Source of the DNA: Eledone cirrhosa
Lineage: Eukaryota
DNA: 64,000 bases
Direction: 5' to 3'
NCBI GenBank assembly: GCA_964016885.1
Contig: OZ024757.1
Span: 27,776,001 to 27,840,000, forward strand
Shown: positions 1 through 64,000 of the stretch, piece by piece
Numbering within the stretch: the first letter of the stretch is position 1
Layout: each line of letters opens with the position of its first letter
Made by a program: the position numbers and the translations under genes
Notes under the pieces: model-generated
Told to the model about the DNA's origin: nothing
Seen by the model: the letters and a program-made list of their open reading frames with translations, nothing else
The model's database searches: none

Positions 1-487
1 ATATGAATGTGTAAGTGTGAGTGTATATATATATGTGTATGTGTGTGCATATGTGTAAGTGTGTATGAGTGTGTATAAGTGTGTATGAGTGTATAAGTGT
101 GTATGGGTGTGTAAGTTTGTGTGTGCAGTTAATTAGAATGAGAGTTATAGAAACTGATAGATCCATTACACTAAAGTGAAATGCAATTTAATCTGCTGTC
201 TTGTATGGCTGCAACAACAATGAAAGATGTTTCCAATAAATTGAATGCATGTATTTAGTTTCATATTATTATATGATGGTGTCAGTGTGTGCTATGTGTA
301 CACGTGTTTTAAATAGAATCCCACTCATTATCAAAAATCCTTAAGTATCATAATTCATTATCATTCGTTAACATTTTATGTCTGTTTTTTTTTTCTATAC
401 TTCCATGGGTTGGACAGGTTTTTACCAGCACACCATCACTCTATTCATTGCATTCCCTCATGTAGGTGTGTGTATGTACATATATAT

Positions 488-675
488 AACAAAGGAAGTG
501 TGGTAAGGAACCAGGTGGACCATAATGTACCAGAGTACTTGATACTTAGGGTAGTAGAGTGGGTAATAGAAAAAGAGTCAGGACCCCGATGGTTGAGCTC
601 CAGCCGTTTCGATAGCTAGGTCTGACCTAGCTGTCGAAACGGCTGGAGCTCAGCCGTCGGGGTTCTGACTCTCTT

Positions 676-680
<5 letters not shown>
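488..680. mobile_element. Fold-back mini-element in (TA)n (family also at 29221-29378 and about 9028-9080)
   Basis: Shared ggtaaggaaccaggtggaccataa...agggtagtagagtgggtaatag segment; near-perfect palindrome 566-680 centred on base 623. Confidence 0.7.
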
Positions 681-715
<35 letters not shown>

Positions 716-1116
716 CAGTTGATCAACTTTTGTCAAATTAGAATGAGGAAACAATGTTTCCATTGGTCTTTACGATTGTTAATACTATCTATCGGTCGGT
801 CGTAACTCCGGGTAGAAGGAACAACGTGAAATAAAGTGTCTTGTTCAAGACATAACGCATTGTAATAAACAACCCAAAATTTCCATTACCCAAGGTTTCA
901 TGCAGTTGGACGATTTTAACAGAAACGTCTGATATACAGTGCACTCTTCTTTTCTTTACCTTTTCCACAGAAATACTTAACATGTATATATATATCATCT
1001 ACTACTACCAGCTTAATGATCAATATTGCCCCTTCCTATTTTTACTATTGGTCAATCTCAACCTTGTTCTTAAAAGGTTATTTATTCATACATGTTTTTT
1101 ATATTCTTCAATAAAC

Positions 1117-1265
1117 AAAACTCTCTATTTCTGAAGACGGCGGGTAGAGAAGACATATGTATATTTTCTTACTTTGATAATTTGTAATATATTTTACATA
1201 GATCACTAATAGAATGAGCATACGGAGAACTACCCCCCAGAAACGATCGCAAAATAATGAGTTTT
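1117..1265 (+). ncRNA. Degenerate type I hammerhead motif with long stem II
   Basis: aaaactctctattt CTGAAGA cggcgggtag...ctacccccca GAAA C-GATC-G CA aaataatgagtttt. Stem I pairs at 12 of 14 positions and the loop GAUC is palindromic; the triplet is GCA instead of GUA. Confidence 0.55.
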
Positions 1266-1313
1266 ACTATGAATTACCCATATTTTGTTTAATTTCCTTG
1301 TTTTCACTATTTG

Positions 1314-1367
<54 letters not shown>

Positions 1368-1394
1368 ATATATATATATATAAAAAAAAAAAAA

Positions 1395-1625
1395 ACTACT
1401 CACAGTCCACGCTGTAATGTGGCTGTGTAGTTAACACAGTAAAACGTTGTCAGTTCCACACTGTAAATGTAGTTGGTGTTAGGAAGGGCATCCAGCCGTA
1501 GAAAGCCTGCCAGATAGTCCTATACAAGCGAGACACGGTCACCCGATCAACCTTGCCTCAAGTGGCACAACTCCTGTCTAACCCATGCTAGCGTGGAAGA
1601 TGGATGTTAAACGATGATGATGATA
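1395..1625 (+). mobile_element. SINE-like family C copy
   Basis: Closely matches 43965-44225 and ends in (gat)n next to (TA)n. Confidence 0.8.
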
Positions 1626-2869
1626 TATATATATAAGGAAGTTCTGATGCCATTGGTATGTTTGTGTAGTTGTTCTTTTGTTTTACATTGCAAGATTGAT
1701 GCAGGCATGGATGTATGTATGGATATAAGTGTGTGTGTATATGTATGTGAGGATGTATGAGTGGATATATGTGAGTGTGTATGTATGGATATATGTGTAT
1801 GTATATGTATGCGAGGATGTATGTATGGTTAGTTATAAGTGTGTGTGTATGTATGTGTGTGTGTATGCATGTATGGATATATGTATGAGTGTATATATGT
1901 AAGTGAGGATGTATGTATGGATATATGTGTGTATATGTATGTGTGGATGAGCCAATATATATATATGTATGTGTACATGTATGTATTATGTAAATATGTA
2001 TGTACATGCATATATGTAAGAATGCATGTAGTGTTATAGGTATGCATGTATGGATGAGAGAGAGAGAGATAGAGAGGGAGAGAGAGTGCATGTGTGAAAA
2101 ATGATAAGGAGATAGATAGAGTGATAGATACATAGAGAGTAAATTGTTGATGAAAGCCAAGAATGAATGATAACACCTGATAAACAGTTGTCTGGCCTTG
2201 AAAACACCACAAAGCTGAGAGAGAGAGAAAGAGAGGGGGGGCAAAGAGAGCGAGAGCGAGAAGGGGCAGAGAGAGAGAGAGCGAGAAGGGGCAGAGAGAG
2301 AGAGGGGGGTGGACAAAGAGAGAGGGGGGCAGGGGGTGCAAAGAAAGAAAGAGAGAGTGTGAGAGGGGGCAGAGAGAGAGAGAGGGGGGCAGGGGGGTGC
2401 AAAGAAAGAGAGAGAGAGAGTGTGAGAGGGGGCAGAGAGAGAGAGAGAGAGACTTGATGAGAAAGAAGAAGTGAGACATGAAAGCTGTATTAGATATGTT
2501 ACATTCCAAAACCACCAATAATAATAATAACAGCAGCAACAACATCAACAACAACAGTAATACAAACAATAACTATTTAGTGTAATATGAACAACAACTA
2601 TCTTCTGTAAAGAATATTTTTTTCCGGAACAATTGTAGGCAGTGCAAAGCTGAGTATAGTGGTTAAAATATTTAACAGTATTCCCTTTAGACATAAGATG
2701 CAGATAAGGCAATATATTATTTTATTCTTTTACTGGTTTCACTCATTGGACTGTGACCATGCTGGAGCACTGTATAAAATGGAGTCAGTCAGTCAATGAT
2801 ATCAACCCTACTACTTATTTTTCGAGTCTGGTACTTATTTTATGTGTCCGATCTGCTAAGTTTTGTGAC

Positions 2870-3650
2870 ACAAACACCAACACAGATATAAATGTAGACA
2901 CAGACACAGACATATACCACAAACACAGACACAGACATATACCACAGACATATACCACAAACACAGACATATACCACAAACACAGACACAGACATATACC
3001 ACAAACACAGACACAGACATATACCACAAACACAGACACAGACGTGTACCACAAACACAGACACAGACATATACCACAAACACAGACACAGACATATACC
3101 ACAGACACATACCACAAACACAGACACAGGCATATACCACAGACATATACCACAAACACAGACACAGACATATACCACAGACACATACCACAAACACAGA
3201 CACAGGCATATACCACAGACATATACCACAAACACAGACACAGACATATACCACAGACACATACCACAAACACAGACACAGGCATATACCACAGACATAT
3301 ACCACAAACACAGACACAGACATATACCACAAACACAGACACAGACATATACCACAGACACATACCACAAACACAGACACAGGCATATACCACAGACATA
3401 TACCACAAACACAGACACAGACATATACCACAGACACATACCACAAACACAGACACAGGCATATACCACAGACATATACCACAAACACAGACACAGACAT
3501 ATACCACAGACACATACCACAAACACAGACACAGGCATATACCACAGACATATACCACAAACACAGACACAGACATATACCACAGACACATACCACAAAC
3601 ACAGACACAGACATATACCACAAACACAGACACAGACATATACGACAGAC
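2870..3650. repeat. Compound minisatellite of 13/19/25-bp units (catataccac[aaacacagacac]aga)
   Basis: Directly visible; it explains the four long ORFs at 2753-3785. Confidence 0.95.
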
Positions 3651-3789
3651 AAATACGCACATAATTGAGCAGTATCTAATAAAAACAAAACACATTACTA
3701 AAGGGAAGAGAAAAGGAAGAACAAGAAAAAAAGAAGGATCAAGTGATGAAAGAAGGGGGGGGGGGGGAGAAGGAGGGACAGTCACTACA

Positions 3790-4105
3790 CCCCATTATGA
3801 TTGGTGCCTCAGCCACACCCTGTGAACAAAACGGCAAAATTGTTACTGCAGAGAATAGACAGAGACTCCCACTGCAACAGCCACCCCACCTCATGGGGGG
3901 GGGGGGGTTCCTCCTCAAGTGGGCCACCGTCTTTTTGACTTTATGGAGGAAATCAGCAGTGTGTGGACCAAGGATGCCAGGGGTCTCAAGGAAGACTGAT
4001 ACAAAGAGGAAGCGGTCAGTCAGGCCCCGGTATTTGACTATCCTCCTCTCCTTTCCAGTGTGAGCCTCTGAGCCCAGGTCTGTGGCAGAAATGTTATGCC
4101 CCAAA
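3790..4105 (-). mobile_element. CRE-like (restriction-like endonuclease) non-LTR retrotransposon C-terminal fragment
   Basis: KERRIVKYRGLTDRFLFVSVFLETPGILGPHTADFL, then a frameshift at a poly-C run into WLLQWESLSILCSNNFAVL. This matches the RLE pattern E..K..KY..L....F.P...ET.G..G followed by L.Q.LS.A..RGNA. Confidence 0.65.
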
Positions 4106-6099
4106 CATCAGCTTAATGAGAAAGTTGTGATACTAAATCCCTCCAAGTACTAGATGAGAAGAAAATTATTTTTTGTCCAATATAATCTTTACATGTAAAC
4201 TATTTAAAATATCAGTAATCTATACTGTCACTACCTCAATGATATATGTCTGGACAGTGTGGGAGTATGCTCTCAGGTATGCTGAACCCCAGGTGCAAAC
4301 TACTTCATGACCCCATAGTAAAGAGAGGGAGATGCATTAAAACAACAATTCCAACTTATAGAATTTGAAAATTATTTGGAAATATGGTATGGAAAGGGTT
4401 AAACTGCAAATGGCTATTAATCAAATCAAATTTTCAGTGTCAAAAATACTGAATGATACTTTATCAACAGAAGATAATATACAATAAAGTGTGTATGTGT
4501 AGAGGTTACAAGGTCTCAGACTGGTTTAGATAAAGAAAGTTTCTCTTAAGCTCAAACAGGCAATTAAGGGCCAGCATTTAACTGCAGTTACTTGGTGATA
4601 AATGGTTTAAAGATAATTTTCCCATAAATCTGAGATAACATACAGACCCAGCTATTTTAACACTTATTCCACAGACTGCATATAGAATTAAATACACAAG
4701 AAATTTCATATTTTTGTTATATTCATTCTATATAATGTATTTTGTGAACAATAACATAGTTGGTTATAAGTTTCTACTTTCATCCATCTTCTGACTATCT
4801 CATTAACCCTTTTGATACCAACTTGCCTAAAACCGCGCCTGGTTCTGTAATACAAAACCGTTTATATCAAAGTGTTCATATTTATCTAAAAACCTTCCAT
4901 CATAATTTTATGCAAGAAAGTTTAAGTTTTATAGTCCAAACACACAACAGACTTCTGCAGTATTAAACTACCAAATACCACTTGATGTTTGTGATCAGAT
5001 TCCTCAGAAATCCAAACAGAATTAATTCTGTCAGACGAGAATATAAATAAAGTACATTACACACACACTACTCCCTGAAGTATTGAATATTTTAATTTGT
5101 ATCTGTAAGCTTTGTTGTTTTCATGAACAAACACAGAAGCTATATATATATATATATACACACACTTCACAGTAACAACATGACCCAGTTTTTTTCTTTT
5201 ATACAATAATGGCTTTAATACAATGTATACAAGAAGAAGAAATTGTCTAAAATTAATTTATTTCTCAACTGTATACTTTCCTATATAAGTGGGTAGGAGT
5301 ACATGGTGTTTGAAAGTCAAGGAAGGACATGATATGTTTTTAAACAATGGTTTTCATTGTTTAATTTAAAGATTTACATTAAGAAGTTCACTTTAGTACA
5401 TTACAGACACAAGATGAAGGAAGTTGACTTATGAAAGACGAAAAAAAAAAAATAAGCTTATTCACAAAGAACGTGGAAAACTAATAAAAACTCGATTTGT
5501 ATATTTATAGTTTGATGTTGTTGTCTGGAGACAATATAGAGTAGAAAGGACTTTCTTGTGTTGTTGAGGATATGACAAGCTTTCTGGTGCTAGAGACATG
5601 ATAGAATTGACATAGTACACTCTGCAAAATGGTTGGTGTTATGGAACACATTCAATCATAGAAACCATACTATATCTGGAATTGTGAACACAATATAGCT
5701 AAATGGTTAAGAAATTTGCTTCACAATCATAAGATTCGATCCCACAGAGTGGCTCTTGGCCAAATGTTATATATTATAGCCTATATTATAGCTGATTTGG
5801 CTTTGGAATTATGTTACAGGTACACATGTCTGTTCTGTTGAATACTCAACCACTTATGCATTAATTCATGAGTTTGACATTAAGTTGATCAAACAACTCA
5901 ATGCTGCGTATTACTGAAATCACTCACTGTGCCACACTGAATCTCTTTACATTAACCTTTTAACATTTAAACCAGCCGTATCTGGCCAGAATTTTCTCAG
6001 CTCTTTCTGTTCAAACTGACTGTAACTAGCCACCCATACTTATGTTACGGTATTGTTCTCAACATAAATAATATCAAAATCTCATAGGTTCGATATAAT

Positions 6100-6283
6100 T
6101 GTTTCTACACTTGGCACAAGGCCAGCAATTATCCCAGTGCATTACTGGTACTTTATTTTATCGACCTTGTAAGTATGAAAGGCAAACTTAACCTCGGCAG
6201 GATTTGAACTCAGATCATAAAGGGCCGTAACTCTATGCCTCAAAGCATGGTGCCTGACCCTCTACCGATACTGCCAATCCACT
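6100..6283 (-). mobile_element. SINE family A copy nested in a TTAA MITE
   Basis: 13-bp TSD ggttcgatataat at 6087-6099 / 6284-6296. Confidence 0.85.
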
Positions 6284-6875
6284 GGTTCGATATAATGTGA
6301 AATAACTATGTGAGGTAAAGCTTTTACCATGAAAATACAATAGAAAATATAGAGTAATGTAAAAAAAAAGGTGTCTCTATATGGTTGCTCAACCTGCTAG
6401 ATATAACAGCCTAGTCTCCCTAAAACCAGACTCCACTCTCTTTAAAAAAATGGAAGGACACATTCACCTTGGAAAATATACTATTTCTTAAACTAAAAGA
6501 AGCTGATCATGGTTCAACTATATTTTGATCATAGGTAGCTTGCTCAAGGCTGACCTGGGGTTAAACAACAACTGTTGCTTCAACACTTAAAAGGGGGAAT
6601 AAAAATTCAATAAAATTAAAGAGATAAAAATGAATGTGAAATCTTTCTCTCACCCTTTTTTTCTCACTCTATCTTTCTCTCTCTCTCTCCTCTCTTTCTC
6701 ATCCTATACTTCTCCTTCTCTCCCTCTCTTTCTCTCTCTCTCCCTCAACAGAAAGGAATATTTTGACTTGTTAGCAAACATCCATGAAGACAATAAAGAA
6801 TGGCACAGGATATAGTGTGGGTTAGGCTGCTTGTGTGTGTGTGGGTACATGCATGCATGCACGTGCAAGTGTGTA

Positions 6876-6910
<35 letters not shown>

Positions 6911-7047
6911 ATATGTATATGTGTGTAACTGCAGGTATGTGTTTTTTTGTTAGTGTGTAACTATATAAATATATGTGTGTGTGTGTATATGTGTATGTAT
7001 GCATATATAGATAATTATATGCATGTATATGTTTTTATTGATATATA

Positions 7048-7107
<60 letters not shown>

Positions 7108-7739
7108 GAGAGAGAGAGAGAGTGTGGAAGAGAACAGGATATATCAAGGCATTAATAGGCCTGACAAGAGGAAATAGTAGAGGGGGGGGGGGGGGAGGGG
7201 CAATTGTGTAGTGCTTTTTTGATGGCTGCTGCCACATTATTTTACAAACATATACACACACATACACAGAGACTCACACACACTATCGGGGTCCCTTACA
7301 CACATTACCAGCACCATGCACACATGAACACACAAACACACACCAACTCATATACACACGCTCACACACACTGTCAGCACCATACACACACTATATTAGC
7401 ACCACACACATTACAAACACCATGCCCACGTGAATATCAACACACATACACACCACCACCACCAGCATCCATACATACCACCAATACCACACACATAAAC
7501 ACAAGCAGTACCATACACATACCCAAACAGACCAGCGCCACCACAGGCGCGTGCATTGACACACACCACCAGAAACTCCACTATCCACAGATACCACCAA
7601 TACCACACACACACATATAAACAGTAACATAAACACACACACAGCCAATTAGATATATCCCATACATTCTTTAAACTTTCAAACTGGCACTACTTAATGA
7701 ACAGACACTGCTAGCTTGTCTCAGTAACATCCTTCACAT

Positions 7740-7752
7740 TATACACATATAT

Positions 7753-7808
<56 letters not shown>

Positions 7809-8395
7809 TATATATATATATAAATTATATATATATATATAAATTATATATATATATATATATAAATTATATATATATATATAAATTATATATATATATA
7901 TAAATTATATATATATATATAAATTATATATATATATATATATATAAATTATATATATATATAAATTATATATAAATTATATATATATATAAATTATATA
8001 TAAATTATATACATATATATAAATTATATACATATATATAAATTATATATATATCATCATCATCATCATCATCGTTTAACGTCCATCTTCCACGCTAGCA
8101 TGGGTTAGATGGTATAATATATATATAATATATAAATTATATATATATGTAAATTATATATATATGTATAAATTATATTTATATATATAAATTATATATA
8201 TGTGTATAAATTATATATATATGTATAAATTATATATATATATAAATTATATATATATAAATTATATATATATATATATAAATTATATATATATATAATA
8301 TATATATATAATATATATATATATATAAATTATATATATATAACATATATATAATATAATTTATATATATATAATTTATATATATATATATATTG
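7740..8395. repeat. (TA)n / taaat(ta)n compound microsatellite with an RTE-tail insertion at about 8055-8112
   Basis: Directly visible. Confidence 0.95.
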
Positions 8396-9098
8396 ACCCA
8401 CATATATAGACATAGACATATACACACACACATACCAGTCACATAAACAATACTCAATTATGGCCTCTCCCATTATTGTTTCTGAGTGGGAGGTCATAAT
8501 TTGACCTAGTAAACTTCTTCAGTGGCAGGCGTGGTGGGGGTGGATGATGAACTAAGTTAGGTTTGTAAAATAAATAATAATAATAATAATTGTTTCTACT
8601 TTTGGCACCAGCCCAGCAAATACCCAGTGCATTACTGGTACTTTATTTTATTGACCCTGTAAGGATGAATGGCAAAGTTAATGTCGGTGGGATAATGATC
8701 TCTTATTTAGGCACAGGGAGAGTTATATTACTAAATCCTTAAAAATTCTTGATTATTTTCAAAATTATTTGAAAATTCTAAGTAATGCTTTCATTAGAAA
8801 TATTGTAATGAAAAAAATTATATTATATCTAAAATCCTTCTATCATAATTTTATGTAAGAAACTTAATAACACTTCCTCTTTTTTCTTATTATATAAACT
8901 CTGCTCTGTATCGAGTGCGGAATTTGGTTCTCTCGCCAGTTTCCTTTGAACTTACTGAACTTTCTGCGCATATATACTAGCATGGAAAATGGACATTAAA
9001 TGATGATGATTATATATACATATATATCAGAACTAGCTGTTGAAATGGTAGGAGCTCAGCCATTAGGGTCCTGACTCCTGTGTGTGTGTGTCTGTGTG

Positions 9099-9132
<34 letters not shown>

Positions 9133-10842
9133 CATATATGTGTAGTCAGAGATTCCCGCTAGCTAATCACATCTAAATTATAAGTCGTATATATCTGAGT
9201 AGTGCAGCTACGATACTTTAATTACTGTGTGTACATGTGTGTGCGCATGAGTATGTGTGTGTGTGTGTGCATGTGTATGTGTTGAGAACCAGTTTCACTC
9301 TCTCTCTCTCTCCAGGGGATATTGCCTTATCTACGGAAGTAACTATTATATATGACACACACATATACACTCATCTCTCTAATGTTTTCTATGTATGTAT
9401 ATGTATATATATATATATATATACCACTCAATAGTGATGACACAGGATCGGGATCTTTGGCGTTATGCAATAATACAGAAGAGCTGCCTTCCCATGTGCA
9501 CATGTTGAAGCATACATCTAGTATGCACCACTTTCCCCTATCTTCTGTTCCTCTTTCCATACACCTCCCTGTGTTTGGCATTAGGAAGGGCATCCAGCTA
9601 TAGAAACCAAGCCAGAAAGTTCTGTATGAGCAAGACACAGTCACCGGACCAGACTTGTCACAAATGTGAAAATTCATCTAACCTATGCTAGCATGGAAAA
9701 ATCTATGTCAAACGGTGATGATATATATATATATATTATATATCTGTCTTTCCACGTTGGAGGTGACAGTGTGTCTCGCCAAAAATTTGAAGTAATATAA
9801 AATTTTTGTAATATAATTTTCTCGAAATTATTAAGCTGGTGGTTGAAGCATAATTTAACCAAAGATTCTTGCATAAAATTATTATGGAAAGAGTTTTAAA
9901 TAAACATAAACACTTTAAAACAAACAGTTTTATATCCATAAATCAACAGGCAGTTTCAGGCAGGTCAGTATCAGAAGGATTAAATGAAATAACGATAATG
10001 GTTATATTGTTGTATTAAACAGTGGCTTTAGGCATAAGTAAAATAAAAGGCGGAAAAAATGCAAGCTTCCACCTTTTATTGCTGCATCAATTATACATTA
10101 AAACTAGAAACGATATCAGTTCTTGCAACATCAATGCAAAATGCATGCCACCCCCATGCCTGAGAGGCAGCTGGCAAACTCTATATAATTTGTCATGAAT
10201 AGTAAAATAGCTGCACAATATATTCTAAGTTGAAGTATCCAAAAAGAAAAAAAAAAAAAAATTTACTTCAAAGCTAGCTAACTGTATTACTATTTTAGTT
10301 ATATTCTTTTTTATCGAAGATAAAAAGCAAAAAAAAGAAGTTCTGTATGTTTTATGAGAGATCAAAGTAGGCTTGATTCCGTAAATTTCTTTTGTTTTTA
10401 GTTTTTTAGTTTTTCCTTTTTTTATTAACTGCTGTCTTGGAACATAGGTTAATCTTTAGAAATTACAGTTCATCATCAACATCATCATTTTTTACATCAA
10501 CTTACCATGCTGCCAGCATGGGTTGGATGGGGTTGTTACAATTCGAGTCAGTTCTTATTCAGAGTTACTACAATTTCCATCGACCCCCCCCCCCCCCCAC
10601 ACACACCCGAGACATGTCAGGAAATGGGGAAGAAATCATGTCTCACTCTTATATTCCAATGGTTGATTGATTATATATAAATAAATAAACCTTCTTAGCA
10701 TCCTGCATTTTTGATTATATATATAGTTCCCGTATGAGCAAGACAAGGTCAGCCGACCGGGCACTGCCCACAACAGGACAACACGTCTAAACCATGCTAG
10801 CGTGGAAGAATGGACGTAAAACGGTGATGATGATGATATATA

Positions 10843-11247
10843 CAGTGTGACCCAAAAAGAAAATACACACTTTAAGTAACTATACAGGCAATATTTATTA
10901 GAATGCATTACCTTTCCCAAAAATAAAATGATCCACAGACATAATTCAATTCTATGTAAACACACAAAAATAATTATATAATTTAAATAATTGTTTCTAC
11001 TTTTGACACAAGGCCAGCAATTAACCAGTACATTACTGGTACTTTATTTTATCGACCCCCGTAAGGACGAAAGGCAAAGTTAACCTCGGCGGGATTTGAA
11101 CTCAGACCATAAAGGGACGTAACTATGCTAGAAAGCATAGCGTCCAACCCTCTACCGATACTGCCAATTCACCGCTAATAAAACGGAATATAATCTAATG
11201 CATTTTTTAAAGATTTTGTTGTGTATACATTTTTTGGGAGGATGCCC

Positions 11248-11249
<2 letters not shown>
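10843..11249. mobile_element. Tc1/mariner-type MITE containing a SINE
   Basis: TIR-like ends cagtgtgacccaaaaa / tttttgggaggatgccctg, flanked by TA. Confidence 0.7.
10990..11176 (-). mobile_element. SINE family A copy nested in a Tc1/mariner MITE
   Basis: Near full-length match to the family consensus. Confidence 0.85.
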
Positions 11250-11280
<31 letters not shown>

Positions 11281-11281
11281 A

Positions 11282-11356
11282 TTTTCATTCTGATGAATGA
11301 TTTCAGACGTCTCTGTTGAGCTCGTCTGTCTTCGTGAAACCTTTGATAAATGGAAT
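11282..11356 (+). ncRNA. Hammerhead-like motif
   Basis: ttttcatt CTGATGA atga..cagacg..cgtctg..tcgt GAAA cctttg ATA aatggaa, lying between (TA)n tracts. Confidence 0.5.
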
Positions 11357-12956
11357 AATTGTCTTATGTTGTTTATTACATAATTAAATAAATATATATA
11401 TATATATATTTAATGCGTAGAAATGTCCATGATCTCAGCAGACAACTGATGAAAGGGAAATTATCCCCCGTTCATGCTTTCCTCTTATTTACAAATACAC
11501 TTTATCCATATATATGTGTGTTGCGACAAAAAAAAAGGAGAAAAAAAAGGGAAAAAGAAGGAAAGAGAGAAGGGATGCTGTAATGTGGTTGTGTAGGTAA
11601 CATGATAAAAAGCTCCCAGTCCACACTGTAAATGTGGTTAGTGTTAGGAAGGGCATCCAACCATAGAAAACCTGCCAGATAGTCCTATACGAGCAAAACA
11701 CGGTCACCCGACCAATCTTACCTCAAATGGGACAATTCCCGTCTAACCCATGCTAGAGTGGAAGATAGATGTTAAACGATGATGGTGATATATACGAACC
11801 TACTACAGATTAGTTGTCAAAATGACAAAAGAAGAACATTACATTTCTTGGTTGATACATTAGCCATGTAGTGTTTTTGGATACATTATTGAGTCTGATA
11901 TATTGGTTTGGCAGGGCTCCAAGGGTTAATAGCTTTTGCAAAATCACTAAACAAGCTAAAAATTAAAAAAAATACTCAGTTAACAACTGGTCTTCCACAA
12001 AAAGAAAGAAAAAAATGCCTGCACAATGTTTTTTAGAAAATCTAAGATAAATTTCTGAATTGCACTTGTTTAGCAAGTAACTTGATTTGAGATGATGTTT
12101 GTTGAAACTGAAGTAATTACATCATAGAAGAGATATTTTAGCCATTCAAAAACTTCATTATCACCATTTTACATCCACTTTTCCATGCTTGTATGAGTTG
12201 AACAGGTTTTTTTCCAGCACAGCATCCCTCAATTCATTACATTTCTTCGTCATTTGCTCTGTGAGCCTCAGAGATTTAAAATCAGATATTGCCACCTCTG
12301 CCCAGGTCTTTCTCTACTGTAGCTACCTTCAAATGGCATTTCTTGGCACCACTTTACCCAATGATCATCATCCATATGCATCACATGTCCATACCAGCAG
12401 TTTTCTATCTTGCTCATTACATCTGATTCTTCTTATACCCTGTTTTTTCTCTCACATAAAAACTGTTAAATTCATTTTACATTTATCTTTTTTATTTTGT
12501 GGCCAATCCCACTCTCTGAACATTGAATGCATTTATCCAAAAAGAAGAAGTGGTCTACATCATTGAATGCAAACAAAGTTGCAGGTTTTATATCAGAGTG
12601 ACCTTCTCCTAGAGAGGATGTCTTAATGAAAACTAGGAGTCTCTTGTTCCACACACATACATACATACATACATACATATGTACATACATACATACTCAC
12701 ACATACACAAAATTTGTCAGTTACCAAGAAAAAAGAAGAGAATATAAAGTCAGAGAATAAGCAGAAAAAGAAAAGAAAAGTTGAATGATCGTGTGGAAAC
12801 ATTTGTTTCCACTGGTTATCTTTATCAGAGTGATTTTACTGAAAGACATTTTATTTGTGATTCTTAATAAGAAGCCACACACTGTTATCTTTCCATCAGG
12901 AACATTCTCCATAGTTCCAAAATCAACACAATGTATATCCGGTTCACGTTTATATT

Positions 12957-13460
12957 TGGTGGTGGTGGTAGTGGGGGCGGGGTGGGGTTGTGGAGATGGT
13001 TGTAGTAGAGGTGGTGGTGGTGGAGTCAGTTGTGGTTATGCTATGGAAAGTGGTGGTCATAGTGATAGTTGTGGTGATGATGGCAGTAGTGCTGGTGCTG
13101 ATTGTTGTGTTTGTTGTGGTGGTGGTGGTGGTGGTGGTCGTAGTGATATTGGAAGTGGTGTTGGATGTAGTGCTGATTATAGTAGTATTGCTGTTGGTGG
13201 TATTGGTTGTAGTTGCAGTGATGGTGGTAGTAGTGGTGGTTATAGTGGTGATGGCAGTAGTGCTGGTGTTGAATGTTATGGTGGTGTTGGTTGTAGTAAA
13301 TATGATGGTAATGTTGTTGGTAGTGGTGTAGTCCTGGTGGTATTGGTAGTGGATGGGATGTGGTTGCAATGGCAGTGTTACTGGTGTTGGTGGTGGTATT
13401 GGTAGTGGATGGGATGTGGTTGTCATGGCAGTGTTACTGGTGTCGGTGATGATGCTGGTA
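12957..13460. repeat. Degenerate (GGT/AGT/TGT)n trinucleotide tract
   Basis: Low-complexity triplets giving poly-V, poly-T and poly-G/S ORFs. Confidence 0.85.
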
Positions 13461-14829
13461 TGAGAGAGGTGTTAATGAGTACAACACTGGCTATTTAGAT
13501 CTAATGGTGGTTATGATAGTTTTTAAATTCTTTATTTATTACTTTCTAATGTGTTAACAGCTGCAGCACACAAAAGGTAAACAGAAACAAAATAGATTAG
13601 TCTGCTAAACATAGCTGCTAAATCTCCCTCACATTCTTCTCTATCATTACCATCATCATCATCATCATCACTGTTTCACATCTATTCTCCATGCTTGCGT
13701 GGGTTTGACAAGTCATGTTTAGAGAGGCTAGGCATATCAGATCATTGCCTCTTACAAATATGTTCTATTCTGACACCTTTAACCCTTTATATATACTATA
13801 TATACTATTATATTTTCACAGTAAAGGCTTTACCCCACATAATATCTCACATAATATCAAATCTATGAGATTTTGATGTCATTTATTTTGTGAACAATAC
13901 CTTAACATCAATAAGAGTGGCTGGTTACTGCCTGTTTGAACTGAAAGAGGTGAGAGAATTCTGGCCAGATATAATCGGTTTAAATGCTAAAGGGTTAAAG
14001 AAAAAATAATGCAGGATACATTGGATATATGTAAGCTGGAACATATACTGTTGCAATGCTTTGCAGCATAGAGTAACAGCTCTTTACAGTCTGAGTTCAA
14101 ATCCCACCGAGGTTAACTTTATTTTATCGACCCTGTAAGGATGATAGGCAAAGTACCAGTAATGCACTTGGGTTGACTTAATCGACTTTTCCCTCTTCCC
14201 AATTGCTGGCCTTGTGCCTATAGTAGAAATCATTATTAATCCCATACCTAAATGACTCTGCCAATTTGCCAGCTTAATAATAAAGTATCATAATTAATAT
14301 CTTTTTTTTTTGTCCAACCACAAAATTTCTTGGCACTTCAGCTTCGAGTCCCTTGAACGACTTCTGCTTAAAACGTGCTTTTATTGGTTTTGTCATGCAC
14401 GTCATTGCCCTATTGGCTGTCTTTAAAAAAAACACAAAAAATATAATATGACCAGTAAATTTGACAACAAAATTAAAAATACCTTTTCTATAGTGATTAA
14501 CAACAGTATTGTTTTACATACATAGTCATAATGTATTTCAATATCCAACTATATGTATCTGTTCTATTTTATATACATATATATCTTTATCATAGCCATC
14601 CTATCAGGCAAGATGTTATCGAAAGAATCCTCTATGTTATCTGCCATCAGGCAATAAATATTTTAATGATGCAATATAATCCAATGATTGACATTGTAAT
14701 GTAAGTTAATTTATGTGAGATAAACATGAATTATATGCCAGAATTCTGAATTCTTTCAGTCAGTTAACGGAACGAATCAATGGTTATAGTATGTAACTTT
14801 TCTTGTTTAGCTCACATAAATTAACACTC

Positions 14830-14855
14830 GCACACACACACACACACACATATGC

Positions 14856-14895
<40 letters not shown>

Positions 14896-14917
14896 ATATA
14901 TATACATATATATGTAT

Positions 14918-14950
<33 letters not shown>

Positions 14951-14959
14951 CATATATAT

Positions 14960-15013
<54 letters not shown>

Positions 15014-15106
15014 GACAGTCCTATGCGAGCAAGATAATCACTCTTGCCTCAAGTGGGAAAACCCCCGTCCAAACCCATGCAAGCGTGGAACATGGACGTT
15101 AAACGT

Positions 15107-15137
<31 letters not shown>

Positions 15138-15167
15138 ACATATATACATATATATATATACATATAT

Positions 15168-15200
<33 letters not shown>

Positions 15201-15340
15201 TATATACATATATATATATACATATATACATATATACATATATACATATATATACATATATATATATATATATACATATATACATATATATACATATATA
15301 TATATATATATACATATATACACATATATATATATAGTAA
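14830..15340. repeat. (CA)/(TA)/(TACA) compound microsatellite interrupted by a family C 3' end
   Basis: Directly visible. Confidence 0.95.
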
Positions 15341-16139
15341 TAATAATAAAATTGAAGACTAAAATCCAGAGAGGGCTCGATAAGGGTGAAAGCAGCGATT
15401 CTTTGCTTAAACTTTAATCTGTTATTTTAATAAATATATATATATATATATATATACATATATACATATATATATACATATATATATATAGTTGCAGTTA
15501 TGGTTGTGGTTTAGAAGTTTGCTTCTAAAGTATGTGGTCTAGGGTTAGTTCCCACTGCATGACACATGGATAAGTGTCTTTCGCTATAACCCCGGGTTGA
15601 CCACAGCCTTGTGAGTGAAATGTGGTAGATAGGTCCTTTGCTGGAAGCCAGAACTCAGAACGTAAAGGGCGGTAACTCTATGCTGCAAAGCATGGTGTCC
15701 GACACTTTACCGATACTGCCAATTCACAATGATAATAATGATTTCGGCACAAGGCCAACAATTTTGGAGGAGGGGAAAGTTGATTAAATCAACCCGAAGT
15801 GCAATGTGTTCATTTTATCAAGGTGCCAACACTAGAAAGGTTATCTTGCCCTCACATGGAAAAAAGAGTACTCTCCACCTTACAGCCCCTCTGATCTTTC
15901 AAAACAAAAGTGTCTAAGAGTGTAATTTGAAGAAGAGTGATGGACAAATGGTTAATAATTATTCATACTTCAGACACTACGCTCTTATAGGAAGACAAAA
16001 CCAGGAATGAAAACTTGGACAAGCTCTATGAATACTACATTGTCTGACCAACAATAATGATATTAAAAATTTGAAACCATAACACATAACACCCACATGT
16101 TTACCACACCACACCACATTACACCCTGTAAAAAACATA

Positions 16140-17630
16140 TGACTGATCAATAATTATCAACAATAGGCATTATGGGGTTAATAATGTGATAAAAGTTTGA
16201 GATAAATGAAGGATTGTCATCATTTAACTTCCTGCTAGCAAGGTTGGATCTAATTATGAATGTAAATAAAAGAACAAATGTGGAGAATGACACATAAAAA
16301 TCTAGAGGACATCAAAGGGAAACAAGGTTAAAGAATATTGGTAGAAAGAACAAAAGAAGAAGGGGAGAGAGAGAGATAAGGAATACAAAAGGCAATTTGA
16401 GTCTAATTAACAAAAGATTAAAGATTAAGGAGCAGGTTGAGGAGGGTTGAGCAAAACTTATCCAAGACCTTACTGAATAACTTTTTAAAAAAAAATGTAA
16501 TATCTTAATTTGAAAGAGGAAGGGCAGCGCTCGTGATCCACCACTCTTTGTTGTTGAGCTTCTGAGAAAAGAGAAGTCAAGATAGTAGTAGTCCATTAAG
16601 ATATTGATTGTTTGCAGCAGAGTAGACTTTGCTAAATATACTGAAGAGCCTGGCTAGATGGTGTTAAACAGGACATTGGTGTTAAACCAGATATCACTGT
16701 TAAACTATGTCTTGGTGTTAAAACGTGTCTTAGTGTTAAACCTGGTTTAACTATTTTGGTACCAAACAGCTTGGAAAAAAAGTCCTTTTTCTATTATACA
16801 AAGCTGTTTGTATGTATGCATATACCCGTAACTCTTGATGTATTTTGAGCACTTTAAACTTGGTGGAATCTATCCCTTCTCCATGTCTAAACACAACCAA
16901 TTTTTTTTCTAAAGAAGAGATAGTGTTATAGAGAGTAAGTGAGAAAGATATATTGGGAAAGAATCAACACCCCGTTCTGGTCTGGTATTTTTTTTTATCA
17001 CCCATGAACAGATGAAAAGAAAATTTGACCACAGAGAGATTTGAATTCAGAGCACAGAAAGCCGAGATGAATACTGCAAAGTATTCTCTCTGATGTTCTA
17101 ATGCTTTTTGCTAATTTGCTGCCATACAAAGTTGTTTATATTTATATGAAAAGACTTCTTCCCACTGTAGTAACCCATGAATCATGATCTTTTTAACCAC
17201 CAACAATAAAGTATGGTGGATCATGAGCACTACCCTACCTCTTTCTGACTAAGCCATTAATTTATCTAAACTAATTTATTCAAGAACGTGTTATCTAAGT
17301 TTATCTCAAACATCGCCAACCCCGCACCATAAGCATCAATCATTTGAAATTTCCTTTGATTGCTAATTAGATTCAAATTTCCCTTTGTGCCTTTTATTTT
17401 TGAACTCTCTTTCTCTCTCCTTCTTTTGTTCTTTCGACCAATATTCTTTAATCTTGTTTCCTTTGATGTTACCTAGGTTTTTATGTGTTACTCTCCACAT
17501 TTGTTCTTATCAAAAACTGTATTTACATTCAAAGTAGGTTAGATCCTGCATTTATCTAAAGCTTTGAACTTGGTCTATTACAGTTTTAACCCTATAATGC
17601 CTATTGTTGATAATTGTTGACTAATCAGAT
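16140..17630. repeat. Long diverged inverted repeat (arms about 16140-16420 and 17352-17630)
   Basis: aattatcaacaataggcattat / ataatgcctattgttgataatt and aagaacaaatgtggag / ctccacatttgttctt are collinear in inverted orientation. Confidence 0.8.
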
Positions 17631-18302
17631 ACAATATCCTTGTGTAAAGATAACAAGAGGATTTTAAAGTTTGGACAGGCTCTACAAATATTTTATATGA
17701 GAACATTTTTACATACAAAAAACATGGGTGGAGATGGTGAGAGCTGACAATCAGATCATTGATGCTTACAGAGGAGATGACGAGGGACCGTGACGAATGG
17801 AGAGATGAAGTGGATCTGTCCTACCCTTGCAAGCAGGGAAAAGCTGATGATGATGATATAAGTTAAATGATATGATGATGATATAAGTTACACGCCTTTA
17901 TGTTCTGTGTTTAAATCCTACCAAAGTCAGCTTGCCATTTTATCCTTCTGAGGGGTCAATAAAATAAGTACCAGTAAAGTACTGGAGTTGATTTAATCAA
18001 CTTTGCCCCAACCCCAAATTTGCTGGCCTTGTGCCTAAATTAGAAATCAAGATAAGAAGAATATTAATTGCAGAATTACTGACAGTGGAATAATACATAT
18101 TATATGTACTAAGATGATGATGATATGTACCAAATAAGTTGCATGTGTGTTATAAGAAAATATGAAAAAATCTGATAAAACAAAGTTAAAACTTCAACAT
18201 AGTCATGTCTCCAAGAGCTGTTCCCCATACATATAAAAATAAGTGTATATCATCATCATCAGCATCATTGTTTAACTTCTAACTTCCACGCTAGCATGGG
18301 TT

Positions 18303-18408
<106 letters not shown>

Positions 18409-18657
18409 CTAACAAGACACTATTTAGCCTTAACAAAATAATTATTAAGACTCTACATCAGCATTGAGTACTCTTTCCTCCATTGTCAACCGCATGGATA
18501 TATATGAATATATATATATATACACACACATATCAACATACATATACATATGTGTATATATATATATATATATATTTATTGTAAGAACAGATTAAAGTTT
18601 AAGCAACGAATCGCTGGTTTCACCTTTAACGGGATCTTCTGAAACTATTATTATTAT

Positions 18658-18838
18658 TGGATTGGCAGTATCGGTAGAGGGTCGGACGCCATGCTTTGCA
18701 GCAAAGAGTTACAGCCCTTTATGGTCTGAGTTCAAATCCAGCCGAGGTTAACTTTGCCTTTCATCCTTACGGGGTCGATAAAATAAAGTACCAGTAATGC
18801 ACTGGGGTAATTGCTGGCCTTGTGGCAAAATTAGAAAT
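18658..18838 (+). mobile_element. SINE family A copy
   Basis: ggattggcagtatcggtagagg...gagttcaaatcc...ttgctggccttgtg. Confidence 0.85.
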
Positions 18839-19365
18839 AATAAACAATTATTATATATATATATAACTGTATATACACACACACATGCATACTCACACAT
18901 AAATACATAATACAATCACACACATAGACTAAATTGGCAAAACATTTCTTTTAACAGAGGGAAAGAAGAAAAACAACAGAAATAGAAAGGATGGAAGCAC
19001 TGAGAAAATATTGTTGACCTACATAGGTACATTATGAAGTCGTTCTCCTAGTCACCACAGTTAGGTAGGAGTACCATGCAAGTGGTATAGTCCTAGCTTT
19101 AAGGTTGTCTTCTTACACACACACACACATATATATATATAAGTTTATCCTGGGTTCAATCGGGGGTAACCACAGTAAGTATATGTATATATAGTAATAA
19201 TAATAATAATAATTGTGAAGACTAAAATCGTAAGAGGGCTCAATAAGGATTATATATATATATATATATATATGTATATAAAACCTGTAGAGCTAATATA
19301 CATTTATATATATATATAACCTGTAGAGCAATGTACCAATTGTGTTGTTATTTCTGTTTACCTTT

Positions 19366-19465
<100 letters not shown>

Positions 19466-19648
19466 TGAAAAAAAATAATCTATCCTTCCCTACAAACCAA
19501 TCACCTACCTACCCACTTTCCTACATACATACATGCATACAAGCAAGCATATATACATATATACATATATATTAAAGTTGTCTCTGTCGCCAGAGTTAGG
19601 AGTACCCTGTAAGTGGTTTGATTCTAGATTTAGAGTTATCTCCTTGTT

Positions 19649-19701
<53 letters not shown>

Positions 19702-20829
19702 ATAAATAGAGAAAGAAAAACAAAGTAACAAAAAAAATACCCTTCTCAATACACAAACCACCTACATGCATACGTACATGCATATGTAGAATCGTACATG
19801 GTGTACGTGCATGTTCATGCTCATAGTAGCACACATGTACACACAAATCAACACACACTCATGCATACACTCGCAACAACATCAAGATTTCAAGGAGAGG
19901 TGTTTTCATTAAGAAAGACAAATGAGGTGATGGGCGGAAAAGGAGAGGTGGAGTGGAGTGGAATATACCACCACCTATTACCCACCTCCCAGCAAAAATA
20001 AATTTCCGTTAACCAATATTGTTGTTTACAAAATAACCTTATCTAAGAGTGGACAACCGATTCCTTGTTGAATAAAATAGTGTTTTTTCCTTTTCTTTTT
20101 GTTACTCAAGTGCCCAAGCAAGAGAGAGCAAACAAGGCAGATTTTATTTTAATAATGCCATTTGGTGAGTTAGGTTTTCATAAGCAATCTGGGTCACCCA
20201 AGTGACATATATAATATTCCCCTGCTTTTCTTTGCTTTTTAAATTGTGTCTTTATCTTTTACCATGTGAAGGAAGGGGATATTTTACAAGAAAAGTTTTT
20301 TATTTGTAGAGACATCTTTAGTCCTTTTGAAACCACTTGAAACCTCCCCTGGTCCTACGATACAAAACTTTATTTTAAAGTGTTTAAATTTATCTAAAAA
20401 AAAACCTTCAATTTTATTCTAATTTTATATAAGTATGTTTAAGTTAAGCTCCGAACAGCAACTTAATGTTTAGAAAATCAGTTATTTTACTAAATCCATC
20501 CACACTCTGGATTATTTGAAAACCATAAGTAGGATTTCTCTTTAGAAATATAGTAACAAAATGCATGATTTAAGATTATGAAAAAATTTAGAAGAAACAA
20601 TATTTTTTAAATGGTGTTATTAAACCCAGTTGGTTTTGACTGACTATCCACAGACATATAGAGTCGTCATTAATGTATGTTTTTCCATGCTAGCATGGGT
20701 TGGACAGATTGTCATAGACCACATCAGTACTTAATAGGAACTACAGTCCTCACAGATTGGGCCAGGCACCATATCATGTTTACATACATTCTGGGATGGG
20801 CATGGTTTACTACAGCTGCAGATATAGTG

Positions 20830-21030
20830 TAGGCGACAAAATGTTACAAGGATGACCTGAAAGTAACATTGAAAACCATGAGCATTGACACAGAATCTTG
20901 AGAACAGCTTTCTCAGAACAAACTCCTATGCCTCCTATGGTGCACTCTCATCAACCTTTGGAAAAGAACAGAACCCTGGTTGCCACCCTCAGCAGGGTAT
21001 TGTTCATCATGAGCAGTAAACCACTATGAC
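20830..21030 (+). mobile_element. Degenerate BovB-like RTE 3' fragment
   Basis: Reads KCYKDDLKVTLKTMSIDTES*EQLSQNK, resembling the BovB/RTE 'KRYKD.LK..LK...ID...WE.LA.DR' motif. Confidence 0.55.
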
Positions 21031-22089
21031 AAAAATAATCCTGTCACTATATTGCAGGGTTTTGGTAAATAGAAGTCACAAGCTTTGAAAGACTGATACC
21101 TCGGATCACTGCCTCTTCAGCAGCGAGCATATTTCAATTTGCGAGAAACTGGAATCTGCAGGAAGAGTATGGGGCTCCTTGAAAGGTTAAAGATCAATGT
21201 GATGATGTCTGGAGCTTGTGTGTGAGTGTAACAGTCCATTGTACTCTGAAATCATCATGTATTGGTATCCACTACCAGCTGGACATCTATGTTAGCTTGG
21301 AAGGACAGATCACCACCAGTGAATTACAAGGAAATATCATTTATTTAATTATAAATTCTTCACATCGAAACAAATGTTTGCAATAGGAGACTCCCCGAAA
21401 GGTAAAAGGGTAAAGACCCTCTTTGGTCGTGAACGACTGTAGGATTTGCACCTAGAAAGTTCCTCGTGTGAGGGGCACGGTGATCACCACTCTTCATTAT
21501 GTTAGATGACACACTCATTAGAAGAAAGATTTCAGGATAGATTCCATATATGGAAACAAAAGTTTGCAATGGAGGGGATTCTACTAAAGTCAGTAATTTG
21601 TAATAAATCTTGTGGAAAGGAGAGGTAGGGTAAGCATCTCTCCCTCTTAAAACTGTGTTAGATGACACACTCATTAGGAGGAAATACATTGCAGTTGTTG
21701 TTAATTTAGATATTTTGTACAGAAGCAGTTAACTGGCAACAGTGTCTGACATCTTTATCACATCTGGCAGGAACCTTTTCTAGTATTCCTTAACATATTT
21801 ACAACAGCTGTGTGTGTGTATGTATATATGTATATGTTTTAATATATGTATTTATATCTATATGTGCGTGTGTGTATGTATATAGGTATGTTTAAATATA
21901 TGTATATGTGTGTGTATATATGTATATATATATATGTATGTATATGTGTGTATGTATATATATATATATATATTTATATTATAAATACAGTGTACCAGCA
22001 ATGAATAACTGCACTCATTGTGTGAGCATAAATATCAGTAACCTATACTATCACTACCTCAATGATATATGCCTGGAAGATTCTATCTG

Positions 22090-22250
22090 GCAAGCAGAAC
22101 TCTAGGCATATGTCTCCTCGTGGTCCCAGCAGATAGAATGTAGAAGGCATTACCCAGGAGGACAGCAAGGGAAATGCATTGAAACAGCCATTTCATCTCA
22201 TGGGACTCACTCCTTTGTGTAATCAACTCTGCCATGACAGCAGCAAAGGA
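22090..22250 (-). mobile_element. CRE-like RLE retrotransposon extreme C-terminal fragment
   Basis: ORF 22083..22283(-) contains EMKWLFQCISLAVLLGNAFYILSAG, the 'LFQRLSLAVQRGNA..IL' terminal motif. Confidence 0.6.
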
Positions 22251-23013
22251 GGGAGGTAGTTCATAGCTCCGCTCCAATGACAAACCTATCTCCCCAATGT
22301 GAGAGTATCTATGTAGTCCTTTAACCCTTTAGCATTTAAACCGGCTGCATCCGGCCAGAATTCTCTCACCCCTTTCTGTTCAAACCGGCTGTAACTGGCC
22401 ACTCATACTATTGTTAACGCATTGTTCTCAAAATAAATAACATCAAAATCTCATACGATATTATGTGAGATAAAGCCTAATGTAAATGCTAGAGGGTTAA
22501 TGGGAAGAAAGACACATTCGATAATGTAGTTCTAGATACATTAGTGACTGAAGAAAAGCTATGAAGAGTTATAGCTGCAGAAATAAAGGGTCATGAGTAA
22601 AGAGATCAGATGCACTTGTCATCTCTTTCTGATCTGGATGTCATAAACAAGAAAACAAACAAACATTGTACAAACTCCCACTAAAAAAAAGTTATGCCAG
22701 ATTTGAAAAAAAACTAAGTACTGTGTTCAACATGATCAGCACAATCCTATCAAGGTGGGGCCCCAGAGTGGCCAGAGCCCTAATGACTGACAGCATTAAT
22801 AGAATAAATGTATATATAAATTAATCAAATATCATATATATATATATATGTGTGTGTGATGTGTATGTGTCAGGTTCAATCGAGGGTAACCAAAGTAAGT
22901 AAGGTACTCAATACATTAGTAGAGTGTATACAATAAATATTATATAGAAACGGTTTTTCTGATGATTTCCTTCGACTGAAACAGTTCTAGTCCTGTAGAA
23001 GCCATTTCTATAT

Positions 23014-23048
<35 letters not shown>

Positions 23049-23602
23049 TGAGAGAAATAGCTTCTACAGGACTAGATGTATTTCATTCAAAGGAAATCAT
23101 CACTTAAATAAGGATTTCTAATTTAGGCACGAGGCCAATAATTTGTTGAGAAGGGGATTATATCATCCCCAGTAGATTAACAACCAAGTTGATTTCAGCA
23201 GGATTTGAACTCGGAATGTCAAGAGCTGGAATATATACTGCTAAGCATTGTCCGATGCTTTAACAACTGTGCTAATCTCCTACCTTAAACCATACAATAA
23301 TAATTAATACTCAAAACATTCAATCATATTATTTATTAACAAACAACACAAAATTTTTTTTATTAAGAATTAAAATAATCTCTGCACACACACACCCACA
23401 CACAATATCTATAATTCTTATATTTATAAATATATATATTTGTGTGTGTGTATTATATATATATAATGATTTTCTCGCCCGGAAATGATGTATAAGCTGG
23501 TATGATCAGTAGGATAATGTTAAACGAGCGTAAGTAGAGCAAATAGGGTGTGTATGTGTATGTGTGTGTGTGTGTATATAAATATATATATATATATATA
23601 TA

Positions 23603-24282
23603 CGGGAAAAAAATGAAACAAAATTTCATTTCTCACTCTTAGTACGGCTGTTACTTAAATATAAGTATGTATACGTACATACATATATGTATACAGACGT
23701 ACAGTAGTATGTATATATATATACATACATGCACACATATATATATGTACGTATGAATTTACCGAACATTTATTATAATGCTTGGTGTGTTTGTAAACAA
23801 ACATCCCGAATTAAGCCGTACAGTGTTTAGCAACCATCGTTGCTCTTTTGTTCAACACTGACAAAGGAAAGATGTACTAGTTTCAAGCTTATTAGCTATC
23901 GTCAGCAACGTATACCTTCCTGCCAGGTGATTGAACGTCTGAAAGTATATACTTTCCTTATGCATATTAACGGCTGAGCAGCCTAATTTGCATATTGAGT
24001 GAGTTAATCGGCTGGGCGCACCGAAAACGATAAACGGAAAAAATGAAACAAAATTTCATTTCTCACTCTTAGTACGGCTGAAACTAGTACATCGAAGAGC
24101 AACGATGGTTGCTAAACACTGTACGGCTTAATTTGGGATGTTTGTTTACAAACACACCGAGCATTATAATAAATGTTCGGTAAATCCATACGTACATATA
24201 TATATGTGTACATGTATGTATATATATATACATACTACTGTACGTCTGTATACATATATGTATGTACGTATACATACTTATA
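23603..24282 (-). mobile_element. Non-autonomous Penelope/retrozyme-like element with hammerhead motif, terminal direct repeat and 5' inversion
   Basis: Direct repeat 23603-23650 / 24035-24080 (period 430); inverted repeat 23660-23847 / 24095-24282; hammerhead at 23864-23921(-); (TA)n on both sides. Confidence 0.7.
23864..23921 (-). ncRNA. Minimal type I hammerhead ribozyme motif
   Basis: Minus strand: aggaag gtatac gttg CTGACGA t-agct-aata-agct-t GAAA CTAG TA catc tttcct. The core is intact, stem II has 4 bp, stem III is minimal with a palindromic CUAG, the cleavage triplet is GUA and stem I is bulged. Confidence 0.7.
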
Positions 24283-25872
24283 TATATATATATATAAATA
24301 CATATATATATATATATAGGTGTACTTAATACATGTAAGAGTTTATTTAGTCACGTGTAGTTGGTGATTCATTACATTGCTACGCTGGGCTTCCCATCTC
24401 AATGTGCATCCATTAAGGTGACAAAACAAATTCACAGAAGTGAGAAATTTTGTGTTAGGGATAGGGTGAATCATCGGTTTTGAATGAATCAATATATATT
24501 ATTCTATTACCACCTACAAGAGCAGTGGGTTGGCAGATTCTTTAGAGCATTGGACACAACGTTTTGTGGTATTTAGTTACACCCCTTTACATCCTGAGTT
24601 CAAATATTGTCAAGCTTTACTTTGCTTTATATCTTTCCTGGGTCGATAAAATTATTCCAAATTCTTGATTTTCAAAATTGATTGAAAATCAGAGGCAATG
24701 TGTTTGATTAGAAATATGGTAAAGAAAGGGTTGATGACTGCCAATTTGGCATCTAATAGTATTTCTAATTTAGAAACAAAGCCATCAATTAGTGAGAAGG
24801 GGAAAGCCAAATAAATTGACCCCCAGTACTTGAGAGGTACTTTATTTTATTGACCACAGAAGGACGAAAGGTAAAGTTGATCTCAGCTGGATTTTAACTC
24901 AGATGGTATTGTAAAGAGTCTAAACAAATACAACAAAGTATTCTCTCAGAAACTCTAATGATTCTGTGAATTCACTGCCCCTTTGCCGCCTATAATAATG
25001 ACGTCATAATTATGAAACAAGAAAAAACAAGCCAAACAAATAGTAGTATTTACATGTAGGTATCAAGATTAAAAATGAATTACGCCAGATCTATCTTACC
25101 AGCTGTAATATTGATAAAGCAACCAAGGCATTAAATCAGAGATTATGAAAGAGGTGAAACCAAAGAGAAGAATTATATCAAACCACCAATAACAAAAAAT
25201 CCTACATTGGCAACTTTTCAATAAATAATACTAATAATGATAATAATGATGGTGATGATGATAATAATAATAAAAATAATGATGATGATGATGATAATGA
25301 AACAAATTAATGGGTTAGCAGCAATTTGGAGATATTAAGTTGCCAGCATAACTCATAACTTCTATGATGCGAGCTAATGTAGAAGCTTATACATGGTTGC
25401 CTCAACCTGCTGGAAATAGTAGCCAAATCTCTTGCATTACACCCTACAACAACAACAAATGTTTTAAGGCCATTTTCTCTGCCATAGTAGAAGTTAACCT
25501 TGCAGATCCTATGACGGGTTTCATACTCATCATGGGGTCCTAATTAAAGCAAGATAAGAGCAAAAGATGGACATGACTGGAAAATCGTTGATTAGCGCTA
25601 TACTAGAACTGCAGCCCTGATTAAAACACCCAAGAGAACTCCACTGAGGTCAATTAAACAAAGCTATGCAATTGCAAGAGAACTCCTATGAGATGCAGCC
25701 TCATATGAGGTCAGCTAAACAAACGTATGTAAATGTGATCTGCAACAAGAATAATTTTCTGGTTGAAATAGACATTGTGATGAAAATAGTTCTAAAGAGG
25801 ATTCATAAGCTTCAAAGAACCTCTTTTTCCTCAGGCCTGCTGTTTAACTACAGTTTTATAATGTGAAACAGG

Positions 25873-26037
25873 CAGTGCTGGAGTTACCATTTTGCTTAGG
25901 TGTGTTTAAACACAGGGTCCCATTGGCCAAGGGATCCAATCTTCCTGACAAAAACTTTTTTACCTCCTTCAAAGCCCAAGTATGGGGCCTCATAACCTAA
26001 CTAGCACAGGGCCTCATCTGTCCTAAATCCGGCACTG
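25873..26037. mobile_element. hAT MITE
   Basis: TIR cagtgctgga / tccggcactg with a perfect 8-bp TSD gaaacagg. Confidence 0.8.
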
Positions 26038-26999
26038 GAAACAGGTTAGAAAGAAATTGTCACCTGGATGGATCACCATCCTGTCCCAGTTCACCCTATA
26101 AGGTAGTCTTGCTGATGCCATGACAAAATACACCCACCTAGTCCACCTTGTAATGTGGTGGTATTGGTGCCATGACAGAAAGCACCCAGTCCACTCCATA
26201 AGGTGGTAGTGCAGATGCCATGAAAAATAGCTCTTAATACATGCTGTGAAGTGTTTAGTGTTAGGAAGGGCATCCAGCCACAGAAAAGCAAGCCCAAAAC
26301 TGAATATACGAGCCAGACATGGTCACCTGATATGTCTAACCTTATAATGTGACAGACAGTTTAACTCATGCGAGCATGGAAAATAGACATCAAATGGTGA
26401 TGAGGATATTACGGAACTGAATTCTATGAACAACTAGGTGAATTGAAGCAATGCTTTTTCTCCTCTTATAACATAGAATATTTTTCGTTCATTTGTTGTT
26501 GTTTTTTTCTTTTCTACAGGTATACCCATGTTAGCATGGAAGATGGATATAAATGATGATGATGTATGAAATGTGAACTTTATATAACTGAGATTGAGGT
26601 GTTTTCATAAACTATAATAAGAGATGACAAATTTGATCCCGAAATTTGAATTCACCAAATCAATAACATTTATATTTATATACATTTTCTTTTTTTCTCT
26701 TTTATTGAATTTTAATTCAAGTTCAAATTTCAGATATTATCCTATCTTGATTCCTGTTTAGGAAAACAACTCCATGTTATTAATTCAAAATTAAAGAAAA
26801 ATAAAATAAAATAAAAGCAAAAAAATCCCATCCCCTAATTTCTATTCTTGGATGTTAATAAAATTTGTGACCATACTACATATAAACTACACCCTTAATC
26901 CTAAAAAAAATTGTTGTAGAACAGGGCTGGTTTGATATAAAAAAGTGAATAAATATTTGAACTAGACAAAATATTGGGATACATTTTTTGTATCATTAA

Positions 27000-27220
27000 C
27001 CCTTTAGCATTTACATTACTTTATAAATACTATTATATTTTCGTAGTAAAGGCTTTACCTCACATAATTATCTCACGTAATATCGAATCTATGAGATTTT
27101 TATATTATTTATTTTGAGAATATTACCTTAACATCAGTATGAGTGGCCGGTTACAGCCGGTTTGAATAGAAAGAAGTGAGAGAATTCTGGCCGGATATGG
27201 CTGGTTTAAATGCTAAAGGG
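27000..27220. mobile_element. piggyBac-like TTAA MITE (~220 bp)
   Basis: TTAA|ccctttagcattta...taaatgctaaaggg|TTAA. Other copies at 13783-13994, 22325-22496, 46874-47093, 49431-49638 and about 5955-6362. Confidence 0.85.
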
Positions 27221-27382
27221 TTAAAATGTTAAATTATAAATTCCTAATTACTAGCTACATGTGACTTCCTTGAAAAATCCTATCATGCGCAGGTAATTAT
27301 TATCTCTGACCTACTGAAAACTCATTAACTGCACTTATTAACAAGTTATATGTCTGCTCAAACACAATAACAACCTCTACAC

Positions 27383-27947
27383 CAGAGATTCTCAAAGTTG
27401 GCACTACTGCCCCTGGGGGGCATTGAGAAGGTCCAGGGGGGCGCTGGAGCCTAAGAGGGCAGTGGGGGTGGTAGAGATGATATAATGGTTTCTTATATAG
27501 GCACAAGGCCAGTAATTTGGGGGGAGGGGAAAGTCGATTAAATCGACCCAGTGCATGACTGGTACTTTATTTTATCGACCCCATAAGGATGAAAGGCAAA
27601 GTTAACTTCGGCGGGATTTGAGCTCAGATCATAAAGAGCCGTAACTCTATGCTGCAAAGCATGACGTCCGACCCTCTACCGATACTGCCAATCCACTGCC
27701 CTCAGTAGAGATAATATAATAGTATATTAAATATCAAATAATACATATTATTTATAAATATAGTAAAATAAAAGAATATATAATATTTATTTATACATAG
27801 TATTTATTATATTATTTATTATATATCAATTAACGATTTTATTTATTATATATTACGTGTAGACAAGTCTCTCTGGAAATAAGGGAGCACTGAGGGTATT
27901 GCGTGGCCATAAGTGGGATGATCGCCTGAAAAGTTTAAAAACTTCTG
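27383..27947. mobile_element. hAT (Charlie-like) MITE containing a SINE
   Basis: cagagattctcaaa / tttaaaaacttctg; imperfect TSD ctctacac / ctatacag. Confidence 0.65.
27487..27702 (-). mobile_element. SINE family A copy nested in a hAT MITE
   Basis: Full-length copy; flanking repeat gtagagatgatataat / gtagagataatataat. Confidence 0.85.
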
Positions 27948-28285
27948 CTATACAGTAACAGTGGCAACAATGTAAACATAAGACATCACCAGATAGAAAC
28001 CTTCTAAACAATATAGTTGAACTTCTGACTAGACAAGTTCAACATGTACTAACATATTTTACAATCATGGCTGTTTAATTTCCACTATCACAAATCACAT
28101 GACTGATAACACAATAATGGTTACTAATTTAGGCACAAGGCCAGCAATTTAGGTGAATGGTTAATCAATTAAATCAACCCTAGAAATTGACTGGTACAAC
28201 ACATTCTAACAACTCATTCACTCATCCAATTTACTACCCTGTCAGATGTACTGTGCTTGTTTTAGCTGAATCTATGCTGAAGAGT

Positions 28286-28480
28286 TTAGTAGAGTCTAAC
28301 CCTTAAACATTAGCAGAATCAATTCCTTAAACATTATCAGAGTGCATTCCTTAAACATTATCAGAGTCCAGCCCTTAAAGATTAGCAGAGTCCATTCCTT
28401 AAAGGTTAGCAGAGTTCATTCTGTAAACATTAGCAGAGTTCACTGTTTCGAATTTAGTAGAGTCTACTCTGTTCTAAACA
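28286..28480. repeat. 24-bp minisatellite (ttagcagagtccattccttaaaca), about 8 units
   Basis: Directly visible tandem units. Confidence 0.85.
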
Positions 28481-28839
28481 TCCACAGCAGGTCTCTAGTC
28501 TGAAGCTAAGCTATGAGTCATAGTATTTTCCTTTTTTTATTACAGCACTCTGGAAAGCTTTGAAAAAATAAAAAGGTTGTAGGCATACGCCTACCTCTTC
28601 AAAGAAAGATTAAAATGTTTCTTCTTTTTTTTTTGTGTGTGATTTAGTCAGAAGAGGAAGGACAGTTCCCAGGACCTTTGCATGTTCTTTGAGGCTGGTG
28701 AAATTGTTGCACTTGATGTTCACATTAAATATTTGTAAGGGAAAATTTGAGTGTGCAGAGAAGGATCATGGTGGGGGCTTGGGTGGTGTGTAATCTGGCC
28801 TTATATCATATTGATTTTATTATTGTGTTATCAGTAGGG

Positions 28840-29060
28840 TAGCACATGGTTTAGTGGTTAGAGCTTTGAGCTCACAAATGTAGGGTTCTGAGTTTGAATC
28901 CCAGACGGGCAGTGCGTTGTGTTCTTGAGCAAAACACTTTATTTCACGTTGCTCCAGTTCACTCAGCTGTAGAAATGAGTTGTGACGTCACTGGTGCCTA
29001 GCTATATTAGCCATTGCCTTTCATTTGGATAACATCGGTGGCATGTTTTGCAGTAATTAA
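28840..29060 (+). mobile_element. tRNA-derived CORE-like SINE family B
   Basis: tRNA head (tggtttagtggttag...gagtttgaatccc) followed by gtgttcttgagcaaaacactttatttcacgttgctccagttcactcagctg. Related copies at 54738-55040(+), 50418-50530(+), 48780-48910(-) and 30000-30150(-). Confidence 0.75.
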
Positions 29061-29220
29061 GCTCAATGGACCTTGGTTCAGAGCATATATGTATATAATC
29101 ATTACCGTTTAACGTCCATTTTTCATGCTAGCATTAGTTAGATGAGTTATTCTATTGTGAACAATGCCAGGTCAGGTGACAATGTCTTGCTCATACAGAT
29201 ATATATATATATATATATAT

Positions 29221-29378
29221 AACGGAGGAAATGTGGTAAGGAACCAGGTGGACCATAACGCACCAAAGTACTCAATAGTTAGGGTAGTAGAGTGGGTAAT
29301 AGGAACAAGTAAGACCCCGACGGCTGAGCTCAAGCCGTTTCGACGGCTAATTCTGGTCGGGGTCTTACTTGTTCCTAT
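29221..29378. mobile_element. Second copy of the fold-back mini-element
   Basis: High similarity to 488-680; inverted arms 29299-29321 / 29356-29378; flanked by (TA)n. Confidence 0.7.
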
Positions 29379-30208
29379 ATATATATATATATATATATAT
29401 ATCTGACAGGCTTCCCCGCAATTTCCCTCACAAGGCATTTATTGAACCATGGCTATGATGGAAAACACTTGCCCAAAGTACCATGCAGTGGGATTGAATC
29501 TAAAACCATGTAATCACAAAGCAAACTTCCTGACCCCTTGACCAGATTTATCGAATTACATAAAATAAGAATATAGAAGCAACTCGTTATAGATTTACTT
29601 ATTATTCTTGTGAAACTTACAAGAATAACGGCTTTAGAAGCTGTACTAACTGTAAGTAATTTTCAATGCTAATAAGTAAGATTATCTGTACAAGTTCAAA
29701 TATTCTTTAAGCCACTGTAAGTTGTAAGATTAATTCAGATTAAGATTAAAAAAGCAACAAAACTTCCACTCATAAATAACAACAACAGGAGGACTTTTAA
29801 ACAGTGTTGACCTCGCCTCTCACATTGATCCAGCAAATGCCATGAGACTCAGTCCCTTCCTCCAGACCAAGTTAAAAATGTTATGTCTGTCCCAAGCTAC
29901 AGAGGGTCATCAAACAAAAGCTAATTCTAGTTTCATTGACATTAAGCAACTGAAAATGCAAGACATGAATCCAGTCCATTGCAGCATTAATCTCCCAGCG
30001 GATGTTGCTCACAGTACTTATTTTCAGTTGAATGGACTGCAACAATGTGAAATAAAGTATATTGTTTAAGAATACAAAATACTACTCTGTCCAGGAATCA
30101 AACCTATGCTATTACAATCATGAGCTCAACATCTTAACTATTAGGCTACATACCTCCAGACCAAACCAATAAAAACTAAAAATAAAAATAAAAATTCTAA
30201 AGATTGTG

Positions 30209-30295
<87 letters not shown>

Positions 30296-30396
30296 CATCA
30301 TCATCATCATCATCATCAGGTTTAGCGTCCGTGTTCCACGCTTGCATGGGTTTGGACGGGGGTTTTCCCACTTGAGGCAAGAGTGGTTGTCTTGCT

Positions 30397-30448
<52 letters not shown>

Positions 30449-30534
30449 GATGAACTGAGAATTTTACTGCCCATAGAGCTTCTCTCACCTTACTAAAGAT
30501 GATAGTGAAGTAAGCCACTACAACACTACAATCA

Positions 30535-30604
<70 letters not shown>

Positions 30605-31492
30605 TGAGAGAGAGATACGCACACATTTCTAAAAATGTCATATTTAATATTATTCTAAAGTGTTTTTGATCAAAGGAATGTAGCTGTGAGGTGTGTATAA
30701 TAAATATATATAATTAAATATTGTTAGACTATGAAGGATTAGGTTGTGATGATGAGAACTGGATTACATGCCGCCCTACCTTTTAAGCTATTGATCTTAA
30801 TACAATGTATGAAATGAAGAGCCAACAAGACACACACAGTACACATATATACAGATGTATCAGGTCACTTACATAGAGAGGAGCTGTGATGGACACTTAG
30901 CCGCCAAATTGGACATAATTATACCATAAACTGACCAGATGTAGAAGCTATTCTAAATAGCAGCTGTAGCTGCAACACAAGTCACCTTAAGTGAAATACT
31001 TTTAAGATAATGAATAGGGAGTTGGCACTGAAATATTATCAGGATTTACGGAAATACTACCAACACTCCCAACTCCAATCTGCTGTAACCGAGATGGTAT
31101 ATTTAACGAGAGATCTAGTGGAACAAGTGTCTACATTTGCATCGGACACGGTGGTTGACCTACAAATGTACATGGTAAGTAGTTATCATTTAATGTCTGT
31201 TTTCATTGCTAGCAAGGGTTGGCCATGTCATCACAGACCGGTCAGTACTTAAGCAGAGCCACTGACTTCCTGGGGGAGGGGCGGGGCAGGTGCATGCATC
31301 CCGCTTACATATGTTCATATATTCTATCAATTGTTCTTAGGGTCCAGAGACCTGACATAAGTCATGAATTTTAGTAATTTTACTGACTGCTACCAAATTC
31401 TTGATTATTTAAAAAAATGAACTAAAATTCATTGACAGTGTATTTTATATGAAAGGGTTTTAAAAGAAAGGGATTGAAGAATGTGGTCCAAG

Positions 31493-32048
31493 CAGAGGCA
31501 TATCTCAGGTGATGGCAAGCATGGCACATGCGATGGTGCCACATAAAAGGGGGCGCTACCTGGACTAGGAGCACTTTCTATTAAAGTCAGATAAGGTGTT
31601 GTCAGGGAATGAAAAAAAAAGAAACTTCTTCAGATATATGATCTGTCTTTGATTATCATGGGTGAGAAACACTATGGTGGCTGGATCATTAAACCATTTA
31701 TATATATTATTAGGCCTTCATAGGTAAAAATACAGTTCTGGGAACTACATGATTACTGAGGCATACCTCATAGTATGACTTGTAAAATATTTTAATAGGG
31801 TTTTAATATTTGTCAAAGATCAGTATTACACAGATCACTTCCTCTAAATACACTAACATTTTACATATACTTAAGCATAAAGGATACCCGTAAAACAAAT
31901 GAAAATACAGTTTAATACCCTAAACCCTCATTTATTTAAACTGTGCTGTCAATCCCAATGCCTAACAACTAAAATATAGCTTGCTGCATGGGCAGGGGTG
32001 CAATTTCAATGTTTGCCATAGGTGCTATTTTTCCTTGTTACAACTCTG
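31493..32048. mobile_element. Non-autonomous hAT element
   Basis: Ends cagag / ctctg with a perfect 8-bp TSD ggtccaag (31485-31492 / 32049-32056). Confidence 0.75.
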
Positions 32049-32873
32049 GGTCCAAGATATATAAAATAACTGAAGGTCGTGGATGGAAAACTATCCATTT
32101 ATATAATCCCAAAACAACATAATATTACTTATCCCATTAGTAAAAAGGTGGGGGTGTATGCACTAGTAATAATAAAGCTTCTTGAATGTCAACAGCGAAG
32201 AGAAACTGGAAAGCTCAGATGAACGGCATCAAAATCTCACCTTGAACCTCTCTATGTCATGGTCAAGGCCGACATATCACTTTCTAGTCAAAGGAAATAC
32301 CAAAATAGCTTCTATTGTGAGTTGTCCTCTAAGGAAATATATAATGAATAACCAAAGATATATACATAAACGTGTGCACACACACACACACATATATATA
32401 TATCTGTGTATGTATATATATATATAGTTATGTAATAAACAACATAAGATAATTATTTCATTTACCAGTGGTTTCTTGAAGGCAGATGTTATGTCTGTCT
32501 TCAGTAGCCAGAATGAATAAATAACATGGTATTTTTATTAAATATGGATTTGAAAACAAAATTTAGGAAATATGAAAGTGTCTGAAAAAACGGGCAAAAG
32601 GGAATTAGGGAAAAAAAATATATATAAATAAATATCCAGAACATAAACACACTCCTGTACCTTTCCGACGGAAATACTTCATTTACACACACACACACAC
32701 ACAGATATATATATACATCTGTGTATGTATGTATATATACATCTGTGTATGTATATATATATATATCTGTGTATGTATGTATATATATATCTGTGTATGT
32801 ATGTATATATATATCTGTGTATGTATGTATATATATATGTGTATGTATGTATATATATATATCTGTGTATGTA

Positions 32874-32905
<32 letters not shown>

Positions 32906-32984
32906 CAAGGTGTACCCAAAAAATGTTACACACTTCAACACCATGCTAATAAAAGCATGTATACATTTTTGGGGGGACACCCTG
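32906..32984. mobile_element. Tiny Tc1/mariner-type MITE (79 bp)
   Basis: caaggtgtacccaaaaaatgttacaca / tgtatacatttttggggggacaccctg; TA flanks; same TIR as 10843-11249. Confidence 0.7.
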
Positions 32985-35900
32985 TATATATAAACTGGTG
33001 CATGGTGGTAGTTGTCCTACGGTGAGCTATACATAATATAACTTCAACCTGACTCAATCTTTGTGTGACTTATTTAGATTTGAAAGCAAATTACGATCAG
33101 ATTATTTTTTTATTTTATCATAGATTAGAATTTTTATAACGAGATAGATCTGCTGGGATTTTGCAACCGTTAAAAAATGTTTAATGCCTTGTCATTTTGA
33201 CGAAGCCTAGTTTAAAAGTGAAACAATTTTAACGAACAGTAATTGTATCTGCTTCATTTGAAGTTTATTAATAGCTCTAATTGTTTTTATTTAACAGTTG
33301 ATACACTTAAGTTAGCTAATTTCATCCTATAAATTTGGAAGTCTGTGTCGCTACTGTATGAAAAAATCTTCATTACAAACTATATCATTCATTGGTCTAT
33401 GTCATCAGTTTTATATTTAAAGCTTCTGTCTTCGTTACCTCATTCACTTGTGTTGTCCTACTAAAGATCTATGGCAAATATAATACAGTTTCCACATTGA
33501 AAAAGCGACAGCAGGCTGGGGCACTATGACTAGATAAGCTGAAGGGGATCTTTCGCATTAAGAATATAATAGCAGACGACAAAATGTCACTTTCTTTTGC
33601 AAATTTTCGCCTTTTGGTATTTCTTTTTATTGGATAAACTGAAAATTTATTTCCGAATAATTTATTTATGAATTTTTATTTTACATCTTGATAATCTTCT
33701 TATTTTACACCTTGGTAATAAACTGTTTGCAGTAAATTGTCATCTACCAATAACTTAAGTCAATGAGGCGGGGCAGTCGGCTCCGAGTCCCTGCAAAGAA
33801 TCTTGCCTAAGGTTGCGATAAAACTTGCATCTTTTATTTTATTATCGAGACTTTCCTTTGATTTTAATGTCTTATTTTATATACCTAAGGCGAAACATTC
33901 TTAATAAGAGATGTCAGGCAAAAATAAATACAACCGTTAACACCCCAGGTGAGTAATGAAAAAGAGGGTGTGGGTATATTTTTTAAATGACAGGGAAAAG
34001 AGGAATGAATTTGATCGTAATAAACATTTCATACATTTGCACAAGTCTGCTTATTGTGGGAGGAAATTAACAAGTGTAGGAGTTATAATTTTCTTCAAAA
34101 TTACGTTTCACTTTCAGGGGGACCCGGAAACGAAAAACCCAAACAACAAAACACTCAAATGTTTATAGTCACGTAATTTAGCGAAGACGTAACGACTTTT
34201 ACCATTTCAGTGTTATTAGCGACATAGAAAACCGATTATTATTGTGTTGAACCGATAGAATGTGTAGTAGACCTGCCAACCTCAAAAACCCAAACGGGGA
34301 GTACCATGAAAAAAAGTGCCCCCAAAAGGTGAGAAATGGGGCAAAATGGGGAGATTTTACATAATAAAAACTATGTCCATTTTCACAAGAAAAGACATCT
34401 CTCACCCACCCTCGTCGGACGGGGAGAGTTGACAGGTCTGGTGTAGAGTGTCGGGTAAAATGCCTTTGCGTTATTTGTTCTGGCTCTTTACATTCTGAGT
34501 TCAATTCCTATCGAGGTCTTTCATCCTTTCAGGGTTGATAAATAAAGAACCAGTCAAGTACTGAGGTCGATATAATCGACTTTCCTCACCCCACACCCAA
34601 CTGATCATGTGCCGAAATTAGAAACCATTGAGATGACGATGGTATAGAATGACAAGTTAAAAATGAGTCAGAAGGGTTTAGACAATCAATCTATCTAGAT
34701 CTATGCTCCACTTTTCATAGTAATGCATATTTTGCAGAGATACATTTTCGAAGTTGTAGCTCTCGGTGTTATTGGCGACAGAGAATCGAATATTATCATG
34801 TTCAATCCCTTCATGGAGGAAATTAGCAACAGCAACACGTGAAATGTTATTTCTCCCAGACAAACAAAAGGAAATTTCTTTCTGCTCGTTACTTGCCATA
34901 TTATTAATAATAACAAATCCCGCCGAAACCAACTCTGATTCAAATCCGTCTGTGTGGGGAGATAAAATAAAGTACCAGTGAAACATTAGAGTCGATTTAA
35001 TCGACTCTGCTAACCGTGTGCATATTTTTACAAGACAGAAAGTAAACAACATCTATTATTCCATGGTTATTGAACGAGAAAATTAGTTAATTTAAACATA
35101 AATATTAATAATGATAATATTCGTTTAACTTACCACGCTGTTCGCCCACACATATTTTAACAGTAGTATTACTATTTTGAAAATGTGTTTCGGTTTTTTT
35201 TTAAAAACAAAAACTCTTTAATCCGTCGCCGATATTAAAATAGGCTTAGATGAATGGATTGTAGACTCTTTTCAGACAACGATGACGCCCAAAACCGAAT
35301 CTGGTGGTGGCTGTTTGACGAGAAAACCAATGGATCACGCGAATTACTTTAACAATTTACAAAAAGAGAAAAATACAGAGATAATAAATGCAACGAAATA
35401 TATCAAAATTCCGTTTAAAAAATTTAATTATAAATAATTTATCTACTTGTGTGATTGTATGTTTCATAAGTTTTCTATCAACATCCCATAATACTTAATT
35501 TCGTAACGTAATGCATATATTTTTTTGTTGATAATAAATATAAATTTGCATTTCAGTGCATACTATTATGATTTTTTTTTTTTTTGCCGATTTGAAATAT
35601 CAATAAAACTAAAACAATAAGATAAATATTAATCAATACCTCAGATCGGAAGGTATCGGCTTTCTATTATTGTTACTACGACAGGCACCGATGTTTATAC
35701 TTATCCGTCCTTTGGTGGAATTTTCATCGAATATAACGACTGCTTTTTACTAAAGCAAAGATTTTTTATGATGTGTAGAATATAGGATGGTAATTTCTTT
35801 AATGTATAGCATAGACTAGCGGGTGTTAGCTATATACATTATGAGTATTATAAATGCATATGATGAAACCAATATATATATATAAATGATGAAACAGATA

Positions 35901-37234
35901 TATGGATATAAAGCACTAGGCCAGTTTATTTTCTTTCATAGTGAAGGGTTATACATTCAAGTACATGAAAAAATGAAAAGAAAAAAGAAGTCACATACTT
36001 CTAAGATTTATTTTTTTTGTTTTTATTTATTAAAGATATCAAATAAAACATCTGTTTTCCTCACTTTCATGTAGTGTCATGATATTGCCAATTAAATGAG
36101 CGATTTAAAAATATTTAGTTAACTATTATTTATGAAATTTAAATGCAATATGACATTTTTTTCCTAGCCCAAATCGTAACTTTTTCTTTTGTTCCTTTAC
36201 TTAATCCACTCTATATTCGATTAAAATCGAGCACGATATATTTTAACAAATTCGGATAAAGTCAACCCGCCCCGGGTTAATTTGAAACCGGACAGGTGAG
36301 GTTGCGAATCAAATAATAATAATAATAATGAAATTATTGTGTACAGTGCTCAGGTGCACTACAACTCATAAAACACTATATCGTGCTGTCGTAACTTCTA
36401 CTTGTCATTTTTTCCACAAATACAATATTAATATTTTTTTTTGATGTTCAATACCATTACTAAATTAATTAAAACCAAAGCGAACTAATATCATTCAATA
36501 TTCGAACCCTGAGTGACAACGTTTACCATTTCAATTTGTTTTTTTTTCTCTCTTTTAGTAGCTCTATATATTAAAGTAGCACGAGTGGTGATTTATGATG
36601 TTCACACCTTCAAAAAGCAATCAGCTGTCTTAAGTGAAATGTAAATTAATCAGTTTCAATGTGCGGATTCGTAAGCAATTTGTGGTCTGCTATGAGCGGT
36701 GTTTTTAAACATATACTTCGGCAATCGCAGCTGGAAACATAATTGTAGAGAATTTCACTAAAGCTTTTATTGTACAGTTTAAGATATAAGGTAGCATTTA
36801 AGAGTAACATATATAGAATAGCAACAGTAATATATGATGTTTGGTAAGACACAATGTCGCTAATTGAGATGGGTGTAATCGAGTTCATCGATCTCACTAC
36901 TTGGCTGATATTTATTTTATCGATTCAGGAAGTATGAAAGGTAAAGTCCGACTCGGCAGGATTTGAAGTAAGAATGTAATTAAACGTCACAAAGGTACTT
37001 TTGCCCGCCGATCTACCAAAATAGTGTTAATTAATTAATAGAAACAAGCACAGCTATAAACACGAGTTTCAAATCCGGCTCGGGTCAATTTCGTCTTTCC
37101 GGATGGACGCTGTATAGATAAAATAAAGTACCAGTCATGTACTAGAGTACAGTGTGTATCGATTGATATTCCTACAAGGCACGTAAGAAGTGAATGAAAG
37201 AGAAATAAAAATAATATGAGAGAGAAACTTAAAC

Positions 37235-37330
37235 AGAAATGCAGAAGCTTCTGGTTGCCTCGAAGAGCGGCAAGATAGCAGCGCTCTGATTGGTTGAAAT
37301 GAGTCATGTGATTTAGTTGTAATTATCAAT
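37235..37330 (+). promoter_or_regulatory. Candidate core promoter (inverted CCAAT box, AP-1/E-box-like motifs)
   Basis: Unique CpG-containing sequence gcagcgctctgATTGGttgaaaTGAGTCAtgtgatttagttg, about 0.8 kb upstream of the candidate start exon. Confidence 0.45.
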
Positions 37331-37993
37331 GTTTCAAGGGAAGCTTCTTCCGCTTTGGAGGAAAAAAAAGTTTTTCTAGTGAGAACAGTAGTTGTCGTTG
37401 GACTGTTTGTTGTGTGTAGCATATATTTATGTCTACTGTACTACTAATGTAACAACAACCTCTATCACTACTGCTTGCTTAGATTATATAATATAATATA
37501 TCATTACATGATTAGTTTATTTGCCGCCAACCCGTTTTGTTCGGCGAGGACACCTTATTATTAAATACGGGGGGGAGAGAGACAGTGCGAGAATATGACA
37601 CGGAAATAGCAGAACATCGACTGCTATGTTGATTTCTTACTTCATTCTCTTTTTTATCTGTAACTATACCTTCTTCTTTTCAATGTCTTAGGGACAGACC
37701 CACCCCCTCCCTTTTTCGTTTGAATAATTATTATTTATGAAAATAAGTTTAAGTGATACCAAGTAAGAGCAGTATAATAAAATATAGGTTGTTGTTAATG
37801 TTGTGAGTGAAACAGTAGTTAATAGTAATATCAATAATAAAGCAAATGAGGGATTAAATACAACCAGAGCGACGTGATCATCATTGGTGGACTGTTTACA
37901 TTTGGACAAGACTTGTTTATATATATATATAACACATCACACAGGCACATGTATTCATTTATATAATATACACACATTTACTTACGCAAACAT

Positions 37994-38048
<55 letters not shown>

Positions 38049-38124
38049 TACATATAATCACACGCACGCACACACACATACAGATCTTTATACACACGCA
38101 GTCATACCTAATTGTGCTGTAAAC

Positions 38125-38154
38125 ATGGCGGAAGGTGGAACCTCCTATTACCAG
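38125..38154 (+). CDS. Probable first coding exon (MAEGGTSYYQ) of an unidentified spliced host gene
   Basis: Strong Kozak context aaacATGGCG, 10 codons, then a consensus phase-0 donor CAG|GTGAGT. It lies in the CpG-rich zone downstream of promoter-like motifs. Confidence 0.65.
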
Positions 38155-40861
38155 GTGAGTTGACTAATCATTGTTTTTTACTAGTTAGACTTGAATTAAC
38201 ACTGAAATTCTAAGACGACTCGATTAATTATTCATTTCCCTTTCTTCCTTTTCTTTTTCTGTAAATCGATACTTTATATATCTCTAATAATGAAGACTAA
38301 CATCCTATATTATAGACAATGTGAGGAAGGAGCGTGGTATTGTTCACTCAAGTCTCTTTCTTTCTAAACACCAAGTACATCTAGAGAAATCAGAGCAGTA
38401 CTTTCTTAGCATGAAAGAAAGAAGAATGTTGTAATATGAAAGATATGTTTATATCTATCTATCTGTATGCCTATCGATCTACCTTTCTATTTACCATCTG
38501 GTTATCCATCTGTATGCCTATCAATCTGTCCGTCTCTAATTATCTATATATCATTATCTCTTTCTGTATCTATCTATCCGTTTTTGCTGTTTATTTGTAT
38601 ATCTATTTCTCTAGATTTTTTATTGTATTTTTTTTAATTAGATATATGGTTGCTATGATGAAACTTGTTATTAGTTGGTTAACAACCTAAGTAATTAGTT
38701 TAGTTTTATAAATAGGCAGTTTGTTGGGGACCAACACAAGTAGATCAGACCGGTCGGCTCGTCTTTTTTGTCAGTCTTATTACCCATAGGTTTTTTTCTT
38801 CTTAGTAATATATCTAGTGTTGTGTTGGCGGTATCCTAGTAATAACCTACACATTGTTGTTATTGTTTAACACTTCTTTCCTCCCTCCACTCTCCCGTGT
38901 TGTCAATTTATCTCGCCTTTGACACTTAATCAAACTAGCAGACTGAGAGAGGACTCTAAGTGGTCTTCGACCTACTAGAAATAGCAGCTGAAGCTATCTC
39001 AAACCATACATTTTCCCCTATCATTTCGTATGAAACGCCACAGGGTTACGTTAGATGATACATTCTTATTTATACCTACAAATGACGGGATGGCCATGAC
39101 TTGATAATAATCGATAAGAGCATAGATGCCCCTGATGCTAAACAATTTCGTCTTCCTCGTATTATATATATTCTTTAAATTCTAAAATCCCTTACGGAGT
39201 AAATGCGGTACAATTGATCTTGGGAGTTATAAAGCTTTAATCTAGAAATGGCTTCTGGGACCCCAAACTACGACACAAATTCTATTATAACACCACCTAT
39301 CACACACACATATATTATATATAAAGGATGTTTTTTTGTTTTTAATTTTGTACCCCCGATCAATGATACCTATTTAATGCCCCTTCTCGTTTATCTATCT
39401 GCTCCTTCTTTTCCTTTCTTGTATCTATTTTCATTTCATATGTACATTTCCTCTTTGCTGAGGCTTTGCTCCAGCGTGGTTTTTGATCGTGCTGGCCAAG
39501 ACAAATTAAAGATATTGTCATGTCTATTTCACCCTTAGTGCTTGTTTTGTTTTCCTTTAATCTCTCTCTCTCTATCTATCATAAAGAAATTTATCTGTCT
39601 ATATAAATATGTTGTTTATTACATAACTATCTCTATATATATAGTATCAAGCGTTAAACTAATATGTATCTTCATTATACTCTATTGTTTGCATTGTTGT
39701 TTTCCGTTTACTTTTCGTATATGTGTGTGTGTGTGTATATATATATATATGTATGTAAAGTGACTAAGATATCCGCGATGTTCTTTTTAATGTAGGTGGT
39801 GTTGGTCGCAGTAGAGATAGATATGTGATCGATTACTCATCACATACCATTTTATCATTTCACCACACAAGAAATAAATAGGCTTTCCGTATATGTGAAA
39901 TTCCTCTCTCGATGACGATACTTTATCTTAATTAATTAATAATTGATTACAGGATCAAATGAAGGAGCCGCCCTTTTCGTTGTTGTCTTTGTTGTTATTT
40001 AAACCCAAACCAACTCCGATTGATGAAAGACATTCCAGTATTGACTCTTGTCTTTTTATATACCTAGTATTACATGATATAAATGAATATTTGGCTGCTA
40101 TTTCCAGCAGGTCGAGCTCCTTCGTGGGCCTTTTTTTTTATTGAACATTCCAGTCATGTCTACCCCATCTTTTTGTAGTATCTAGATCTACTTTACCATA
40201 TGTACGCCTTTCCCTCTTTAAGGACAGTGGGATTTGATTTGAGGCTGATTTGGTTGCTATTTCTTGCGGGTCAAGAAACAATGTAGTGGCCTCTATCGTT
40301 GGCTACTTTTCCTTCTGTTGGTGTTAAGAAAGAACTCAGTCTACCAAATCTTCTAAAGCTATGAAATTGGTGTGAATTTATGACAGATTTGTGTGCGTTG
40401 TTGTTTTACCCAAGGCTAGTTCTGATTTTTTTTTTTTTATCAAAGTGTTCCACCCATGACCGTCCCATGATATTTGTGGACAATGATAATTGTCTTCGTA
40501 TCACTTGTTAGCTTTAACCTCAGCGCTCATCATTTATTCACAAGTGGTTTATCTTTCCTTCTAGATTTCCATTTAGTTTCTTCTAATAAATCACTTGATC
40601 ATCGTTTCATCGTTTCCACTTTGATTATTCACTACCTAATTAGTGGGAGGGGTGGTGGAATCGATAGAGCGAAGACAATTAGTCACGTCTCTTTACCTTC
40701 GGAGTTCAAAACCCGCCGGGACTGTGGTTTGCATCTCATTCTTCCGGTGGTGGTAGTGGCGGGGCAGCGATAAACTTACCACCAGTGGAGTATTACGCCT
40801 TGTGCTTGGCGGGTATATATATATATAAACCCTGTCTAAATAGATGCTAGGTCCTTGATAA

Positions 40862-41029
40862 TTTCTGTGGGCAATCTTTCTTAGAAAAGTATTAATTCGA
40901 TTATATACATACACATGACTGTTAAAAGTGTGTGTGTGTATATATATATATATACACACACATTTTTAACAGTCATGTGGATGTATATAATCGAATTAAT
41001 ACTTTTCTAAGAAAGATTGCCTACAGAAA
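40862..41029. repeat. ~170-bp near-perfect palindrome centred on (TG)(TA)(CA)
   Basis: Arms tttctgtgggcaatctttcttagaaaagtattaattcgattatataca.. and their reverse complement. Confidence 0.9.
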
Positions 41030-42364
41030 CTGAAATGTACATTCCATTAGCACACATGTCGTGTGCTAATGAAATGTACATTTCAGTTTAAAAATTGAAA
41101 TGAAACTGAAAGGAAATGGAAATCGACAATAATATATAAATGTGAATGTCAGGAAGCCGTATCGTATCCGGTGTTTGACGAGTGTATAGCAATTCTCAAT
41201 CAAATTGCAGTTAGTGTTTACACTCATAACACCATTGTTTAATGACAGCACTTTATAGACTCCCAATGACCCCAATATATATATGTAGAATATTGAATTG
41301 TAATTTAGGCACAAGGCCAGCCAATTTAGGGGAAGGGCAAAGTTGATTAAATAACCCGCAGTACTTGGCAGGTGCTTGCTTTTATCGATGCCGGAAGAAT
41401 GATGGGAAAAGTTGAGCTCAGCGTGATTTGAACTCAGAATATAAAAAGCCAGAACAAATACGCCAATGACATTTTATTGTTAATATGCGTAAGATATTGA
41501 AAATAATCTGCATTGTCAATATAGTCGATTGACTGAACTTATTAGATGGAATTTAATCTCCCTTGCTTGCTTTTCGAGTTTAGAGGGAGTCTTTGTCTTC
41601 TAATTGCTTAGGTATTCTCATTTGATCAATTCATATCTGTCTATCTATATGCTCTCTTTCTCTAATCTGTCTTGTATTTATACATACAATAGTATCTATG
41701 TATACTTCAACAACGTCACTCTCAGGTTCAAATAAATTCGGGTGGTCGACTGTCTTTTTATTTGTCTAGATGGTGATAGTTGCAGGGTGGTGAGGCTTGG
41801 TTTTGATAAAATGCATACGAGTAAAATACTATGATATGGATATGAAATTTCGTTGATTCACTCTTGTAGATGTCGTCCTTTTCCTTCAACAAAATTGGCC
41901 TTGTGCCTAGTGAAAAGAAAATCTCTCTCTCTCTATATATATATATTACTGCTATATTATGTTACCTCTTATCTTAACTACACATCTTCCCACTGTTCTC
42001 ACACAATCAGCCAGTTTCCTTTTGAAAGAGAACACTCGTGTCACTGACTGACTATCTTTCTCCATTTCGCACACCAGAGGACACACATAGCTACTGTTTG
42101 TTTGTGTATGTGTGTTTAAACAGAAACAAAAACTGGCACACTGCTTCTATAATTTTCTCTGTATTCATCACGACTTCAAAACTCGGCATGTGTGTGTATA
42201 TATACATGTATATCTATGTGTGTATATATATATAAATAAAACGTCTAAAAGTGGCTGTGACTTCGAAGTTTCAGCTTGGTAGCTTCAGTATTGAGTACTT
42301 ATTCAATTTGAATGCCTTAAATACTATGCCATTTTAAACACACATGCACACACACACACACACA

Positions 42365-42425
<61 letters not shown>

Positions 42426-43216
42426 TTTTTAGACATACCTCCATTTTACATATATTTACAATGTACCAATATACTGTATTGTTGTTAGCCCTGGATATCA
42501 ACTCTGATCTAATAAAGGTATAATCAAAGTCGTTCCAGGCATGATCATCCCTCCCCCGACTATATATTTGTACTACATTTATTTAATTTGTCTTCTCTTT
42601 CTTAAGACAAGTTGAGAATATTTGGCTATTATTTCTAGCATGTCTGACGACCACGTTAGTTCTACTCAATCATGATTGACTAAGAGAACTGAGAGTAGCA
42701 GTAGTTAATATATTCTTATCAACTATGTGCTGTAGGTTAGCTCTTGGCAATGGGTCTCTGTGAATGAAAGGTATTCCGACCATGACCATTTCAGCTTTAT
42801 CAAGCACTGTCTTGCCACGAGTGATAGCGGGGTTAAGGTGTTGGAATAGCCAAGCACCCTTCTTACGAGCATCACCTGATATGTCAGTGAAAAGAACCTC
42901 GATATCAATGGCCCACCTCTCCCATTACTAAATGAAATTACAGTTAGAGGAGGAAGGCCTAGAGGGAATTAGTAGCAGGCATTAACTGCCAGGAATGTGA
43001 CAAAATAAATCCAAATACACAGTCTTAAGTGATGCCACAAAGAACTGAAATGATAATGTGCATAGCTAGAAAAATCAATAAATGGACCCCCCCCCTTTCC
43101 ATTCACACCTATGGATTGTCACACCACAATAGATCGATATTCGTCTCCTAGCTGGATTTTTTTTTCTTTTTGATAATGTGTGAATCTTTCTCTTTTTTTT
43201 TTTTTTATTGATCTGA

Positions 43217-43658
43217 ATCATCATCATCATCATTTAACCGCCGCTTTTCCATGCTTGCAAGGGTTGGGCGGGTCCTATTCAGCACAGCATCTCTCCACTT
43301 GTCACAGTCCTTCGTCATCTCCTCGGTGAGTTTTAGCGATCTGAGGTCTGCTCTCACCACCTCCGCCCATGTTTTGCGTGGCCTACCTTTACTGTGTCTT
43401 CCTTCTACTGGGATTTCTTGGCACTTCTTTACCCAGCGGTCATCCTCCATGAGCATCACATGTCCATACCATCTCGGCCTTCTCTCCTGCACACCACAAC
43501 TTATCCCTCTTATACACAGTTTCTTTCTCAACTCATCTATGCTTGGTCGTTCACGCACATTGACATTGCACATCCAACGGATCATACTTGCTTCATTTCT
43601 CTCCAGCCGTTGCATATCCTCTGCAGTTGCTGCCCATGTCTCACTACCATGCAGCATA
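43217..43658 (-). mobile_element. 5'-truncated RTE LINE 3' end with (GAT)n tail
   Basis: ORF 43205..43681(-) reads MLHGSETW...RWYGHV...GRPRKTW...KWR; 42 of 54 aa are identical to the C-terminal part of the 61-64 kb element. It ends in ccttgcaagcatggaaaagcggcggttaaat(gat)n. Confidence 0.9.
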
Positions 43659-43964
43659 AAGAAAAAAATATTTAATCCCATTTCCTAAATATTATTATAA
43701 TGGTTCTGAAGTGCCGGGTTTCATATGTGAATAATTAATATGTTCATGGAAACCAGACTGTATTTAGCAAGAATAATATTGCTGTTGCTGCTACTACTAC
43801 AGCAGCACTGTCCTCTGTCCAATCTCTCTCTCTCTCTTCCTATCTATATATATATACATATATATTGTAGTGGGACAAAATACACCCCCCGTCCCACTAC
43901 CCCCACCCCATCCACACCACCCCCTTAAATGTGAAGTTATGTTGGTACCACAACATCCAGTCCG

Positions 43965-44225
43965 AAACAAATGAGGTCGTGTAGGTGTCACGACAAAAAA
44001 AAAAAACACACAGTCCACGCTGTAATGTGGCCGTGTAGGTAACACGGTAAAAACCTCCCAGTCCACACTGTAAACGTGGTTGGTGTTAGGAAGGGCATCC
44101 AGCCGTAGAAAACCCGCCAGACAGTCCTATACGAGCAGGACAACCAATCTTGCCTCAAGTGGGAAAACTCCCGTCCAAACCCATGCTAGCGTGGAAGATT
44201 GACGTTAAACGATGATGATGATGAT
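43965..44225 (+). mobile_element. SINE-like family C with RTE-derived 3' tail
   Basis: ggtgttaggaagggcatccagccgtagaaa...cccatgctagcgtggaag..gacgttaaac(gat)n, with the tail shared with the RTE fragment at 43217. Other copies at about 1395-1625, 11575-11790, 15016-15136, 26090-26405, 30295-30400(-), 45755-46058 and 54040-54222. Confidence 0.8.
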
Positions 44226-45754
44226 ATATATATGAGCAAGGCATGGTCACCCGACCCAACTTGCCTCTAATGAGACAACCCGTCTAACACATGCTAGCAT
44301 GGATAATAAACGTTAGATGATGATGATATATATATAGAAGGAAAAGTTTAAATGTCTTTATGTATGATTATACATACATACCCCTCCCACATACACACAC
44401 ACATATATATATATATGTATATATATACACACACTCACAGGTGGTTGGTTTAGTCATTTTAGTCAGTGAGCAGGGTTTTTCCTATTTTTTTTTTGGCATC
44501 ATCGCCCACTTTCATATTGAAAATATTTTCCACTGTCCACCTGTATAGTAAATATTCAAAAGCATACCAAAAGTGTTTTGTAAAAGTTTGTTACTGGTTC
44601 ATTATTCCTATTTAACCTCCTGTTTTATTTTCATACAGGTTCTTTGCATATCTCCTTTGAATATATTTTTGGGGGTAGCATATGTTGAAATACATTCTTA
44701 ATACTCAAAATCCTATATCGACACCAAAATCTCCAATTGCCCACCATTTTCTGTTCAGTTGCTCTTCGCCCACCCAACAGTTGAAATCGCCCTATGGTGG
44801 GCGACATCACCCAGGTTGGGAAACCCTGCATTAAAGCATTGAATATTTGTTCCATGCGTTTACATTCTGAGTTCAAATCCTGCAGGGTTGACAAAGAAAG
44901 TACCAGCTCAGTGTTGGGGCAGCCCAACTGATAATCTTTGATATTCTGCATGGGCACTCTCAGCAAAAGTATGATACAAACTACCAAGTCATACTTGATT
45001 GCAAGTGATGGCTGTAGGCATACACACACACACAAATATACTTATATACAAGTAAATAGCAAATGAATTTCAGTTGGTTTTTGACTATGAGTATTCAGTT
45101 GCTCTACATTCTGAGTTTAAATCCCACCAAAGTCAACTTTGCTTTTCAATTTCCTGGGCTTGATAAATTAAAGTACCAGTTAAGTACTGGGGTTAATATA
45201 ATAAACTTTTCCCACATCACAAATTGCTAGCCTTGTGCCTAAATTAGAAATAATTATTTATCCAGTATGTCATTTCTTAAGCTGTTAGGCTGATGTTTGA
45301 GGGTGATTTTGGCTGCTATTTCTAAAAGAGAACCCATCGAGACTTATTCAGTGTTTAGTATATTTTTAGCACATACCCAATTCTTTATTATAGCTAAAGT
45401 TATTTAAAGTCTGTAACAAGATACTGTAACTGCACTTTATCTGTGCATTTCAAATGCAGCATGGCACTGCATAACTATCATTAGTTAAGTTGATTTTGGG
45501 GTTTGTTTAGACCAGAGTTTCCCAAACTATTTTGGATTGCTGCTCTGTCCCCTTTTAGAATATGTATTTCAGGTAAAGGACATTTGCCCATGTGCAGTGG
45601 GATCGAACCCAGAACCATATGGTAGTGAAGTGATTTATTTAACCATTTAGTCATACTGCATCATCTTCATCCTACTCAACATCTTTGCTTTTACATTGAC
45701 TTTTCTATTCTGGCGTAAGTTGGATGGGACATTCTGAAGCATTGTTTTATAGCC

Positions 45755-46058
45755 AGGTCGTGTAGGTGTCACGACTAAAAGCACCCAGCCCACACTGTAA
45801 GGTGGTCATGTAGGTGGTACGACAAAAAGCACCCATCCCACACTATAAAGTGATCGTGTAGGAGACAACAAAAAGCACCCAGCACACACTGTAAATGTGG
45901 TTGGCATTAGAAAGGGCATCCATCTGTAGAAATCCAGCCAGAAACAGTCCTATATGAGCAAAACACTGTCACCCGACCCAACTTGCCTCTAATGGGACAA
46001 ACCTGTCTAACCCATGTTAGTGTGGAAAATAGACGTTAGATGATGATGATGTTGATGA
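45755..46058 (+). mobile_element. SINE-like family C copy with three internal ~44-bp tandem units
   Basis: Repeated gtcgtgtaggtgtcacgac..aaaagcacccag..cacactgtaa units, then the RTE-like tail. Confidence 0.8.
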
Positions 46059-46244
46059 TACCCTTCCTGATACCAACAATTTTGGATGCTTTTATATCAT
46101 GCAGGGGTAGTGACTGATTGTTATTACAGTTATTTTCTCCATTTAGAATTCTCACATTTTCAAATTATAAAAATTTGAAAAGGTCAAGGACCATAAAAAA
46201 CTCTTCAGTGAGCCATAACCCACTTTTACTGACCCCCTGATTCA

Positions 46245-46450
46245 GACCGTCCCTAAATTATGTTTCAGGGGCATGTTAGCAATTCCTATGGGATAGTTTT
46301 AGGGTGTTTATACATTTACTAGGGTACATTTGGGGGTCTATTTAGACACACCCTAAGTTATATTTGGAGCCTGTTTATATAGTTACTAAGTTATGCTTGG
46401 GAGTCTGTTTAGACAGACCCTAAATTATATTTGGGGGTTTGTTTGTACAG
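46245..46450. repeat. ~30-bp degenerate minisatellite (gtttagacagaccctaaattatatttgggg)
   Basis: About 6 diverged tandem units. Confidence 0.75.
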
Positions 46451-46873
46451 CCCCAGTCCTTCAGTTGGTACAGAGAAGTCATTACATATTGCATAACAAA
46501 CGTTTGTTTTCGTTAATGCTGCATTTGTTATAGTTGTTGCTGTTTAGCCACTCCCTCCTGTATGTGTGTGCTAGCTTAGAAGAGGTACACCATATCCCTG
46601 CATGTCATATGAAATGATTAAAATGGTTAGCAACAGGAAGGGCATGCAACTGTGAAATATTGCTTTAAAAAAGATGAGTACGAACTGTATCATGAGCTTG
46701 CAAGGCTAATCTCAGCTTCAGCAGGGAATATGGCCTTAACTCTTTAGTTGTAATATTCTTAATTAATGACACTATCAATAATTAATTTGTTTATAATCAA
46801 GAATTTCGAGGTATTCATTAATAAGTGGGTGTTTGGAACAGATTCTTACATAAAATTATAAAGGAAAGTTTAA

Positions 46874-47093
46874 CCATTTAGCATTTAAACTGGCCATATC
46901 TGGCCAGAATACACTCTTCTCTTTCAGTTCAAACCAGCTGTAACTAGCCACTCATACTGATGTTAAGGTATTGTTCTCAAAATAAATAATATCAAAATTT
47001 TATAGATTCAATATTTTGTGAGATATTATGTAAAATAAAACTTTTACTGCGAAAATACAAAAGTAAATATAGAGTAATGTAAATGCTAAAGGG
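46874..47093. mobile_element. piggyBac-like TTAA MITE copy, nested in a second TTAA-type family
   Basis: TTAA flanks and TIRs; the surrounding sequence ends in gttggtatcaaaagg like the family seen at 4805 and 55525. Confidence 0.8.
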
Positions 47094-48100
47094 TTAAATT
47101 TAACTATGAACACTTGAAAACAAATTTTATTTTATCATAGAATCAGGTGCAGTTTCAAACAAGTTGGTATCAAAAGGCTTTAAATGCTTGTTGCTGTTTC
47201 GCTCTAGGCCAGCCAATGAAACAGTGATAAGCTCAGGCTTATCATTCTATTCCAAAGTTGTGTATGCTTGCAACTGGCGACTACTGTAGAAAGTTGTATC
47301 TCTAATGAAATTATTTTAATGAATCTGCACTCAGATTTGTCCATATTCAAATAAACTTTATATTATTGAATTATAGATAAACTCAGCTGGTTTGGAAAAG
47401 AAATCAAATACAACGGATCATTTCTTTGGACCAAATGGTCACAGCCTGTCGTGAAGTGACAGCTTTCCATTATACACACACACACACATATATATATTTT
47501 TCAAGAAGTTTTATCAAGCACTGTTATATCTTTCCATTTAGTCATTATGTGTCCAGTCCCGAGTGTGGGGTGGGGTCTTTTACTCTTAGTTGGTTAACCC
47601 TTTAGCATTTAAACCAGCCATATCTGGCCAGAATTTTATTATCAGCTTAACGAGAAAGTTAGTTATTTTACTAAATCCTTCGAAATTCTTTATTATTTTG
47701 AACATAATTTGAGTACTCATCAAATCCTACTCACAAACTATAAGTACCAGATTTGAAAAAAAAAGTACTAGGGTCCATTTGATTGACAAAAATTAAGGTG
47801 GTGCTCTCAATATGGCTGCAGTGTAATTATTAAACTGGTAAAAGACTAAAAAGTTACTCCACTCAACCAGTATTTGGAGATTACTTAATCTGTAGCCAGA
47901 AGTTAGGGTATTTTTTTTTTACATGACATATTTTGAGTGTTCAGTATGCAATTTTACAACCAGTTCTTATAATCTCACCCTTCTTCTCTCCCATAACTCA
48001 TAACCTCCTTCCCACTCCTTTCAAAATAATATATTTATTTATTTTCATGACAGATAATATATATCATGTGTGTGTTTATGAATGTATATGTATATCTGTG

Positions 48101-48144
<44 letters not shown>

Positions 48145-48956
48145 GTTGTGACAACTGTATGTTAGTGGCATGTCTGTATATTTTAGACAGCAATTGCATT
48201 GGCTTACTTTACATTAAAACAGTCCCCAAGTTGAAAGTTGATAGTTGTATGGTGTTGCTAAACACTGAGACACAAAACTTTTTGTCAAATGTTATTTTTA
48301 GTAGTGTGTTACAATTTTTTTTTTAATATTGTTATCATAGGAAATAGTGTTTGCTTTTATATAAATATATCATCATCATTTAATGTCAGGTTTTCCCCGC
48401 TAACATATATATATTGTGATTATTTCAAATAGTACACATACATATATATATATATACAGTTCTAGTCCTGTAGAAGCCATTTCTGTATTAAGTTTTGTTG
48501 TTTTCGCTCTACCAATGTATTTAGTACATTATTTGCTGTTGTTATTCCCAATTTCACCCGGAATCTCTCTGCCTCTGTATCAACATCATCATCATCATCA
48601 TACGTCCGCTTTTCCCTGCTTGCAAGGGTGGGACGGGAACTGATTCTGGCTTAATTTCTACAGCTGGATGCCCTTCCTAACACCAACCACTTTTACAGTG
48701 AGTGCTGGGTGCTTTTTTTTCCATGGCGCATACACGGCCACTTTGCAGTGGAATGATAGGGACCCCAGTCCTATCATCCCATTTCTACAGCTGATTGGAG
48801 CAATGAGAAATAGTGTCTTGCTCAAGGAAACAACACATCACCCAGTCTGAGAATTGAACTCACAACCTATCGATTGCAAGGCCAATGCTCTAACCACTAA
48901 GCCATGTGCCTATATATATATATAGAATTGTTTCATCTGTTGAAGTCACCAAGAAA

Positions 48957-48988
<32 letters not shown>

Positions 48989-49134
48989 GTGTAAGGTTAA
49001 CAAACAATTACAAAAAGTGTTATTAGGTTCACACTTGTATGAAATGGAAAAAGAACATATTGGGTGGTAGTCCTTCGTCAGGAAAGAAACACAAGTGGAA
49101 GAGAAGTTAAGAGAGAAAAGAGGTTAGGAAAAAA

Positions 49135-49181
<47 letters not shown>

Positions 49182-49430
49182 TATATTTACGTACACACAA
49201 GTGTGCTTGTTGAGTGTAACAACAGTTATAGGATAGAATAGGGTAGAATGGTCTCTTCAATCTGACTGAGTACATGATAACTTCTTATGTGCTGGTGCTA
49301 TGATAAAATCCACCTAACATATTATGGAAAATGGTTGACATTAAGGGCATCCATGTCTAAAAAACATGTCAAATATGGAATATATGAGGAAGACATCAAG
49401 ACGTGGTTCTCTGATCAGCCTTTGTCTTAA

Positions 49431-49638
49431 CCCTTTAGCATTTACATTACTCTATATATACTATTGTATTTTCGTGGTAAAGGATTTATCTCACATAATA
49501 TTGAATCTATGAGATTTTGATGTTATTTATTTTGAGAACAATATCTTAACATCAGTCTGAGTGGCCAGTTACAGCCGGTTTGAACAGAAAGAGGTGAGAT
49601 AATTCTGGCCAGATACAGCCAGTTTAAATGCTAAATGG
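49431..49638. mobile_element. piggyBac-like TTAA MITE copy
   Basis: TTAA flanks, same TIRs and internal sequence as 27000-27220. Confidence 0.85.
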
Positions 49639-50639
49639 TTAAACTTATGAGCAAGATGTTGCTCCAATCCAGCTAGTCTTGGACTGTTACAACCTGTTCA
49701 ATTCATTGCCAGCTTGGAAAGTAGACATAAAAGATTGATGACAATGATATTGCTGAAAGTGGTCAGGGTAGCATTTTAACTAATCAAGACGGTTTGTTAG
49801 CTGCGCTTAATTATTTTCATGTCTATTAATCTTACATGATCCAATTATCAGTTTAGGTAAAGTACATAACGTATCTTCTGAATCTATTTTTGGATCACTG
49901 TTTCTTTTCTTAAACCCTTGCCAGTTTGTTGGTTTAAAGTTTTATAATAGAGTTTCATAATAAAACTTCCATTACAGCTACGTTGCATGTTTTTCTATCA
50001 GTTGGCTTGCTGATGTTGAGGATGAGGGCAGAGAAGAGAAGTCTTTTTTTGAAAAAATTAGACAGAAGATAGGTGGTGTATTCACACACACACATACATA
50101 CACAAACTTTCAGATACATACACGCACGTGAATGTTTACTTACAGATACTTGCACTTAAATGTTTACAGACCTGCTAACCTCTAAAAATCCAATCAGGGA
50201 GTACCATGAAAAGGGGAGATTTTACATAATGAAAGCTATGCCCATTTTCACAAGAGAAGACATCTTTCACCCACCCCAAAGTGGGTGGGAGATCTCCCAG
50301 TCCAATGAGGAGAGTTGACAGGTCTGCATATACATACTCACAAATTTGTTCTTATGTACATATATTTACACACACACATATATCAACATGTATATTTTTG
50401 TTTTTCCATGCTGGTGAAGGCACGTGATCTAGTTAGTGGTTATGGGTTTGATTCCCAGACTGGTTGACATGTTATGTCCTTGTGCAAGGCATTCCATTTC
50501 ATGCTGCTTCAGTTCACTCAGTTGAAAATGACTGTCAGCAGCAGCTGGAAGTTAACTATGTGTGTGTGGAGGGACCTTGTATTCTTGATCACTTAACATG
50601 CATAAATCTGGGATAAGCTCTGGGCTTTGTTCAGCCTGA

Positions 50640-50960
50640 GAGGGTCATGAGAGCAGAGTCCTCAAACACTCTTTCCAGTGGGTCCTGTCAGAAGCAACCG
50701 TCTTCAACTGATCTGGCTGGTTTCCCAAGTGTGACCAGCCAAGCTCATGGATGTTACCCAAACATCTTCCTCGGGGGTCTACCCCTGGGTCTTTTGTCAG
50801 TTGGTTTTACCTCTAAAATTTGTCCAGCAATTCTTTCCTGAGACATTCTAACCACATGGCCATCGTATCAGAGCTGTGATCTCTCAATTCAGAGAAGTAG
50901 TGGCTCTACCTGGAGTAACTCTCTTATCTTCGAGCTACACTATCAAGTAATGTTACTGTC
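50640..50960 (-). mobile_element. Degenerate RTE-type LINE 3' fragment (second family)
   Basis: The minus strand reads IRELLQVEPLLL*IERSQL*YDGHVVRMSQERIAGQILEVKPTDKRPRGRP, an RTE C-terminal pattern with stops. Confidence 0.75.
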
Positions 50961-53900
50961 AGTTTACTGCATTGCTTATTTTTAAATCCAGCACAAATCC
51001 CCAGTGCAGTCATTTACCTTGAATACATAGGCAGATACCTTTAATGCGCAATTTCTTGCTATTAATGCGTAACCAGTCTATCTTTCAGCTCACTCAATAC
51101 TTCATCTCTGCAGTTTCATATCCAACAAACCATACGTAACTTCATTTCTTTCAAGCTGCTGCACATATTTATTTTTACATTTAATACCATGAAACACCAT
51201 CACACTCCTTACACCTATTTCTTACAGATGGTTTTGAAATTTGTTTGCAGGAAAAGTTTTTGAAACATACTTTTATATATATGTATTGTTTACCTTAATG
51301 TTTATTATTAATAGTATTATTGTTGTTGTTGTTCTTATGGTAGACTGGCAGAATCATTAGAACCAAATGCATTGCGTATTTAGTTATGTTTTTCTTTTTT
51401 TATGTTCTGAGTTCAAATACTGCTGAGGTCAACTTTGCCTTTCATCTTTCGGGGTCAATAACATAAAGTACCAGTAATGTACTGGGGTTGATATAATTGA
51501 CTTTCCGCTTCCCACACATTACTGGCCTACTGCCAATGTCAAAAAAGAATTATTATTATTTATATATTTGAGATGCATGAATATTTATTTCTTTCTTTGG
51601 CAATGTAAGTTCAGTAAAAAAAAGTACTTTTGTTATCTACCATTGTTAAAGCCATAAGATAACAATGGTAGAAGAGTGCTTTTTATTTTTTGTTTCTTCA
51701 CAAAAGCTCTTTGCCTCAATCCTGTTCATCTTACCCCCATTATAAAGCTAAACTATTTACAATATGACTAGCCACACATTGTTTCATCTAAAACAATGAC
51801 ACTATTCATGCCAATATGTTTTATTCATTTATTTATTTGTCTATTTTACCTGTTTCATATTGAATTTTTTTATGCTACAATCATTAATAGGATGAATGCA
51901 GTGAATTTGACAGGGTTAGAACGTTGAACAGCAGGCTTTATAGTGTTCATACTGGTTCTCTGTGCTCAAATCTTACTATGGTCAACTTTGCCTTTCATTT
52001 TTTCGAGGTCCAGTACTGGGGTTGATTCTTCCTCTATATCTCTTTCTCACTTCCTCTCTCACACTCTCTATCCTTCTCTGGAAGAAATTGGCTATGTTCA
52101 CACCTAAGCTCTGCCAGGTTTAAAGTGCCCAAGACACATCACAACAGCACCCCTACAACTCCATCAGGAGTTACAGGTCTGTATATACACACATTAGTGG
52201 AATGGTTTTTAACAAACTGAATCATTATCAGAATACTGTTGGAGTAAGTGTGTTTATTAATCCTTTTAAAACCAATATTCTTGAAATTGTCTCTGGTTTG
52301 GTTTTATGAAACAAAGCCTTTCGTATTAAAATGTTCATATTTAAATTTAAACCAATCTTCATAATTTTATCTATGAACATTTTTTTAAAGTTATCTTTCA
52401 AACACCAGCTTAATGAAAGAGTTAGTTATTTTACTAAATCCCTAAAAATTCTTGATTACTTTCATAAAGATTTGAAAATCATATGCTGAGGTTTTTAATA
52501 GAAATATGCTGACAGGATAAATGGGATGGTTTTTAACAAATTAAGGTATCATTGACATACTGTTGGGGCAAGTGAAGTTTTATGGCTAAATGTTCTTGCT
52601 TATTTCCTTACAAGGCAGTGAATTGTTAGTTATTAGTGTGTTGGATTAAATGCCTCAGTATTCGTTATGCCTCATTGCACTCTGCATTCAAATACTGCCA
52701 TGGTCCACTCAACTTTCATTTTATTAGTTTGGTGAATACAACACCAGCCCAGAGATAGTGGATTTGCTGAATTATTAAAATATTGGACAGGATGCATTTG
52801 TGGTGTCTGTTTCACTTCTGTGCTGTCACAGGAAAAACCTGGTTAATGGTAATAGTAATGGTAAGATTAAAACTCCAGAGTATTTGATCAGTAATGCAAT
52901 ATATATTCAGATACCAAGTAACTAAGTGGTTGAGATATTTTATTGACCCAAGCAAAGTAAGTTAAAACTTTGCTGCCGGTGTTCAGCTGTTGTGTTTCCT
53001 TAAGAAACATAACATTATATTCTACTTTGATCAAGATCAATGTTACTGAAAATGAATATTGCTTCTCATGCTTTTGTGTGCAAGACATTTGAAAGGTCAG
53101 TAGACAAGAGTAAACATTTCATAACCAACTAACTATAAAATGGTATTTGCTGTATGTTCAAACAAAAAAATTGAATTTACAGATACCATACTAGCCTGAA
53201 GCATCAGCATCATCATTGTTTAATGTCTATTTTCCATGCTTGCATGGATTAAACAGGCTGTTACATGATGAGACTACACTGGTCAGATGACCACGTATTG
53301 CTTATATATTCCAGTACAGGTTTGATTTTCTGTGGTTTTAAGCTTTTCCGAACACCAACTGCCAACCACCTTACAGGGTGTACTGGAAGATGCTTTTTAT
53401 CATGGCATCAACATTACCACCTTGAAGAGTGGATGAGAGGCTCTTTTTTTTTTGTGGCACCAGTACAACCTCCTTATGGTGGTCACTTGATCTGTGAAAT
53501 CAAAGGTCAGCATCAAGTGAGCTGTGGACCATTGAGGTGTTCTTCATTGGCCTTGGACACTTATCAAATCTTTATATGTAAGATATAATATTATATACAT
53601 GCCGGGCGCTGAGGTATTCTCTGTGAACCTCATACCTTTCAAAATTTTTATATGTAAGACATGATATAATATACATGTGGGCTATGAGTAAAACTAAAAA
53701 AAAAATATAAAGAGTGGGCTATCCTAAATACACTGCCCTGAAGATAAACAAAAAACAAAAATGGGATGGTCATGGCAAAAATGTTTTAATCATGTATCTG
53801 TTGTTACATTAAAGCTGACCTAGGACTGAGCAACGACAATCACATTGTTGTTGTATTAGGGCACATTTTTCCTGTCAAATTTTTTTCCATTTCCAGAGAT

Positions 53901-54737
53901 ACTTTATCTGATTTTCTCAACTATTATTTATAGTGAACAACTATCATTGTTATGGTCTTTTGTATTGTGATGCACACATTTTAGATACACCTACCAAATA
54001 CATACATCTGTGTGTGTGTATATATATATATACACACACACACTGTAAATGTGTTTGGTGTTAGGAAGAGCATCCAGCTGTAAAATACCTGGCCAAATTT
54101 ACTGTCCTGTCGGAGCAAGGTACAGTGTGGGTAGTTTTGGTCAGATTTGTCTCCCAATGTGGACGACCTGTTTAACCCATACAAGTATGGAAACATTTAT
54201 GCTAAATGGTAATGAGGATGATACACAAGCTTCAGATGTAATAATTTTGATAGTCCACAAGGGAAGGGCTTAATATATAATAAAGTAAATATGTATGTGC
54301 TTGTGTGTGCATGTGTGTGTGAGTGTATATAATAATATATATATATACACACACACTCAGACACATGCTAGTTTCTGTGTAGCTGTCTGCTATTTCATCA
54401 CTTATGTGTTAACATAAAATAAACCAGCTCTGTGACATTTATAGTTCTCACACCGCTGTAAGATGAACATTTTGTTTTCCATGTCTGAAATTTTTTTTTT
54501 TTTTATTAATAGTAATAATATATCTGGCATGTCAAGAATTGTCTTTGTTTTTTGTTTTGTTTCATCAGAAATTTCTATTCTCACTTATCAAGGTCATATT
54601 AAAATAATCAAAATTTGAAAAAAAAAATGACTTAAATTACCATTTACATTTGTACCCGCTCTTGACACTACTAAAAAAAAAAAAAAAAAAGATTTTATAT
54701 GTATATGTGTATGTATGTATATATGTGTATGTGTGAA

Positions 54738-55040
54738 GGCACGTGGCTTCGTGGTTATGGTATTCGGCTCACTACCATAAGGTTGTGAGTTCGTTTCCCA
54801 GCGATGCGTTGTGTTCCTCAGCAAGACACTTTATTTCCCATTGCTCAACTGGCAAAAATGAGTTGTACCTGTAATTCGAAGGGCCAGCCTTGTCACATTT
54901 AGTGTCACTCTGAATCTCCCTCAGAACTACATTAAGGTTATACATGGAGTGCTCAGCCACTTGCAAGTTAATTTCACAAGCAGGCTCTTCCATTGATCAG
55001 ATCAATTAGAATATTCGTTGTAGTACCCAACAGAGTGCCT
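54738..55040 (+). mobile_element. SINE family B copy
   Basis: ggcacgtggcttcgtggtt...gagttcgtttccc...gtgttcctcagcaagacactttatt. Confidence 0.75.
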
Positions 55041-56926
55041 CCATCTTTTTATGTGTATGTATATGTATATATGTATATATATATGTGTGTGTGTGTGTGT
55101 ATACATACATATATATCAAATTGGTTAAGATGTGAGAGCATTGGATTAACTATCTTGTGGCATTTGTTCCAGCTCTTACATGCTGAGGTCAACTTTGCCT
55201 TTCAATCCATATATTAATAGCTGTTCAACATAGCTCCATATGCCAGCAATCTCTGAATATTGAATGTTTCAGCACTTGCCCTACATCTTGGACAAGCCTT
55301 ACCTGCAGATCATACCTCACCAGCAAAAATATTATTAACATTTGAGTTGACAAACCTAGATTTAGATATTTTCTGCTGAATCATTGTTGGATGTTAAGAG
55401 TAAATTTGTGATTCTGTCCTTGTATGTGATCTGAAAGGTTCTCCACAAGTATCTTTGATTGAACCCTTTCAGTCTGTGTTATATTTGGGCTTTAGCTTTT
55501 CAAGTATTGATATGTTTATCTATTTTACCCCTTTTTGATACCTAACCACCAAAAGTTTCCCCTGGTATCTATGATACTAAGCTGTTTTATTTTATCTAAA
55601 AATCTTTTAATGTAAGAACATTTCATAAGTTACATCTCAGAGACAGCTTAATAATGAGAAAATGATTTTACTAAATCTCTCTAAATGTTTGATTATATGG
55701 AAAATGACTTGAAAATCATAGGCAGTGTTTTTTCATTAGAAATATGATAATGAATAGGTTAATCAGATACTTATTGATTTAGCTGATATACAAGGTTCTA
55801 AATTCTTGGCTTCTGATTTATACTCTGTGCCTTTGGTCAAAATACTTAACTACATACCCAAGGCAGTATCTTTATTTTAAGAACATATTTTGTAAATTAA
55901 TTTATCTAATCTTGCTGTTTATATTTTTCACAGTTTTATGTTACAGACTTTCCTCTGACACAGAGACTTTGTTGCTTTATCTCCAATATCTATGGTGAGA
56001 TAAGTGGATGTCAGCTATTAATTCCTCACAAAATTTATTTCAATATGCCAATTGAAAAACACAGACTGTTACAAACGCAGAATATACATTCGGTGTTAGC
56101 TGAAAAACATCTAGATATATTCTTTAGTACAGTATAGTATAGTGTGTGTCTGGTTTAGAATAGTCACACTGTATCCCTGTCTTTTGTAAGAGGTGACTAA
56201 AAGTTGGCACTAGGAAGGACATCTAGCCATCTGGACATCTAGACATCTGCCTCAAAAAGTACCTCATGATTGATATGAACTTTTTTTGACCAAATATGTA
56301 ATTGTTAGTTTTCTCCCCAAACTTCATCATTACTATTTATCATCTGTTTTCTATGCTTGCATGGGTTAGACGAGTTGTTATACACTGAGGTTAGATCAGT
56401 CAGATGACCACATCTTGCTCATGCATTCTATTTTGGGGTTGGCTTCTACAGCTGGGTGCCAACCTCTTTACAGTGTATATGGAGAGTATTTTATCATGGC
56501 ATCAGCTGTGGCACTTTTTTTTTCATTGCAGCACCAGCAGTATATATATGAAATATATATAGATAGACATATATCTTAATTCAGTTAAATCCTCTGCCTA
56601 TCTTTTTCGGATTTGAAGGGCAGTGTCTCATTAAAATTTTCTTTTCCTTTTCTTTTTCTAACTCCCAACAAATTAGACAAATCAAATGGTTGTTTGAGGG
56701 TCTGCAGTATTGCTGGTTACTTTCTGTCTTGTTAGAAGTGACTTAATAAATAAATGAACAAATAACAAGTGGAATGTTCACCTTTGTTAGCTCAGGTTTT
56801 TAAGATATTATGGTTAGTGTAAGGTGTTTATTTTGTCTGTGAGTTGGAAAGTGGAATTTACAGATATGAGTTTGGGTATATAAGTTATTTAATTCATTCA
56901 ATACATGAGTCTGGACATCTAACTTA

Positions 56927-57096
56927 CCGTATTTCCCGTTGTCGAAGACGCTACTTTTTTCCTAAAATAAGTCTCAAAAAAATCTACCATGTGTCCTGGA
57001 GGCCGAAGCTTGGTTATTATCTTTTTTCAAATTTTTGGTTGTCAAAATTAAGATGTGTCCTCGAGGACGAAGTGTCTTCGGCGCCGGAAAATACGG
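56927..57096. mobile_element. Tc1/mariner (pogo/Tigger-like) MITE
   Basis: TIRs ccgtatttcccg / ccggaaaatacgg with TA TSD; inserted into a ~36-bp minisatellite. Confidence 0.85.
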
Positions 57097-57576
57097 TACT
57101 TCATTCATTATACAAGTCTGGGTATCTAAGTTATTACATTAATTCATTCCATGTGTCTGGGTATCATTGAGACATCGAACGGTTGTAATGGCTACACTTT
57201 TATATCTGAATTCTGTAGGAATATTGTTAACCTTTTACTTACCATATTTCTAATGAAAAACACTGCCAGTGACCTTCAAACCATTTTGAACATAATTATA
57301 TCATAGAACGAGAGGCTGGTTCAAGTAGTTTATTTTGAAAAGGAGTTGAACTAGGTGAGGAGATTGCATGGGCCTTTTCTGAATAAGAAGCTACACTATT
57401 TCAGATGATCATCATCACTGTTTAATATCTATTTTCTATGCTTGCATGGGTTAGCTGAGTTGTCATGTTCTAAGACTAGACTAGTCAGGTGACCATGTCT
57501 TGCTCATATGTTCCATTTCTGGCTTGGTTTCTACAACAAGATGGTTGGTTACTTTTTATGAAATAATTCACTATAG

Positions 57577-57875
57577 CAGACCTGTGAACTCTCCCCATAG
57601 GATGGGGAGATCTCCCACCCACTTTGGTGTGGGTCAGAGATGTCTTCTCTTGTGAAAATGGGTATAGCTTTCATTATGTTTGGGGCGGTGGATTGGCAGT
57701 ATCGGTAGAGGGTCGGACGCCATGCTTTGACGTTCAAATCCCGCCGAGGTTAACTTTGCCTTTCATCCTTACGGGGGTCGATAAAATAAAGTACCAGTAA
57801 TGCACTGGGTAATTGCTGGCCTTGTGCCAAAAGTAGAAACAATTATGTTTGGGTTTGTAGAGGTTGACAGGTCTG
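57577..57875. mobile_element. MITE with AGACCTG termini (copies at 34268-34440 and about 50167-50326)
   Basis: cagacctgtgaactct / agaggttgacaggtctg; 6-bp flanking repeat ctatag; internal SINE insertion. Confidence 0.75.
57685..57841 (+). mobile_element. tRNA-derived SINE family A (MetaSINE-like central domain)
   Basis: A-box-like tggcagtatcgg, B-box gttcaaatcc, core gcctttcatccttacggggtcgataaaataaagtaccag; TSD attatgtttggg (57673-57684 / 57842-57853). More than 15 related copies occur in the window. Confidence 0.85.
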
Positions 57876-58864
57876 CTATAGTCTAAGCTTATTCTATGAA
57901 AAACTTACCTCTTTGGTGACCCCCTTCCAAAAAACAAAAAAAAAAGGGGAAACGTTACAAAGAATAAAGTACTAGAATTGGCCTAAAACCATCCACAGTC
58001 TTAAAAGGTTTACAGCTATCATTTCTTAACTATTTTTATTGATTTTTTTCTCTTCTGTTCTTTCTTTTATCATTTTATCAGTAAACGAATTTAAGGCTTC
58101 AGAGTTTTGTTTTTATTCTTTTATCATTATTATATATTTTTTTCAAATGCCATCCAACTTGAAAGGGGTCTGATAATCTATTTGAGCATTCGGTTTCTGA
58201 AACAATCTTGCTTGTTTATATTCTTCATGTGTTTCTGTCATTTTTTTTTTTCCCTCCCATCTTGTGTAAATACCGATTTATTTCTGCAAAGAAAGTTTTT
58301 CTGGAAGAAATGAAGGACAAATGATTGTATGTGTGGAGAAATAAGGTGGTGATGATGATGATGAAACTGTATATACACATATCTTACTTCTTAGTTAAGG
58401 GCCGACTGAATCCATAGACTGAAAAGACTCCTTTGAGGTAGAGAGGTGAGGTGGGTATTCTTTTCGTGAGATTTAATGATTGATTTACTTTGTAAATGGA
58501 TCATCATCAAGGCAGCGAATTAGGGAAGTCATTTCAGTACTGGATTAAATGCATTGTGATATTTGTTTTGGCTTTTTGCACTCTTGAGTTCAAATCTTCC
58601 TGAGGTCAACTTTGCCTTTCATCCTTTCATGATTGATAAATAAATTACAAGTTCAGGAAGATGGAATAGAGAAATTGCTAGGGGGTTGTATGTGATTCTT
58701 TGTAGTAATTGTTTTGATCCTTTGTGTTCTGAGTCTGCCTTCAACGTCACTAGTTCCCAATTGTATTAACCCTTGCTTTTCTTTTGGTAAACATAGATTT
58801 TTGTCCAACGCTCTAACAATTTTGTCACTCCACAGCCTTCAATAATAATAGTAATATTAATCAC

Positions 58865-59245
58865 AACGAAAAAATATTGTGCCTGGTTGTAGATGTAGCC
58901 TGCCACAAGAGTGCAAGAAAAGGAGGAGAAAATTAACTGATACCAGGATTTAAAGTGGGAATTAAAAAGGATTTGGGACTGTCATGAGATCAAGGTTGTC
59001 CCAATTATCATAGGAGCACTAGGTAACTATCTCGAAGAGTTTTCAAGGATGGTTAAAGAACATTAGACAAGCTCCCTTTTTTGGAACACTTCAAAAGGCA
59101 AGCTTGCTGGGAATACCTCCTGAATACCTCCAATACATCCTGAATATCTGAGACTGCAAGTAGTGGCTTGATGTTCATTTGAACAAACTTTCCATCTAAA
59201 TAACATCAATAACTAAGACTCCAAGAAAATAATAATTATTATTAT
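58865..59245 (+). mobile_element. R4/Dong-like RLE retrotransposon 3' fragment
   Basis: Reads CLVVDVAC...VQEKEEKIN*YQDLKWELKRIWDCHEIKVVPIIIGALG...LQKASLLG, and is flanked on both sides by (TAA)n-like runs. Confidence 0.75.
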
Positions 59246-59929
59246 CATACACTATTGATATCTAAATGTTCTCAGTTCTTAACTTCAATTGTTGAACATT
59301 TTCGATTTTGAAATTTAATGAAGAAATGTCATGACAACGAGATAAAGAAGAATTTTTACTGTATTGATTTCAAATTTCATTTGATTCTTTTCTTTTGTTT
59401 TTGTCATATTTAGATATCTGTTTGTTTCTTGTGTGTCTTTGATTAAGGAAATAATTTAAAGTTTATCTATATTGTTTTTTTGGTTTTATTTTGCTTTAGT
59501 ATATTTATTTTATTTCAACAAACAAACAGAGAAATAACTATACAGAAAAAAGAAAAATCCACTTGTCTCCAAGAAGTGATACGTTTTCTTGAAACTACTT
59601 TCTAGAATATAGCTATGGTTTAAATGTTATTGGGTTTATTATGGATTGACTCAGTACCAGAGATCAATGTTTCTTCTGTATTGATCTTAATGTTGTTATT
59701 GATGGCTCCTCCACTCAAGAGGTGGCTGTCTTTTGATGCGACTGCGAGTAAAAACATGCGAAAGGTTATAATCATTGAAGTTGTTTATTATATCGAAATT
59801 CTATAAAACCCCCATTTCTACACACGTTATTGACATATTCCACAACCTCTTCTGTTAAGGTGAACAGTTAAATATATCAATATATATATATTTCTCTCTA
59901 TATATATACGTATATATACACACACACAC

Positions 59930-59986
<57 letters not shown>

Positions 59987-60107
59987 GTGGGTAATATTAA
60001 ATATTATCCAATTATAAGTATGAGAATAGTTCAATGTAAAACAAGTATATTACAGAGCTGAAATACTTTATAAACAACAATCAAAGAGTGTTTCGAACAT
60101 TTAATCA

Positions 60108-60165
<58 letters not shown>

Positions 60166-60426
60166 CAAATCTTGCAGTTTTGCTTTTTGTTAAATCGCTT
60201 GTTAAACATTCATAACCTTCTATCTTAATTCTATCGTATTCTCAAACAAAAAAAAACAAAATCCTCCCCATTCTACTTATAAATTACTTTAAATATATAT
60301 AGTATGCTACTTGAAAGTCAAAAAGCCGATCCACCCCTTCACCCTCCTGCTTCTCCACGAGGGGGCTGCGGTCAGCCACTATCCCCCCCCCCCCTCTCTT
60401 TCTTCCCCTCTATCTCTCGCTTAGCT

Positions 60427-60461
<35 letters not shown>

Positions 60462-60999
60462 AGATAAGTTTTCCTTCATGTTTATCCACTTTGCTTCAAT
60501 TATTTCTATGATGGACTCATGTAAACCGTAAAGTACAATCCTTCTCTCCATTTCCACGCTCAATTCCGTACACAGTCCAAACAAACATCCAATCTCGCAA
60601 AATCCGAAATCTGTATTTTTTTGTTATCTATTTAAGGTTTAAATACGGTGTTTTTGTCGTATTGAACAGAACAAATCTTGCAGTTTTGCTTTTTGTTAAA
60701 TCGCTTGTTAAACATTCATAACCTTCCAGCTAGCTACCCCACACCCCTCCCTCCCGCCCCCACACGCCACCATACCCCTCCCTCCCGCCCCCACACGCCA
60801 CCATACTTAATACGTGGACCAATCATAAGCCAGAGCCCCCCCCCCCGCATCACCACCATTATTATAAGCCAGAGCCACCCACCCCCACCCCCACGCATCA
60901 CCATTATTATTATTACGAGGACCAAATCATAAGCCAGAGGCCTATACTATCGCTTGCCCGGTTGCCTTCGATATATGATGGATGGATGGATGGATGGAT

Positions 61000-63900
61000 G
61001 GACGGACGGACTGCGGAATCCTTGGAGAGTGGAAGGGAGAGAAAAATCTGGACGCCCAGAGCGAAAATGCCAATGCTAAAGTCAAATTCACCTCGTGGAC
61101 GAGAATGCGAGCACTCTTCTTTGTTTCGCCCGCGGATGGCTAACATAACCCCATCTCCCCCCGCCCCACACCACCCCCACCCTCCAAACGCGATCCAAAA
61201 CTTCAGAGTTGGTACCATAAATGTAGGCACCCTAAAGGGTCGCGCTAACGAGGTTGTAGAAATGCTTGAACGTAAGGAGGTCGATGTTTGTTGTATTCAA
61301 GAGACCAGGTGGAGGGGTGGGTCTGCTAGATTCATTGAGGGTAAAAAACGATGTTATAAGCTTTTCTGGGTGGGAAACGACGATGGGCTGGGTGGAGTAG
61401 GAATCATGGTAGCAGAAAAGTGGGCAGATAAGATAATAGACGTAAATAGAGTGAACGACAGAATAATTAAAATAAGACTTGTCCTCAATAGAACTACGGT
61501 GACAGTAATATCTGCGTACGCACCCCAATCCGGACTGCCCGGCACTATAAAAGACAGATTCTATGAGACACTGTTGCTAACTACCTCCCAAATATCCGAC
61601 AGTGACTATATAATTATTGCAGGCGACCTAAATGGTCACGTTGGACAACATTGTGACGGCTATGACGAAATCCATGGAGGCTATGGGTTTGGTACTAGAA
61701 ATGAGGAAGGCTCCAGAATTCTGGAATACTGTGATGCAAATAACCTAACTATCTGTAACACTAACTTCAAAAAACGTGACAATCACCTGATTACCTATAG
61801 ATCCGGGGAACACACAAGCCAGGTAGATTATATCCTTACCAGAAGACGTGACAGAGTGTCTGTTGTAAACACTAAATCCCTCCCCCATGAAGAATGCACC
61901 TCCCAACATAGACTGATAATTAGCGACCTCATAGTCAGGACGAGACGCACCCGACAGCAGAAGAGGACTATCCTCAGGAGGAAAATATGGAAACTAAAAG
62001 ACCCCACAGCCAGAAATAAATTTCAAAGCATATTACTTGATGCTTTCGACAGTAAGGAAGAGCATCTAGAATCGGACAATATAGAGGGACAGTGGAAATT
62101 TCTGAAAGCTAACCTGCTGTTGGCGACAGACGAAGTCTGTGGCTGGAGCAGGCCTGTAGGCAGGAGGAGAGTAACATGGTGGTGGAACAGTAAGGTGGAG
62201 GGGTCAATTAAGGCCAAAAAGCAGGCTTGGAAAGTATGGCGGGATGGGGGAAGTAGAGTAGACTATCAAGTGGCCAGGAGGGAAGCTAGGAGAGAAGTGT
62301 ACTTAGCAAGAAGGGAAGCTGAGGAAAGAAAGTTCAAGCATGTTCTACAACGCGATGACCAAAAACGTGAGGTGTTCAGGATTGCCAGGCAATGCGTCAA
62401 GGAAAACCGTGATATTGTCGGGGAGAAGTGTGTACTTAACGATGATGGCATACTTGCCATCACCGACACTGATAAGAAGGTAGCTTGGAAGTGTCACTAT
62501 GAAAGGCTACTAAATGAGGAGAATAAATGGGAGAAAGACAGTCTCCCCCATATCGACCCGATAGAGGGACCAGCAGTGTTAGTCGAGGGGAGTATAATAA
62601 GTAAGGCAATCAAGGATATGAAGACTGGTAAGGCGGCTGGGCCTTCGGAAATAGTTGCTGAGATGCTGAAGGCATCTGGCACGGTGGGACACACCATGGT
62701 CACCCGCATAGTTAACCAAGTCGTACAGAATGGGGTTGTTCCGAAGGACTGGCATAGCAGCATCATCGTTAACTGTTATAAGGGTAAAGGAGACGCCCTA
62801 GATAGGAGTAACTATAGAGGCATTAAATTAATCGACCAGGTCATGAAGGTCACGGAAAAAGTAATAGCGCAACTAATCAGAGAGAGAATTGATCTAGATG
62901 AAATGCAGTTCGGGTTTGTGTCAGGCAAAAGCACCACAGACGCTCTTTTCATAGTACGACAACTACAGGAGAAGTACCTAGCTAAAGGTAAACCCCTCTA
63001 CTTAGCTTTTGTCGACCTGGAGAAAGCCTTCGACAGAGTCCCCCGCTCCATTATCTGGTGGGCTCTTAGAAAACTAGGCGTTGACGAATGGCTTGTGAGG
63101 GCTATACAAGCCATGTATAAAGAAACAGTCAGCAAGGTTAGAATTAACAACGAATATAGTGAAGAGTTTAGCGTAAAAGTTGGCGTCCATCAGGGCTCTG
63201 TTCTCAGCCCCCTACTATTTATTATTGCCCTTCAGGCTATAACAGAGGAGTTCAAGACAGGCTGCCCATGGGAACTCCTATACGCAGACGACCTGACACT
63301 CATAGCGGAATCAATGGCCGAGCTAGAGAAGAAATTCCAAACATGGAAGCACGGCCTAGAGTCAAAAGGACTTAAAATTAACCTGGCTAAGACCAAAGTT
63401 CTAGTTTGTAGGAAAGAAAACAAGGCGGCGGTCCCTTCTGGGAAATGGTCGTGCTCGGTATGTAGGAAAGGCGTAGGTAGAAACTCCATCTTATGTCCTA
63501 AATGCAAAGTATGGGTGCATAAAAGATGTAGTGGGATCACAGGTAAGCTAACTAAGAACATAGACTTTACATGTGGCCGGTGTTCTGGTGCAATAAGTAG
63601 CAGCAAGTGCCCACAAAATACTAGCTCTTTCAATTGCGCAGAGGGTTTTATAGAAATAGTGGACAGCTTCCGTTACCTGGGCGATAAAATCAGCAGTGGG
63701 GGAGGGTGCTCTGAAAGTACTGTAGCTAGAGTCAGAACTGGTTGGAAAAAGTTCAGAGAGCTTATACCACTATTAGCTGCTAAAGGGTTCTCCCTAAAAA
63801 TGAAAGGCAGGTTGTACGATGCCTGCATACGAACAGCAATGTTGCATGGTAGTGAGACCTGGGCATTGTGTGCAGAGGATATACGCAGACTAGAGAGGAA

Positions 63901-64000
63901 CGAAGCTTGCATGCTCCGCTGGATGTGTAACAGTAATATACGTGAACGGCAAAGCATAAACGAACTAAGGAAAAAATTAGAGATAAGAGGGATCAGATGT
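61000..64000 (+). mobile_element. Apparently intact, young RTE LINE (5' boundary approximate)
   Basis: Uninterrupted ORF, higher GC and retained CpG relative to the flanks; begins just after a (GGAT)n/(GGAC)n tract at about 60976-61011. Confidence 0.9.
61067..64000 (+). CDS. RTE-clade non-LTR retrotransposon polyprotein (APE endonuclease + reverse transcriptase with PHD-like insertion), 3' end beyond the window
   Basis: Manual translation gives a stop-free frame from 60734 to the window end, with in-frame ATGs at 60986, 61067 and 61136 (start uncertain). APE motifs: GTINVGTL, DVCCIQETRW, ISAYAP, AGDLNGHVG, SQVDYIL, SQHRLII. RT motifs: NYRGIKL, QFGF, AFVDLEKAFDRV, GVHQGSVLSPLLF, LLYADDL (YADD at 63281-63292), FRYLG, and the RTE-type MLHGSETW. 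Confidence 0.95.
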   Translation, partial: MPMLKSNSPRGRECEHSSLFRPRMANITPSPPAPHHPHPPNAIQNFRVGTINVGTLKGRANEVVEMLERKEVDVCCIQETRWRGGSARFIEGKKRCYKLFWVGNDDGLGGVGIMVAEKWADKIIDVNRVNDRIIKIRLVLNRTTVTVISAYAPQSGLPGTIKDRFYETLLLTTSQISDSDYIIIAGDLNGHVGQHCDGYDEIHGGYGFGTRNEEGSRILEYCDANNLTICNTNFKKRDNHLITYRSGEHTSQVDYILTRRRDRVSVVNTKSLPHEECTSQHRLIISDLIVRTRRTRQQKRTILRRKIWKLKDPTARNKFQSILLDAFDSKEEHLESDNIEGQWKFLKANLLLATDEVCGWSRPVGRRRVTWWWNSKVEGSIKAKKQAWKVWRDGGSRVDYQVARREARREVYLARREAEERKFKHVLQRDDQKREVFRIARQCVKENRDIVGEKCVLNDDGILAITDTDKKVAWKCHYERLLNEENKWEKDSLPHIDPIEGPAVLVEGSIISKAIKDMKTGKAAGPSEIVAEMLKASGTVGHTMVTRIVNQVVQNGVVPKDWHSSIIVNCYKGKGDALDRSNYRGIKLIDQVMKVTEKVIAQLIRERIDLDEMQFGFVSGKSTTDALFIVRQLQEKYLAKGKPLYLAFVDLEKAFDRVPRSIIWWALRKLGVDEWLVRAIQAMYKETVSKVRINNEYSEEFSVKVGVHQGSVLSPLLFIIALQAITEEFKTGCPWELLYADDLTLIAESMAELEKKFQTWKHGLESKGLKINLAKTKVLVCRKENKAAVPSGKWSCSVCRKGVGRNSILCPKCKVWVHKRCSGITGKLTKNIDFTCGRCSGAISSSKCPQNTSSFNCAEGFIEIVDSFRYLGDKISSGGGCSESTVARVRTGWKKFRELIPLLAAKGFSLKMKGRLYDACIRTAMLHGSETWALCAEDIRRLERNEACMLRWMCNSNIRERQSINELRKKLEIRGIRC

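Follow-up and report, generated by a model that had tools for sequence, protein, structure and literature searches.

A 430-nt non-coding hammerhead-motif repeat at an Eledone cirrhosa locus with features of a Penelope-like insertion

The window analyzed here, a stretch of 64,000 nt from Eledone cirrhosa, is AT-rich (~34% GC) and rich in microsatellites, and contains a 430-bp unit that reads on the minus strand (23651..24080). A repeat search places terminal direct repeats of 96% identity at 23608-23655 and 24038-24085, a spacing of 430; in the alignment the exact match stops at 23650/24080 and the left copy has two additional bases in a G/A run, giving a repeat of 46-48 bp. The 3' tail (23603..23650, minus strand) is a repeat of the unit's initial 46 nt; it folds into a hairpin and is likely the first start of reverse transcription, and the 5' copy of the same sequence (24035..24080, minus strand) forms the 5' boundary of the forward copy. 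Next to the tail lies a degenerate TA/CA-rich 3' segment (23656..23752, minus strand) that is present in both arms of the locus and predicted to form a long hairpin. Stop-free frames in the unit reach at most 67 aa, with no coding remnant. No second copy of the unit's unique part was found in the 64-kb window, and no tandem array is present at the locus.

A second, inverted and 5'-truncated copy (24079..24283, plus strand) is joined head-to-head to the 5' side of the forward copy with a 2-nt overlap at 24079-24080. It corresponds to 23885-23659 minus 22 nt: the long inverted arms (23656-23847 and 24095-24286, 192 nt) are 97% complementary, an additional 16-nt piece (24079-24094) equals minus-strand 23885-23870, and the nucleotides between these pieces (23869-23848) are missing. 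The arm starts one base ahead of the hammerhead GAAA described below and stops near 24283, equivalent to 23659, without a tail. Four differences inside the long match and one at 23870 bring the substitutions between the arms to five, besides the 22-nt gap; one more mismatch in the alignment falls outside the arm. The whole is flanked by (TA)n sequences (23575..23602 and 24291..24318, the latter preceded by seven extra TA bases) that match at 27 of 28 positions and share an identical interruption of the TA run. Pure (TA)n matches the 28-bp flank with one mismatch at many places (221 matches), and we therefore consider the pair only a probable target-site duplication. The two 3' ends of the element, at 23603 and 23659, are 56 nt apart and point outwards inside this probable duplication. 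These results bear out a preliminary description made from the letters alone, which had reported the 430-bp unit with its terminal repeat, the inverted copy at its 5' side and the lack of an ORF in a (TA)n setting.

The forward copy carries a hammerhead motif at 23865..23921 on the minus strand, with the core at 23905-23899, GAAA at 23884-23881, a 6-nt palindrome at 23881-23876 and GUA at 23877-23875; the cut site is predicted between 23875 and 23874. Stem II is formed by a U.U at its base and 4 bp closed by a 4-nt loop, and stem I by a 5-bp distal helix, a 6-nt bulge and a proximal helix of five positions, two of which are mismatched at this locus. The core is complete (CUGANGA, GAAA and UH, with three stems), as had been claimed, but the accompanying word "minimal" does not apply, since the motif is canonical by the definitions given in PMC4209133; likewise, "intact" is true of the core elements but not of the proximal stem I of this copy. 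The minimal hammerhead of Penelope-like elements (PLEs), min-HHR, is also of type I, with palindromic positions around stem III and a predicted dimer, but its described helix II is 7-8 bp long, an additional base separates positions 9 and 10.1, G10.1-C11.1 is present and helix III is nearly or wholly lacking (PMC4209133). In the motif here helix II has 4 bp with a U.U, the additional base is absent and stem I is bulged. Assignment to min-HHR was rejected on the helix II and the absence of an extra base at 9/10.1. Canonical metazoan hammerheads have a helix II of 4 bp and a short palindromic helix III (PMC4209133), and on its sequence the motif is a canonical metazoan type I hammerhead with a palindromic stem III rather than one of the minimal PLE type. 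Going by text descriptions and not by sequence, axolotl HHR_Amex2 likewise has a U.U at the base of helix II, and HHR_Amex1 a very short helix III with a palindromic loop; the monomers of HHR_Amex1 and HHR_Amex2 cut weakly (6% and 22%) and their dimers better (PMC7229834).

Searches recovered this motif to differing degrees. A stem-aware hammerhead descriptor, composed after the motif had been seen, finds one site in the window, the hammerhead alone, and any match in only 2 of 200 shuffles, whereas a loose core pattern is at chance level in the window (9 matches versus 4.9 expected). Rfam returned no match at the gathering threshold in the 64 kb, and at E<=10 over 1.1 kb no hammerhead among 96 sub-threshold matches, most of them to microRNA models on TA-rich DNA; on a 106-nt stretch Hammerhead_HH9 was the sole hammerhead (15.4 bits, E 0.15). 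Folded as a circle, the unit reaches -133.3 kcal/mol versus -88.4 +/- 5.3 kcal/mol for 100 shuffles; its fold also exceeds shuffles when the microsatellite part is removed (z -5.5), and the minus strand folds better than the plus strand (-118.6). On its own, the ribozyme stretch does not exceed shuffles in folding (z -0.1 to -1.4), and forcing the hammerhead fold within the unit costs 6.7 kcal/mol. For this copy the active fold is at +3.9 kcal/mol as a monomer and at -9.0 kcal/mol as a dimer, versus a cofold minimum of -27.0 kcal/mol, and is not energetically favored in these models. The ribozyme of this copy is likely weak, and the hammerhead would likely cut only as a dimer, in tandem transcripts.

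The family to which the unit belongs was followed by comparing four sequencing runs with 23750-24110, the stretch that excludes the TA-rich segment; some of the element's words are present in 14 of 17 runs. None of the 17 is on record as RNA, which carries no information about expression, and ten other rows with such words (organisms C-K and two more runs of sample S1) form no part of the evidence. Matches were found in 11,029 contigs of run X1, in 42,595 of 12,467,656 raw RAD reads of run X15 (0.34%), in 106 contigs of run X11 (from which we draw no claim about RNA) and in 3,374 contigs of run X4, which comes from a second organism, organism B. Summed depth in X1, which is not copy number, is 0.4-2.2 million over the unit and 5.7 past the junction. 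We infer a copy number on the order of ten thousand or more, and the earlier expectation of a multi-copy, (TA)n-associated non-coding family is upheld, with relatives in organism B. Depth is unbroken from the tail through the ribozyme in all four runs (23750-24080 within the unit) and at most 5% of matching contig sequence continues into unlike sequence, suggesting that the short unit is the family norm. One X1 contig (record 8) covers 23933-24085 in one piece and then runs on for 94 further letters, which fits a direct partial tandem, although two ribozymes are not displayed; the longest matching X1 contigs reach 14 kb. Among the 24 of 854 loose ends listed, the TA-rich segment precedes the tail in other copies, followed by (TA)n, and one loose end (40 contigs) shows that other copies also stop near the equivalent of 24030, adjoining (TA)n. 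Sub-families are seen in X15 and X11, one with a divergent segment before 23846 (9,938 reads) and one with an 8-bp deletion at 23937 (2,733 reads). A loose end before 23873 in X4 (15 contigs, consensus agreement 0.6) has a tail-like 9-mer no more than ~25 nt from the 3' side of the ribozyme, which may point to a shorter sub-family that lacks the TA-rich segment. Pile-ups of read ends at 23809, 23985/23988 and 24055 were rejected as biology, as they coincide with AATT sites, the RAD cut sites.

Among the variants listed, sequence variation within the family spares the ribozyme core. Variants were judged on the 40 of 146 rows listed, which give 36 positions inside the unit once 24082, outside it, is dropped. 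None of these 36 positions falls in the 26 positions of core, stem II and stem III (P 0.044, with N7 and loop II excluded as free); adding the proximal stem I brings two of them into the motif, which is not significant (P 0.22). Both of the stem I variants restore pairing: the variant at 23870, which restores a pair, makes up 98% (X1), 96% (X15) and 85% (X4) of depth, and that at 23908, which gives a Watson-Crick or wobble pair, 42% (X1), 65% (X15) and 98% (X4). One stem I mismatch of this copy is thus absent from ~96-98% of host depth. The remaining listed motif variants lie at N7 (23901) and loop II (23891). These restorations are one-sided, and no two-sided change inside the ribozyme occurs among the 40 of 146 rows. 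The inverted arm has the majority base at 23870 and at 23783, suggesting that the forward copy likely decayed after inserting. A two-sided change is found in a small hairpin (23829..23844, minus strand), where 23829 A>G and 23844 T>C account for 68% and 90% of X4 depth and for 13% and 26% of X1 depth; the one-sided state is commoner in the direction that gives a G.U on the minus strand. The two tail copies of the locus share a minority base at the 24050 position, the other base being present in 74-92% of host depth. Depth in organism B peaks at the ribozyme, at 23971-23996 and at the tail.

Inverted junctions like the one at this locus recur in other copies. Opposite-strand joints, whose orientation was assumed to be identical to that of this locus, account for 7 of the 15 joints listed (95 in all); they recur in raw reads and in one contig. 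In each of the seven, one side lies at 24075-24085, where the forward copy has its 5' boundary; detection there is favored because most joints come from RAD reads that start at AATT and an AATT lies at 24052-24055 (23-33 nt from the boundary), and RAD reads cannot separate a whole forward unit from a tail-only stub. The opposite side falls at 23792, 23863, 23889, 23896, 23905, 23916 and 23926. Counting this locus, seven of eight arm starts lie within 23860-23926 (P 1.6e-4 versus uniform, the interval having been picked afterwards) and five of eight inside the motif proper (P 0.008). The arm extends past the predicted cut site in six of the eight, none stops within 10 nt of that site, and all eight stop at or before 23926. 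The inversion had been described as beginning exactly at the ribozyme; in the seven other joints its start varies over 23792-23926 and is never at the cut site, and what survives of that claim is that seven of eight arms begin in or beside the ribozyme.

This architecture resembles that described for endonuclease-bearing PLEs (Penelope/Poseidon, Neptune, Hydra, Adineta Pen2a and Anolis PAc). In common with their insertions the locus has a tail at one end and a head-to-head inverted 5'-truncated copy, an AT-rich or (TA)n target with a flanking duplication (here probable), a type I hammerhead upstream of the tail and two 3' ends that bound the tail (PMC8557442, PMC3846280, PMC11167929). A tail, an inverted 5'-truncated copy and microsatellite targets together are the described PLE footprint (PMC8557442, PMC3846280), and the earlier reading of the terminal repeat and inversion as a PLE-like insertion agrees with the standard Penelope "tail" and inverted pLTR. 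Unlike autonomous PLEs, which have an ORF for reverse transcriptase and GIY-YIG endonuclease, the unit is only 430 nt long and has no ORF, and the locus has no direct upstream pLTR. The tail is 46-48 nt here versus 30-40 in PLEs, and the distance from the predicted cut site to the tail end ~270 nt versus ~90 nt in PAc.

The unit also has the properties of animal non-LTR retrozymes such as those of coral, mussel, axolotl and Xenopus: it is non-coding, has a canonical type I hammerhead and many copies, lies near the top of their 150-450-bp size range and has a GC content below 50% (PMC7229834; bioRxiv 10.64898/2026.07.22.740005). It further shares with them a highly self-paired predicted RNA, a long duplication, a very high copy number and an inferred dependence on PLEs, and likely belongs among them. 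Retrozymes have been argued to be non-autonomous PLE derivatives, and cleavage was reported in only one of nine dimers tested (bioRxiv 10.64898/2026.07.22.740005). The same source describes the active retrozyme as a tandem with at least two hammerheads, whereas this locus consists of a monomer, a tail and an inverted arm.

Taken together, we favor a reading, to which we give a probability of about 0.6, in which the locus is one insertion of an abundant hammerhead-motif repeat, a non-autonomous PLE mini-element of the retrozyme class that was copied in trans, with an uncut RNA of more than unit length as template. A partial-tandem master copy would give rise to this RNA, with its 5' end just upstream of the first hammerhead, at the equivalent of ~23921-23930. 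A helper protein (PLE reverse transcriptase/GIY-YIG endonuclease) would nick both strands of a (TA)n target ~28 bp apart; one 3' end would prime at the tail end, so that the tail and one unit (~476 nt) are copied up to the tail start, and the other would prime ~9 nt upstream of the tail start and be extended in the direction of the RNA 5' end until it stops within or close to the ribozyme. The two cDNAs would then be joined head-to-head via the 2-nt overlap, and hammerhead cleavage would be dispensable for the insertion step. The outward direction of both 3' ends into the duplicated target would fit one priming event per target strand. Known PLE biochemistry is consistent with this scheme: AT-rich DNA is nicked and extended on both of its strands by a purified PLE protein, which begins reverse transcription inside the RNA, at two sites delimiting the tail, and inserts RNA that has not been cut (PMC11167929), and pLTR sequences suffice for mobilization in trans (PMC3846280). 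Penelope elements are described as abundant in coleoid cephalopods (PMC8967140); within this window no Pfam match to a PLE reverse transcriptase or GIY-YIG domain was found in the 71 of 211 frames scanned (frames of at least 55 aa). For palindromic inverted junctions, self-priming on an antisense template has been proposed (PMC3846280), and while the junction of this locus is not palindromic, that route could also have operated here.

The second arm requires template upstream of the tail start, and thus an RNA longer than the unit, a circular RNA or a second molecule. The preliminary description had suggested a circular or tandem RNA read for slightly more than one turn; the part of this that holds is a template longer than one unit, while a circle could serve but is not required, as the one Penelope system available in vitro uses uncut RNA and begins reverse transcription at internal sites. 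A template in the form of a 430-nt circle, cut by the hammerhead and re-ligated as in a classical animal retrozyme and copied for ~1.1 turns, is in our view rather unlikely. It would agree with the strong fold of the unit, the better folding of the minus strand and the conservation of the ribozyme across copies, and the minority base common to both tail copies is what one monomer read twice should give; coral, mussel and axolotl are reported to have abundant retrozyme circles (PMC7229834), and for PLEs it has been proposed that circles are copied beyond unit length (PMC4209133). A circle has no 5' end, yet none of the eight arms goes beyond 23926 (a limit that could also result from stalling at the ribozyme hairpin), the locus has no tandem array, and a PLE needed no cleavage in vitro (PMC11167929). 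The limit of arm starts near 23926 lies 25 nt below a TATA-like hexamer, and for this reason we prefer the linear uncut RNA. That hexamer (minus strand 23946..23951, within a 16-bp palindrome and 25-30 nt upstream of the top of stem I) is one we take to be TATA-like, such hexamers being common in this DNA; a second motif (minus strand 23986..23993), presumably octamer-like and one of four such sites in the window, lies in a block with good conservation in organism B, under the X4 depth peak at 23971-23996. That the two motifs form a promoter upstream of the ribozyme is speculative.

Two further explanations dispense with an independent short family or with retrotransposition itself. The locus could be merely what 5' truncation left of an autonomous PLE, its 3' end (pLTR), or the product of a single internal deletion, and 5' truncation is indeed usual for PLE copies (PMC8557442, PMC4209133); some matching X1 contigs are long, reaching 14 kb, and only 24 of 854 loose ends are listed. 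We nevertheless consider this improbable, as the tail sequence recurs just 430 bp upstream, depth is unbroken from tail to ribozyme in all four runs, matches in the contig runs seldom (at most 5%) continue into unlike sequence, record 8 of X1 spans 23933-24085 in one piece and the unit has no coding remnant. More improbable still is an origin of the arm and terminal repeat in DNA-level rearrangement, by fold-back repair in TA-rich DNA or a satellite-like mis-assembly, with the hammerhead incidental. Hairpin-prone TA-rich DNA does lie at both ends, and the low Rfam score and shuffle-like folding of the ribozyme stretch would suit an incidental motif, but like joints occur in seven other copies, from raw reads and one contig; the arms differ by five substitutions and a 22-nt gap, a flanking duplication is present, and variants spare the core and restore stems.

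Within the preferred reading of an uncut linear template, a more specific proposal can be framed for the whole family. A retrozyme-class family of some ten thousand or more copies, probably of octopods, might spread mainly as dispersed monomers by twin priming. A single uncut RNA would be copied by a pair of PLE reverse transcriptases, one beginning at each of the two tail boundaries; the first enzyme would halt at the point where its partner had set out, and the partner would continue as far as a transcription start fixed by an internal octamer/TATA promoter immediately upstream of the ribozyme. In this full form we judge the proposal unlikely, and literature listings yielded no paper applying twin priming to PLEs. 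If it were true, the family's thousands of junctions would serve as an in vivo map of the PLE RNA template and of the second-strand step, and a 430-nt circular RNA, abundant and so far undescribed, would arise from the conserved hammerhead. The formation of inverted PLE ends and the role of PLE hammerheads are questions that the literature leaves open (PMC8557442, PMC11167929), and a short, young and very abundant non-coding family would allow circular templates to be tested against uncut linear ones, by means of thousands of naturally occurring junctions and an RNA substrate of small size. It would also carry the link between retrozymes and PLEs, for which phylogeny has so far given evidence in Xenopus alone, into a further animal lineage. 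No published octopus or cephalopod hammerhead or retrozyme family was found, and the family is new as far as searched; Repbase, Dfam, most subscription journals and supplements lay outside that search and may list it, and elements of this type have been described before. Neither metagenome contigs, scanned for the ribozyme and the tail as exact patterns, nor viral contigs, scanned likewise for the ribozyme, contained a match.

Several other features are present in the window. The interval 22960-23102 has 50-nt inverted arms (88%) around (TA)n(GA)n and is MITE-like; its left arm holds a second hammerhead-core-like match (22959-22992), which was rejected as a hammerhead because it has no stems. 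The flanking repeats in the window may resemble octopus SINEs. A 159-aa frame at 43205-43684 (minus strand) has no Pfam match and presumably resembles the end of an RTE-type LINE ORF. At 60734-64000 (plus strand) a 1089-aa open frame runs off the end of the window, with an APE-type endonuclease, RVT_1 and a PHD finger after the reverse transcriptase; alone among the 71 of 211 frames scanned it gave real Pfam matches, and it is apparently an intact LINE and not a PLE.
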